Virus record (IMG/VR): IMGVR_UViG_2595698832_000001
Location: 1 to 64,000 of that record
Source of the DNA: a virus
Lineage: Duplodnaviria > Caudoviricetes
DNA: 64,000 nt
Direction: 5' to 3' (one strand)
This document shows, piece by piece, positions 1 through 64,000 of the stretch. How positions within the stretch are numbered: position 1 is the stretch's first letter; each line of letters opens with the position of its first letter. Under the pieces are notes generated by a model. That model was not told where the DNA came from. It saw nothing but the letters and a program-made list of their open reading frames with translations, and did no database searches. The position numbers and the translations under genes are program-made.

Positions 1-784
1 ATGTATTTAAATAAAGAAACTAACGAATCTACGTATACAGCAAAAGAAATTAAATCTGATTATTTTACTAATAAATTACATAAAAATATTAAAGGCACTG
101 CTGGCTATGTTATATTCTTTGGTATATTCACAGCAGTTTGTTTAATATTTCAATGCTTAGATTATATCATAGATTATTATATACCAGGTTCGAGTATCTT
201 TAATAAAAACTTTCAAGTCCCAATGGAAACACTAACCACACTATATGCTACTCTATGTTGTGTATATGTGGGGGGTCGACAGAACAACTTCTGTTATTGC
301 CACTTTTAAAGGAACTAAAGATTCTGCTAATTATGGTAACCCAGAAAGAAATAGACATATTATAATACAGAACTTTTTTATATGTTCTTTGGCTTTAATT
401 CTTAATAGATTTTTTGATGCAAATCTAGGATTAGAACCTTTGTTAGTATCTTTTGGTGGGTCAATAATCTTATATGTTTCTGGCCAAAAAATTGTTTATC
501 AAGCTAGTAAGTTTGCACCAGAAAAAGATATTAATAAAAATGGGATAGACGATAGAATAGAAAATAATAAAGATTTGATTAATGTTTTAAATGAAGCAGT
601 TAAAAATGATAGACATTTTAAAGTATATTATATAGACCCAAGAGGTGTAGAATCTTTAGAGTTTGATTCTAATCCTAATGATAACACTCCTAGTATACCA
701 AATGAACCAGCAGTGCCTATTCCAATTGAGTCAATGGTAGAACCTATAAATCCAGAATCAAACTTAATGGAATCAAAGAGTTAA
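1..784 (+). CDS. Multi-pass membrane protein (holin-like possible), reconstructed across one frameshift
   Basis: ORFs 1-309 and 245-784 join (...CCVYVG|VDRTTSV...) if one G is removed from the G6 run at 270-275; several hydrophobic helices. Confidence 0.55.
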
Positions 785-2871
785 TCTTTTACCATTAACT
801 CTTTGAGTTCGTTTGCTTTTTCACTTACATTATAAATTTTATATTCAGAGCTGTGTTTAGAACTTAGTTTAGAACTAACTACTAAATCTGGATTGTCGTT
901 GATGTCCACAAGTTTTAAACCTTTATGAATTACAATTAATTTAAATAATCTTTTTAAACTCATTTGATTATAAACTTTATAATAATCATATATTGGAGCA
1001 ATTTGCTTAAAACCATAACCCCCTGAGTGAGAACCTCTCATATTAAATGGTTCACCAATAACTTGCAGTAAACCATTTTGAATTCTAAACGCACATATAT
1101 CTTTGAAATCTACATCAACATTGAATTGAAAAATAGCATCTTGGAGATTTATAACACCATCATTATTTTTAGTATCACCTGGTAGAACACCAACAATTAC
1201 ATCATATTCACTGAGTGAAACTTTGTTGTAACTATGAACATTTACATATACTTCTAAATCTGATTCAGGATCTAAAGTCAAAGTACAAAACTCTGCTGTA
1301 ATTAATGGATTTTTAGGATCAAAACTTCTTGAACTGGTCCAATCACCAGAGTGTATTTGAATCTTACCATCTATGCTAGTTTCAAGTTTTGTATAATCCA
1401 AAACATTCTTTAGTGAACCTGAACTATCTCTGAATAAACAAGATAAATCTAAGTCTAACGAACCTTTAGAATTATCCTTCCTTTTCCAAGCAACGAATAC
1501 TTGAAATTTAGAATCTATTCTAAGGCTGGATCCTTTTGGAAAGAATATATCAGTTTTTAAAGAATCTTTAGGTTTAATTGGAGGAACCATAGTTTCTAAA
1601 TCATCAGAAATTGCTATTCTTTTAGCTGAGCCAAAATCAATTAAATCTTTTTTAGATTGTAATAAAATTGAAAATAATTTACTTAAGACTTCCCAAAGAT
1701 TACCGCTTGGTTTTTTAGCTTCATCAAAATATAAAATATTTCCTTTGATATTAGACATACGAACTTTACCAGTTCTTTTATAATTAAGAACTAAATCCAA
1801 TAATTGTTTGAGTGTTTTAGGTCTATGATACAACAAAATACTAAAATCATTGTTATTAGTTTTAGCTGCTAAATTAAAAACATTTTTATAAGCTAAATTT
1901 ATATTATACTTATAAATTTCAATAAAAGCATTATTAAATTTTACTGGGTTATTTAGTAAAGTTCTGATTCTATAAGTACCCGTTTGTTTATAATCTCTTT
2001 TTAATATTTTGTTAAAAACATAGTTTGCAACTATTAGATTTTTATATCTTTTTTGTGTTGTAACAATTAAATACTGTATATTTTGCCAGAATTTCTTGTA
2101 TATTAACATTTCATTTAATATAGTTTCACGATCCAATTTTAATTCATTAATAGAATTCATAACAAAAGTTTTAATATATCTAGGTAAATTGAATTCTTTT
2201 GTGTAAATTCTATCTAATTTGTCTATATCTAAATCGTATTCAGATTTAATTAAGCATTTAGTAATAGTTCTGACCGCATTAACATTTTCTGGTTTGTATT
2301 TTTTTAGTAGAATTCCAGAGCTTCACTAGGATTTAAATTAGAAATCAAAGTTTCTAAAGCTAACTTATTTGGAATCTTATTTGGCATATATTTAAAACCA
2401 TATTTTATTATGATATCTTTTTCATTATCCGTAGGATTGAATTGAGATTCTAGGATGTTTTTTTGTAATTTTTTCAATTTCAGATTCTTGTATTAAATCT
2501 AATTCAACTAGTTCTTTGTTTGGTATTAGATCACTAAAATTAATACTTAGAGTATAATCGTGAGTATCTAAGTTAAAAATATATCTTAAGACATAGTGAT
2601 AGAATTGATCTTCATAATCTGAAATATCTCTTAATTTATGAGTATATTTTTTATAGAATGTTGTACCTGCAGCTAATACTATAGATTCTTCAAATGATTT
2701 AAGATCAGAATCTGAAGCATTATTAATAGCTTCTAACAATGTCTGGCTTGGTTTATAACCTTTTAAAAGCAACTTATAAAGAACTGAGTTTACATTTCTT
2801 TGCGATGGTTTTATATCTGATTTATCGATATAAACTTTGTTTACTGTTAAAAAATTTTTAAAATCTACCAT
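781..2871 (-). CDS. Large protein with C-terminal TerD-like domain (frameshifted)
   Basis: ORFs 2425-2871 and 781-2160 are collinear with coding-like sequence between them; motifs W..DLDLS, HSGDxT, AEF, VHSY are typical of TerD-like domains. Confidence 0.6.
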
Positions 2872-2910
2872 TATGTTTCCTTTGTCTAACCATTACTAGT
2901 CTTGTTTGAA

Positions 2911-3072
2911 TTAACCGCGGTTGTAAGATCTGTTTAATATATTATTGATCTTTTTTATTTCAACTTTAATATCAGATATGATATCTTTGTTACTTTCTGG
3001 GTCTTTGATCAAGATTGACAATCTTTGATTTAAAGAATCTCTGTAACTTTTTAAAACTTTGTCTTGTAACAT
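2911..3072 (-). CDS. Small hypothetical protein (53 aa, MLQDKVLKSY...)
   Basis: Read by hand: ATG at 3072 with AAGGAG RBS, TAA at 2911; lies downstream of an early-type promoter. Confidence 0.6.
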   Translation of the reverse strand: MLQDKVLKSYRDSLNQRLSILIKDPESNKDIISDIKVEIKKINNILNRSYNRG

Positions 3073-3093
3073 CTGAATCTCCTTTTTAATTTA

Positions 3094-3138
3094 TATAATT
3101 ATATAATAATAATCTTAAATTAAATTGAAGTTTCAGTA
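3094..3138 (-). promoter_or_regulatory. Early (sigma70-type) promoter
   Basis: TTTAAG...TATAAT on the minus strand; near-identical ~44 bp copy at 15061-15105. Confidence 0.6.
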
Positions 3139-3246
3139 TATTTTTTTTGTATATTTTTAGTAGAATTCAAATATATGTATAGAGGCTCAAAAACCGGCTT
3201 AAATCGATTTTAGATTTAAAGCAATATTTAAGTATATTTCAATGTA

Positions 3247-3966
3247 TTAAGTCGCTTGAGTCCTATCTATAGTTAAGAAATCTAAGCCTAAAGAAACCAT
3301 ATAAGCTTTATATTGATCGTAATTAAAGTCTTCGCCTTTAGGCCCTTTAAATCCGTGAGCATCGCCATATTTTTTACAAAATAATGCTGGATCCATATTA
3401 GGAACTACTGTAATATAATAATTTTGAGCTATAGTTCTTTGAACCTTAAGTCCACCAGAACCAGATTCACGAGTATTTTTAGAGCCAGAACTTGAGTTTG
3501 AACCCGAATTAGAATATTCCCAATAAGTAACTTCTACAGTAAAAGGAAATGTTAGTATATTATTATCCCTATAATATCCAGCAATACCTTTAGTTCCCCA
3601 GGATTTGCCAGTATAGTGCATATCTTGATTTTTAATATCTTCTATAGTAGCTTTTTCTTCATAATTAGTATCCTTAAATTCAGTCCCATCCAACTTAAAA
3701 CCACTCCAAAGATATGTAATCATTTTTGGGTGATACAAATCAACATCATCTGGCAGACCAGAAAGAGTTAAAGAAGTGGGTGTCCAAGTTTTCTTTAGGC
3801 CTTTAGGGACGTGTTCTACACCTTCATCAACTATTCTAGCAGATATAAACTCTTCATTAGTTTCAAAAGACCAAACTATCGTTTGGCTATAATTTTGAAC
3901 ATTTCTAAGGTTCTTAGAATTTAAAGAATTAAGTAAATTCCCTGCGGGAGTAACGAACTTAGCCAT
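3247..3966 (-). CDS. Hypothetical protein, likely late/virion
   Basis: 239 aa ORF preceded by T4-type late promoter TATAAATA (3990-3997). Confidence 0.6.
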   Translation of the reverse strand: MAKFVTPAGNLLNSLNSKNLRNVQNYSQTIVWSFETNEEFISARIVDEGVEHVPKGLKKTWTPTSLTLSGLPDDVDLYHPKMITYLWSGFKLDGTEFKDTNYEEKATIEDIKNQDMHYTGKSWGTKGIAGYYRDNNILTFPFTVEVTYWEYSNSGSNSSSGSKNTRESGSGGLKVQRTIAQNYYITVVPNMDPALFCKKYGDAHGFKGPKGEDFNYDQYKAYMVSLGLDFLTIDRTQAT

Positions 3967-4144
3967 TCAAAGCCTCATTTAATTTCAATTATTTATAGCA
4001 GCTATCTGCTTGTAATGTGCGAACTATTATTTAGCCATCTTATCACAGGTTTTACCTTTCATTTTTATCCTTTGGGATATTATATTATAAAATATCTTAA
4101 AGGCTTCTTATATAGATTCAAATAAATAACATAAAAGGTTCATT

Positions 4145-5897
4145 ATGAAAGATTTAGCTCTTGGTGCTTATACCCAAAAAGATTTAACCAAAAAAGTCAA
4201 TACTATTGGTGATGTAACAACATTAAAAACCGAAGCAAAAACTACAGCAGTAGGAGCTATAAATGAACTTAAAGATAATTATGAAAAAATTAAAAATTCT
4301 ATAGATACCAATACCGCTAATTTCTTAATAGATCAAAAATTAGATCCGGTTAAAGAAGATGTTAAAGCTTTGCATACACAAGTTGATAATTATTCTATAA
4401 ACTATAAGCAATCAAATGATCCCACACCTTCTATAAATCCTACAATCGATAGTGCAACTTTTTTTAAATACAGCTACTGGAGTTATTTGGACTTGTATAG
4501 ATAAAACAAAAAATAAAAATCGCTGGATAAACGGAAACGGAGAAGTTGCTGGTGCACTTCCAAGTAATCCAAATCTTGGTGATATTGGTTTTGGAGTGGG
4601 TATTGCACCTAAAGAAATTACTAACAAATATAATATGTATCCTATGCTAGGAACTTTTACTCCTGGTCATATGAATTATGGAAATTATACTGATATCCGC
4701 GGTAATGTTATGGTTTGGATACCTAAACTTTATATTAAGACTTCAAATGTAGACGCTGCACCATATTACGGATTAAAAGTTGAAGTTTCCGCTACTCAAG
4801 AAGAAGGTTTTTGGTGCCATAGAGCATTTATTAATAATGGTAAAGAAATTCCAGGTTTTTTTATAGACAAATATCTAGCATCTAACCAAGGGGGTATTTT
4901 AGGTTCTAGGTGTAATACAGTGCCTTTAACCTGTGATTCTAAATTTAACTCTGTAGCTTTAATCTCAGGAGTTTCTGCAAAGGTTGCTTTGGGTAATAAA
5001 ATTACAGAAGATTCTGATTTAGATTCTGATGATTTAAAATCTATTAAGAATAGAAATTCAAGCTTCTTAGAAGCTGTTAAAAATAGAGGCCCTGAATTTC
5101 AAGTATTAACTATATTTGCTTATAATTATTTGATTTTGTTGTCTAAATGTATATATCAAAATGCTTATAATACAAATAATTTCAATAATATTGAGTTTGC
5201 TAAATCAAGAACAGATAGATTTGCATTTATTCAAGGTATGAATACTATGCAAAGTGTGCAAAGAGATATTCAAGCTATTCATAATTTAGATTATAAAACT
5301 GCTGGGTATACGGATGGTACTAACGCGTTGTATAGAACAGGTAGTGTTTCAGATTCTAAAATGGGTAAAATTAGTCATAATGGTCACGCGTGTGGGGTTG
5401 TTGATTTAGTAGGCGGGTTATTTAATCTGGCTATAGGCGCTATGTATGGTTATATATTAGATAGAAGTTATTTTGGTGTTATCAAAGAAAGCACTAATAT
5501 AACAGATTTAGATTTAGAATCTTTAGTAGATACTAATAATTATGATGAAACTACATTACCAGCAGAGATTATAACTTATATAAACAGTGACTCTGATAGC
5601 CCATTAGGTTATTTTAAGGATGTTGGTGCCAAGTACAATAACACAAATGTAAGAACAACTTCTGAGTATAAAATAGATTCTTGCGGTATTCCAAAATGGA
5701 GTGTTTTACAAGATGCTACCGTAGACACCACAAGACAAACTTTTCAATGGAGAGGAAATCCAACGTATAAAGATACTTTAACATTTCCTATAGTAGGTTC
5801 AAGTTTTAAAGATAGTTTTTATTCAAGTATTCAATTCCAAAAAGATACACAAGGTGTTGAATTTGGAACTCGCTGCATATTATTACCCGAAATTTAA
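4145..5897 (+). CDS. Tail fibre / virion structural-type protein (frameshifted)
   Basis: ORFs 4145-4504 and 4452-5897 join (DSATF|LNTATG) at the T7 run near 4459-4465; IGDVTTLKTEAKTTAVGAINEL fibre motif; GNVMVWIPKLY/HRAF/IDKY motifs. Confidence 0.6.
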
Positions 5898-5947
5898 AAC
5901 TTAAAAATTTAAATTTAAAATATAATATTATATAATATATAAGAATT

Positions 5948-5983
5948 AAAAATTCGAGTTTAAAAAAATTAAACTCGAGTTTT
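5948..5983. terminator. Bidirectional intrinsic terminator
   Basis: Imperfect inverted repeat aaaaattcgagttt...aaactcgagttttt between convergent genes. Confidence 0.5.
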
Positions 5984-6028
5984 TAGTAATTAAATCATTA
6001 ATTTCATTATAATACTCCTTACGTTTGA

Positions 6029-7546
6029 TTAGATTTTGATCTCGCAAATCCAAAAATCTTTATAATTTATTATAGAACCTATACAAATACCCACTAATGG
6101 TAAATCTAATTCAGTTTCACTTGCAATACCCAACCCATTAGAATCAGCATAGATATAATCACCTATACTAGGTTTATTTTTGCAATAAACTGGAGTTCTA
6201 CCTTTCAATGCAATTGGAACACCATCACATTCATTATTCAGAATTACACCAGGATTTTTTGAAACAACACCAAATAATTTCATACCTGGGTTAAATAAAT
6301 TTACACCACAAGCATCTATGCCTAATATATGACCTGCTTTTATATTCGATTTAATAGATTCTGGAACTTCATAATACTCAGCTAAGTCAGCATATTTAGC
6401 TTGCAAAGCAGTTCCTTGAAAATTAACAGCATATATATTAGACCATCTTAAAGCTGTAGATCCTAAACTAAATTTATTATCTTGAGTAGGGGTATCACTG
6501 GTTGAACGTCTCAAGAAATCTTTAGAATCTAATCCATCTAATTTATCAGCATCTATTTTACCCAAAGATCCTGGTACTTTTTGAAGTAATAAAGCAATTT
6601 CTTCTGGTGTAAATCTACTTGCTGGTAAGAAATAACCTGCGTGTTGACCATCTAATGTATCAGCATCAACTCCAGATAAATGCCCATCCACTTCTTTAAT
6701 TTTATTGAGAAATTCAGCATTCCAATAATCGTAAGTAACTCTTTTTTTCAGATCAGAATCTATGCGATTTAAATAATCTCTTAATCCTTTAATAGAATCA
6801 ATACCCAAAGATTCAATCATATCTCTATTTGTTTTAATCCAGTTAACAATTTCCTGAAGTTCATCTAAGTTTATGTCATTTGAAGTTAAAATTGTGTTAA
6901 TATGATCTATTAATCCTTTAAGAACCTTACCTTGGTAAGCACTTAATGGTAATCTGCGATTATCAGATTCTAAACTATCAACGACAGATTCTTCAGTCAA
7001 TGCTATTCTAACAAAATCATCAAACTCTTGTTTAGAGCAGAAATAATCTTTGTGTTCACCATCAAGTCTATCAGCATTTGTAACAGTTTCATTATCAAAC
7101 CAATGTTTTAGACGATCTTCAACGTGTTTAACGGTTGTTGGGTGAAAAGTATTAGATTCTTCATAATCTTGCATTGAACTAGGATCATAAGGATCTTGAT
7201 TGTCTTTAGCTAGGTAATTACTGGCGGGAAATTCAGTATATTCTTGATATTTTGTAACGACCCAAAAACTAGGTTCCTCACTAGGAACTTTATTAACACA
7301 TTCTTGCACACATTTATAATCTACTTCATTATATCTTACAATTTCATTAACTTCGTAGTTCTCGGATTGATTCCACTCTAGTGGTGCTTTTCCGTTCACC
7401 ATTTGAAATTTGTTATAGATATCAGTTGTCTCTTTTTTAAGACGAACTTGAAATAGATTTATAGTATCTTCAGTAGGTACCATACCGTGTTTAATAGCAT
7501 AATCAGTATAAAAGGTTTTTTGATTTTTGTGTGTAAAAGCCATCAC
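6029..7546 (-). CDS. Tail fibre/spike protein with CBM5/12-like module and C-terminal peptidase G2 (IMC)-like chaperone domain
   Basis: WNQSENYEVNEIVRYNEVDYKC..PSFW module; repeated DADxLDG motifs; YADLAEYY...GVVSKNPG...IALKGRTPV C-terminus. Confidence 0.7.
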   Translation of the reverse strand: MMAFTHKNQKTFYTDYAIKHGMVPTEDTINLFQVRLKKETTDIYNKFQMVNGKAPLEWNQSENYEVNEIVRYNEVDYKCVQECVNKVPSEEPSFWVVTKYQEYTEFPASNYLAKDNQDPYDPSSMQDYEESNTFHPTTVKHVEDRLKHWFDNETVTNADRLDGEHKDYFCSKQEFDDFVRIALTEESVVDSLESDNRRLPLSAYQGKVLKGLIDHINTILTSNDINLDELQEIVNWIKTNRDMIESLGIDSIKGLRDYLNRIDSDLKKRVTYDYWNAEFLNKIKEVDGHLSGVDADTLDGQHAGYFLPASRFTPEEIALLLQKVPGSLGKIDADKLDGLDSKDFLRRSTSDTPTQDNKFSLGSTALRWSNIYAVNFQGTALQAKYADLAEYYEVPESIKSNIKAGHILGIDACGVNLFNPGMKLFGVVSKNPGVILNNECDGVPIALKGRTPVYCKNKPSIGDYIYADSNGLGIASETELDLPLVGICIGSIINYKDFWICEIKI

Positions 7547-7621
7547 AATCCTTGCTTTTTGTATATTTATTTATGAATTGTGGTTAATAAGCCTTTAGTA
7601 TTTACCCAAAGGCTTAAGTTA

Positions 7622-8051
7622 TTAGAATGTGTATGTATTTTTAGTTTCTTTAATAGATTCTAACGAAAAGGTTATAATGCCATTTCTAGCTTTAAATGAA
7701 TTTTGTTTAAGTTTAAAGTTATTAACAGAATCCAAACTAACTCTGATTGTATTATAACCAGTTATAAAAAATGATTTAGCATCATCTATAACTTTATATC
7801 TAACTACAATTTCATCAGGTTTAAAGTCTAATTCAATTGTTTTAGAACCATCTTCTTGGACTCCTGGTGCCAATACAACAACATCAATTCCCGAACTAGT
7901 TTCAGTTGTTAAATACGAAGTAACTGATGATGGATATGTTTCCATTGTTTCTGAAACATTTTTTAATAAATCTTGAAGTATTTTTGTTATTAAATGATAT
8001 GCTAGGCATATCTAAGAATGGTGATCTAAGAAAATTGCTTAATTCTAACAT
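7622..8051 (-). CDS. Small heat-shock protein (Hsp20-like), frameshifted
   Basis: VVVLAPGV...FKARNGIITFSL alpha-crystallin-like motifs; upstream ATG at 8051 with RBS is out of frame near the homopolymer at ~7985. Confidence 0.6.
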
Positions 8052-8144
8052 ATAATTCCTTTTTGTTTTAATTATATTATATTTTTACTTAAATAATTCT
8101 TAAATCTTAGAGCTTTTAATGTTTAAATTAAAGTTTAAAAGTTA

Positions 8145-10617
8145 TTACCATTCTAACTCATCATCACCTGGTTCTATAGTTCCTGGTAAAAAATCCCTTG
8201 TATACATAATATCTTCGTATTCTTCGCGTATTATTTGAAAATCATTATAATTAGTTCTAGCTTCACCCAAGGTATTTATGTATGTAGATTTATTATCATA
8301 TATAGTTAAGATTTCTCCGGTTAAATCTTTTCCTATCAACACACCATTTGAGAATAATTTATTACCTTCATAATCAGTGGATTTTAAAGTCGTTGACCAG
8401 ACTTGAGCTGCGTTAGAACCAGTAACAGTTGTTTCCACTGCTGTCATATTACCATAGAATTCTAAAAATATATTTTCAGGTATGGTTAATGTTATTATAT
8501 TTCCAGATATTTCATAACTAGCTTCAAAATATGAATAATCATCAGTATCGTCAGGTAAATCAAATTCTTGCGTGGTTACAATTTTTTGAAAAGTTTCTGG
8601 ATCTGTTTTATTAGCTCTTGATAGATAATTACCAAAACTTGAATCTTTTTCTATAGTTACCATAATTTTTGACAAATCGTCGGTCATAAAACTTGGGTAC
8701 CCATATATAAACACAGCTTTTTTAGTATTAGCATTTACTGCTATAATTTTAGCTATTTGAATTTTATTCTTAGGACTTCCAATTAAAAATGATGCTTCCG
8801 CAATATCACTAAAAGTTAATTTAATAACCTGATTAGTAACAACGTCGTATGTAGGTGCATTAGATATTGTTTCTAAGTTATCAAAATTATCATTGATATA
8901 CTTAAGATTTTTATATTTTGCTTCCCAGTAATTATAAGTATTTGGTTTTTTATATGAACCTTTGAAAGAGTCTTTTGAAATTGATATAATTGACCATAAA
9001 GATTGTCGTTTTCTTTCAACTTTACAATAAAAATTATCTTGCCATTTTGCTTCATTTGCTATGCTTGATAAGCGAGTAATGTTATCATTAATAGTTTTAA
9101 CCTCAGCAGCTAACTCATCTTTTGAAACTTTGTTTGCTATATCCTTTGAAACTTGATTTTGAATAGTATCTAATGATTTTGTTATAGAATCTACAACACC
9201 TTGTATGCTATCAATATTTTGATTGATTTGGTTTTTGAAATCTTCAATAGTCTTTTGTATTTCAGACATATCAAAATTATTAATAATAACTTCAAATTCT
9301 TCTATTTTTTTAGTATGTATTGGTTTCTAATTGTTCTATCTTGCTTGTTAAATCTTGTTGAACTTTTTGGAGATTTTCTGTTATAGCATCCAAATCAATA
9401 CCATCTAAAGAGCCTTGTAATCTTGCGATTTGTTCATTAATACTCTGTATAGTTTCAGTGAAATTTAAATCTCTGATTGCTTGGTTTATTTTAGAATCTA
9501 CACCTGATTGCGTTTCAAATAATTTAATTTGTGAATTAATAGAATTTAAAGAATCTTGTATTTCTATTAACTTAGCATTATAATTTGTATTTAATACAAA
9601 ATCACTAGCTGGGTGTGATTCTAATAATGCTGAATTTGGTGCAACATATGTAGAATCATCCCTATTTAATTTAGAATCTAAAGCAGCTTGCAAGCCTTTG
9701 ATATTAGCAATTGTTAAATCATCAAATTTTTCGCGGTTTTCTTCTATATAATTAATAATATCTTGAAGATTTTTAAAATCATCATCTGTAATATTAATTA
9801 CTTTCTTTATTTCGTCTATTATACCTTTAAGAACTTTGCCTTGATTAGCACTTAAAGCATCTTTAGTAGAATCTGATTCTAAATTATCTTGTATGTTTAT
9901 ATGTAAATCTATTTTAGCTTGTTCAATTAATGCTCTGAGTTCAGAATCATCATATAAAGTATCTTGAGTTTCTATGCTTTCACTCGAGCCGTCAGCTCTT
10001 CTTAAGGTTATTGTTCTACCATTGGCAGTAAGAGCTTGTGTGCTTGGTAAAACTCTGGAATTAGTATTAAAAGTATCTATGAAATTCTTATAATATGAAT
10101 TAAAGTTAAATTCTGAAAGCTCACCATCTTTAATAGTATAAGTAGTATCTGTAAAAACTGGGTCTTTCCCACCGGCTTGCTTTCTAGCATCATCCCAAGA
10201 AATTTTCTTATTTAACTCAAATTGAGTCAAGTTAGAAATTGGCTTGTCGATGTCGGCAGTGTTATCAACGTTTTCTAAACCAAGCGTTTTCTTTGTTATA
10301 TTGTGTGGGTTTTCAGCTGTATAATGTCTTTGAAATTCTAATTTTGTAGAATTAGAAATTGGCTTGTCAATGTCAGCAGTGTTATCAACGTTTTCAAGAC
10401 CTACGTCTTTTTTGTTTAATTCAACGTCACCTTGTTTACCCGCAACCGTGTTAACAACACCTTGGATAGGAGTCCATTGTATTTCATCATTTACAAGCAT
10501 ACCAATTTCATTTGTATCGATAGCAAGAACGATTTCACCTTGTGTTGGTTTTGCGTCATTTACAAAATGTTTTTTAAGATTACGTCTTAATAAAATACCA
10601 GTTTTTATTTCAGCCAT
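8145..10617 (-). CDS. Tail fibre-like protein (~820 aa; frameshift near 9314)
   Basis: ORFs 9310-10617 and 8145-9269 join after a 1-nt removal; VNTVAGKQGDV, duplicated GLENVDNTADIDKPIS and ALSANQGKVLK fibre motifs; coiled coil. Confidence 0.7.
10232..10395. repeat. Internal 44-bp direct repeat encoding ENVDNTADIDKPISN twice
   Basis: 10232-10275 vs 10352-10395, two mismatches. Confidence 0.8.
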
Positions 10618-10672
10618 TTAACCCTACTTTTTGTATATTTATTGCTGAGTCAAGCTATTTTAGTTCAAGCTT

Positions 10673-11833
10673 TTAAGCTTTAGCTTTAGAACCTTTAACA
10701 ACATAATATCTATCTATATCTGCTTCTAATCCTGGATGTCTTAAACGTAATTCTTTTAAGAAATAATTATAAGCAGTTAATTTAACTTGTCTATCTAATT
10801 TCAAATCATTTGGCTCTATGAATTGTGCTGGCATTCCAAAAATGATATCAAAGAATCTTTCTTGTGTTAATTTAATAGTTTTTTCATCGCAGTATTTTTT
10901 CATTAATTTAACAACACCAATAAAACTATGCAAATCTTTTATTCCCACGTTTGATTTAAACATATATTTAAATATTTCTTTTAAATCTGTTATAAATTCT
11001 GAATCACTAGTATCTTGTTCTTGATATACTTGTTTACCTTCGTAATAAACGGGTTCACCTTTATCTAACATAGGAACCAAACCAAATCTTAAACCCCGGG
11101 TAACACTGAATTGAGCCATTCTAGGTGTGCTTTTATCTGCTTTTAATTTGATATTGTCAGGTTTAGAACTCTTAGTAGCTACAACTATATTTGGATTTGC
11201 TGAAATAGCTCCTACTAACGCTCTTAATAATAACTTATGTGCAAATGCTTTTATAGATTCTTTGGCATCCTCGAAACTTGAGCCGTGGCTAAATCTCGCA
11301 AATTCCGTTGGTTTTCCATCTTTAAAGTCGGCATTTTCAAAATCTATTTGACAAGCTATGTTTTCGGGTTTATACACGAATATTGTTAATAATTGATCTC
11401 CTAATTTTTCACGATTTTGTGAAAAACAACCGTGATATTCAAAATTACCTATTGTTTTACCTTCTAAAGAATCTAATAAATCCCATAGTTTTTCTTGGTG
11501 TTCAGCAGGTATAACAATATCAATATCACCGGAACTTTGTTTATATTTAAAGATTTCTTTTGGATCCATTTTAGGGTTCATAATATAACTCGTGGAACCA
11601 TTAAAAACAAGACCTTTTTTAATCAAAGAATCATTAGCCCAAAGTTTTTCTTTGTATTTGTTTAAAAACAATCTATTAAGACTTGTGAATAAATCTATGA
11701 ATTCAGCTCTAAAAGATTCTATTGACAATCTATTAAAATCTATTTTTTCAGCACTTTTAGATTCACCCGTTTTTTTATTGATTGTTGTGGTATTGCCACC
11801 TTCTAAAATAAGTATTAATTCAGATAATTTCAT
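10673..11833 (-). CDS. Pol-beta superfamily nucleotidyltransferase-like protein
   Basis: GS..SSGDIDIV...QIDF catalytic-type motif; N-terminus MKLSELILILEGG. Confidence 0.55.
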   Translation of the reverse strand: MKLSELILILEGGNTTTINKKTGESKSAEKIDFNRLSIESFRAEFIDLFTSLNRLFLNKYKEKLWANDSLIKKGLVFNGSTSYIMNPKMDPKEIFKYKQSSGDIDIVIPAEHQEKLWDLLDSLEGKTIGNFEYHGCFSQNREKLGDQLLTIFVYKPENIACQIDFENADFKDGKPTEFARFSHGSSFEDAKESIKAFAHKLLLRALVGAISANPNIVVATKSSKPDNIKLKADKSTPRMAQFSVTRGLRFGLVPMLDKGEPVYYEGKQVYQEQDTSDSEFITDLKEIFKYMFKSNVGIKDLHSFIGVVKLMKKYCDEKTIKLTQERFFDIIFGMPAQFIEPNDLKLDRQVKLTAYNYFLKELRLRHPGLEADIDRYYVVKGSKAKA

Positions 11834-11872
11834 TAGTTCATACTTTTAGTTTATTTATTGTGTGTTTAAATT

Positions 11873-12832
11873 TCAAGAATATTCAGTAAAAGACTCAAAT
11901 ATCTTTGCATTTTCTTGGACTTCAAATGATTTATCATTATATTGGTAATATATCCCATCAAAATCTGCAAAATTACAACCCATACAAGCCAAACAATTTA
12001 AATGACAAATAGGCATTTTAGTTCTTTTAAACACTTCACAAGTTTGCCTTTTCAGGGTTTCTTTAAACTCAGATACATTTATATATTGTTCTAATTCAGT
12101 TTCATAGAAATTAACTACAATTTTTTTATAATTAGAATCTAAACTTAATGTTATTAAATCTTTTAAAGCATTCATATAATTTAATTTATGTACAGTGTAA
12201 CGGATAGTTAATTTATAGTCTTTAGATTTAAAATAACTTAAAACAAACTCAGTATCTTTTGTAGAATCTTTACCATTTCTGTAAACTCTTCTGGAGTTTC
12301 CTGATAAATCATAAGATATTTCTAAAGAAAAATGATTTAATAATTTGCGGGTTCTTTCTATAAAATAATCAGCATTTTTAGTATTTTTAAAATATGCACC
12401 ATTTGTAGTCAATGATAGATTAAACTTTTTGTTAGTATGGAATGTTATTTTATCAGTTAAATCAAAAATATAATAAACAATATCTGGGTTTAAAAATGGT
12501 TCTCCTCCAAATATAACTACAGTGCTAGGCTTATCGGGTTCTCTCTTAATAAGATCTTTAAAAAAATCATTAATTTCTCTTTCAGAGATATACGTGTTTT
12601 TTATTAAACGATCTCTATCATTTTTTTGATAACAATAATCACAATCAAAATTGCAAGCATCTGTTAAGTATAAAATATTAGATTTAAGTTTATATTTAGA
12701 TTCTATGAGTGGTCTTTTAAAATCTTCATTAAGATTAGAATCTATGGCTGCTTGGAAGAATTCAGCAAAGTCTTCATCTGAAATCATTTTTGGTGCTTTT
12801 TTAACTTTTGTATATCTTGATTCTTTAGACAT
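11873..12832 (-). CDS. Radical SAM protein
   Basis: CNFDCDYC, FGGEPFL, TTNG, C-terminal Cys cluster. Confidence 0.9.
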   Translation of the reverse strand: MSKESRYTKVKKAPKMISDEDFAEFFQAAIDSNLNEDFKRPLIESKYKLKSNILYLTDACNFDCDYCYQKNDRDRLIKNTYISEREINDFFKDLIKREPDKPSTVVIFGGEPFLNPDIVYYIFDLTDKITFHTNKKFNLSLTTNGAYFKNTKNADYFIERTRKLLNHFSLEISYDLSGNSRRVYRNGKDSTKDTEFVLSYFKSKDYKLTIRYTVHKLNYMNALKDLITLSLDSNYKKIVVNFYETELEQYINVSEFKETLKRQTCEVFKRTKMPICHLNCLACMGCNFADFDGIYYQYNDKSFEVQENAKIFESFTEYS

Positions 12833-12854
12833 TTTACCTCCTTTGATTTATATA

Positions 12855-13526
12855 TTAAACTTTAGTTTGGTTTTGTGATTTAGGTTGTGATTTAAAAAAT
12901 GGATCTATATATTTTGGTAACACTGTAGTACCATTTTCTCTATAGGGTGTTTGACTAAATTTTTTAAGTCTATCCTGCAATCTAAATATATTATAATTCA
13001 ATTGCATCTCAGCATCAAACAAATCATTAGAACTTACTAAAATATTTTCAGAATCTATGTAATTTGTTGTGTATTGATTATTGGTCAAATAAACTCTGTA
13101 CTTATTATAATAAAACCCAAAATAATAAAGCCTACCTAGTTGTTTAGATAAAGCTTCGGCACGTTCTTTATTCGATATATTAACAAAGTAAAATATAGAA
13201 TTTTTCTGTTTTTGATTTAAATCTATGAAATATTGATAAGCATCATTAATGCATAATTTTAAATTATCTTTAGAAGCTGTCACTTTTTGTCTTCTATATT
13301 GGTATACATCTTGGTTATTAACTCCTTTTGTTTTAGATATCAAAAACATTTTAGAAGCATTTTGAATAGGGATATAATCCAGAATAAAAGGCTCTAATTG
13401 AGTTGATAAATAGAACTTATTATCTCTTGTACACACGTATTCTGTGTAATCTACGTTATGTTTAGATAAATTACTCAAAAATTCATTGTAGAGTTTTATA
13501 TCGTATTTGTCGATATTATAAATCAT
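12855..13526 (-). CDS. Hypothetical protein
   Basis: 223 aa ORF translationally coupled to its neighbour. Confidence 0.6.
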   Translation of the reverse strand: MIYNIDKYDIKLYNEFLSNLSKHNVDYTEYVCTRDNKFYLSTQLEPFILDYIPIQNASKMFLISKTKGVNNQDVYQYRRQKVTASKDNLKLCINDAYQYFIDLNQKQKNSIFYFVNISNKERAEALSKQLGRLYYFGFYYNKYRVYLTNNQYTTNYIDSENILVSSNDLFDAEMQLNYNIFRLQDRLKKFSQTPYRENGTTVLPKYIDPFFKSQPKSQNQTKV

Positions 13527-13759
13527 TAAGAACCTTTATTTTTATCGATACTTGGAATAAAAGGTTTTAAAATATCATCACTTAACATATATGGTTTGAA
13601 TTTGTAGACCACAAATGATTCAGTCTCACCCGTGATTTTTTGGTTTCTTTTAGTTGCTTCTAAATTCAAGTAATCTAATACAGATTTTTCACGAGTCAAA
13701 GAACAATTTAAATGATCTTGAATGATATATTCTAATACATCATAATTGATTTCATCCAT
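13526..13759 (-). CDS. Hypothetical protein
   Basis: 77 aa ORF, TAATG overlap. Confidence 0.55.
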   Translation of the reverse strand: MDEINYDVLEYIIQDHLNCSLTREKSVLDYLNLEATKRNQKITGETESFVVYKFKPYMLSDDILKPFIPSIDKNKGS

Positions 13760-13773
13760 TTAGAACCTTTAGC

Positions 13774-14223
13774 TTAAGATTTAAATATACCCATTTCGTA
13801 TGCTTTTGTTCTTATCAATTCAGTATTGAAATCACACCATTTATAAGCTAAATCAAAATGTTCGATATTAACGTCGTTATTTGCAACTAATTCATTATTT
13901 GATAAATCAATATCATTTTCTTCAAGTAAATCTAAATAACAAGTCATAAAAATTAATTTAACACGCTCAATATCAAAGGTATCTTTAGCATAAAAAGTAT
14001 AATCGTCATAAAAATGACTATAAGTTATAGATCTCAACTGTTCGTGCAAATCACTATAAACTTTTGTTTGTTTGATATCATTTATTTGAGTTTTAGTTGT
14101 TATATTATATAAAAAATAATTACGTTTTGTTAAAAATTCTTGAAAGCTATCTACCAAAGATGCTAATGTAATTTTAATATTACCTTTTTTAGGAGCTTCA
14201 TATCCCGAGTTTAAGTAGTCCAT
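13774..14223 (-). CDS. Hypothetical protein
   Basis: 149 aa ORF with RBS. Confidence 0.6.
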   Translation of the reverse strand: MDYLNSGYEAPKKGNIKITLASLVDSFQEFLTKRNYFLYNITTKTQINDIKQTKVYSDLHEQLRSITYSHFYDDYTFYAKDTFDIERVKLIFMTCYLDLLEENDIDLSNNELVANNDVNIEHFDLAYKWCDFNTELIRTKAYEMGIFKS

Positions 14224-14306
14224 AATCTCTCTTTTGTGATTATTTATTTTGGGTGTTTATAATGATATCTACAAACTGGTACCAGCTAGTATTAGCCGGC
14301 ACAAAA

Positions 14307-14699
14307 TTAATTTGTTTCGTATTCTAATTTCTTAGATTCAAGCTCCTTTAACATTTCGTCAAGTTTATAATCTATAATTTTATTAACTTTAGATAATTTA
14401 TTAACAATATTCGGATTTTCTATCGCTTCTGTCCCAACGTAAGCACCAGCCATCAAATACATAGTGCTGCTTCTAGGTACTAAAATAATTATAGCACCAA
14501 ATATTATACTAGCTATCGCACAAATTTTTATACTTTTTGATGTCATTTTACGTAAATGATCCTCTCTATCGACGTGTGCTGCCACGTTAAATGTAAAAGA
14601 CAAACAAAAAACAACTAATGATAAACAAAGTACTACTACAGCTGTGTCCTTAAGAGTATCAAAAACACCAGCTAAATATATAAAAAACGATAATAACAT
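14307..14699 (-). CDS. Membrane protein
   Basis: 130 aa, 2-3 hydrophobic helices, RBS AAGGA. Confidence 0.65.
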   Translation of the reverse strand: MLLSFFIYLAGVFDTLKDTAVVVLCLSLVVFCLSFTFNVAAHVDREDHLRKMTSKSIKICAIASIIFGAIIILVPRSSTMYLMAGAYVGTEAIENPNIVNKLSKVNKIIDYKLDEMLKELESKKLEYETN

Positions 14700-14740
14700 A
14701 ATTTTTCCTTTATTTTATAATCAAGTTTAATTGAACGCGA

Positions 14741-15037
14741 TCAAGCATTTGAATCCATAAAAGTATGACCCTTAGATTTCAAAAAATCTATGATAACTTC
14801 TGGTTCTACTTCATCAATACAAGAACAAAATTCAATTTCTTCATCATCAGCTTCACATAAAACATAGATTTTATCTGTATTATAGAATTCTTCTAAAACA
14901 ATTTCTAAATCAATTGGTTCTGGGTCTCTAGGCATATATCCTAAACTATCGTAGATATTTTCTAAAATATCAACTGTTTCAACATCCATTAATTGGTAGT
15001 CATAACCAAAATACTCATTAAATCTAGCAACGTACAT
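14741..15037 (-). CDS. Small acidic hypothetical protein
   Basis: 98 aa D/E-rich ORF, AAAGGAG RBS, early promoter upstream. Confidence 0.65.
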   Translation of the reverse strand: MYVARFNEYFGYDYQLMDVETVDILENIYDSLGYMPRDPEPIDLEIVLEEFYNTDKIYVLCEADDEEIEFCSCIDEVEPEVIIDFLKSKGHTFMDSNA

Positions 15038-15225
15038 TTTATCTCCTTTGTTTTTATCAATATAATTATATAATAATAATCTTAAATTAAACTGAAGTTT
15101 TAGTAGATTTTAGCATATTTTAGCATTTTGTTCACACTAAGCAAAATTATACTTTAAAATCATTGACTTAGCAGGGTTTGTTTGTCCAGTAATTTTACCA
15201 GAATAACTATCATCTTGCTCTTCTA

Positions 15226-15639
15226 CTACAATATGATATGGTATCTCATTTTTTTGGATGATATTTTTTTACTACCTTTTGATAAAGATTGAACTTTCTC
15301 GGTATCCCCATAATTTTTACAAATCCTATCGGCTTTATTGCCAGGTAATCTACTAAAACCGAAAACACATATGATAATACTTTTAGAAAATTTACACCAG
15401 AATTTAGGATAACCATCTTTTTGAATAAAAAGCTCACTATTCACTAAATCACTGATTTTCTTCGTGTCTTTATTTTTAAAAGCTTCTACCAACTCATTGA
15501 ATTTATTTTCATAAAAGACTTCAAAATGTGGTTCCAACTTTGAATCCTTCATTATTAGGATACAATAGTATTGTTTATTATTTACATTAAAAAGAGATAT
15601 TTGTAGATATTTCTTTGCACCCAGAACTTGATTAAACAT
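15226..15639 (-). CDS. Hypothetical protein (3' end probably frameshifted)
   Basis: 137 aa ORF. Confidence 0.45.
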   Translation of the reverse strand: MFNQVLGAKKYLQISLFNVNNKQYYCILIMKDSKLEPHFEVFYENKFNELVEAFKNKDTKKISDLVNSELFIQKDGYPKFWCKFSKSIIICVFGFSRLPGNKADRICKNYGDTEKVQSLSKGSKKISSKKMRYHIIL

Positions 15640-15671
15640 ATTGATATATTTAAAATTCTGGATATTTTATA

Positions 15672-16130
15672 TTAATTGTCGTTAGCATCATCAGAGTATA
15701 AATTATTGCAGATGCTATACATCATTTGATGAAATACAATCCAACCGACAATGACCAAACCCCGGTAATGTTCTACAGTTGCTAGTTTATAATAATTTTT
15801 AGGATCAAACATACTTTTTTGATATAAATCCGATAATTTATCGATATTATTTAAATTGAATCTATTAAATAAAAAATCCTTAAAACTTACAGTAGTCTCT
15901 TGTGGTACTAATTTTTTATAAGCAGGTTTTATATACACGAAACTATCAAATTTTTGAGTAGGGTAAGCACCTAATTCTATTTTAAATATTTTAGTAAAAG
16001 CAAATAAAATATATAAATTATCAAATTTATAAACAATGTTGTTATAAGATATTTTGTCGTGATCAACGACCCCATTAGTTGTGCCTATAACTTTCTTGCA
16101 ATATTTTTTTATTCTTTTATCTTTTAACAT
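15672..16130 (-). CDS. Hypothetical protein
   Basis: 152 aa ORF with GAGG RBS. Confidence 0.55.
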   Translation of the reverse strand: MLKDKRIKKYCKKVIGTTNGVVDHDKISYNNIVYKFDNLYILFAFTKIFKIELGAYPTQKFDSFVYIKPAYKKLVPQETTVSFKDFLFNRFNLNNIDKLSDLYQKSMFDPKNYYKLATVEHYRGLVIVGWIVFHQMMYSICNNLYSDDANDN

Positions 16131-16151
16131 AGTGACCTCTGTGGTGTATGA

Positions 16152-17097
16152 TTAGTCTCCGATAGACTTAATATTAGTATTTATTTTGTACCCAATACCA
16201 CCTGATTGTAAATGACAATGTTCTAACTCACAATTTAAACCAAAATTGCTATAAAATTTATTAAGCATATCATAGCTATATTCTTTACCCCAACACATAT
16301 GTTTGAAAAATTTTGGTTCATATTTTTTTGTAGTGTCTATATCAAAACCAAAATTACAGCAAAGCCAACCTTTGTTGTTTTTTAATTTATATTTTTGTAA
16401 TTCAGAATCTTTCAATAATATTTTATTATTATTAATATCCGTTGCTTCAACACAGGGTGTTTCAATAGTTTGTAAGTCAGGTAATATTTCTAATACCTTG
16501 TTAATATCTTTATATAAAGGACCTGAATGGTCTGGCCTGTTACCCATATCTATAAAATAAAATATTTCATTTTCTTTAAGAAATTTACACATATTTCTAA
16601 TCATATCAAAATCATTGATATTTAAAACGATATCTATTTGAATATGTTTAATAAATTTTTTATTATGTAATAAATTTTCTTTGTAGGCATCTACTGTAGA
16701 TTGTGTTCTAAAAATATGTGGATGAAATGATATTAACCCCTTGTCGAAATTTATGTTTATTTTCTTAAGATTATTTGTTGCTAATATCACTTCATTTATA
16801 TTTTTTAGTTTATAACATTCTTCTACTATTTGTTTAAGATGGGGGGTGTAATGTGGGTTCACCACCTATAACTAAAATATTAAATTTAAAATCTAATTTA
16901 TTGAGATCATTGAGATATCTTTTGATATTGTTTAATGAAGCGAAATTATCAAAATTATTAGATTTTCTAGCATAGCAATAGGGACATTTAGCATTACACA
17001 AATTTATAATATTTAAATTGAAACAAGGTGTCATAGGTTCAAATATAGAACCACTAAATATTTTTTTATAAGTCACTACATTATTAAAGTCAAACAT
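16152..17097 (-). CDS. Radical SAM protein (frameshift at G6 16841-16846)
   Basis: CNAKCPYC and GGEPTLHP in 16834-17097 continue as HLKQIVEE...TN in 16152-16865; C-terminal Cys cluster. Confidence 0.8.
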
Positions 17098-17862
17098 TTA
17101 TTTTCCTTATAGAACTAAAATCTGCTGTGCATAATTTTTCATCACAATATGTTTCAGCATTATATAATTCTTTCTTGTATAATTTAGATAAACATTTATG
17201 TATTGTGTTATTTTTATAATCAAACGTTATATTGTATTTAAATATATCACATACTTTAGGTTTATCTATTATGTTAAAAATATCATAATAATACATTTTT
17301 AAATCTTCATTATATAAAGAACCTATTCTAGTTTTTTTATAATCTTTTTTTAAAAAATTTAATATATTTAAACTTATTTTACCACCTTTAAGTGTGTATA
17401 TACCTTCTAAATATACAGTATAACCTAATGTTTTTAAAATATTAAAATAGTTTAAATATTTCTTGTAATTTAATATGTTTTCAACCATTATAACCACTTC
17501 AAAGATATTTTTAACTTTTTTTATATTGTTTAAAAATGATTTAAAACCGACTTGGGATTCGTGAAATGAAAATATCAATTTTAAATTATTATAATATTTA
17601 ATTTTTTTTAACGATTGGTTACTGGCATTAGAGTATAAAACAACGTTTTTGCCAATACTTTCTAAAAAAATAAAATATCGTTTATATCTGGGTGTAATAA
17701 AGGTTCACCACCCAATATCTCCACATTATTAAAATTATACATATTGTTTAATTTTTTAATAGTATCAAGAGAATTTAAATTAGATTCTAATTTACCTGTA
17801 TTTAAAGTGCAATAATCACATTTGTAATTACAAAAAGTTGTTAAAAATATTTCTAAATTCAT
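17090..17862 (-). CDS. Radical SAM protein (frameshift at A-run near 17664)
   Basis: CNYKCDYC, GGEPLLHP; downstream FSFHES and C-terminal Cys cluster. Confidence 0.8.
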
Positions 17863-18746
17863 TTTGGTATCTTTAATGTTGATAATTTACCTTGGCAAGT
17901 ACAATATTTTAAAGGACACAATATATAATCATTTAAATTATTAATTTCGTTAATTGTTAAGGGTTTGTCGTTACAAAATCTAGTAAAATCACCTTGTACT
18001 GAAATTTGTATATTATAATTATAACATTTAAATCCTTTGAAATTACTTAATTCAATATTTTTAAACGTATCTATATCACTATAATAATATTCTTTATTGT
18101 TTATATTATATTTAAGTATTCGCTCAGGTTTATATAAATTAGGCAAATCTAGCACATCTTTATTTTTATAATTCATAAAAAGTTCTGGTGTTTTAGGATT
18201 AAATAATACATTATAGCAAAAATCTATAGACTCTTTTTTTATAAATTCTAAACATTCTTTTATTTTATCATAATAATTAGGTACTAGCATAACATTTATT
18301 CTAACATCGTGTAACTTTTTAATTTTTAGTATATTGTTAAAAAAATCATTCATATTATTAACTTCACTAGGGTGAAATGTTATCTGTACTAAAAAGGGGT
18401 TATTTGGTTTAAATACTTCATAAATTTTTGAATATCTACCATTTGATATTATACTCAAGCTTTTACAATGTTTATGATTATCTAAAGTTGTTAATATTTC
18501 ATTAATTTTACTGTGTAACGTAGGTTCCCCACCGAGTAATACAATCTGAAAATCTTTTGATACTTGCGACAAATTAGCTAACACCTTTTTGTATACATTA
18601 TCATATATACCCCAGCCAGACTCTTGCCTCCTATAACAATAAAAACAATTATAATTACATATAGTTAAAATATCCCAATGAAATCTTAAATAATTATTAC
18701 ATTCGTATGGAGGTTTTGTTATAGTTTCTTGTTTTAATATATGCAT
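17859..18746 (-). CDS. Radical SAM protein
   Basis: CNYNCFYC, GGEPTLH, SNG, C-terminal FKGFKC...C...CPLKYCTC. Confidence 0.9.
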   Translation of the reverse strand: MHILKQETITKPPYECNNYLRFHWDILTICNYNCFYCYRRQESGWGIYDNVYKKVLANLSQVSKDFQIVLLGGEPTLHSKINEILTTLDNHKHCKSLSIISNGRYSKIYEVFKPNNPFLVQITFHPSEVNNMNDFFNNILKIKKLHDVRINVMLVPNYYDKIKECLEFIKKESIDFCYNVLFNPKTPELFMNYKNKDVLDLPNLYKPERILKYNINNKEYYYSDIDTFKNIELSNFKGFKCYNYNIQISVQGDFTRFCNDKPLTINEINNLNDYILCPLKYCTCQGKLSTLKIPK

Positions 18747-18752
18747 AACTAA

Positions 18753-19656
18753 TTAGCTCCTCATCAAATCTAAATTGATAGCTTTGTTTGCTAACGTACC
18801 ACCTTGACAGCTACAATCATCACAAGAACAAATATAATAACATTTATCTTTCAATCTTTGATTTAATTCGGTTATTGTAAATTTTTCATTGTGGTTACAA
18901 ACGGGTGTTAAAACATCAGGTTTTTTAAAACTCATAGTTAATTCTGATATTTCACAATAATATCCTTTAAAATTTCTAACGTTATTTAGAGACATCTCTA
19001 TATCAACATATTCTTTTACCGAATCTTCATAATAGTATCTAACATAATAACTATTTCTTTTTATTTCTTTGGTATATTCATTAACCCAATTAGATATACG
19101 TGTTTTTAAACTTTTGCCTTTAAAATGGCCTAAATCCATATTAAAAACTATATTATGTTCTTTTAATTTTTTATATAATGATTCTAATAGGTCATCATAT
19201 TTTCTTAAATATACAGCATTTACACATACGTCTATTTTATTACTATAATAAACAACAGTTTCTAAAAATTTGGATAGTTCGGCGTATTCAGTATGGTATG
19301 AAACTATAACAGCATCGATTTTATCTATAATAGATTCTTTTAATCTTTTTTCACCATTAGTTATTATTATAATTCTATTTAAATTTTTCAATTTTCTTAA
19401 ATTATCAATAAAATATTCTAAATGTGGGTGTAATGAAGGTTCACCACCTAGGATAGATATTGATATTCTTTTATCTATTTTTTCTAAATTTTTAATTATA
19501 TTATCTAGTTCATTTTTTGTTGTCTATTTGATTAAAAGTTTCGTTTGCTCTAGCATAACAATACGAACATTTATAATTACAAATATATAAAATATCACAA
19601 TGTATTATTATATCATCTTGTTTATGTTTATCTACACGTTCAGTTTTTAGCAACAT
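18753..19656 (-). CDS. Radical SAM protein (frameshift near 19515)
   Basis: ATG at 19656, CNYKCSYC, then GGEPSLHP leading into ORF 18753-19391; C-terminal CSCDDCSC. Confidence 0.8.
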
Positions 19657-19658
19657 TT

Positions 19659-20594
19659 TTATCTCCACTTTTTAAACTCAAGACCTCTATGGCACTGTTT
19701 AACTCTACAAATTTTATAGGGCACAAAAAAACTATTTAAATCTAAGTCTTTTAAAGGTAAACCTTTTATTTCTTTATTATTAAATTTATTAGATTCATCA
19801 TCACAATGATAACATAATTCATCATAATTAATAACCAAGCTTTTAGATCCAACTTCACATTTACAAAATCTACATTGTTTATATAATCCTTCGTTATATG
19901 CTTTATCGTAAATAACTTCTTTAGAATCTATTAAAAATGTAAATTGTGTTTCCAAATAATTATTTAAAAATGGATAAGTTTTTATTAGTTTTTCATAATT
20001 CATATGTTTTGAACCTGGGTTAGCATTATCTACTGTAAATCTCATTTTTAATTTATCGGGTATTGCTTGCGCTAAAGCATTAAATTCTTTTATGAATTGT
20101 TGTTCTTGATCTAAATACGTATTCATAAAACAATAACCTAATATATTCAATTCTTTTAATATATTAAGTTTTTCAATAAAATCTTCAACTTTTTGTTTAT
20201 TCATATGATAAGAGGAACAAAACTCAAAATTATTGTATTTAAAATTATAAAGTCTATTTTTATCTATGCTTAAGTTTGTTTGACATTGTATAAACAAATC
20301 TCTATCTTTATAAACTTCAAAAAGTTTTTCTGTGAGTTCTTCAAGATACTTAAACAATGTGGGTTCACCCCCATAATAATATACAAATATTTTTTGAAAT
20401 CTATCTGGTGTATTTTTTAATTTATCAACGAGTCGTGTAATAGTTGATCTGTCCCATTCTGGGAATGTATTATCATATTCACAGCAAAATGAACACTTTT
20501 GGTTACATTTATAAGTAGGTTTTAATGTTATTTTCAAATCTGGGTTATTATTATAATTTTTAACTTCTAATGTTTTAAATGCTGTTTTAAACAT
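19659..20594 (-). CDS. Radical SAM protein
   Basis: CNQKCSFC, YGGEPTL, C-terminal Cys cluster. Confidence 0.9.
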   Translation of the reverse strand: MFKTAFKTLEVKNYNNNPDLKITLKPTYKCNQKCSFCCEYDNTFPEWDRSTITRLVDKLKNTPDRFQKIFVYYYGGEPTLFKYLEELTEKLFEVYKDRDLFIQCQTNLSIDKNRLYNFKYNNFEFCSSYHMNKQKVEDFIEKLNILKELNILGYCFMNTYLDQEQQFIKEFNALAQAIPDKLKMRFTVDNANPGSKHMNYEKLIKTYPFLNNYLETQFTFLIDSKEVIYDKAYNEGLYKQCRFCKCEVGSKSLVINYDELCYHCDDESNKFNNKEIKGLPLKDLDLNSFFVPYKICRVKQCHRGLEFKKWR

Positions 20595-20606
20595 ATTCTT
20601 TATCCT

Positions 20607-21285
20607 TTAATTTTCAAAGAATATTTCTTTTATGTTATTATGTATAATTATAGAATCTTGGTTTTTAAATCTTGAATCTTTATTTAAAGATTCGTAAGAT
20701 ATATTATCATTACCATCTATAGTTTGTTTGTAAATGCAACTTTTATAAGTTTTAATATATTCAGTATCTATATTTTTAAATAGAATATAATCGTTAAAAA
20801 TATTATTACCTTTTGGAAATTTTAATATCTTAGATTTTTTAAAAATACAACGAGATAATTGAAAATTATAGAAAAAATCTTGGTTTTTAAAAATATTAAA
20901 ATTAATTAAATCATCTTTAAGATTTAAACCATTTGTTTGTTCATAAACTTTAAAAAAATTACAATATACTAAATCATAATCGTTTATAATAGTATCTTTA
21001 ATTACTTTACAAAATGGTTTTAAGATAATATCATCATCTTCTAAAAAATAAATGTATTTACCTTCTGCTTCTTGATACAGCAAATAATATAAATCACTAA
21101 GATCTTTAGTATTTTTTATTATATAATTTGTAATCATTAGATTCTGGTACATCGTTAGAATCATTATTCACAAGTATTTCGTAATTGATACCCACGGTAT
21201 CTAATTCGATATTTTTGAGTGATTCTAAACATCTATTAAATAATTTTGGTCTATTGTGTGTTAAAATTAATATACTCAAATCCAT
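20607..21285 (-). CDS. Glycosyltransferase family 2 (frameshifted)
   Basis: N-terminus MDLSILILTHNRP...EILVNND from ATG 21285; GKYIYFLEDDD DxD motif in ORF 20607-21164. Confidence 0.8.
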
Positions 21286-21317
21286 TTAATATTACATAAA
21301 ACACCTGTTAATTTGTA

Positions 21318-21551
21318 TTATACAGCTAAGAGTGATCCTAAAAACAACACTATAATTGTAAAAACTACGCACAATAATATAGCAATAGTTATAGAACCTA
21401 TGACACTGACTAAATATGAGAACATAAACGTATATAAAACAACTACAAATATAGCTATAAACAAAACAAATAACCCCGTAAAAAATCTTTCTATTAACTT
21501 CTCAAAAGAAAACTCACTGAAAATATTACAAATTCGACTTTTTAAATTCAT
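21318..21551 (-). CDS. Small membrane protein, paralog 1
   Basis: MNLKSRIC start; two TM helices. Confidence 0.6.
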   Translation of the reverse strand: MNLKSRICNIFSEFSFEKLIERFFTGLFVLFIAIFVVVLYTFMFSYLVSVIGSITIAILLCVVFTIIVLFLGSLLAV

Positions 21552-21609
21552 TCTAAAATCCTTTATTAAAATTATATTATATAAAGAAATAACTTAAAAG
21601 TTTATTAAA

Positions 21610-21837
21610 CTATATCATCGAAATAGCAAAAAATGATGCAATTGCAAAAACTATGCATAATAGCAAAGCAATCATAGGTGAGCCTATAACAACACTTAAA
21701 TATAAAAATACACTTAAATATAAAAATGCTATAAACATAGTTATATACAAAAAGAATACATTCAAACAAAATAGTACCAAAATCTTTTCAAAAACAGATT
21801 CATTAAAAATTCTACAAATTCGACTTTTTAAATTCAT
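21610..21837 (-). CDS. Small membrane protein, paralog 2
   Basis: MNLKSRIC start with AAGGA RBS; clear tandem paralog of 21318-21551. Confidence 0.6.
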   Translation of the reverse strand: MNLKSRICRIFNESVFEKILVLFCLNVFFLYITMFIAFLYLSVFLYLSVVIGSPMIALLLCIVFAIASFFAISMI

Positions 21838-22333
21838 TTTAAAATCCTTATTAAAAGAAGTAGAAATTGTGATAAAATCAAAAAAAAAATAGTAAAACAT
21901 AAAATAAGTCGTTAATTAGCTTATGATTAGCAAATGCGAATACGGTTAGTAATTTGAAAATCTTGAGTACTTTCGTACCCAGATTAATCTAGGATTTATT
22001 TCTTATATACAAATACATTCCAGAATCTAAAGTAAATCTAAAATTTTTAGAATTCACTGAGTTTAATTTAATAGTTCCTTCCATCACGAATATATCTGCT
22101 TGTTTTTCTTCCATTAATTTATTAATTAATTTTTTTGTAATTTTTTTGGTTTTATAGCTACGTATTCATTATCTTTACCACGGTAACAAGTTATGATAAT
22201 ATAGCTTTTACCTTGAAGTATTTGTATTCTATATTTAAAAATATAATGATATATAAAACCTTTAAAAATATAAGCAGAATCATTATTATCTTTTAAAACA
22301 ATCTATAAGTTTCATTAAACTCCTTTGATATAT

Positions 22334-23122
22334 TTATGAACTAACATTACCAGCACTATTAGAATCCACTAATAATGATATTATAGGGTCTTCAAGGCTC
22401 ATAAATCTGGATTCTAAATCATAGTCAAATGCTCTCAAATTAGCACCATCAAAACAATCTTTATGTGCTATAAATTCGTAAGGAACGCCAAAATATTGAC
22501 ATTCTTGAAATAATCTAGGTTTTACATCAAAACATACAGGATCTTGTATATATAACATTTCATTAAATTGTTCGAATATATTAGACATAATATTTAAATC
22601 ACTTCTAGTTATTTCAGATTCTTTTTTAATGTATTTTGCTCTGGTATTAATAAATTTTTGATTCTTTTGAAATCTAGGTTTATTCAATATCTCAAAAAAT
22701 ATTTTACTTCTATAATTAACTGATTTACCGACAGGTTTTAAATGCTCGTATTCCACAAAATAATTACACTCGAGTGTATGATTTTTTGAGCCGCTTAAAG
22801 CATATAAATTCTTGCATTTTAAAAATGGTTTATATCTGTCGAAATGATCTATACAGTACATTTCAAATAAAATTAAATTATTAATAGACATAAAAGATTT
22901 TTTAAATATTATAATATTCTTAAAACAATCTTTATTAATGTTATATTTAATTTCAAGATATTTTTTAACAATCTCAAGAGATTCAAAAGTAGTATCTATT
23001 ATAAGAATAATATTTTTATTATATAACCAAGAGAAATAAAAATATTCAAAAGCATTCGAAAGTGACCCATCTATGGGGATTCTCGATTTGCAAGGTCCTA
23101 TTAAAATAGCATTCGTATTCAT
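22334..23122 (-). CDS. Hypothetical protein, possibly GT-B glycosyltransferase-like
   Basis: 262 aa; FDVKPRLFQECQYFG resembles the GT-B C-terminal motif; next to the rSAM/GT2 cluster. Confidence 0.4.
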   Translation of the reverse strand: MNTNAILIGPCKSRIPIDGSLSNAFEYFYFSWLYNKNIILIIDTTFESLEIVKKYLEIKYNINKDCFKNIIIFKKSFMSINNLILFEMYCIDHFDRYKPFLKCKNLYALSGSKNHTLECNYFVEYEHLKPVGKSVNYRSKIFFEILNKPRFQKNQKFINTRAKYIKKESEITRSDLNIMSNIFEQFNEMLYIQDPVCFDVKPRLFQECQYFGVPYEFIAHKDCFDGANLRAFDYDLESRFMSLEDPIISLLVDSNSAGNVSS

Positions 23123-23171
23123 AGCTTTATAAGTCTAGTATTTTCAGCCTTTTTAGTATAACAAGCATAGG

Positions 23172-23423
23172 TTAGAACTTTGTTATATTATCAACTTCTA
23201 AAAATTTAAGATTACCATCTTCACAAACTGAAAGATCTCCAAGTCTACCATAATATATTTTTACATTTTCAAAATAATTTTCAGAAAGGAATTTATATGT
23301 ATCCGACATACTTTTAGTAGACGCGTTTATATAAAAATTATTAGCGATCTTAACAAAATGATTATCGAATAATGTTAATTCTGTATCTTTATCTATAGCT
23401 TCACTAAAAGAAATAAAATACAT
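23172..23423 (-). CDS. Hypothetical protein
   Basis: 83 aa ORF with AAGGAG RBS. Confidence 0.55.
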   Translation of the reverse strand: MYFISFSEAIDKDTELTLFDNHFVKIANNFYINASTKSMSDTYKFLSENYFENVKIYYGRLGDLSVCEDGNLKFLEVDNITKF

Positions 23424-23447
23424 ATATTACTCCTTAATTAGAAATTT

Positions 23448-23741
23448 TTATCCACAAATAACATTTCCAGATCCTTGCGCTACAGCTTGCCCACAACTAA
23501 TGGCATCACCTATTCTACAAGCAGGTTTTGAATTGACCATAACAGTACCAGAACCTGTAACAATGCTTCCACCGTGTGGTGGTGACGGGCTAGGACTTGG
23601 GTGCGGTATCATAGGATCACCTTGTCTAACTGTACTAATTGAATTAGTCAAGACATTCGTAGAACCACTCGAAATTGCATTAGGTGGAAACGAAGAATGA
23701 CCTGTACTAAAATCAACACCAACTCTAGTTAAAGGAGGCAT
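23448..23741 (-). CDS. PAAR spike-tip protein (T4 gp5.4-like)
   Basis: TRVGVD, VRQGD, PACRIGD, GS.NV repeats. Confidence 0.9.
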   Translation of the reverse strand: MPPLTRVGVDFSTGHSSFPPNAISSGSTNVLTNSISTVRQGDPMIPHPSPSPSPPHGGSIVTGSGTVMVNSKPACRIGDAISCGQAVAQGSGNVICG

Positions 23742-24166
23742 TATTTGGCTCCGTTTAACATATCTTTTAATATCTCTTTATCAGTTTTAGATTTAGTTTT
23801 AGCTTTTGATGCTTTAGACTTACTTTCTTTAGCTTTAGACTCAGTTTTAACATCTTTGACTTTAGTTTTAGTTTTAGTTATCCCGGCTTCGGTTTCAGAC
23901 TTTGTATTTAAATATCTAGTTTTGGCATTACTAGTAGATATTAAATAATCATTTAATTTGATATGAACGTCAATACCTTTAATTTCTTCTATAATTTTAT
24001 TGCGAGTGCATATAACTTCTTCTATACAAATAGCTACTAAAATCAAAGCATAAGTTGCTGGCTCTACGACAACCTTACCTGCTGTAATTAAAGACACTAT
24101 ATCACAAATAATTGATATTATTAGTATTATATAAAATGAGAACTTAATATTTTTGAATATTTTCAT
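23741..24166 (-). CDS. Membrane protein with Lys-rich C-terminus
   Basis: Two N-terminal TM helices and a KTKSKA-rich tail. Confidence 0.55.
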   Translation of the reverse strand: MKIFKNIKFSFYIILIISIICDIVSLITAGKVVVEPATYALILVAICIEEVICTRNKIIEEIKGIDVHIKLNDYLISTSNAKTRYLNTKSETEAGITKTKTKVKDVKTESKAKESKSKASKAKTKSKTDKEILKDMLNGAK

Positions 24167-24190
24167 TTAATTCCTTTCATTGAATTTAGT

Positions 24191-25075
24191 TTAGTTTAGC
24201 TTGATGACTCCAGCAGACATAGTAATACTAGGTCCTGCTGAAATTGTTTCGCTGCCGGACACATTTATATTCTGGTTACCAGAAATTGTTACATTTTCAT
24301 TACCTCCTACTTTACGTGTTCTATCAGAACCTACCTCTAACTTTTCGTTTGACTTAACATTTAAATTGTGGTTAGCGTCATATTTCTCATTAACGTCTTT
24401 TTTAACGTATTCATTTTGTTCACCATCGACGTGCAATAAATTATTTTCTTGTGTATATTCTTTTTTATTCTTTACAGTATTGATAGTCATTTCACCATCT
24501 TTATTCATAGTAATTGTAGTACCAGTTCTGTGGTGAAAAATAATATTACCATCTTCATCACTCCATTCTTCGTAATGACCTGTAATACTATCATATACTC
24601 TAGTATTTTTAGGTTTTGTATTTTTGTGTATTTCGTTTTCACTTGCAATGCAGCCTATAACAATAGGTAAGTTTGGGTTATTATTGTCTAAAACACAAAA
24701 TACCCAAGTTCCTGGTGTTAATATAACGTTATAACCAAATCCTGGATATTTTCCAGATCTTGTTATAGTTTTGTATCCAGATTTAGAACCTTTACCATCT
24801 ATATTGTTGGCATATTCATCAGAACCATCTGAAGGTGCTGGATAATAACCAATATAATCAATACTTTGCATAACTTCTGCCCAAGGTAAATCACTTTCCT
24901 GTATTTGATTATATTTAGTGTCCTTTTCTCCAGAAGTTACTGGGTATTGTCCAGGAGTAGCATTTTCACTCATTCCGTGAAGTTCAAATATACGAACTTG
25001 AACTCTACCTCCTTTTTTAGGGTCATCATTATTAACAACAATACCACGATATATTCTAAATTCTGATTTATTCAT
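24191..25075 (-). CDS. gp5: Baseplate hub/spike gp5-like protein (no lysozyme domain)
   Basis: YRGIVVNNDDP..GRVQVRIFELH, LPWA OB-fold motifs; C-terminal beta-helix repeats; adjacent PAAR. Confidence 0.85.
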   Translation of the reverse strand: MNKSEFRIYRGIVVNNDDPKKGGRVQVRIFELHGMSENATPGQYPVTSGEKDTKYNQIQESDLPWAEVMQSIDYIGYYPAPSDGSDEYANNIDGKGSKSGYKTITRSGKYPGFGYNVILTPGTWVFCVLDNNNPNLPIVIGCIASENEIHKNTKPKNTRVYDSITGHYEEWSDEDGNIIFHHRTGTTITMNKDGEMTINTVKNKKEYTQENNLLHVDGEQNEYVKKDVNEKYDANHNLNVKSNEKLEVGSDRTRKVGGNENVTISGNQNINVSGSETISAGPSITMSAGVIKLN

Positions 25076-25188
25076 TTGTTGCCTTTTATATATTATATAT
25101 TATATAATATTTTAGCTTAAATCTAGTTTAATATTCGATTGGTTTTAAAAGTTTTAAAAACTTTGATTTTAAAATCTAAACTAAAGTT

Positions 25189-25767
25189 TTAATTTAAAAT
25201 GTATTTAAAAACTTTTGTATTCTGATGTTTAAAAACTATAATTTTATTATTAATATCATTTGGTTCTAAATCTAATTTACATTCATTGACTTTAAAAAGA
25301 TTTAAATTATTAAACTCAAATGAGTTATATTCTTTAGATCCTTTATTATTATAATCAATACAAATTAAAAAATCTTTAAAATCGAACTCTTTAAATAAAA
25401 TTAAAGCTTCTAAAACATTACCCATATACAACTGAGCATCAGAAATTAAAACAAAGATTTTAGCTTCTGGTTTTGCTAACTTCATTCCTATACCTATACC
25501 TAAAGCATTACCTAAGGTATAATCCGCATAGTTTACACAATCTATAAAATCGTGTTCTATGCCAGGCCTATCATAATTTGTAATTCCCATTGCTTCTAAC
25601 ATAGGAGTACATCCATATGGTTTACCAATTAATTTATAATCAAAATCTTTTACAAGATTCCAGAGATCTTTAAACCAAGGATATATAGATTTTGCAGATT
25701 CTAAATGTGTTTCTTTTCTAATACCTGGATTCAAAGTTAAAAAATTATTGATGTCTGCTTCACACAC
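25189..25767 (-). CDS. Transketolase N-terminal (TPP-binding)-like protein
   Basis: TLGNALGIGIGM..IFVLISDAQ..G..EA..IDYN resembles the TK motif GSLGQGL..GDGE..EG..WEA..DxN. Confidence 0.65.
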   Translation of the reverse strand: MCEADINNFLTLNPGIRKETHLESAKSIYPWFKDLWNLVKDFDYKLIGKPYGCTPMLEAMGITNYDRPGIEHDFIDCVNYADYTLGNALGIGIGMKLAKPEAKIFVLISDAQLYMGNVLEALILFKEFDFKDFLICIDYNNKGSKEYNSFEFNNLNLFKVNECKLDLEPNDINNKIIVFKHQNTKVFKYILN

Positions 25768-25806
25768 GTATACCCTTCAATTATATTATCAAAATATTTT
25801 AATAGG

Positions 25807-26172
25807 TTATGTCATTTTGGTATAGATTATGTCTAAACTGGATTTTAAACTTTTTATTTCTTTTAAAATATCCTTTTTAGATAGTTCACCATTATAACTA
25901 ATTTCTGAAATCATTTCAGATTTTTCTACTTTTGATTCTAATATTTCTAATAAATCTCTGACGATACCTGCATAATCTGAAGTAGTGAATAAATCTGTTT
26001 TAAGTAATATATTCAAACTTTGTATCTTAGATGCTTGTGATCTTAAGACGCTTATTTCTTTACTAATATTTCGATTTTTTACATCCAATATATCAGAAAT
26101 ATATTTGAATGTAGGCACTTCCACATCATCTAATAATGCATCAATTTCTTCTTGACTTAATATCTGTGCCAT
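25807..26172 (-). CDS. Small protein with FliM-like N-terminal CheY-binding peptide
   Basis: MAQILSQEEIDALLDD; AAGGAG RBS; helical remainder. Confidence 0.7.
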   Translation of the reverse strand: MAQILSQEEIDALLDDVEVPTFKYISDILDVKNRNISKEISVLRSQASKIQSLNILLKTDLFTTSDYAGIVRDLLEILESKVEKSEMISEISYNGELSKKDILKEIKSLKSSLDIIYTKMT

Positions 26173-26205
26173 TTTAATCTCCTTAATTAATATATTTATA
26201 ACATT

Positions 26206-26742
26206 TTAAGCTTTGAATGGATTTGCCGAATAACCGTCAGCATTTCTAGTATTCCATTTAAATTCTTTAAAGTGCTCCTCTACGTATTTAACATTTAAAA
26301 ACATTGCCGAAAAGTTCTCACATTTATCAACTTTCCATTTGTTTAATATTTGTTTAAAATTAGTACATTCATAAAACATTTTATTCATATTCTTAACATT
26401 TCCAACATTCCAAGAATTTAAATTTTGATTAAATGATTTACATTTAAAGAACATTTCTCTAGCATCTTGAAGTTTAGAAGTATTCCATTTACTAATATCT
26501 TCATTAAAATCTTTTAAATTATAAAAACAACGTCTAGCAGTAACAACATTGCTGGTATTCCAAGTGCCAATACCTTTGAAATTAGTTCTTTTTGTTCCAG
26601 AAAATAATTCATTAAAATCTGTTATATCACTAGTATCTATATCACTTAATTTAATACTAAGATCATTGATTAATTCTTTAAGATCTGCTTTAGTTTTTGG
26701 TTTATATTTTTTGTTTTCATAAATTAAATTATAGAAGTTCAT
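26206..26742 (-). CDS. DUF285/BspA-type (PARCEL) repeat protein
   Basis: Repeats W(N/D)(T/V)S(N/K)V..M..MF..C..FNQ.L..W. Confidence 0.8.
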   Translation of the reverse strand: MNFYNLIYENKKYKPKTKADLKELINDLSIKLSDIDTSDITDFNELFSGTKRTNFKGIGTWNTSNVVTARRCFYNLKDFNEDISKWNTSKLQDAREMFFKCKSFNQNLNSWNVGNVKNMNKMFYECTNFKQILNKWKVDKCENFSAMFLNVKYVEEHFKEFKWNTRNADGYSANPFKA

Positions 26743-26805
26743 CAGGTACCTTTATGTATATTTATAACATTTTAAGCTGCTAGCACATTCTAAATACTAA
26801 AATAC

Positions 26806-27475
26806 TTAAGATGCTAACAGCATTGCTGTAGTACGCTTAAAAACATTTAATGGGTCAATAAAATCATTAACACAAACTAATTCACCCCCACGATTAAAGA
26901 AAATATTATCCGGAGTTACCATAGTTGATTCGCGTCTAAGAATATCAAAATCTCTAGCATCGGTATTGAAAAATGTTTGCGATCCTGAATTTCTTAAAAA
27001 AATCATTAAGTTCATCGAATTTTAAATCTTTTGTATTTGTAATAATTATACCCTTTGGGTTCTTTGTATTGAATAAATAATTGCGTGTAGTTAATTCTAT
27101 AAATTCATTGAATTCTTTTAGTGTATCCTTAGATGGTTCTTCATAACCATATTCAAATGGTATAGTACTAAACTTGTCAATAATAGAGCCTGAGTTAATA
27201 ACAATTTTTCTATATAAATTTTTATTGTTTATAATAAAATCATATTTAATTGAACCAAACTTTACATTTTGTGTTAATTCTGGATCTAAAATAATTAGTT
27301 TAATAATATTATCAATAGATTCTTTAGTATCTATAAAAAATAATTCAGTACTTAGATCAAAATCATCGGATAATTCGAACTTACCTGGACTTGTTTCTTC
27401 GTAGTCTTTAAAGAAACGAATAATTTGAATACTTGGGTTGACGGTAATATTAGATAATTCAATTGCAGAAATCAT
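26806..27475 (-). CDS. Hypothetical protein (frameshifted)
   Basis: Overlapping ORFs 26954-27475 and 26806-27015 join at the A-run near 27000. Confidence 0.5.
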
Positions 27476-27713
27476 TTTTAAACTCCTTTAAACGTAAATT
27501 AATACTTTTTTTTACATAACAAAAAAATTAAAGTCGATTTTAACCGTGTTTTTGAGTGGTTATAACCGTATTTAGATTTTAGTGTATAACACTTAGTTTT
27601 TAGATTTACACTAAAGTGTTATATGTTTAGAACCAGAATCTAAAATTGTTTTATTATATAATAAAAAAGCTTAAAAATTAATTATGGAGCTACAAAAGCT
27701 CCTGGAATTTACA

Positions 27714-28319
27714 TTATGAAAATTTAGGGTTTAAAAATCTACAATGTGATTTTGGTGTTTCCCAATATTCAACTGCTACAACATTGACGTCTAAATCTTT
27801 TAACATTTTTTCAGCTATTTCTAACCACCACTTACATAAGTTTTCACTAGTAGGACAAAAATCAACGAAAACAAAACCTTCTAATTTTTCTTGTATAGCA
27901 TTTTTATGTTTTGTTTGGCTGTATTTAGATTTTATTTCATCAATAACAGATTGTTTAATAGTTTTATATCCATATTCTTGAGTATCGAAATATTGTGGAT
28001 CTAAACCATCTAAAGATTCTGAATATAATTCTGGTAATTCGTGAATATGACCAGGATCATTAAAATCCCAAACAAATTTATGATCAATAACTTCATCAAC
28101 TAGTTTTTTATAACAATTTAAAAATTTGAAATCTAAAACCATATTATTGATTAGTTCATCTGAACCTAAGAATAGTTTTATTACACCACTGTGCGAATGA
28201 TGATGTCTGCAAGCACAAATACTATCGATACTATATTTTGGATCTAATGTTTGAGTCCAAACTCTGTGACCCATACAAAAATCAAATTGTTTGTCTATAG
28301 TCCATTTAAATGTTTTCAT
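27714..28319 (-). CDS. queD: 6-carboxytetrahydropterin synthase QueD
   Basis: FDFCMGHR, CRHHHSH, LDF, DHK, PTSENL, WETPKS motifs. Confidence 0.9.
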   Translation of the reverse strand: MKTFKWTIDKQFDFCMGHRVWTQTLDPKYSIDSICACRHHHSHSGVIKLFLGSDELINNMVLDFKFLNCYKKLVDEVIDHKFVWDFNDPGHIHELPELYSESLDGLDPQYFDTQEYGYKTIKQSVIDEIKSKYSQTKHKNAIQEKLEGFVFVDFCPTSENLCKWWLEIAEKMLKDLDVNVVAVEYWETPKSHCRFLNPKFS

Positions 28320-28333
28320 AAAATCTCCTTGTC

Positions 28334-29320
28334 TTAATCATTCACTTCAATAGAATCTATATTATTAGTTCCAAATATAAATTCTCCAATAGCATTATAA
28401 TACTCAGTATCTTTAATAACACAACGAATATAACCATCACTTGAAGATTTGAAAATGTGTGCACCACCGCCTAGCACAACCAAGAAATCTAGTTTATCCA
28501 ATATATTGCTATATCTTTCATTTACTAATGCTAAAATTTCTCTTAAGTATTCTTTTTTAATACCTTCAATTTCTTTAGTATAATCATATTTTTGGCCTCT
28601 TAGTTTATAAACACCCGTATCTAAGATTTCTCTAGCCTCTGGCAATGAAATAGATCTGTTATGTTTTTCATTTACTAATTTAGCAACTTGCGAAGCTATT
28701 TTCATCAATCCGTGTTGTGAAATTCCTTCGAATAATTCTGGTGAAGTAACTCCTTTATTAACAAGAACTAAATCTAATGTATTGAATCCAATATCCACAA
28801 TACAATATGTTGAATCACCTAAGTATTCTTTTTGAAGATTTGGAAAATCATTTCCGAATTTTTCATAACTTAACTTAGCTCCAGCACCTTGAGGTAACAA
28901 CATTACATTATAATTGTATTCAGTACCATCAACCACAAAATGACTTAGTACATTTTGAAAATATCCAGATTGTTTAATTTCTGCAATACTTAATCCTGAA
29001 ACTATTAAATCTACTTTACTGAGTTTAGCAATTTTCACTGCGTGATTCAATAACAATGGTCCAAAATATTCTAAATTCTTATAAGTATCTAAATCTATGA
29101 TATTAGAACTTGGTAAATGTTTGGCATCTTCACCTACCATATAATAACGTTCATTGTAATGAACTATATTATCATTTTGAACACCTTCAAGTTTTTTGGT
29201 TTGGCCTATAACACTTGGAAATTTAAACTTTTTAATTATTTGACCATCACCAGTGCCTACACAAACTTTAACAAAGCTGTAACCTATGTCTACACCTAAA
29301 ATAACTTTTTCTGTTTTCAT
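28334..29320 (-). CDS. ParM/StbA-family actin-like ATPase
   Basis: GVDIGYSFVK, PQGAGA, VDIGFNTLD, LGGGA, NAIG actin-fold motifs. Confidence 0.85.
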   Translation of the reverse strand: MKTEKVILGVDIGYSFVKVCVGTGDGQIIKKFKFPSVIGQTKKLEGVQNDNIVHYNERYYMVGEDAKHLPSSNIIDLDTYKNLEYFGPLLLNHAVKIAKLSKVDLIVSGLSIAEIKQSGYFQNVLSHFVVDGTEYNYNVMLLPQGAGAKLSYEKFGNDFPNLQKEYLGDSTYCIVDIGFNTLDLVLVNKGVTSPELFEGISQHGLMKIASQVAKLVNEKHNRSISLPEAREILDTGVYKLRGQKYDYTKEIEGIKKEYLREILALVNERYSNILDKLDFLVVLGGGAHIFKSSSDGYIRCVIKDTEYYNAIGEFIFGTNNIDSIEVND

Positions 29321-29375
29321 TAATATTCCTTGAATGGATTTACATTATTATATATTAAAATTACTTAAAACAAAA

Positions 29376-29858
29376 TTAATTTTTAGTTTTAGCTTCAGTC
29401 TTAGATTCAATTTTAGACTCAGCTTTAATTGAAGCTAAAGTTTCTAAACCAAATAACAAAGAATCTACCAAATCGATAGTAGCACCCACTATAGCATTCA
29501 ACGCAAATTTTAAAGTAACGTCGTCTAATTTTTGTAGTCTATTTTCACCTAACATAAGCATATCAATTAAGTGTTCTGTGTCTAAGAGATAATTTGTTTC
29601 TGAGGTGTTTATTATTTCACAAATTTTATTTAAATTATTTGCAATATAAAAAATACCACTTAAAACTAAATCTATTTCTTCTTCTGTATAAGCATCTGGG
29701 TTTCTCAAAATATCCTTAGCTATAAGAATAGTTTCATAATCTATATCTAAAGATTCAATTTCTTCACTTGATCTAAAATATTGATTTACATTGTATTTAG
29801 GAATTTTGTCCTCGTTTTCATAGATAGATTCTAAGTAGTCTTCTAAATAAGATTTCAA
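29376..29858 (-). CDS. Hypothetical acidic protein
   Basis: 160 aa ORF coupled to the upstream gene. Confidence 0.55.
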   Translation of the reverse strand: MKSYLEDYLESIYENEDKIPKYNVNQYFRSSEEIESLDIDYETILIAKDILRNPDAYTEEEIDLVLSGIFYIANNLNKICEIINTSETNYLLDTEHLIDMLMLGENRLQKLDDVTLKFALNAIVGATIDLVDSLLFGLETLASIKAESKIESKTEAKTKN

Positions 29859-30139
29859 TCAATCTCCTTTAATTTAAATTTTAAGTATTCAATAAACGCA
29901 TCTAATCTATATAACTTCAGAGCTTCATCACTTAATTGATATTTAAACATTATTAATTCAGCTAATATGCAAGCTATATGATTTTTATTATATAGTTTAT
30001 TAAATATATCAATATCAATTTGTTTAAATAAAATAGTTTTATTTTTATATGATAATGTAAGTATATAACTATCCTCTGAATTTTTATTAAGATTGCAATT
30101 TATTGGTGGTATAGGTATACACAATTGTGTTAATAGCAT
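29855..30139 (-). CDS. Hypothetical protein
   Basis: 94 aa ORF. Confidence 0.5.
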   Translation of the reverse strand: MLLTQLCIPIPPINCNLNKNSEDSYILTLSYKNKTILFKQIDIDIFNKLYNKNHIACILAELIMFKYQLSDEALKLYRLDAFIEYLKFKLKEID

Positions 30140-30381
30140 TATGAACCCTTAAACTTTTAATTCTTACTTAATCATTTCTGTATAACATCTTCACATCTTC
30201 TAAAACTTGAACTATAGCTTCGTGTTTTTTCATACCACCATCATTTACAAGAATATCAATATTACTATTTATTACATCAATAGCATATTTAGGTTCATCT
30301 TTTAGAGTTAATGAATTAATAACTTTTTGTAAATTCATACATTATCCTTTTAGTTTTTTTGTAATTATATAAAATTTTTAC

Positions 30382-30948
30382 TTAAAAATCAACACAATCA
30401 ACACAATCTATTTCTAAATTTTTGAACTTTTCCAAATATATACCACTGAAAATGTAACAAATTTTCATATTTTTACCTATTAGTTTTTCAAATAAATTAT
30501 ACTCAAAGTTTTTAGGTTTGCAAGTTCTTTTACCACATTCTTCATTTATAATTGTTCTTAAAGATAATTTAAGACATTTAGTATTAGGTTTTTGAAAAAC
30601 TAGTAATTGTTCAGTTGAATTTCTAAACGTTGAACCTAGTCCGTAAAAATCATTACCTTTTGTTGTTAATTTTCTCCATGTTACACAAGTTTTATAATCA
30701 AAATTTGTAGACGATTTAAAAACATCCATTAATAATGAATTACACGTCCATAAAAATAAATAATCACATTTTATATTTTCAAAAACAAATTTCAAACATT
30801 CTATATTATCATCCCACAAATTATATGATAATTGATTTTTTGTTGATGGATGTTTATCGTTAAAATTCCAAGGTGGATCAATAATCACAACATCATAGTG
30901 ATTCATACTCATTATAAAATCTTTATAATCACTTTTAATAAAATTCAT
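30382..30948 (-). CDS. MT-A70 family adenine methyltransferase
   Basis: YDVVIIDPPW, LFLW, TWRK, G..FRNSTEQLL, KP motifs. Confidence 0.85.
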   Translation of the reverse strand: MNFIKSDYKDFIMSMNHYDVVIIDPPWNFNDKHPSTKNQLSYNLWDDNIECLKFVFENIKCDYLFLWTCNSLLMDVFKSSTNFDYKTCVTWRKLTTKGNDFYGLGSTFRNSTEQLLVFQKPNTKCLKLSLRTIINEECGKRTCKPKNFEYNLFEKLIGKNMKICYIFSGIYLEKFKNLEIDCVDCVDF

Positions 30949-30989
30949 AATTTAATCATCTCCATAAAAATTTTACAACATCAAATTGT

Positions 30990-31730
30990 TCAAGATCTGG
31001 TATATTTAATAATTTTATAAAATAACAATGCTGCTGCATCTTTCTTTTCATCCACAAAATCATTACTTATAAATCTTTTATAGTCATTATGAAAAATAGA
31101 TTTTGGATTAGCAAAATATTTTCCATAATCTCTATGATTTATAATAAAATGATGTCCATTTAATGTTGAATAATCTACATACTCAATGCTATTGTTTTTT
31201 AAAATATTTTCAAAATCTGTCATTAATACACAATTAGGTCCAACATTATCTTTGTACTTGCCTTCAAAAACATCAACATCCAAAATTACCCAATTTAAAT
31301 TTCTATCTTGATCTGCTTCTGGTTTTGATAAAACACTATATGATAATGCTTGGATCTTTTTACCAACATCTACATTATCATTATTAATAAAGTTAGTTAA
31401 TAACTGATTTACTCTATCATTTAAATGTAACAGAGCTTTTTTCTTAGACTTAGGATTTACATTAAAATATGCTCTTGTATATGGTATATTATTAACAATA
31501 TGTTCAGAAACCTTACAATATTTTTCAAAATCTTCTTCATTTGAAATATAATAGTTTGCTATTAATCTTTCATTATGACTTCCAAAAACATTTTTAAAAA
31601 TATCTTCATCATCACTAACAATAGCATCTTTCTTTCTACTAAATATTTTTATAATATAAAAAGTGTCATCATTATAAAATTTTAAGAAATTATTTTTAAT
31701 GATTTCTTTATTGCTTATTAACTGTCTCAT
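30990..31730 (-). CDS. Hypothetical phage protein
   Basis: 246 aa; WVILDVD and TLNGHHFI motifs. Confidence 0.6.
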   Translation of the reverse strand: MRQLISNKEIIKNNFLKFYNDDTFYIIKIFSRKKDAIVSDDEDIFKNVFGSHNERLIANYYISNEEDFEKYCKVSEHIVNNIPYTRAYFNVNPKSKKKALLHLNDRVNQLLTNFINNDNVDVGKKIQALSYSVLSKPEADQDRNLNWVILDVDVFEGKYKDNVGPNCVLMTDFENILKNNSIEYVDYSTLNGHHFIINHRDYGKYFANPKSIFHNDYKRFISNDFVDEKKDAAALLFYKIIKYTRS

Positions 31731-32218
31731 TTTATCTCCTTTAGTAAATCACCATCTTCGTGGATATTTCCAATAACTTCCATATTTTTTTCTGACTTAA
31801 ATACTTTTAAAAAAGATATATCGGGCTCAGCTTTCCTTTTATAAATTTCACCGACAAAGTTTTTGCTAAAAATTTCTATTTTAGACATTTTATAAGTATC
31901 ATCTCTTGTAATGTGATAAAGTTCTTCAAGATCCTCATATTTTAAAATATCACCTTCATAGATTTTATTTCCATTTTTATCAAAATAGCCTGTAAATAAT
32001 TCTATGGAAAATGCATTTTCATTATTAAAATATTCCTCATTTTTCCAATTATATGGGTGATCTACTGAAAATCCTGCGTGGTCATAATTCTCTATGATAC
32101 GATTACAGTTACTAGCATCGTTATGTTCGGTATTTTCAATATATAAACCTTCTGATGTTTTAATATACTTCTTTTCAATATTATCCCAAATCCTAAAATC
32201 AAAATCTTTTAGTTTCAT
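31727..32218 (-). CDS. YopX family protein
   Basis: KDFDFRIWD, FTGYFDKNGNKIYEGDI, EVIGNIHE; ATG at 32218 with GGAGGAG RBS. Confidence 0.85.
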   Translation of the reverse strand: MKLKDFDFRIWDNIEKKYIKTSEGLYIENTEHNDASNCNRIIENYDHAGFSVDHPYNWKNEEYFNNENAFSIELFTGYFDKNGNKIYEGDILKYEDLEELYHITRDDTYKMSKIEIFSKNFVGEIYKRKAEPDISFLKVFKSEKNMEVIGNIHEDGDLLKEIK

Positions 32219-32287
32219 TTTTATCTCCTCCAATTTATTGATAATTATATAATAAGCTTAGATTTATTTTAATTTTATACTTTGATG

Positions 32288-32569
32288 TCAATTAAAATAA
32301 ACAAACTTAGCTTTATGTTTATCCATTGCAGTCTTTACTTCTTTTAGGTCATAACTTTCTTTAGATAATTCACAAACGTCCTTGTAAGATAAAGATACGT
32401 TAATTCTATCAGGATCTTCCATAATATAATCTTTTGAATATAAAAAGTTCCAAAGATTATTACCATAACTATCACCTTTGTGGATTATGTTCAAGAATGT
32501 TCCATTTTTTAAGTCTTTTTTAATATCTTTTTTGTTTTTATAATAATAAAAAGCAGTTGATGAAGTCAT
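32288..32569 (-). CDS. Hypothetical protein
   Basis: 93 aa ORF with RBS. Confidence 0.55.
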   Translation of the reverse strand: MTSSTAFYYYKNKKDIKKDLKNGTFLNIIHKGDSYGNNLWNFLYSKDYIMEDPDRINVSLSYKDVCELSKESYDLKEVKTAMDKHKAKFVYFN

Positions 32570-32579
32570 TTTATCTCCT

Positions 32580-32765
32580 TTAATAGATTATCATCTTCGT
32601 GAATATTGCTTATTACATCCATATTTACATATGAATTATATACTTTAAGAAAAGCTGTATCAAAATCAACTTTTCTTTTATGAATTTTATTATCGAGGTT
32701 TCTAACAAACCTTTCTATTTTAAACGTTTCATAAGCAACCTACTCTTGTAATACGATAAAGTTCT
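32580..32765 (-). pseudogene. YopX C-terminal remnant
   Basis: Minus strand reads ...NMDVISNIHEDDNLL, paralogous to the end of the intact YopX gene. Confidence 0.55.
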
Positions 32766-32896
32766 CCAATAAGTTTATTTTCTAATAATTTTACTTATTG
32801 GCTTTATTGGCTTGTCTTGCCATTTTTTCAACTATTTTATATAATCTTTTATATTCGTCTATAATAGATTTTATGATAGCTTCCAGATTTCTATTA

Positions 32897-33301
32897 CTAA
32901 TGTGAGAAACAGAAGCATAATCGGCTTTTTAAATCTTTCATAGCTTGCTTGATTTCATCTATATAATCTTTGATGATTTCTTTGTATCTTTTCAATTCTT
33001 GTGATTGGAGTTCCTCTCTATACCAAGGCATCTTGTTTTTATAGCTAAGTAGATATTGATTTATATTCCATACTTCGTTCAGTAAGTCATTATAAAGTTT
33101 ATAATATTGTTTGTTGCTATGTGGACCATCAGCAAGCTTGTGTAGAATTTTTAAAGCTTTCTTCCCAAGCGATTCTATATCTTTATAATCTTTTTTGAAG
33201 GCCAGACCTGATTTGTTATTGGCTACATTAATCTCCTTGAGCATATCATCAATAGCAGCTTCATTAATAATGGCTTCATTAATAAATTTCGTAAACGTCA
33301 T
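32897..33301 (-). CDS. Putative internal head protein (3' end probably frameshifted)
   Basis: N-terminus MTFTKFINEA resembles T4 internal-protein capsid-targeting sequences. Confidence 0.45.
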   Translation of the reverse strand: MTFTKFINEAIINEAAIDDMLKEINVANNKSGLAFKKDYKDIESLGKKALKILHKLADGPHSNKQYYKLYNDLLNEVWNINQYLLSYKNKMPWYREELQSQELKRYKEIIKDYIDEIKQAMKDLKSRLCFCFSH

Positions 33302-33481
33302 TTGTTATCCTTTTAATAGTTTAATTTTATACATAATTATAACAGATTAACCTTATAATAAACTTATTTATTATAAATTATGTATTAATATACTTCTTTT
33401 CAATATTATAATCTATATACTAAATCCTAAAATCAAAATCTTTTAATCTCCTTTCCGTCTTTATCAAACCAATTTTCATTT

Positions 33482-33694
33482 TTAATCTTCTAACAATTTT
33501 TTAATTTCTTCTTTTTCTTCTTTGGAACAAATTTCTAGTATTTTTTCTACAATTTCTATCTTGTCAGTATTTTTTAAAAAACTATTTATGAATTTTTCTT
33601 GCTCTGTATAATACAAGTTTTCATAAATTACAAAAGCTTCATCTGCTGTAACATCTTTTAACTCATCGGCGTAAAATCCAACTTCAAATTTCAT
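33482..33694 (-). CDS. Hypothetical protein
   Basis: 70 aa ORF with AAAGGAG RBS and early promoter. Confidence 0.6.
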   Translation of the reverse strand: MKFEVGFYADELKDVTADEAFVIYENLYYTEQEKFINSFLKNTDKIEIVEKILEICSKEEKEEIKKLLED

Positions 33695-33877
33695 TTTAAT
33701 CTCCTTTGATTTAATTTATCAATGTAATTATATAGTAATAAACTTAAAATAATATTAAATTAGCTAGCAGAGTCTAATTTTGTTTCTAAGTTCTCAGTAT
33801 TTGTATTCACTTCAAGTGTGCTAATACCAGAATCTACAAAAGATTTCATAGTCTCTGGTTCTTGTTTTGAATCTTTA

Positions 33878-34226
33878 TTAAAAAATTTGTTCAGCAAACT
33901 CAGTTATAGGTCCACGAACCACATTAATTAACTCACCACCCCAAGTATTAATTATGCTAGGATTTTTAACTGCATTTTGAAGAACTGTTAAAGCGTTGTT
34001 ATACTTATTAATATATTGATTGTCTATTTGTGAGTTTGAACCAATTATTATAACTTTACAATCCTTGTCAACTCTTGTTAATATGGTGCTCATTGACTTA
34101 GTAGAGATATTTTGACAATTTTTTAGATAATACGCCAGAATCTAAAAAATAATTTTCATTACCCTCTACTTGTGGTGTGTATATAAATGAATTATATTCG
34201 ATAGGTTCTATTTTAGTTACTTTCAT
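33878..34226 (-). CDS. phoH: PhoH C-terminal part fused to C-intein
   Basis: ATG 34226 with RBS: MKVTKIEPIE...VEGNENYFLDSGVLSKN|CQN...TILTRV...IIIGSNSQID (1-nt indel near 34121). Confidence 0.8.
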
Positions 34227-35345
34227 TTTAATCCTTTTAACGAATTATTAATTTTACGTAGACTTTCGTTGTCAAAAGCCACCTTATTAGCCAAGAAGTT
34301 GTCTACAATTTTATTTTTATATTTTTTTAAATAATCTTCGGTTATTATTTTATATACAAATCCATTGTTTTCACACCACTTAATTGCAGCATTTTCTTTT
34401 ATTTTGTTTAAATCGTTGTTTATCTCAGATTTTGGTTTAATTTCATATAATATTTTGTTATTAAAATCTGTAAAATCAACTATATAATTACGGGCTACTC
34501 CGTAGTAGTCGTAAGGTATTACAGTTTTTTCATATAAAAGTTTGTCTTCTGTATCCAATAATTTGAACAATACTTCGAATGAACTACGAAAAGCATTACC
34601 CTTGTATAATATTCTGCTTCTGCACCAGCTATTAGTAACACAAGGTACAAATTCACCTATTTTTTATTTTTTCTTTCATTATAACTGATAATTTAGCACC
34701 CGCTTTAATACAGGCTAATTCTTTTTTCGTTTTATCTCCTATGTATGTATTGCGCATCATAACTTCTCTCAGTTTAGCAGCTCGGCTATACCGAACGTGT
34801 CTTACTATCCTTTTTATATTAGTATAATTGTTAACAGTTTTTGTGATATTTGTTCTAAAAGTTTCTATTCTAAATTTAAATGAATCGCAGTCTTTATTAA
34901 AACATTGTCCAGCATACCCGTATTCATTAACTGCTAATTTTTCACCACAATAACAACAATACACTGTAGGTTTGTAAACGTAATTTGTTTTATGTTTTGT
35001 TGTATAATGATTTTTAATACCTTTTATTGAATTGGCCTTGTAGTCACAACAACTACATTTTATCTTTTTACAATTACAATTAAGATCAGCTTCTAATAAA
35101 TCACCACAATCTGGACAGAAAATTTTTCCACTTGCTAAGAGTCTTGTAAAATGTTTTAATTCTATTTTTAAATTGTTAGTGACTAGCTGTCTTAATTTTT
35201 TTAATAATTTCTGGTTTATAATAGTATTATGATAACCTTTAAAGTTTATATTATTATCGTTTATATATAATAATTTTTGAATGAAATTATTTTCATCAAT
35301 TGTGTATAATAAATTAATGTTTACTGACGATTTCAACAGTCTCAC
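34223..35345 (-). CDS. Homing endonuclease (Zn-finger-like N-terminus plus PD-(D/E)XK TnsA-like domain), frameshifted
   Basis: CPDC/CSCC/CCYC motifs; FRSSFE...YIVDF...YEIKP...AAIKWCENNG...IITE; lies between the two phoH halves. Confidence 0.7.
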
Positions 35346-36740
35346 CTTTGCTTATTTTTGATATCATTTCGTAAACGGTTATATTTTCATCATTAGTGGT
35401 TATTAACTTATGATTACCGGTTAACATAGCATAATCACCATTTTCAAAATAAACTTTAAACATTTGTTCTTTGGTATTGTTTATATGTTCTTTTTTTAAT
35501 TGTATACTAATTTTTTATATTCTTGTTTTTTAATTTGTTTGTTATATGATAATAATTCTATATCATCTTCTATATATAAAGACTCTAATTCTTTGGCTGT
35601 TACAATACCTTTATTTGTTATAATTTTTTGATCTTCGTGTAAACATTCATCAACAATAACAAACGCATCCGAAATTGTTCTACCACGCAAAGCACCAATC
35701 CACATAGTTTCGATACCAGATAACTCAATAATTTCTTTAATACCTTCTTGTATTTTTAAATTATCAATTTTAACTTTTCTTGATTTATTATCATTAGATT
35801 TTTCAAGTCTTTTTCTAACAATATATTCTAAAGAATCATATAGTGGGTGATTAAAAACCGCAAACTTTTCGTCATTTCCAGCAAGATATCCAATATCTTC
35901 ACCTTTATCTAAAGATTCAATTGAGTTACGTATATAAACAATTTTACTATATTGTTTTTCTTTAACTAATCTGATACCAGTCGCAATAGCTAATAAGCTT
36001 TTACCTGATCCTGAAACTGCAGAAACAACTTGTAAATCTACATTAGTATCTAGCATAGCATCCACGAAATATTTTTGACGGATATTAATAGGTTTGACAT
36101 CTTGTTTTTCCAAGTGTTTTTCGTCTATGTAATTAATTCTGTGATTTTGTATCCTTGCTAGTTTTTTATTACCATCTTTACTCTGTATTAAGTAGTTATA
36201 ATTTTCGTGTTTATAATCTGGATCTATACTTAAAATGCTGCTAAGATTTTCTGGCAATTTCTCAACATCGAGAACTTTAAAAAACTCTGGAACTTCATTA
36301 AAATCTTTTTTTAAACCGAATGTCTCAGTTTTTACCCCTTCAGATATAGCTCTTATCTTGCACATACTATCATATGTTATAAAAATACAATCTGGATATA
36401 ACTTAGCAACTTCTATAATTTTTCTATCATTTAGAATATTAATAGGTTCATCTGCGTGTTTATATTCTTTTTTACTAGTAATAGTTACTTTTAAAAGAGA
36501 ATCACCCAGTGTTGTCTCAGTATAGTCATTGAATTTATTAAGTTCAATGACATCAAGATTTGATAAAAGTCTTGCAAAATTACGGGCTTGGTATCCAACT
36601 TCATCGAATAATGATTTTTTGGCATCTAATTCATCAATAACTGTTTCGGGGATTATAATACGATTTTCACTATCGTATAAACGTGAGAGATTATTTACAT
36701 CATCTAAAATGATGTTAGTATCAACGACATAAGTTTTCAT
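35314..36740 (-). CDS. phoH: PIN-PhoH N-terminal part fused to N-intein
   Basis: YVVDTNI PIN motif, SGSGKS Walker A, LRGRT, VIVDE|CLHEDQ; N-intein block B LTGNH; stop at 35314 after an indel near 35495. Confidence 0.85.
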
Positions 36741-36955
36741 TGGAGCCTTTTGTCTTTTGATTTTATTTATGATTTAATAACCTTGAGTTTTAAATTACAA
36801 AAATTTAAACTTTAGTTTTAGTTGTTTTAAAAGCTTTAAACTTTAGTTTAGATTGTTTATATGTTATGATATTATATTCTATACCATCTATGAAATATTA
36901 TAAGAATATATAAATATCTATAATTATATTATAAGTTTTCTTAAAAAGGATTTAA

Positions 36956-37585
36956 ATGTATAGTATTGGAGAATTTTCTAGAATTATAGGTGTTACTAGG
37001 ACAACCTTAAGAAATTGGGATAAAACAAATAAACTAAAACCTATTTTACTCGAATCGGGACATAGAAGATATACAGATGAACATTTATCAAAGATAAAAC
37101 ACATAGACTCTGATGACAAACTGAATATCGTCTACTGTAGAGAATCTACAAAGTCACAAAAGAAATCTTTAGATCTACAGATAGAAAATATAAAACAATT
37201 TTGCTTAAAGCAAGGTATATCTATAGATAAATGTATAAGCGAATTTGGTAGTGGTCTTAATTTCAAGAGAAGGGGATTTCTAGAGATTCTTAATCTGGCA
37301 ATAAATGGTAAAATAGATAGGCTAATTATCTACTATAAGGATAGACTGTGTAGATTTGGCTTTGAAATGTTTGAGGAGTTATCTAAAAAGTATAATTTTA
37401 AGATAATTGTCGTTGATAATACAGAAACAAAGAGTAGAGATAAAGAATTTGCAGACGATATAATTGCTATAATACATTTCTTTTCTATGAGATTGTATGA
37501 ATCTAGAACATATAAGAAAAATCTCAAAGATGCTGAAGAAAGTATTCAAAAAAGCAAAAGAAGAAATATAAATAGATATAAATAG
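36956..37585 (+). CDS. tnpA: IS607 serine transposase TnpA
   Basis: MerR-like HTH (GVTRTTLRNWD..GHRRY), YCREST, GSGLNFKR, YKDRLCRFGF, FSMRLY. Confidence 0.92.
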   Translation: MYSIGEFSRIIGVTRTTLRNWDKTNKLKPILLESGHRRYTDEHLSKIKHIDSDDKLNIVYCRESTKSQKKSLDLQIENIKQFCLKQGISIDKCISEFGSGLNFKRRGFLEILNLAINGKIDRLIIYYKDRLCRFGFEMFEELSKKYNFKIIVVDNTETKSRDKEFADDIIAIIHFFSMRLYESRTYKKNLKDAEESIQKSKRRNINRYK

Positions 37586-37616
37586 CTATAAATAGATATA
37601 AAGAAAGGAGTTTAGA

Positions 37617-38862
37617 ATGTTATCTAGAAAGATAAGAATTGATAGCTTTATCTCTGATAAAGAAAAAGAAGAAATTTATCAATATTCTAAATCTCTTTCT
37701 ACTATCTATAATGAATGTCTAGATCTCCTTAAAGAGAATTTGAATTTTAAAGATCTATCTAAAATCACAAAAGGTAGATCGAAAGCAACAGGTTTATATT
37801 CAAAACATATACAGAATACCTCTAGAGAGGTTATAAATGCTGTAAAATCTTATCTAGACGAAAAAGAAGAATGATAAAACCGCTAGATTTCCAAAATTAT
37901 ATAGAGAATATAGTCCTATCATTATGGATATAAATCTTTCTTCTAAGATTGTAGAGGTTGTTAATTCTGAAACAGGAGAGGTAACTCTTGAAAAGAAATA
38001 CTATCCAGGTGGAGGATTTAAACTAGAAGGTAAGAAAATAAACTTTACTTCAATAGGATTTGAATTAGATTTAAGTAAATGCCCTTACTATGATATAGAA
38101 CTTATCAACTATAAGACTTTAAAACAGATAGTCATCAAGATTGATGTGAATAAGAGAATAGATTGTATTTTTGTTTTCTCAGAGAAAAAACAAGAAAAAG
38201 CACTAAATCAAAATTTTATTTCTATAGATCTAGGAATAAGCAGCATAGCATCTTGTTACTCAAATAAGATTGATTGTATGAAGATACAAACTAAGAGATT
38301 TAAAGGTTTAGAAAGAGCTATAAATGAACTTAAGTCTAAAAGAGATAAGAAGAAGAAAGGTTCAAGAGGATATAAAAAACTTAACAAAGCAATCAGAAGA
38401 AAGCAAGCAAAACTAACTAATAAAAGAAAAGACTATCTTCATAAGACCTCAAAGACTATAGTAGATCTCTGTATTCTTAATGGTATAGATAACATCATTT
38501 GTGGGGCTATCAAGACTAAAAAATTAAAGAAAGACTATAAAACAAGTTTAAATAAATCAACTCAAAATGAAGGACTATTGAGTAGATTTAAGGGTTTCTT
38601 AAAGTATAAAGCAGAGAATAAAGGATTGAACTTTTTACTTGTGAATGAAGCATATACTTCTCAGACTAACTGTCTTACAGGAAAAAGAGAGCTAGACTCG
38701 AATCTTGGTATTAGAGAGGTAGAATTAAGTCCAGGTTTCAAAGTTGATAGAGATATAAATTCAGCTGTCAATATAGCCAAAATATGTGGGGATTTATGGT
38801 TATCCCATATCTTTGAGAAGAATAGACTTCTCAAGATACAAAAAATGAATATTACTTTGTAA
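37617..38862 (+). CDS. tnpB: TnpB RNA-guided nuclease (frameshift near 37860)
   Basis: ORFs 37617-37874 and 37924-38862 linked via DKTARFPK; ISIDLG, YLHKTS, NEAYTSQ, DRDINSAVNI. Confidence 0.85.
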
Positions 38863-38903
38863 TATTTGATTAAATTCTTATAGATTCTTATAGAATTTAA
38901 AAA

Positions 38904-39404
38904 TCATTTTTTAGATTTACTTGAAACTTTTGAATCCCTAAGCGCTTTCTTATACAAAGCTTCTGCAGAAACACCTATAAAAGTTTCTGTTTTAGTTTCT
39001 ATAATTTGTTTCATATTTTCATTAGGTATTTTGACTGCTCTTCTATATATTCTGCTATTAATATAAAGTCTTATTATTGGAAAAAATCCAAACTTTTTGA
39101 GCATAGGCTTAATTCTATACCAATCTATATCTAATGGTTTATTCTCTTTAATATTCTTTTTATTTAGTCGAAATATGGCATTTAAAAGCATTTTTCTCAT
39201 TGGTATCGGGCACCAGTGAAAATTTATACCTAAGGTATAAGATTTAGATTTTCTGAGTACCAGGCACAATGGAGTTCTATCATATTTAACACTGGTATCT
39301 TTAGGATTATATTTAAAAATTACTAAATTACCAGGTTTTAAAATTTGTCCTTTTTCAACCGATTTGGTTTTAATAAGATTTTTAACTAACTTTAAACTAT
39401 CCAT
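38904..39404 (-). CDS. gp2: DNA end protector protein (T4 gp2-like)
   Basis: PGNLVIFKYNPK, YDRTPL, LGINFHW, IRLY motifs; beside the tail tube gene. Confidence 0.8.
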   Translation of the reverse strand: MDSLKLVKNLIKTKSVEKGQILKPGNLVIFKYNPKDTSVKYDRTPLCLVLRKSKSYTLGINFHWCPIPMRKMLLNAIFRLNKKNIKENKPLDIDWYRIKPMLKKFGFFPIIRLYINSRIYRRAVKIPNENMKQIIETKTETFIGVSAEALYKKALRDSKVSSKSKK

Positions 39405-39429
39405 TTTCTGACTGTTTTGAAGTATTTAT

Positions 39430-39449
39430 GAGTCTGGATTTCCAGACTC
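39430..39449 (-). terminator. Hairpin after the tail tube gene
   Basis: gagtctgga-tt-tccagactc inverted repeat. Confidence 0.55.
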
Positions 39450-39456
39450 TTAAGAA

Positions 39457-40047
39457 TTATTGGTCTACAGAAACTACGTTAGTAGCAGCTGATTTACCAT
39501 CTTGTGGCATATTAAATTCAGATCCATTAGAAATAATCCAATCTGAGAAGCTAAATGTGATATCACATTCTTGTAATGTATCTAATTGATCAGCACCGAC
39601 ACTAATTTCACCAACACCACTTGGCCAGCAGTTTCTTAAAGTATATTCAGCAACTTCATTTTCTAATGAATCTAATTGACAAACCGAAACTTCTGTAAAT
39701 AAACCTCCTGGATTACCAGAATGTGTATTTGCTTGGAAGTTATCACAAGCTTTCATCCAACTTAAGAAGTCTTTACGAGTTTGGTGTGCATTATCCATAT
39801 AAAATGTCACAGTCCATTGTGTATCATACGAAGTATCACCAGGTATAGGAAGCTTTCTTCCTTGGTTAAATACTTCAATTTGTCCAATAGTTACACCTGG
39901 AAAACTAGTAGCTTTAGCTAAGCAGTTCAAGCTTTGTAATTCCATTTTATGTTGCACTTCTGTTGGAAATGAAAGTTTAACACGGTATTTTGTAGCTTTT
40001 GCACCAGATTTTAGTGCGTTTTTAATTTCTTCAATTTTGTTAGACAT
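39457..40047 (-). CDS. gp19: Tail tube protein (gp19-like)
   Basis: SFPG..IGQIEV..QGRK..IPGD..WTVTF, YTLRNCWPS motifs. Confidence 0.9.
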   Translation of the reverse strand: MSNKIEEIKNALKSGAKATKYRVKLSFPTEVQHKMELQSLNCLAKATSFPGVTIGQIEVFNQGRKLPIPGDTSYDTQWTVTFYMDNAHQTRKDFLSWMKACDNFQANTHSGNPGGLFTEVSVCQLDSLENEVAEYTLRNCWPSGVGEISVGADQLDTLQECDITFSFSDWIISNGSEFNMPQDGKSAATNVVSVDQ

Positions 40048-40139
40048 AACTGTTAAACCATTCCTTTGCTTTTGTTTTATTTATTATTTTGATGATTTTT
40101 ATGGTTTAAGATTATTTTAAGTTCTAAAATTAAAATACG

Positions 40140-40695
40140 ACACTATAGTGTTAAACTTTACACTATAGTGTGAAATCTTCTGATAGGAGCAAGTAATGGT
40201 CCTTCAAAAATATAAGGATAGAAAAGATATACGAGTTCTAAAGAATGTCTTGAGTTTGTGGTAGTGTTCTACCTCCAGTCCTTCATAAAAATATTATAGA
40301 AGTATCCACAGTTCGCTTATCGACATATGTCTTAGCAAGGTAGAGACTATTCTGAACATTGATTAGAACTATAAAGACTTCCGGTGTGCTAAGTTTATAC
40401 TAACAAATTCCCGATTAAATAAGAAGTATGTATGGTGTTCTGCACATAAAAGTCTTTATAGTTCTAACATTCTAAGTTTAGAATTTAAAACTAAAATATA
40501 ACCAAAATTGTGAGCATCTCTCTGTTCTAGTATTTTTAAACTTTTTAAATTTTTTAATCTTTCAATTAAGTTACATTGCAATCTAAAGAAAAAGGAGTGA
40601 CTCTACTATGATTTTCTCTGTCAGGAAATCCGAAATGCTCACAATTTTGGTTATATTCTAAATCTGTTTAACAATGATATTTAAAAGATCTAATT
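40140..40695 (-). ncRNA. Candidate structured non-coding RNA
   Basis: No ORF of 60 aa or more; perfect 18-bp and 23-bp inverted repeats and several small hairpins; TATAAATA at 40702-40709. Confidence 0.4.
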
Positions 40696-40727
40696 TATTT
40701 ATATTTATAATTATATACTAAGTATCC

Positions 40728-41270
40728 TTAAAAGTTCCTTAAATTTCCAAATCTTTTGTCGATAATTTTGACAGCTGCTTTAAATCTTTCGTCTACAGAA
40801 CCACTTAAATTAACTACATTAATACCATAGGTATCTATATAGTAATCGTAGTAATTACTACAAATATTTCTAAATTCTAAATCAGTAGATCTGACACCAT
40901 CCGGAACTAAATCAAATTCTGGTTTAATATAAAAAACTATATCATATTTTTTCATTAATTCAATAGAAACTATTTCAGCTAAATCTAAAAATACATCAGG
41001 TATTGATTTTTTAATCTCTACTAAATACTTAGTATAAACTACAGCATCTAATATTGTTCTTTCGTATATACCATCTTTGTTAAGATCTTCTATATGAATT
41101 TGCAAAGCTGCTTTTTGAGTTTCCATATCACCATCTTCATTTATATTAAAACCCAATTCTTTTAATTTTCTTCCAGGCCCTGGAATAATATCCAAATTAT
41201 ATCGTTCTTTTAATAATTTGGCTATAGTCGTCTTTCCAGAACCTGAAACTCCTGTAAATCCTATTTTCAT
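40728..41270 (-). CDS. P-loop nucleotide kinase (AAA_28/dNMP kinase-like)
   Basis: GVSGSGKTT, ERTILD..VY, DGVR motifs. Confidence 0.75.
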   Translation of the reverse strand: MKIGFTGVSGSGKTTIAKLLKERYNLDIIPGPGRKLKELGFNINEDGDMETQKAALQIHIEDLNKDGIYERTILDAVVYTKYLVEIKKSIPDVFLDLAEIVSIELMKKYDIVFYIKPEFDLVPDGVRSTDLEFRNICSNYYDYYIDTYGINVVNLSGSVDERFKAAVKIIDKRFGNLRNF

Positions 41271-41311
41271 TTAAACCCCTTTAAAACCTAATTTTGGCTA
41301 TTTAAACCATA

Positions 41312-42088
41312 TCAAAGGCCATTAATAGTTCTAAAATCCATAATATTTAATAAAATAGTATTGGCGGAACCTTTATAATCTATAAGATCTACTAATTTAG
41401 TACTTATTTTAGTTCTTAAACCATCTTTAGAATATCTTACATTATATATACCGTGAACAATTGGGTTAGAAGTATCTAAAGATACAATCTCTGGAATGTT
41501 CTTATAATTTTTAAATTCTTGAGGAACTTGACAACCCAATAAATGTATTTTAGAATCTTTTAATAGATTTAATTTATCTAAATGTTTTATAAAATCTATC
41601 CTTGCTTGTGTTAATTTAGCTTCTTTAGTATCACCTTCGTATTCATAGAAGTAATCTCCTGAAAAACAAATAGCTACCATATCTGCATTTTCTTTCATAA
41701 ACTTAAAGCAATCTGTTAATTCTTCTAAAGTATTACCTTGAACAACACCTATTTTCTTACCAGGTATACTAAACTTAGAAAAGTCTCTAAAAGATTGTAT
41801 TGTTGCACTAGCATTACCTAAAGCATCAGGGACTATATAATAGAAATTACTAGGATTGATAGAACCTAATTCATTTGCTTCTTTAGCAAACTTATCGTGA
41901 TCGTATAATGTTCCTAATTCAAATAAAGAATTATCTAAATAAACTATTCTACGCTTTTTTAATGAATCTATGTAAAATTGTTTGTATTCTGGGTAGATTT
42001 CAAATAAATGAACTAAAGCATAATCATAATCATTAAACGTTCTTGATTTTTCTAAAAGACTTAACGGAACTTCGTGAGAAACAAGCAT
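41312..42088 (-). CDS. TGT/DpdA-like guanine transglycosylase-fold protein
   Basis: LDNS.FE, VPD, GVVQG, IHLLG, SLDTS motifs of the TGT superfamily. Confidence 0.65.
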   Translation of the reverse strand: MLVSHEVPLSLLEKSRTFNDYDYALVHLFEIYPEYKQFYIDSLKKRRIVYLDNSLFELGTLYDHDKFAKEANELGSINPSNFYYIVPDALGNASATIQSFRDFSKFSIPGKKIGVVQGNTLEELTDCFKFMKENADMVAICFSGDYFYEYEGDTKEAKLTQARIDFIKHLDKLNLLKDSKIHLLGCQVPQEFKNYKNIPEIVSLDTSNPIVHGIYNVRYSKDGLRTKISTKLVDLIDYKGSANTILLNIMDFRTINGL

Positions 42089-42196
42089 ATAACTCCTTTT
42101 TGTTTATTATATTATAATTGAACTTAAAGTTCTATGAATCTTATGTTAAAAACTAAAACTCTAGTTTAAATTATTTTAAAATTTAAGCTTTTAAGT

Positions 42197-43219
42197 TTAG
42201 AACCAAAGTCTAAACTCTATTGAATCGAACTCTTCATAAGTAGGTATTGCAAAAGATTTCATCATAGCATCCACAACACTTTTATTAATTATTTTACCTG
42301 TAGCATTTCTTTTTTCAAGTCTATTTAATATCATTGTATATGGTGTTAAAAATACTACTGCTTTCTTATGATAATTTCTAACCAAGCTCGAAGTAGCAAA
42401 TAATCTACGCCTCGATTTAATCGAAGTATTCGTTTTATCTATTAAAATATTTTGATTCTTTTGAAGTGCTCTTAAAAACTTATCATTAAATAAAGAATCG
42501 ATTTCTTTTTGATCAGAATCTGTTAAGTTTCTCCAAATATCTGAATATTCAACTTGATTGTATTTTTTAAAACCGTATCTCATTAAAATATCGTCTCTTG
42601 ATATAGCTGCTTTATCATTCATATAAACATAAGTTGATTTACCAGAACCTGGTAATCCTACTAATACTTCTAAAACTGGTTCATTGGCAACATTAGATCT
42701 ATCATAAGCTTCAATATTTAAATCGGGAAGTTCTTTTGGAACTTCAGTGATTCTACCTAAAGCATCAGCAACTGAAAACTTGGATAATAATTTTAAATCT
42801 CTATAAACATAACGTTTTTTAAGTGTTTCTAAATCGAATTTATAAATGTCGTGATGGGCTACTATTTTAATTATATCTATTATTTCTTGTTTGGTTAGAT
42901 TTAAATCCAAATCGTGTAAAACATCTAATACAAAGAACACACCAGCATTTTCGTGATTTAAAAAATGTATTTTTTCTGGGTTATTTTTAGATGGTGTTCT
43001 AGTTATTATTTTACCAATATCGTGTAAAGCTGCTCCTAATATTAATACTTTATAATCAGGATCATCTTTATATAATTCGTTGACTTTGACCATAACCATT
43101 TCGGTGTGTATACCAACGTTCGGTTCTAAGTGGTATTTGTTTGGTGTATTTTCAGTGCCATTCAAACATCGATATAAAGCATCAATATATTTGTGATTTA
43201 AATCTTTTAAGTTCAACAT
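42197..43219 (-). CDS. HD phosphohydrolase fused to a polynucleotide kinase-like P-loop domain
   Basis: HT..V, LHDIGK, HE, H-D, D..GR; GLPGSGKST, SRDD, IDKTN..R. Confidence 0.85.
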   Translation of the reverse strand: MLNLKDLNHKYIDALYRCLNGTENTPNKYHLEPNVGIHTEMVMVKVNELYKDDPDYKVLILGAALHDIGKIITRTPSKNNPEKIHFLNHENAGVFFVLDVLHDLDLNLTKQEIIDIIKIVAHHDIYKFDLETLKKRYVYRDLKLLSKFSVADALGRITEVPKELPDLNIEAYDRSNVANEPVLEVLVGLPGSGKSTYVYMNDKAAISRDDILMRYGFKKYNQVEYSDIWRNLTDSDQKEIDSLFNDKFLRALQKNQNILIDKTNTSIKSRRRLFATSSLVRNYHKKAVVFLTPYTMILNRLEKRNATGKIINKSVVDAMMKSFAIPTYEEFDSIEFRLWF

Positions 43220-43263
43220 TGTTATCTCCTTTTTGTAATTATAATATATTAAAGCTTAAAGTT

Positions 43264-44463
43264 TTATGAACTTAAATTTAAGTCTAAGTCTAAGTTTAAA
43301 ATATATGTTAGGTTGCCAGCATCGTAAACTTTACTAAATCCATTTTTACTCATTATTACAGATTCTGTTTCACTTTCATTATAATATCTAATTATATCTT
43401 TATCGAATAATTCTTTTAATTTATGTTTTTGGAATTTTTGTCTTGCATATACATTACTTTCATTTATATAATAATAATTTGGATAAGTTTCTCTCATTAA
43501 TTTAAAACCTAGAGTTTCATATATAGATCCTTTGCTGAATCTTCTGTTAGCATAACTAATAACTGAAATCGGCTTATAATCCCTCAAAAACGCCTTAAAT
43601 AACTTCGAGGCACCACCTTGAACAGTTATACCTTGCTTAACACAGAATCTAATTAATTCATACTGATATGCTTTATTAAATCGTGGTTTACTAAAAGTCA
43701 TACAAGCTACCAGATCATAATCCTTATATAAACCATAAGCAATAACTGCATTACAATAACCTTGTAAATGATTAGAATTTAAAAAATCTTTAAGATCTTT
43801 GTTATTAATTTGTTTAACTACACAACTTCTAGCGGGTATTTTTATATTTCCTCGCAATTTATTTTTAATCATAGAAACCCATAAATCTATATTATCACTT
43901 TCAAATATATGAAATACATCTATCCCAAGAGCTTTATATTTTTTAGTAATTTTTAAATTATAATTAGGCCACATCGAATCTAAATTATTAAAACTTATGT
44001 AATTAATACCTAAATTAATGCAAGGTATAAAAATATCTAAATCATTAGATTCTAAAAGTTTAATGTCTATATCCAATGTTTTCAGTTTATTATATAAATC
44101 TTTTATAGCCGAAGTATTTCTTTGTTTGGTTTTGATTTTAGGTTTAGGTTTAGGTTTAGTCTTAACTTCGATTTTAGAATGTTGATTAATAGATTTAGAA
44201 ACCTTTAACCCTATATTCATATTCTTAATTTTAAATTGTTTAATGCATTCAGGGTTATCACAACATTTTTTACGAACTGGTGATTCAAAAACACCTTTGT
44301 GTATTTCACAAATAAAGTGAGTTTTCTTATATTCTTTTAATATATTATAAAGATCTGGATTTAATTTTTTAAGATCACATAAAGTAAACCTTGAATTATA
44401 TAATTGATTATAGAATTCGTCTAAATCTCCATCTTTAAAATTTCTAATATATTCAGCTTTCAA
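43264..44463 (-). CDS. Hef-like putative homing endonuclease
   Basis: LDIFIP..LGI, FHIFES, FLNSNHLQG, ELIRFC, GGASKL, SYANRRFS, YDAG. Confidence 0.7.
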   Translation of the reverse strand: MKAEYIRNFKDGDLDEFYNQLYNSRFTLCDLKKLNPDLYNILKEYKKTHFICEIHKGVFESPVRKKCCDNPECIKQFKIKNMNIGLKVSKSINQHSKIEVKTKPKPKPKIKTKQRNTSAIKDLYNKLKTLDIDIKLLESNDLDIFIPCINLGINYISFNNLDSMWPNYNLKITKKYKALGIDVFHIFESDNIDLWVSMIKNKLRGNIKIPARSCVVKQINNKDLKDFLNSNHLQGYCNAVIAYGLYKDYDLVACMTFSKPRFNKAYQYELIRFCVKQGITVQGGASKLFKAFLRDYKPISVISYANRRFSKGSIYETLGFKLMRETYPNYYYINESNVYARQKFQKHKLKELFDKDIIRYYNESETESVIMSKNGFSKVYDAGNLTYILNLDLDLNLSS

Positions 44464-44475
44464 TTTATTAAACCT

Positions 44476-45865
44476 TTATAAAATTATATGTTTTAAATTT
44501 TCTATGGAATCAGATTCGGATTCCCATATATAAAATACTTTATAACCTAACTTAGCAATAAAATTAAGTCTTTCAAATGTTCTATCATATAATTGTTTTG
44601 ACGTTGCGCCGATAAACAATAATTTAGAATCATTTGAGTAACCGTGCCAGAAATTACCCAGGTATTCAAATACTAGTTTATCACCTGGATCAATATTAAT
44701 TGAATTGATTGTTAATTCTTGGTTAGTTTCAATATAGCCATCAACTTTGTATTTAGTACCAGGTATTAAAAATTGTCTAATTAATTTTAAATTGTAAATA
44801 GATTCCACAAAATCTAAAAATTTTGCTTCACTTTCACCAAACTTTCTAAGTGTTGGGACATCTATATTAAATTTGCTTTTTGAATTAGTAACTGTAGTTC
44901 CGTTTAATCCAAAATACTCTTGAAATTTAATTTTTAAAAAATATCCATTTTCTATAAAATTATTTTTAATAAATTCTTCATTGTAGTCTTTATAATTTTT
45001 TAAATGTTTATGCTTTATATTAAAATTTATATACTCTGGATATAATTCAAATAATAAATCCTCTGGAAAATTTCTAGGTAAGTTTAAATGATCTAAAATA
45101 TATATTAATTTAAATGATTCTTGATACTCTGGACTTTGAAATATCCAATCATATCCATATTTTTCTTTATTAGTAGCTTTAGCTTTAGCTTTAATATCTG
45201 GATTTTGCATAGCGCTTTCATACCCATATTTTTCTTTGTTGGTAGCTTTAGCTTTAGCTTGAATTTCAGGGCATTGCATAGGATTTTCATATCCATATCT
45301 TTCTTTATTAGTAGCTTTGATTCGCTCTCTATGTTCGGGTATTTCAAAAGTGTAATCATACCCATATCTTTCATTATTAGTTTGTCGTCTTTTTAAATCT
45401 ATTGCTTCGTAATCCAAATTGCGATGAGCTTCTTTTATAGCTTCTGTGTTGTTATATTTAGAATCTCCGTATCTTTCTAAATTAGTCTCAGCACGTTTAC
45501 TAACTACTTTGTTATAATAATCAGGATCTTGGGATATTGTGATACGTCTTTTTTCTGCTTCTTTTTTATAATCTCGCTTCTTATTGCCTTCTATAATAGC
45601 TTCTCGTAGTTTTTAGTTTTTTAGATTCGTAAAATTTTAAACATTCTAGTTTATTACAAGGTTCTTTAATAAATTCGAAGCAACATCGACATATTTTGAA
45701 ATTTTTTCTCTTGTAGAGATAATCATCAACAAAATCGAAATTATTAAAACGTAAAACTTTAATTATTTCAGATAAATCTCTCTTTAAAGAGTTTAGGTAT
45801 CTATATATTTCATTGATATCGGTTAACGTTTGTATTTTTTCAGTAATGTAAGATTTTTTAGCCAT
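44476..45865 (-). CDS. Hef-like endonuclease with KATNKEKYG repeats (frameshifted)
   Basis: Repeated T(N)..(R/K)YG units; KVDGY, FEYLGNFWHG, YIWES nuclease motifs; N-terminal ORF 45581-45865. Confidence 0.7.
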
Positions 45866-45968
45866 TTATTATTATAATATATTAAAGCTTAAAGTTTTAT
45901 GAATTTGAGTTTAAAATGAGACCCGATTGTTAAAAAATCGGATCTTTTTTGTAAATTGAACCTTGGGT

Positions 45969-46391
45969 TTAGCTTACAACAACGCTAAAGTCGTTTGCAC
46001 CTACATTAATGAACCGCAAATGAATGAACTCTGCAACATAAGTCGGCTTAATATATACGTCTATGACGAGTTGGTTCGCGGCGATTACACTTGCTGGATT
46101 GTTTGATGTATCACATATCACAAGGTAATCTTGTATACCCCGACCAGCTTTTACTTGAGCCAAGAAAGGTTTGATAATACTTACAAGGTAATTTCTTGTA
46201 AAACTATCATTGAACTCAAATAGACTATACTTCGACATACGCCCTAAAGATCTTTCCAAATGGTTAAACAAGCTAACAACGTTTACACGATCGAAGCTTG
46301 AAGCTTTAGTTTGTAATGTTTTTTGACCCCAAAGAACAGCACCAGTGTTTGGAAACATAACTACTGGATTTATACCATTCTTGTAAAGTAT
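45969..46391 (-). CDS. gp18: Tail sheath part B, exon 2
   Basis: LYKNGINPV, LWGQKT, FDRVNV, LFEFND, IKPT..AEFI conserved sheath C-terminus. Confidence 0.9.
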   Translation of the reverse strand: MLYKNGINPVVMFPNTGAVLWGQKTLQTKASSFDRVNVVSLFNHLERSLGRMSKYSLFEFNDSFTRNYLVSIIKPFLAQVKAGRGIQDYLVICDTSNNPASVIAANQLVIDVYIKPTYVAEFIHLRFINVGANDFSVVVS

Positions 46392-48024
46392 CATTGTGTT
46401 CAACATCGTTCGCTACGCGATGTCCGTTCGAAGTAATGGTAAACAACGAACTGCTTTAACTTTCGTTAAAGATCAGACTATATCTTGCTCATATCATAAT
46501 GACTTAGAGCGCCCCATTTCGAATTCGCTTGAATTCTACTCTACTTGGTGTCTATAAGACCCTTTCGATAGTCGTTGAACGTTCTCTTTTAAAAAAAGAG
46601 CTTCGCTGCTGATTAGCATATTGTAAAGTGATTAAAAGTTTCGGAGTTTTAATCACAAAATGCAAAGTAGAATCTTTTTTAAATAGATTCAATTTATTTA
46701 TTTGTTCTACATAAAATTGAATCTTTTAAACAAATTCAATTTATTTATTTTGTATTATATAATTATAGATATCATCTATTTCGATATCACACCTTCTATT
46801 TTTACTTATATTTTCAACTGCTGGTATAAATCTTAAATTTGATATGTTACCTATTAAATAAGCGGGTATATTATTGATAAATCCCATTTTTATAGAGTAT
46901 ATATGATCTAAATGATACCCATTGTTTTTCAGAGTTCCTCTTTTATCATAATTTTCTAAAGATTTTAAATCGTTTTTATTAGTATATCGCCAGACAACGC
47001 GTCTATAGTACTCGAAATCAGGTAAATCTTCGGGTTTAGGCCAAACACCACTTTCTTGCATTTTAATTCTGTGTCTATCATAGAAATTTAAACCATTTTC
47101 ATCTTTTTCGAGATTTTGTATTTGCATCCTATCATAGAAATTTAAACCATTTTCATCTTTTTCTAATTTTTTTAAATGCACAAATTGATAATGGTCAACA
47201 ATTTCACCGTTGTATTCAATCTTTTTATTTTTCATAGTTTTTGCAGCTTTGATAGCGGCATTTTTAATAATTTCTGGATTATTCTTATAAGTTTCATTTC
47301 TTTTAATAATAGCTAATTTAAAGACTTCTTTATGTTCCTGATATGCTTTCTTAGCTATATTGCTTAGATCTTCGTGTGTATATTTTTTACGCTTGGTTTC
47401 TTTGGCTTTGTTTATAGCTTGCTGTTTTTCTTCTGGTGATTTATTTTTAAAAGTTTCTTTAACTTTTTCACTCTGTGATTTTGCTAATACATTGGACATC
47501 GTTGAGTTCGCGTGTCTGCTTGAACATCCATTAGAAAACCCTTCTCTGAGATTTCTAAATCTTTTCTTATTTCCGCAAGTAGGACAAACTAAATCAATAG
47601 GCTTTAAATCTTCTATTATATAATAAACTCGTTCTAATATGCAAGCGTTATAATCGTCTAAGAATTCAGTATTTTTATATATTTCTTCTTTTAATTCTTT
47701 GATAAATTTACTATTACGAGTAAAATTTTCACAGTTTGGATATTTTTCTTTAAATTTTTTAATTTCTTTTAATAATTTATATCTAATAGATATATCATAA
47801 GAATAATTTAAATTTAATTTAGTAGAACATTTTAATTTAGGTGTTTCTACAAATATGATCAAATGAGGAAGCTCCGACCTTTCCTCATTTAAAGTTAATT
47901 TTTGCATTTTATTCCTTTGGAAATATTACAACTTAGCCTTCCAGCAATTAAAGGCTTTTTTCAAGTTACGTTTCCGTAACCGGTGACATACATACTTTTA
48001 TTATATTAAAAGCATTTTGTTGCT
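46392..48024 (-). mobile_element. Group I intron in the tail sheath gene
   Basis: P AATTGCTGGAA, Q AATCAGCAG, R GTTCAACGACTA, S AAGATATAGTCT; 5' exon ends in U, intron ends in G; IGS GUCAC pairs with GUGAU; splicing restores MRD-ILYKNGINPV in frame. Confidence 0.9.
46741..47907 (-). CDS. Intron-encoded HNH-type homing endonuclease
   Basis: YHLDHIYS...NL...EN..K HNH motif; CPTC; duplicated LEKDENGLNFYDR. Confidence 0.8.
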   Translation of the reverse strand: MQKLTLNEERSELPHLIIFVETPKLKCSTKLNLNYSYDISIRYKLLKEIKKFKEKYPNCENFTRNSKFIKELKEEIYKNTEFLDDYNACILERVYYIIEDLKPIDLVCPTCGNKKRFRNLREGFSNGCSSRHANSTMSNVLAKSQSEKVKETFKNKSPEEKQQAINKAKETKRKKYTHEDLSNIAKKAYQEHKEVFKLAIIKRNETYKNNPEIIKNAAIKAAKTMKNKKIEYNGEIVDHYQFVHLKKLEKDENGLNFYDRMQIQNLEKDENGLNFYDRHRIKMQESGVWPKPEDLPDFEYYRRVVWRYTNKNDLKSLENYDKRGTLKNNGYHLDHIYSIKMGFINNIPAYLIGNISNLRFIPAVENISKNRRCDIEIDDIYNYIIQNK

Positions 48025-49339
48025 ATCACGCATCGCACCAGTTGGGCTATATGCCAACGCCTCGCAGTTTTTAATGAGACCTCTGTTAAGACCAGCAGCT
48101 GCATACCAGTTAGCTTGGTTATAATTTGTTTGGGCTTTAAGACCTGCAATATCTGCAGCTAAGTTCAGCCATCTATAACCACCAAGCTCAGCACAGTATT
48201 GATATTTGTAATTGCTACACAAAGTTACATATTTAGAATCTATATTTAAAGATTTTCTAAAATCAAGCGTTTTTTGATTAGCAATTGTAGATTTATAGCC
48301 CACTGAACAACTTTTTGGTGCACCCATAAATGCTATACAGTCACCACGAGTAATCGCAATATCAGTAGCTGCTTTTGGATAAGTTTCGTTACAAATTAAG
48401 ATATCAACATCGATTTCTTCTTTGTTGTCGAAAATTGTATAAGCGTCTATAATATCGTCAATACCTGGAGCTGAATCCATACCATTTTCAAGTTTAAGTA
48501 AATCTTCACCTAAACAAGTTTTTGGTTTACCTTGAACTGCTTCATTTACAGAAACTAAGATATAGCTTGACTTGCCATTAATCATTGTTTCTATATAAGT
48601 AAATTCATTTTTCTCATTTTTATCAGTTAAGCCTAAGCTTACAATAAATGATTCTTGAATTTCGTTTGCGTAGATAACAATAACAGCAAATTGATCACCA
48701 TAAGGAATATAATCAAATTGAGAATCTAATGGTATACCATCAGTGATATATTTTCCTTTGTTGAAATCATCAGGGTGTGCGATTGCGACGTCAATTTTAT
48801 TACCCCACTCTCCCGGTGTTTTAGCAAATATTTTTAATTTTGCATCTTTATAAACAAAATGGTTTAGATAATTTATCTTCATCAAATGTATTGAAGTTAC
48901 TAATGGTATGATCATAAAGTTCATATTCTGACGCATCGTATTTGGTTTCAGAACCTTCTACAGGAACTTCAACACAAGACGATTTAGTAGCCTTAACTAA
49001 ATAAACTGGAAAACCTTTAGTTGCTTCAACAATAGCTTCAGAATCCTCAGTTCCTTCATAAGTAATATTTGTGAAAGCTTCACCATTGACTATACTGTCA
49101 GAGATTGCTAAGATTCTGAATCTTGGATCAGTTAAAACATCAGAAAATGCTATAATATCTCCGCGTTTTAATTCAGTGTTAGCACCTCTAAGACTTAAAA
49201 TATAATTAGAATCTGGTTGAGATTCACCTTCCATTAAGTATACTGAAGTGTCTGCATTTAGTTCACCTGGTTCTTTGTCTAAAGTAACAATAGTTACTTC
49301 TTGAGTTATAAACTCTGGTATATCGTAGATATCTGCCAT
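48025..49339 (-). CDS. gp18: Tail sheath part B, exon 1 (frameshift near 48855)
   Basis: ATG 49339 with AGGA RBS; FAKTPGEWGN, RGDCIAF, ADIAGL, WYAAAGLNRG. Confidence 0.85.
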
Positions 49340-51211
49340 TTATTGTCCTTTCCTAGCTTTAGATTTTTGGATAGCTCTACCACTTGGATCTGTATCTTCG
49401 GCTGTTACGTTGATAGTAAATTTCTTTTTCTAGCATCTGGGTAACAATCTTTTTTACAAATAAATTTAACTGTTCCAGTTCCTTGTGTTAAAGGTTTAAT
49501 ATTATATTCTAAATCATTTATTGTGGTAATCTCAGCGGCTAAGCCATCAGAGCTTTCGACATTGATTGCGACAGAATCTAACGCATAAACGTCTAATGGA
49601 TTTAAAGTAACTGTAGTGATTTGATTTACTTTTGAAATAATTTCAGTTGGGTTAACTTCGACGTTTGGAGCTGTAGTAGAGTTAACAGCAACAGGGACTT
49701 TTTTTAGTAAATGTTTTAAATCCTTCTTTTTTAACAATTACTTCTACATAAGTTCTTCCTGGGAATTTTGGACTGACTGTTATAATTTTAGTATTTGATT
49801 TTAATACAGCAACTTGAAAATTACCAGATCTTGCTGTTACAGTAGCTTCCTCAGGTGCAGTCACTGTAATTGTTTGATCTTCACCACCTTTATCAAAACT
49901 GAGAGATTCTTTGTTGATAATTATGTCGGAAATTTCAGGCAAATCTTCAATTGTTACTGATATTTGACTTGAAAAATCTTTATGACCTTCTTTTGAAACT
50001 GTTACATTAACTGTAGTGTTTCCCGCAGCTACTGGAGTAATTTTTAAAATATTGTCACTAACTTCCAAAGTTGCAACTTCACTATCTTGTATAGTAGCTT
50101 TAAGTGTAGCAGATTCTGGTAATGTAGCAGTTACTGTTTGAACACCTTGATTAATTTTAGCTGTAACTGATTCTGGGCTAAAAGATACTCCAGTAATTTC
50201 TGGTAAGTCAACTGCTTCAGTAACGGTTACGGTTATAGTTTTAGTAACTTCAGTTTTTCCTTGAGCTTGAGCTGTGATTTCAATTGTAGTGGAACCCACT
50301 CTTACACCATTTACAGTTTTCTTATCACTTTCAATACTTGCAATACCTAAGTTTTTAGAAACAATTGTATAATCACTAGCATCAGTGTCGATATTTAACA
50401 CACCTTGCTCGCCTTGAATTATATTTAATTGTTCTGGAGAAACAATCAATTTTGTTTGTTCTTTTTCTTGAACGTCGAATTTTAATTCAAATGAATTAGT
50501 TCTCGAACCTTCTTTGGTAGCTTTAAAAGTCACAATAGCAGTCCCTACTTTTAATGCAGTTAAAGATTTATTAGATTTGTTAACAAGAACCACATCAGGT
50601 CTATCTGTTTCTACAGTATAAGATTCTGCATCGGTTGTTATTACGTAGCTAACAACTTCATCAACATAAGCACTTACTTGGCTTGGGTCCACTACTAATT
50701 GGGTTAATGGTTGATAATCTGGATTTGGTATTTGCTTAACTTCATTTCTAACATATTTAATTTTATATTCTTTATTAGAATCGTTGAATTTAAGAACTTG
50801 TCCAACTTCGAATTTATCAGTTTTTTCGAATTTAACGTCTACAGAGTCAACTTCGATAACTTTAACACCTTCGATTTTACTAGCGTTAACATTTGTTTTA
50901 TATGCATTTTCTTCAAATTGTAAGCCATCTAATTGTGTGGGTGTACCATTGATGTCTGCTGCACGAGAAACATAAATTGCACCACTGTAAGCTAAGAAAT
51001 TTTGAACTTGATAATAATCATTATAATTCTTTGTATTAGGCATACCGTAATTATCTCTGAGTTCTTGAACACTTGAGATTAAAGTATGTACACCAACTGG
51101 TCCTTTCTCAAAATCACCACCAAAAACGGCAGCAGAGTCACCTTCAACAGGCGTAATTTGAGATTGGTCTACTTCGGAAACCTGGATACCAGGGCTAAGT
51201 AAATTTGCCAT
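49340..51211 (-). CDS. gp18: Tail sheath part A with appended Ig-like domains (indels near 49700 and 49425)
   Basis: MANLLSPGIQVSEVD...FEKGPV...FLAYSGAIYVSRA; ~5 Big_2-like repeats; ends KARKGQ-TAA. Confidence 0.85.
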
Positions 51212-51404
51212 TTTAATCCTTTTAATATGATTTGATATTACAAAAAGTCTCTCGAACTGCATCAAGCTTCGTTGTTGAGCTCTTAAACCAATTTCGATGC
51301 CTTTAGGCTAAAACGACTAAAGTATATTGGAATCTTATTATTTATTTAAGGATTTAAAAATTAAATTTTAAGAGTTTTTTCAGTTTATGTATTAAAAAAT
51401 TAGA

Positions 51405-51425
51405 TTGGGGATTTAACATCCCCAA
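51405..51425 (-). terminator. Terminator after the capsid gene
   Basis: ttggggat...atccccaa stem followed by a T-rich run on the minus strand. Confidence 0.6.
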
Positions 51426-51438
51426 ATTATTGAAGCAA

Positions 51439-52774
51439 TTAAGCTAAAATAGTTCCTGTTAAATCTACACCGAATGTTCTTGCGTAATTTTCTGGTTCAA
51501 GTGGATTAGTAGCTAAGCCATATCTTGTTCTTGCAATCATACCTGGTTGTCCTGATTCTTGATTCATTACTTTTTGGAAGCTTAATGGTACATATGGGCA
51601 GAAGAATCCGAGACTATCTTGAGCGGTTGTACCCTTATAAAGAACAGTGATATAATCAGATTTAGCATATTGATCAACAATTACATTATATCTACCATCA
51701 TAAGTCCCTACATTACCAGTAAATACATCAGTAGCTATATTACTTGAACTAGAAGCAAATTTAAATGTACCGATTTGATCTAACATAGTAGCAACTTTTG
51801 GAGATACAAGCAATGTATTACCTGAACCACGTCTTGTCATTAACCCGATGTTTCTTGCTTCTAAATCTATTTTGATAGCATTACATCTATATCTTTCAAT
51901 TTCCCATCTACCAGCTTCTTTGTGTTCAGCACCTGGACTTAAAGTATCAGCGACAACGGTAGCTGTATTGTTTACGAAATTGATAATCTCACGATCTATT
52001 TCAGTTTGCATTTCAGCAGCAATAAGATTAGCTAAATGTTCATCTGCAAGTACACCGTGTTGATTTTTTAAATCTTCATACATTTCTAAAGTATATTCAG
52101 CTTTAAGTTTTCTTGTTTTTGCTTCAACAGTATCTTTTTCAATTCCAAAACCTACAGTGTTCATATCTTCAGCAAGTTTTTCACCATCAGCTGTACTATA
52201 TGGTCCTGAATAAGTTTCTAAGATTTTATGGAAAGTAGCTTCGTTAGAATAAACGTTAACGATTTTAGTTCCTTTATCAGCAGCTTCGTTTTGGAATTTG
52301 TTACCATTAGTTAACTGAACTAAAGCAGTTTTACCATCTTTTTCAACGTGTATAATTTTACCTGTTGCGCTTGAAGTTGTACCTGTAACAGTATCACCTT
52401 TATTCACATTATCTTGAAATACAAGAATTTGAGCTTTAGAAACTGGAGATATAGCACCGTCTTTTTTATTACCTGTATATCTATTGACTAATGCATAAAT
52501 GTAACCTGTAGGCATTGTTAAAGGTTGAATACCTAAAAGTTGATTAGCAACTAATGCTGGGTAAACCCTTCTTACAATTGGCATTAAGATTGGTGTAAAT
52601 TGAGCGATATCACTAGAGATAACACTTTCACCTACAAGTGCACCTTGAGATGCTAAAGCAGTGTTGCTGAGCAATGTACTCATCAATACAGCTTCACTTT
52701 CATTTAAAGCAGCATATTTTGAATCTTTAATATAAGACTCTACTTTTTCATTAAGACTTACATTTTTATCCTAT
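51439..52774 (-). CDS. gp23: Major capsid protein (gp23-like)
   Basis: LMPIVRRVYP, GIQPLTMPTG, EAKTRKLKA, EIDREII, FFCPYVPL, TRYG; the frame extends to a start damaged to ATAG at 52774. Confidence 0.95.
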
Positions 52775-52845
52775 TGTTTTTAACCTTTTAATTTTTTATA
52801 TTATTTATTTTTTAACTGAATTTTAACTGAGCTTGTTATTTGAAC

Positions 52846-53598
52846 TTAGTAGTTAGCCCAGTTAATGTCAGCGCCTGCTTTGTTTTTAAAACTTTCTTTG
52901 ATATCCTTTGAATCCTTTGAATCCTTTGAATCCTTTGAATCCTTTGAATCCTTTGAATCCTTTGAATCCTTTGAATCATCAGAATCATCAGAATCATCAG
53001 AATCATCTTCGTTTGTTTTTTTACAAGCTTCAAATAACGCTTCTAATTTAGATTCAAAACCTTCACCTCGTTCTACCAAGCTAGCTAATTTTTTAAATTT
53101 TTCACTTTCTACAAGATTTAAATTAGCAGCTAATTCATCAATTTTTTTAGATTCTTGAAGAATCGCAAGTTCAGCTTTAAGTTCTCTATTTTCAACAACT
53201 AATTTATCAAATTGATCACTTAATTCAGAATCTTTGTTTGCATAATTTTCGAGTATGTTTGATCCAGCAACATCTACTAAGTTATCAAATATACTTACTA
53301 GAGTAGCAGCCTTTTCATTCTCAACAACAGCGTCTAATTTTTCAAGAACTTCGTCTTTAAATTTATAAAGTTCTTCATTGATGAATGAATCTATATTTTC
53401 AGTAATTTTAGATTCGAGTTCTTTTTTAGCTTCTTTGAACTCTTCTACTAACTTGATTTTTTCGAGTTCGATTTGTTCATTAGCTATTTCAACAGCTTTA
53501 ATTTCAACAGCTTCATTAAACACAGATTCAATTTCTGATTTAACTGATTCTGTTAGAACATCTTTAAAGCTATCGTTGCTTAAAACTTTGTCTAACAT
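52846..53598 (-). CDS. gp22: Prohead core/scaffold protein (gp22-like)
   Basis: Acidic coiled coil directly upstream of the capsid gene; VFNEAV, EKFKKLA motifs. Confidence 0.8.
   Translation of the reverse strand: MLDKVLSNDSFKDVLTESVKSEIESVFNEAVEIKAVEIANEQIELEKIKLVEEFKEAKKELESKITENIDSFINEELYKFKDEVLEKLDAVVENEKAATLVSIFDNLVDVAGSNILENYANKDSELSDQFDKLVVENRELKAELAILQESKKIDELAANLNLVESEKFKKLASLVERGEGFESKLEALFEACKKTNEDDSDDSDDSDDSKDSKDSKDSKDSKDSKDSKDSKDIKESFKNKAGADINWANY
52903..53007. repeat. In-frame 9-bp VNTR: (ATCCTTTGA)8 plus (ATCATCAGA)3+
   Basis: Seen directly; encodes (DDS)n(KDS)n in the scaffold. Confidence 0.95.
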
Positions 53599-53770
53599 TT
53601 AGGTACCTTTCTTTGTAATTTTTTTATATTTATTAAAATCGGTTTAATTTTGTTTTAAGCTTATTTTTTGTAGTGTTAGTAGTGTTAGTAGTATTTAGTA
53701 TTGGCAGAATCGAAGCAAATATCAATTTTAACACCAAGTGTAATTTATGATATTGCTTATATACATAAAA

Positions 53771-54025
53771 TTAAAAATCATCACTAAAAACAGTTTTTTT
53801 AGGACTTTTATAGAATTTATATTTAATAAGATTTGCTTCTATATAATCTTTTAAGTATGCATCCTCTGATATCAAAAAACCAAGTTCTTCTAAAGGGATA
53901 TCATTTAAATCACAAAAATCTTGCATTATTTCCATAACACATTCATTTTTATGCTCTCTTAAAAACTTGTAGAATTTATTTAATGTTTTAATTTCCTTTG
54001 CTATTAAATCTTGGCTAATATTCAT
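53771..54025 (-). CDS. gp33: Late transcription coactivator (gp33-like)
   Basis: MEIMQDFCDLNDIPLEE..LIS...LKDYIEA pattern; coupled to gp55. Confidence 0.6.
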   Translation of the reverse strand: MNISQDLIAKEIKTLNKFYKFLREHKNECVMEIMQDFCDLNDIPLEELGFLISEDAYLKDYIEANLIKYKFYKSPKKTVFSDDF

Positions 54026-54789
54026 TTTGAATCACCTTTAGTTAGATTTACATTAAAATGTTTGTAATTACTTAGAACGTTTTTAAGTTCAGCGTAATCA
54101 TCAAATGATATAAAACCTTCATTGTATCTAATATTAATATTTTTGTATTTGATTTCAGTGGTATCTAAAATATTTTCAATCATTTTTAAATTAAAATTGG
54201 GTATTGTGTAATCTACATATAATTCATTAACAATATCTATAGTTGAAGCATTCCTAGATTCATTATGTATATCATATTCAGAATTATACATACAAGCTAA
54301 GTTTTCAAGTTCTTTATCTTTTTTGTTTTTCTCATTGATAATAGCTAAAATACTATTATGAATTATTTGTGAAATATAACTAAAACAAGATACTGATTGG
54401 TTTGTAATTTTAGATTTTAATGTATGGTCGAAGTTATGAATATATTTAAATACACGATAGCAAGCATCACTATAAAAATCATCTTGCCAAGTATACCCGG
54501 AAAAATTAGGTTTAGTTAATATTTTTTTAATCATTAGAATAACAATGTTACCAAAATATTCGTGAGATTTTGGTGATATTTTTACACCCTCGGATATACT
54601 AATAATATAGTCTTTAAGATCTGGATCTTTTGTTTTAATATATTCTTTTATCTTAATGTCTAAGTCTTCATTTATAGAACCATCAGGATCTTCAGAGCCT
54701 AGATTTAATCTGAAGTTTTTTTCGCGAATAGCTAGCGATTTTAGTTCAAGTTCGTTAGTATAATCGTGTTTCATACGAGTTTCACTCAT
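54022..54789 (-). CDS. gp55: Late sigma factor (gp55-like)
   Basis: YTN.EL, KPNFSGYTWQDD..SDA, YIHNFD, FSYISQI. Confidence 0.85.
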   Translation of the reverse strand: MSETRMKHDYTNELELKSLAIREKNFRLNLGSEDPDGSINEDLDIKIKEYIKTKDPDLKDYIISISEGVKISPKSHEYFGNIVILMIKKILTKPNFSGYTWQDDFYSDACYRVFKYIHNFDHTLKSKITNQSVSCFSYISQIIHNSILAIINEKNKKDKELENLACMYNSEYDIHNESRNASTIDIVNELYVDYTIPNFNLKMIENILDTTEIKYKNINIRYNEGFISFDDYAELKNVLSNYKHFNVNLTKGDSK

Positions 54790-54855
54790 TTTACCACCTT
54801 TAGATTTTAAACTTTAGTTTTAAATTTAAATATTAAATATAAATTAAATATATTT

Positions 54856-55515
54856 TTAATTAGCTAATAGTTCAGCTTTTTTGAAATGCTCTAAAGCTTG
54901 GTCTGTATTACCATACAAATCTCTGAATTCTTTTAAATACATATCAAGAGCTTCTTCACACCCAGGTCCAAAAATTCTGCCAGTTATTTCAACTGCTAAA
55001 TCTTCATTATATCCAAATTTTTCCATAGTTCTGAGTTTAATGAATTGAAAAATATATGGAACTAATTGCTGAGCTTTTTGTTTTTCTGGAGATAATGGTC
55101 TTCTTGCGTATACTTCTTTAGCTGCTTTAGCGCGACGTTTTTTACGTTCTAATAGTAGGCTTGTAAATCTATTATCGAATTTACGTTCGTGTTTGAATAA
55201 TTGTGGTGCTTTTTTGCCATTTTCTACAAAATTATTAATGATGATTTGTTCAAAATCATTGAAAGGTTTTTTGTTAACAATTTTAGTGTATAACTTGCGT
55301 AATTTTTGTGTATTGAGACCTTTTTTGGTTAGTTTCGTTTCAAGCTCTTCTATTTGTTTTTGAGTTTTAAGTCTTGTATTTTGTGTGAATAAACTTGAAT
55401 ATCTAAGTCGTTTGTAATCCAGCTTGAATAAATTAAACTCTACTTTTAAACGCAGATATGTGTTGATAATATCTTGATGTTTGGTATACAATTTGTGTTT
55501 GTAAGTCAGTTTCAT
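54856..55515 (-). CDS. Basic hypothetical protein adjacent to the repeat region
   Basis: 219 aa K/R-rich ORF with RBS. Confidence 0.6.
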   Translation of the reverse strand: MKLTYKHKLYTKHQDIINTYLRLKVEFNLFKLDYKRLRYSSLFTQNTRLKTQKQIEELETKLTKKGLNTQKLRKLYTKIVNKKPFNDFEQIIINNFVENGKKAPQLFKHERKFDNRFTSLLLERKKRRAKAAKEVYARRPLSPEKQKAQQLVPYIFQFIKLRTMEKFGYNEDLAVEITGRIFGPGCEEALDMYLKEFRDLYGNTDQALEHFKKAELLAN

Positions 55516-55617
55516 TATTTTCCTTTCAATTGGTATATTATATAATATATAAGCTTAAAAAATTCTTAAATTTATTAGAATGGTTTAAATATTTGCAGTC
55601 TTCTGTGTTGATCTAAC

Positions 55618-56773
55618 AAAAAGCCAAGCATTTTTTATACTTTTTAATATTGCTTTAAGTTTCAGATATAATACTATAGTATATACTACTAAAAAGCCAA
55701 GCATTTTTTATACTTTTTAATATTGCTTTAAGTTTCAGATATAATACTATAGTATATACTACTAAAAAGCCAAGCATTTTTTATACTTTTTAATATTGCT
55801 TTAAGTTTTAAGCATATGCTAGGATATATAGCATTGTTATATACTACTAAAAAGCCAAGCATTTTTTATACTTTTTAATATTGCTTTAAGTTTTGCTTTA
55901 AGTTTTTTAAAAAATTTTTGCAACTTTAATATGATATATTATAATATAAAAACTTTTTTCAAAAATTTTCTTAGCAATTTGTAAGGTTGCTAGTTTTTTA
56001 AAATCTAAACTAAAGTTTCAACATATGAAACTTAAAGCAATATTAAAAAGTATAAAAAATGCTTGGATATTTCATAGTATATACTATAGTATTATATCCT
56101 AGCATATGCTTAAAACTTAAAGCAATATTAAAAAGTATAAAAAATGCTTGGATATTTCATAGTATATACTATAGTATTATATCCTAGCATATGCTTAAAA
56201 CTTAAAGCAATATTAAAAAGTATAAAAAATGCTTGGCTTTTTAGTAGTATATACTATAGTATTATATCCTAGCATATGCTTAAAACTTAAAGCAATATTA
56301 AAAAGTATAAAAAATGCTTGGATATTTCATAGTATATACTATAGTATTATATCCTAGCATATGCTTAAAACTTAAAGCAATATTAAAAAGTATAAAAAAT
56401 GCTTGGATATTTCATAGTATATACTATAGTATTATATCCTAGCATATGCTTAAAACTTAAAGCAATATTAAAAAGTATAAAAAATGCTTGGATATTTCAT
56501 AGTATATACTATAGTATTATATCCTAGCATATGCTTAAAACTTAAAGCAATATTAAAAAGTATAAAAAATGCTTGGCTTTTTAGTAGTATATACTATAGT
56601 ATTATATCCTAGCATATGCTTAAAACTTAAAGCAATATTAAAAAGTATAAAAAATGCTTGGATATTTCATAGTATATACTATAGTATTATATCCTAGCAT
56701 ATGCTTAAAACTTAAAGCAATATTAAAAAGTATAAAAAATGCTTGGATATTTCATAGTATATACTATAGTATT
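55618..56773. repeat. Inverted tandem-repeat region: 4 units (73/73/85/partial) facing 9 units of 85 bp
   Basis: Right-arm units start at 56031, 56116 ... 56711; left arm is the reverse complement; internal palindromes TAGTATATACTA and AGCATATGCT. Confidence 0.95.
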
Positions 56774-56855
56774 AATATTCGCTTAAAATTTTAAGTATAT
56801 TTTAAGTATTTTCATAATATAATACTATCAATAGAATAAACAAAGGTTAAAAACA

Positions 56856-57737
56856 ATGAATAAAACCGATAAAATGATTGAAGCTATCGAGGATACACTA
56901 TTAAGTCCGGAAAATTTAGGAACACATTTCTACGTTTTAGAAACCATAAAAGGATTTGATTTCAGTATTAAGTTCGATAAAATAAATAGCTCTATTAAAT
57001 ATTTTACTAAAAGTAAACCAATTAATTTTGAATCTAATAAAAGCTCAAAAATTAAAACACTTAATGATACTATTAGTGAAGTTAGTTTAATTAACAAATT
57101 AGTAGAATTAATTAATATCAAATACCCGGAAGATGACTATATTGAGTTCTTTTTGACATTATTTTCAGTCGATGCTAGTGAGTCTAATGATTCTGATACC
57201 GCAGGATATGCAGTCATAATGTATGACATTTTAGTCGGTTCAAAACCACTAGAATCCAAATATGAAGATTTTGATAATGTTTTAGATTATTGCACTTTAG
57301 CTGGTATCAAAACGAATCCAATTATTAGAATTGCAACTGATTTAGATTCTGCTTTAAGTGTTCCTGCAAATGGTGATTCTATGATTCCATATCTTTTCAA
57401 TAATAGTTCGGAGTTGATACCTATGTATGGCATCACCATCAGACCTTATAAGGAATTGCAATACAAATTAAGATCTAAAACTCATAGACTTATTATTGAT
57501 CTTGATGAGTCTAATATGCCAGTAGGTTCTAAAACTGAAGATTCAGAATTTCTTAAATTTTTAAACATAGAATCATTAAATGTTGTAAAATCTCAAAATC
57601 CAAAAAATTTAGAAACAGAGCTAATATATTATATAATAGAAAAAATAAATGAAATAAAACACTTGAGCGTAGAAGAAATTAAAAATCTAAAATCAAAGTA
57701 CTCACAAAGAGTTAAAGATTTCATCTCTGTGAACTAA
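56856..57737 (+). CDS. Divergent RNA ligase 2-like protein
   Basis: ETIKGFDFS, YDI, GITIRP and RLII resemble Rnl2 motifs EKIHGTNFS, FDI, EGxVIRP and RxxIK. Confidence 0.4.
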   Translation: MNKTDKMIEAIEDTLLSPENLGTHFYVLETIKGFDFSIKFDKINSSIKYFTKSKPINFESNKSSKIKTLNDTISEVSLINKLVELINIKYPEDDYIEFFLTLFSVDASESNDSDTAGYAVIMYDILVGSKPLESKYEDFDNVLDYCTLAGIKTNPIIRIATDLDSALSVPANGDSMIPYLFNNSSELIPMYGITIRPYKELQYKLRSKTHRLIIDLDESNMPVGSKTEDSEFLKFLNIESLNVVKSQNPKNLETELIYYIIEKINEIKHLSVEEIKNLKSKYSQRVKDFISVN

Positions 57738-57798
57738 AACACTAAAATGTTAAGTTTAAAGAACTAAAATATAAATCGAAGAACGAAAGGTGTAAAAA

Positions 57799-58713
57799 TT
57801 GTCAATGAAATTTTTCGTAACCGGATCCAGCGGTTTCATAGGATCTAACTTTATTAAAATGCTATATTCATTAGATGAAAACCCAAGAGTAATTGGCTTA
57901 GATGTAAATCCAGGCGAATATACTGATAGTACACAAGGTATTAAAAATGCTAAGAAATCTGGGTTGCTTAAAAACTTAATTAAAAATAGTGATATAGTTG
58001 TTCATTTTGCAAGCCATTTAGGTGTTCAAAATATTGTAGATAACCCAAACTTACCTTTTAAATCTTTTAAAAATGATAAAATTGTTGTAGACTTAGCCAC
58101 TAAATACAATAAAAAGATTGTATATTTTTCTACTTCTGAAGTATATGGTGATTCTAAAGATTACTCAGAATCCAATGATTTAATTATAAGTTCTAAATTA
58201 AGATCTAATTATGCTTTAGAAAAACTTTTTATGGAAAGATATATCCAATCAAAAACAAATAATTATTTAATAATAAGACCTTTTAATGTTTACGGTCCTG
58301 ATCAAAATCCAAATAATGGATTCATTGCTAAAGTATTAGCAGCAGCTTTCAATTCTAAAGAAGTAATTAAAATCAGAGCCAATGCTGAGTCAAAAACAGG
58401 GACTGAAAGATGTTATTGTTATGTAGATGACTTTAATAAAATTCTTTATAAATTAATTAAACAAAATATCAGCGGTGTGTTTAACATAGGAAATCCTATG
58501 GCTAGAGCAAATCCATTAGATATCATAAAAATATTCAATAGTTTTGGGTATAATATAAAATATAAATTCGAAACTATTGAAAATGAAAATGATTATGAAA
58601 TACAAAGACGAGTTCCTAGTATTGTTAAATTAAGCGAAGTTGTTCATACCGATTTTACAAATTTAAAAACTGGTATTAAAAATATTTTGTATTATATTGA
58701 CCCACCATTTTGA
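57799..58713 (+). CDS. NAD-dependent epimerase/dehydratase (NDP-sugar SDR)
   Basis: VTGSSGFIG, HFAS, STSEVYG, YALEK, RPFNVYGP. Confidence 0.9.
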   Translation: MSMKFFVTGSSGFIGSNFIKMLYSLDENPRVIGLDVNPGEYTDSTQGIKNAKKSGLLKNLIKNSDIVVHFASHLGVQNIVDNPNLPFKSFKNDKIVVDLATKYNKKIVYFSTSEVYGDSKDYSESNDLIISSKLRSNYALEKLFMERYIQSKTNNYLIIRPFNVYGPDQNPNNGFIAKVLAAAFNSKEVIKIRANAESKTGTERCYCYVDDFNKILYKLIKQNISGVFNIGNPMARANPLDIIKIFNSFGYNIKYKFETIENENDYEIQRRVPSIVKLSEVVHTDFTNLKTGIKNILYYIDPPF

Positions 58714-58750
58714 GATAAAATTTAAAACCTAAAATCAACAAGGAGTAAAT

Positions 58751-59323
58751 ATGCTAAAACATTTAATAATTGCGGGCCATCCAGATGATGAGGTAATTGG
58801 TTGTAGTTCTATACTACTAGAAGATTCTGTTGGTGTCCTATACATCACAAATGATTATAGTACTACTAACACAGAACGTAATAAAGTCAAAGATAAATTA
58901 GCTTTGGATTATCAAAAATGTTTAAAATATTCATTTTTTAAAATGCCTAATATTAATGAATTAGCTGATAATATTAAAGACGTTTTAGACTCCATTAAAC
59001 CAGAAAATGTTTACGTTCACCATCCAAAAGATTTGCATCAAGATCATAATACTATTACAAAAGCAACCCTAATAGCTGCTAGAATGAATAGAAATGATTA
59101 TATTAAATCTTTAAGTTATTATTATGTTGAAAATCCATTTGAATTAAAAGCTTGTGAATTCAAAAAAATAGATAAAGATGAAAAACTTAAGTTTTTATCT
59201 AAATATAAAAAGTATATACCAGAAAATCATATCAAAACTATTTTAGCTTTTAATGAGTTCGTAGGAATTTATAGCAATTTAGGTTTCGCAGAGCCGTTTG
59301 AAGTTGTTTACAAACGTTCTTAA
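58751..59323 (+). CDS. PIG-L/LmbE family N-deacetylase
   Basis: HPDDEVIG, HH..DLHQDH, AEPF. Confidence 0.88.
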   Translation: MLKHLIIAGHPDDEVIGCSSILLEDSVGVLYITNDYSTTNTERNKVKDKLALDYQKCLKYSFFKMPNINELADNIKDVLDSIKPENVYVHHPKDLHQDHNTITKATLIAARMNRNDYIKSLSYYYVENPFELKACEFKKIDKDEKLKFLSKYKKYIPENHIKTILAFNEFVGIYSNLGFAEPFEVVYKRS

Positions 59324-59355
59324 TTACATTAAATCTAAGAAAACCAAGGAAAATA

Positions 59356-59901
59356 ATGAGTGAAATTATAATGATTCACGAAGTAAATGATAAAGTTCTC
59401 AAAGCTGTAGAATCTTTAGACCCAGACAGCATAATCACATTTGATGATGGTTTATATACACAATTTCATTATAGAAGTCATTTTGCGTTATTTAAACGTG
59501 TTATATTCTTTGTAAATCCGTCCATAATTTGTGAATCTTCCGAGAAACAATCTAAAGAGTATATACAGTGCTATAACGCCCATAAAAAGGCATTTAAAGG
59601 CTGTTTTGAAAATTATATGACATTAGATCAAATTCAGCAAATTTCAAGGGAAAATATGTATAATTTTGAAATAGGTTCACATTCTTATAATCATAAATAT
59701 TTTAAAGATTCTAAATCTTTAATAAAAGATATTCAAGATTCTTTAGATTTTTTTGAGAATCATAATATACCTATTAAATCATTTTGTTTTCCGTATAATC
59801 AAGATTCGAGAAACCCACATTTTACCCAAGCAGTTAAACTAAAGTTTAAAGATTTGGATATTTTTGGTAATAACAGAGTACCTATTGAATCTAAGTTCTA
59901 A
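59356..59901 (+). CDS. Polysaccharide deacetylase (CE4/NodB)
   Basis: ITFDDG, EIGSHSYNH, FCFPYN. Confidence 0.88.
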   Translation: MSEIIMIHEVNDKVLKAVESLDPDSIITFDDGLYTQFHYRSHFALFKRVIFFVNPSIICESSEKQSKEYIQCYNAHKKAFKGCFENYMTLDQIQQISRENMYNFEIGSHSYNHKYFKDSKSLIKDIQDSLDFFENHNIPIKSFCFPYNQDSRNPHFTQAVKLKFKDLDIFGNNRVPIESKF

Positions 59902-59967
59902 ATGTTAAATATTAGACTAAAGTCTTAGATTTTAGACTTTAACAATACACCAAATTAAGGAGCTTAA

Positions 59968-60603
59968 GTGAAAAATATTAAAGTTAAATTAATAGCAGAT
60001 TCTGGTATCAATGTTTTTATTGACGCTGTCAGAACTTGCTGGGATAGTCATAGTAAATGTGATACTAATGGTGATAATGTAGGAGAAAATGATAAAGCAT
60101 TAATAGATAGAATAGTACACAAACATAAACACCATTCTACATTAGAACATTTGTTTTATAATTTTGAAATCACAGGAATTTCAAGACTTTGTTTGCAAGA
60201 GTTGGCAAGACACAGAATGGCTTCATTCAGTGTTAAGAGTACAAGATATACACTAAAAGAACTTAGAGGTGCTGATATTTCTACATTAGAAGATGCAAGT
60301 AAGTTTATTGTTTTAACTGATAATGAATTAGTAGATGCTGCAAGCCACAAAAACTTAAAAGAACTTCATAACATAGTCAATACAAACGGTATTACCCAAG
60401 ACTACGCCAAGTATTGTTTACCAGAATGTTACAGAACTTCATTAAGATTTTCTTTAAATGCTAGAAGTTTAAGAAATCTATTAGAACTAAGATTATCTAA
60501 AGGTGCTCATTTCGAGATTCGGTATTTGGCTAAATTGTTGTTTGATGCATTACCAGATCTACACAAAGAATTAATTTTCAATGATTTAGAATATTCAGAA
60601 TAA
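59968..60603 (+). CDS. thyX: Flavin-dependent thymidylate synthase
   Basis: HHSTLEH, ELARHRMASFSVKSTRY, NARSLRN..LR..AHFEIR. Confidence 0.95.
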   Translation: MKNIKVKLIADSGINVFIDAVRTCWDSHSKCDTNGDNVGENDKALIDRIVHKHKHHSTLEHLFYNFEITGISRLCLQELARHRMASFSVKSTRYTLKELRGADISTLEDASKFIVLTDNELVDAASHKNLKELHNIVNTNGITQDYAKYCLPECYRTSLRFSLNARSLRNLLELRLSKGAHFEIRYLAKLLFDALPDLHKELIFNDLEYSE

Positions 60604-60618
60604 ACACAAGGAGTTAAA

Positions 60619-60846
60619 ATGTATGTTACAAAAGAAGTAGACGTAGAAGTTGAAGTTGAATTAGATGAATTTAAAGACAATGACGTCTTAAGATATGCTA
60701 GGGATTTAATTGAAGACGATAAATCTAAAATAGTATTTTTTGAGGGTCTTATAGAACCAGAATTTAATTTTGATTTTTTAAATGATTTATATAATATAGA
60801 ATACAAAAAAATTATTTTGAATCATTTCCTAAGCATAAAAAATTAA
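60619..60846 (+). CDS. Hypothetical protein
   Basis: 75 aa ORF with AAGGAG RBS. Confidence 0.6.
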   Translation: MYVTKEVDVEVEVELDEFKDNDVLRYARDLIEDDKSKIVFFEGLIEPEFNFDFLNDLYNIEYKKIILNHFLSIKN

Positions 60847-60907
60847 TTGATTTCATAAAAGCTAATTATTGATTTTAAAGGCTTAGAGCTAAGAACCAAG
60901 GATTTTA

Positions 60908-62017
60908 ATGAACGTTTTATATAATAATGAATATATTGATTTTACAAAAGAACCTTTATTTTTTGGAACAGGTAAAAACTCACAAAGATATGATGTTATA
61001 AAATATCCTATCTTTGAAACTTTGTTTAAGAAAATGGCTGGTTTTGATTGGCAAGAAGATGAAGTACAGTGCACTAAAGATCAAGCAGATTTCAATATCT
61101 TAAATGAAGCAATGAAACATTCTTATACTAGAGTGTTAAACAAGTTAATTTTCTTAGATTCTATTCAAGGCAGGGGTTTATTACAAACTATTGGATCTAT
61201 TGTTACTAACCCAGAACTAGAAGTTTGTATGACAGAATGGCAAAGATTTGAAATTTCAAGACATTCAAGAAGTTACACCCATATTCTTAGATCTGTTTAT
61301 GCTAACCCAAGTAAGATATTTGATGAATCTTTTGAAATACCAGAATTATTAGAACTTGCAGATAGTATTTCAAAACCATATGAAGAAGCTTTTGAAGCTG
61401 TAACAAAGTATCATTTAGGATTAATAGATACTGAAGAAGTTAAAGTAAAAGTTCTTAATATGTTAGTCGAAATTAATATATTAGAAGGTGTTAGATTTTA
61501 TTCTGGTTTTGCGACAATTTGGAGTATGCATTATAGCCAAGGGTTAATGGAAAGAACTGGCAAGATTTTACAATTAATTTGTAGGGATGAAAACCTACAC
61601 TTAGCAATAACTCAAAATCTAATTAAGATATTATCAAGATCTCCTGAAGAAGGCTTTATAAATGCTTGGAATTCTATTAAAGATAATATAACTGATAGAT
61701 ATTTAGAAGCTGCTGATCAAGAGTTTAAGTGGATTGATTATTTGTTTAGTAAAGGTGCATTCTTAGGTATGACCCCAGAATTAGCCAAGAATTATATTAA
61801 ATATCTTATTAATAAAAGATTAAAAGCTATTGGATTCAAAGAAGTTTTTGCTGGGTTTAATAAGAACCCTATACCTTGGGTGGAAACATATATTAATTAT
61901 GATAAAAATGAAGTTCTTCCGCAAGAATCTGAAATAACAAATTATAAAATGGATATTTTAGACACTGAAATTAAAGATTCTGCTTTTGAAAGACTTAAGA
62001 AGAAATTAAAAATCTAA
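60908..62017 (+). CDS. nrdB: Class Ia ribonucleotide reductase beta subunit
   Basis: FLDSIQGR, E..HSRSY, LEGVRFYSGF, RDENLH, PQESEI. Confidence 0.95.
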   Translation: MNVLYNNEYIDFTKEPLFFGTGKNSQRYDVIKYPIFETLFKKMAGFDWQEDEVQCTKDQADFNILNEAMKHSYTRVLNKLIFLDSIQGRGLLQTIGSIVTNPELEVCMTEWQRFEISRHSRSYTHILRSVYANPSKIFDESFEIPELLELADSISKPYEEAFEAVTKYHLGLIDTEEVKVKVLNMLVEINILEGVRFYSGFATIWSMHYSQGLMERTGKILQLICRDENLHLAITQNLIKILSRSPEEGFINAWNSIKDNITDRYLEAADQEFKWIDYLFSKGAFLGMTPELAKNYIKYLINKRLKAIGFKEVFAGFNKNPIPWVETYINYDKNEVLPQESEITNYKMDILDTEIKDSAFERLKKKLKI

Positions 62018-62097
62018 ATTTAATGCTTTGATGATATTTAAGTAATTTTATTTTAAGTTTATTATTATAAAATTATATAAAATTAAAAGGAGCAAAA

Positions 62098-62506
62098 ATG
62101 AAAGATTTAACAACAAAGTTTATTAATATTATGTTGAATAACAGCTACGATGAAGCTCTACACAACAAAATACGAGAAAAATTATTTAGTTCCGATTTAC
62201 AAGGTTCAAATTGTGACACAGGTTTTGAATCATTTAGACTTGAACTCAATTGTTCGATTGATGAACTCAAATCAAAATTATTAGGTTGTGGATATCTTGA
62301 CGACACTGACGAGGATTTGTGGGTACTTTTTTAAGTTAAAAGATTCTGATGGTGATTCACAATGGGATAATTACGTTTACAGTTTACCTTCATCTATAAG
62401 AGAGTTAAGCAGCACTACATTTAGAATTAAAGACGGAAATACTATTGTTTTCTACGATATGGTTTGGGGTAACGAACAAACTTGCCATTTGACTTTTAAG
62501 AACTAG
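62098..62506 (+). CDS. Hypothetical protein (frameshift at T-run near 62330)
   Basis: ORFs 62098-62334 and 62288-62506 overlap; RBS and early promoter upstream. Confidence 0.5.
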
Positions 62507-62511
62507 TAAAT

Positions 62512-62554
62512 ATTACACTTTAGTGTTAACGAACTTAAACGTCACTAAAGTGTA
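62512..62554. terminator. Hairpin between convergent genes
   Basis: ttacactttagtg...cactaaagtgtaa 13-bp inverted repeat. Confidence 0.6.
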
Positions 62555-62574
62555 AACTTCTAAGCTTGCTAGTA

Positions 62575-63723
62575 CTATTGAATATCAGTATCCTTGAATC
62601 TTGATAAAATCAATTTTGTAATATAAAATTGTGAACTTTCTATTTTATCTATAAACCCAGTTAAAATATACTCACCAGAAATTTTAGTGTCTCCTTCTTG
62701 TGTTTCATTAGTATTTTCGTTAGATTTAAATAATACTTTGTATTTTGTGAATATTTCTGGTGCCTTAACAACTCCAGGTACTACTAATTCTAACTTAGAA
62801 TAATCTAAAAACGATTTATATGTATCAGCAAAAATATTATCATCGTACAAATATTCTTGAGCTTGATATTCAAAACCATCGTGATCTTGAGATTCTACTG
62901 GAACATCGAAATCTAAATCTTCAAGATTAATTTTCATAACTTTCATTGTTTTAGTAGCTTTATCAAATGCGATTATTTGTGATTTCGGTAATTTCAGAGC
63001 TTGGTTTGTGTTTATAATCTTCCTAGATAAAATATCATAAGGGTTGTTAGGATCTTTTTTAAAATCATCATATTGTATACTTTGAAGTTTTAAATTATTT
63101 GGTTTGAGTTCTTTATAAGGTTTCATAACAATTTTTTGTTTATCCTGAAATAATATTAATCCTTGTCTATCACATTCTTCGAATATGAAATCCAATACAG
63201 ATTTTCGTGAAGTTAAAACGAAGTTTTCAATTATGATGTTGCTAGATAATTCCAATTTAACAGAATCTGGATTATATTTTAATTTTGGTTTAATATAAGT
63301 ATCATATATATCTTTAAAAATATCTGAAAGTTTTTTATTTTTATATGTTTTAGCTATATATAATTTACTAAACAAATAAGATACCAAATCTTGACCTTGT
63401 ATTGTAAAACTGGATTTATCAGTTGTTTGAGTTTTATTATTTTTAACAACTTGAAATTCTCTTCTATAGTAACCTTCACTAGCATCTAATATAAAAGGAA
63501 TAAATCGCATATCACCGGATTGATCTAAATAGTATTGTAAATCCGTGGTACCATTGACTGTAAAATAAGACAAGATGATAAAACCATTGAATGAAATTTC
63601 ACCAGATTTTGTTTCTCCAGTTTTTAATTCAAGTGATTTACTTGATTTATTATTAAGAATAGATAAAGTAAAATCTTTGACATCACAAGCGTGAGAAAAT
63701 AGACTTTGAGTTCCCGGATTCAT
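62575..63723 (-). CDS. Putative baseplate hub protein (gp27/late-control-D-like)
   Basis: 382 aa; Y.NKKLSDI, LELVVPG and SGEYIL...I patterns typical of hub proteins. Confidence 0.5.
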   Translation of the reverse strand: MNPGTQSLFSHACDVKDFTLSILNNKSSKSLELKTGETKSGEISFNGFIILSYFTVNGTTDLQYYLDQSGDMRFIPFILDASEGYYRREFQVVKNNKTQTTDKSSFTIQGQDLVSYLFSKLYIAKTYKNKKLSDIFKDIYDTYIKPKLKYNPDSVKLELSSNIIIENFVLTSRKSVLDFIFEECDRQGLILFQDKQKIVMKPYKELKPNNLKLQSIQYDDFKKDPNNPYDILSRKIINTNQALKLPKSQIIAFDKATKTMKVMKINLEDLDFDVPVESQDHDGFEYQAQEYLYDDNIFADTYKSFLDYSKLELVVPGVVKAPEIFTKYKVLFKSNENTNETQEGDTKISGEYILTGFIDKIESSQFYITKLILSRFKDTDIQ

Positions 63724-64000
63724 TAGAACCTACCAAATACATCATCAGAATTTGTATAAAAATCTTTTGTTTCTTGTTGTTGTTTATCTTTAATAGAACT
63801 CAATTCATCGAAATATTTTTCAAGCTCGTTATGCATATCTGTATTAGGTGTTTGCTTGTCTAATAATTCGTCAGATCTAATAACAAAATCACTTTCAAGT
63901 TCATCAGATTTTTTAAATACATAAGTTTTGCATTTAAATTTATAAACTATTTTTATATTGATTATAAAGAAATACGTTATTTAACCCAAAACAATCTAAC
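63723..64000 (-). CDS. 3' end of neck protein (gp14-like), partial
   Basis: Reads ...VYKFKCKTYVFKKSDE...DDVFGRF-stop; TAATG overlap with the next gene. Confidence 0.45.

Follow-up and report, generated by a model that had tools for sequence, protein, structure and literature searches.

Why does a small bacteriophage protein begin like the flagellar switch protein FliM, and what could such a beginning do in an infected cell? The question is raised by an ORF (P0001) at positions 25807 to 26172, on the minus strand, of a 64,000-nt stretch of viral DNA (the window) that belongs to a 182,833-bp virus genome. In FliM, the conserved EIDAL motif at the N terminus is a binding site for CheY, and most FliM proteins are reported to retain this motif (PMC6946799).

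The first residues of a phage protein match the N terminus of FliM

The ORF has an ATG start codon (its end coordinate counts the stop codon) and encodes a 121-aa protein, the N terminus of which is MAQILSQEEIDALLDD. Codons 4 to 14 (positions 26131 to 26163, minus strand) spell ILSQEEIDALL, a match to the FliM-type N-terminal EIDAL peptide. On the same strand, a Shine-Dalgarno sequence, AAGGAG, can be read at positions 26179 to 26184, with the ATG lying 6 nt further on, and AAGGAG or AAGGA is also present upstream of the homologous genes of phages NCTC12673, DA10, and CP220. A previous, sequence-only reading of this DNA had described a 121-aa ORF with its own ribosome-binding site (RBS), and both the ORF and the AAGGAG sequence bear that description out.

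The start of the phage protein, MAQ-ILSQEEIDALL, can be set beside that of FliM from Escherichia coli K-12, MGDSILSQAEIDALLN, which we confirmed to be as it had been quoted in the earlier reading; the E. coli peptide, ILSQAEIDALL, is one position off the phage 11-mer. A scan of 185,579 species genomes yielded a single tblastn-confirmed locus, and this proved to be the real FliM of a MAG. That protein begins MAEILSQEEIDALLKNVEV and matches 17 of the first 19 residues of the phage protein. We read 19 FliM genes in the GTDB order and class of this MAG and found that 18 begin M[A/P]EILSQEEIDALL (M[A/P]E-ILSQEEIDALL), such that ILSQEEIDALL stands at the same N-terminal offset as in the phage protein and the M-A-x prefix is shared. 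Throughout the phylum of the MAG, the back-translated 11-mer matched exactly once in 27 of 37 genomes (reversed control, 0), and residues 1 to 60 of the MAG FliM, used as a query, retrieved 13 FliM proteins. Because the GTDB order, class, and phylum of the MAG comprise only 5, 21, and 37 genomes, respectively, they lie outside the Campylobacter clade; although the MAG is labeled "Campylobacterales bacterium," its FliM is no stand-in for Campylobacter FliM. A presumed identity with the host peptide is extrapolated from the FliM proteins of bacteria outside the Campylobacter clade, together with the reported conservation of the FliM motif (PMC6946799).

The likeness ends soon after the peptide. 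BLASTP similarity to FliM was essentially confined to about residues 1 to 19 or 20, and Pfam searches at E <= 10 gave neither a FliM (PF02154) nor a SPOA (PF01052) match in the 121-aa protein. The FliM middle domain, PF02154, had no match in the whole phage genome either. FliN_N (PF16973) was unlisted at E <= 10, although weak and short matches are mostly lost to the filters of HMMER, and an Atlas feature search with residues 1 to 24 pointed to a FliN_N cluster at 0.77, a weak lead only. Judged by its sequence, the 121-aa protein is not a member of the FliM family.

The gene belongs to a family found in Campylobacter phages

The source of the window is, by sequence comparison, a group II Campylobacter phage of the CP220/CPt10 type (genus Firehammervirus). 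A 2-kb region around the ORF matched 13 phage records, all of them from Campylobacter phages, with CPt10 and CP20 at the top (94.5% identity). The protein itself is a member of PHROG 8774 (function unknown), which it matched over its full length (E = 5.9e-57; residues 1 to 121 against profile positions 1 to 120 of 128). When 50,697 phage records were searched by tblastn, 27 contained a match, and all 27 were Campylobacter phages. Homologs in Firehammervirus are 78 to 96% identical to the protein, those in Fletchervirus (NCTC12673, CP81, CP8, PC14, and the F-series) about 39 to 46%, and that of the 35-kb Campylobacter phage DA10 37%. A word-index search returned 9 homologous proteins, and 6 matches at E <= 0.001 were obtained when 1.84 billion representatives were searched exhaustively with HMMER.

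Only one longer protein, P0011, was matched. This 230-aa protein, encoded on a 3,761-bp Logan contig, consists of an upstream ORF (MISAIELSNIT...) fused to residues 13 to 121, without the motif. It corresponds to window positions 26954 to 27475 joined to 25807 to 26136, with the intervening DUF285 gene absent, and may represent a deletion variant or an assembly artefact.

Within the window, the motif gene is part of a co-directional minus-strand block spanning positions 22334 to 29320. By the names used in the CP220/CPt10 annotation, this block includes genes for a ParM-like actin ATPase (28334-29320), a QueD-like enzyme (27714-28319), and, upstream of the motif gene, a DUF285/BspA-like protein (26206-26742); downstream of it come a thiamin-diphosphate-fold protein (25189-25767), a gp5-like hub (24191-25075), and a PAAR protein (23448-23741), with a membrane protein encoded between the last two. 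The baseplate hub, PAAR, and DUF285 proteins are gene neighbors in both the window and CPt10, while the NCTC12673 homolog (gp149) sits downstream of gp4 and the DA10 homolog sits ahead of the terminase gene. The gene neighbors therefore differ across the three lineages, and the gene thus behaves like a mobile accessory gene within Campylobacter phages.

Nor is the gene indispensable, since it is truncated in some phage records; in two phages, tblastn coverage of the homolog was only 68%. In L016, a 132,662-bp Fletchervirus-type record, the gene is shortened at a poly-A tract that has 6 A residues, against 7 in L015 and L017, a difference that may reflect phase variation or an error in sequencing. 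The group II phage CPt10 has a second, Fletchervirus-type copy of the gene (L018:1016-1160), which is frameshifted after ~45 codons; the genome from which the window comes has one copy.

The motif is conserved among distant homologs

Whether the motif is conserved in homologs from related phages had been proposed as a check on the sequence-only reading. We ran this check on an alignment of 12 homologs (alignment A2), the three most distant of which are 33 to 39% identical to the query. M1, I4, L5, S6, E8, E9, I10, D11, and L14 are invariant in all 12 proteins; Q7 is kept in 11 of them (R in the other), A12 is replaced by E or K in 3, and L13 is replaced by I in 2. Thus, 8 of the 11 motif positions (residues 4 to 14) are invariant down to 33% identity, an outcome that speaks for the earlier idea. 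Taken together, the position of the peptide, its identity, and its conservation make the apparent mimicry of the FliM N terminus well supported.

The motif codons, too, hardly differ from one lineage to another (9/11, 9/10, and 10/10 the same). In the remainder of the gene, 59 to 73% of the residues that are identical are encoded by the same codon, and CAA, GAA, and GAT account for 86 to 90% of the Q, E, and D codons of the phage. The nucleotide identity of the motif therefore needs no extra constraint, because codon bias suffices to account for it, and an added nucleotide-level constraint, which we considered, is inseparable from that bias.

A predicted helical body follows the motif

An AlphaFold2 model built on the 12-sequence alignment has helices at residues 7 to 15, 22 to 58, 64 to 84, and 99 to 120 (mean pLDDT, 75.9; pTM, 0.42); the single-sequence model was poor (pLDDT, 50.9). 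Residues 16 to 21, between the first helix and the helical body, are nonhelical in the model, and we propose that the motif helix is exposed and tethered by this flexible linker of ~6 residues. Residues 22 to 120 (positions 25813 to 26109, minus strand) make up the conserved helical domain, as delimited by the model and by conservation. Outside the motif, 14 core positions are invariant: I25, K32, I50, L53, L56, T59, F62, Y67, I70, D73, L74, L78, L103, and L113. The conservation of this hydrophobic core implies that the C-terminal part of the protein is a folded module, and a conserved C-terminal domain in turn suggests a second function, which would be superfluous for a plain decoy.

The domain resembles nothing that our searches could name. 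Foldseek gave no match in the PDB at E <= 0.001, and the best VIA-align score, a Z of 7.8 on the helical hairpin formed by residues 61 to 121, is within the range that this tool returns for common helical arrangements. A search of the ESM Atlas with the whole protein gave no usable match, and sequence searches of the PDB with the whole protein or with residues 1 to 25 gave chance rows only (E >= 0.35). The earlier description of the remainder of the protein as helical and unlike the FliM middle or SPOA domains agrees with the all-helical model and with the Pfam results given above.

A candidate late promoter precedes the gene

The motif gene had also been credited with an upstream promoter, a claim that survives only in altered form. 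Between positions 25000 and 27600, we counted 16 sigma-70-like sites, compared with 21.5 +/- 4.9 in shuffled sequences, and a sigma-70 promoter for the motif gene was accordingly rejected, the number of sites in this region being not above chance. An upstream site matching at 9 of 12 positions (26217-26189) is badly placed, because the transcript start would fall within the RBS.

A better candidate is the TATAAATA box at positions 26193 to 26200 (minus strand), 20 nt ahead of the ATG, which may be a T4-type late promoter. The octamer is depleted in the window ~3.5-fold (9 observed, 31.7 +/- 5.9 expected), and 7 of the 9 copies lie 16 to 42 nt upstream of the start of an ORF on the same strand. 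The candidate late promoters in the window are at positions 3990-3997, 26193-26200, 26759-26766, 36909-36916, 37567-37594, and 40696-40709, and one ORF, with its ATG at position 37617, is preceded by three tandem copies. The box is also kept in CP220, 19 nt ahead of the ortholog, and a weak homolog of the late sigma factor Gp55 (E = 0.37) appears among the gene products tabulated for CP220/CPt10 (PMC2853527). The depletion of the octamer, its placement upstream of ORFs, its conservation in CP220, and the weak Gp55 homolog together make it a reasonable inference that the TATAAATA box is a T4-type late promoter of the motif gene. If so, the motif protein would be expressed alongside the late genes. 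Four RNA sequencing runs that share the species label gave 0 reads at positions 24100 to 27500 and are uninformative on expression.

The same peptide begins other viral proteins

The back-translated heptapeptide L-S-Q-E-E-I-D had 1 match in the 182,833-bp phage genome (reversed control, 0). We also scanned ~2.9 million viral contigs of IMG/VR with back-translated motifs. ILSQEEIDALL was found in 7 stretches, namely, 6 Campylobacter phage records and 1 degenerate match in a lysozyme gene. Relaxing one position (I-L-S-Q-x-E-I-D-A-L-L) gave 10 stretches, 9 of them true, and in all 9 the motif starts <=5 residues from the start codon; the remaining stretch, IFTQEEIDAFL, is degenerate and lies inside a lysozyme. 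With the shorter L-S-Q-x-E-I-D-A-L-L, encoded with either serine codon family, we found 13 + 7 stretches, and in 11 of these 20 the motif lies within the first 8 residues. These 11 stretches come from the 6 Campylobacter records and from contigs L019, L021, L020, L034, and L031. The other 9 have the motif farther into the protein, in many cases with F substituted for L, and look like chance occurrences.

The same 152-aa Cys-rich protein, starting MRDILSQDEIDALL and with ILSQDEIDALL as its motif, is encoded by L019 (positions 4460-4915, plus strand) and L021 (positions 7990-8445, minus strand). In L019, a 152,642-bp uncultivated contig, the gene directly next to it (positions 4965-5837, plus strand) encodes a 291-aa protein that matches PF02154 (E = 2e-12), has no SPOA domain, and has a degenerate version of the motif (MSNVLSQEEVTALL) at its N terminus. 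Near this pair, a Clp_N-repeat protein is encoded. L020, an uncultivated 146,525-bp contig, encodes a 168-aa protein (positions 5728-6231, minus strand) starting MASILSQSEIDALL, with ILSQSEIDALL as its motif, and L034, an uncultivated 93,990-bp contig, encodes a 130-aa protein (positions 6725-7114, minus strand) starting MSDGSLSQDEIDALL, with LSQDEIDALL. Neither of these two proteins has a homolog among the 50,697 isolate phage records. In L031, the terminase large subunit (positions 4946-6529, minus strand; phrog_2, E = 2.5e-25) starts MSSLSQAEIDALL, which may be chance or a motif that is used.

The contigs L020, L034, and L021 fit large phages by their gene content: neighboring genes encode ThyX, SmpB, and a metallophosphatase in L020, a C5 methylase and TET-associated glycosyltransferases in L034, and a DNA methylase and Ro60/TROVE in L021. 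When the L034 protein was aligned with the Campylobacter family by using hhalign, only 23 columns were matched, comprising the motif plus TFK-x-I. Apart from the peptide, the small proteins of L019/L021, L020, and L034 have nothing in common with the Campylobacter family, suggesting independent acquisition of a portable module.

Host partners that the peptide might engage

Response_reg, CbiA, AAA_31, and FliM were all without a match in the phage genome, which implies that receiver-domain and MinD/ParA proteins are not encoded by the phage. Because no phage-encoded partner of these known kinds was found, a host protein is the probable partner. CheY is not the sole candidate, since the EIDAL peptide is also a ligand of FlhG: work on FliM of Shewanella putrefaciens reports its EIDAL motif to be necessary and sufficient for binding of this MinD-like ATPase (bioRxiv 10.1101/2022.04.21.489128).

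The reading that we favor, on a balance that falls somewhat short of probable, is that the protein is a stand-alone mimic of the FliM peptide, with phosphorylated CheY (CheY-P) as its first-choice partner and FlhG ranked second. The first ~15 residues would form a short amphipathic EIDAL helix, joined through the flexible linker of ~6 residues to the conserved three-helix domain, which would serve as a soluble scaffold. In the infected cell, the exposed peptide would compete with the FliM of the C ring for whichever host protein or proteins recognize it, preferably CheY-P, a choice that we infer. Capture of CheY-P would uncouple the motor from chemotaxis signaling, so that reversals would become fewer or cease, as in a cheY mutant. 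The affinity of free FliM peptide for CheY-P is only micromolar, and a monovalent decoy would therefore need high expression.

How such a protein would relate to infection depends on what is known of the phages that carry it. The sequence-only reading had appealed to the dependence of group II Campylobacter phages on motility. That much stands, inasmuch as CP220-type phages are reported not to infect a nonmotile motA mutant (PMC4293142), but the link to flagellum-dependent phages is weakened by the presence of the family in DA10 and in Fletchervirus, the genus of the capsule-dependent CP81-type phages in the same report. Given this distribution, which includes a phage as small as DA10, flagellotropic infection is not a requirement for carrying the family. 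For NCTC 12673, motor genes are described as needed for infection, with flagella dispensable for adsorption (PMC8540345), and gp149 is not among the six genes given as having amino acid changes in the NCTC 12673 variant MutC. The motility defect of carrier-state cells is traced to a host flhF mutation, accompanied by lowered phage adsorption, which its authors read as prevention of superinfection (PMC6282759). These reports lend plausibility to a motility effector, and none of them mentions the protein described here by name.

That the peptide instead targets FlhG seems to us unlikely, although several observations speak for it. FlhG sets flagellar number and, in Campylobacter jejuni, also prevents division at the poles; it would be held off the C ring and the poles, disturbing flagellar number or division, or the phage protein would itself be placed at the pole via FlhG. 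Besides the finding in S. putrefaciens, the C ring of C. jejuni is described as a requirement for polar FlhG, for the correct number of flagella, and for placing division at a distance from the poles, and C. jejuni fliM, fliY, and fliN mutants mislocalize FlhG, are hyperflagellated, and form minicells (PMC6946799). Moreover, the phage itself lacks a MinD/ParA protein, and phages with different receptors carry the family, which fits a general cell-biology target better than chemotaxis. On the other hand, a stable interaction between FlhG and a C-ring protein is given as undetected in C. jejuni (PMC6946799).

We also think it improbable that the peptide acts as a targeting tag instead of a decoy, bringing the helical domain to an EIDAL-binding host protein (CheY, a CheY-like receiver, or FlhG) where the C-terminal domain would do the work, for example, by recruiting a second protein or by oligomerizing. 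Conservation of the helical domain across three phage lineages, with its 14 invariant core positions outside the motif, would be expected of such a protein, and the occurrence of the same peptide on unrelated domains in other contigs (the Cys-rich 152-aa, 168-aa, and 130-aa proteins) is the pattern of a portable targeting module; the motif protein of L019, too, lies directly ahead of the 291-aa PF02154 protein. Set against these points, our searches gave the C-terminal domain no fold or family match, and this proposal overlaps the CheY-P and FlhG readings and is compatible with both.

It is very improbable that the likeness has no flagellar role at all, being a captured 5' piece of fliM kept for translation initiation, an N-terminal helix of phage-internal use (e.g., in assembly), or an accident of descent or chance: the gene does lie among baseplate and tail genes (those of the gp5-like hub and the PAAR protein), is possibly late, and has motif nucleotides almost identical between lineages, and 25 virion proteins of phage IBB_35 are reported to be without homology (PMC3322345; virion proteome, 38 proteins), but codon bias is enough for the nucleotide identity, a fixed structural role is made less likely by a neighborhood that differs in three lineages, the nine true ILSQxEIDALL occurrences in IMG/VR are all N-terminal, and an exact 11-residue match at the same offset, kept at 33 to 39% overall identity, is unexpected by chance.

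Significance of a FliM-type peptide in phages

Mimicry by means of short linear motifs is well known for viruses of eukaryotes. If the phage peptide works as it does in FliM, a virus would here have copied a bacterial short linear motif and would be intercepting a two-component signal or a MinD-like regulator. What is new, to judge from the sequences, is the switch-protein EIDAL peptide, itself already known, on stand-alone phage proteins. We found no account of such a phage protein, of its 10-letter peptide, or of the EIDAL motif in connection with phages in the literature that we searched (open-access papers and preprints), and neither "flagell" nor "chemotaxis" occurs in the CP220/CPt10 genome paper (PMC2853527). 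The earlier statement that no phage chemotaxis decoy of this kind had been described thus held up in the open-access literature.

The contigs outside Campylobacter phages raise the possibility, which we consider less likely than not, that phages have repeatedly adopted the N-terminal peptide of FliM as a strategy, in which a motif of ~12 residues is fused to different small domains and seizes CheY-P and/or FlhG signaling. PHROG 8774 would then be its first cultivable, testable case, and the L019/L021, L020, and L034 proteins would be independent inventions. The system is accessible, with cultivable phages and host and a motif of 11 residues, and the candidate partners differ in the phenotype that they predict: capture of CheY-P would abolish reversals, and capture of FlhG would produce extra flagella and minicells. 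If true, the proposal would provide a molecular handle on the entanglement of Campylobacter phage infection with host motility. Campylobacter phages are under development for poultry biocontrol, and a factor that alters swimming would be relevant to infected cells in the gut.

Comparison with known systems

FliM itself is the nearest point of comparison. Its 11-residue peptide is as far from the start codon as that of the phage protein and, as in the phage protein, is followed by a nonconserved linker. The two differ in what follows, FliM having middle (CheC-like) and SPOA domains in a protein of ~322 to 334 aa and the phage protein having neither in its 121 aa, and FliM is part of the C ring, which a phage-encoded protein cannot be. 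FliY and FliN have N-terminal EIDAL or degenerate EIDAL motifs, so that the peptide is a separable module found on more than one switch protein; they also have SPOA domains, in some cases together with CheC-like domains, whereas the phage protein does not.

Among phage proteins, Tip and Aqs1 of Pseudomonas phages are small proteins that shut down type IV pilus motility of the host and bind a component of that machinery, and superinfection exclusion has been proposed as a benefit. They address a different machine and, unlike the motif protein, are not known to copy a host short linear motif. FlaGrab (Gp047 of phage NCTC 12673; PMC4690887) is likewise described as a Campylobacter phage protein aimed at the host flagellum. 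FlaGrab binds flagellar glycans extracellularly, whereas the motif protein, in which we saw no signal sequence, would exert its effect from the cytoplasm, at the switch or in signaling.
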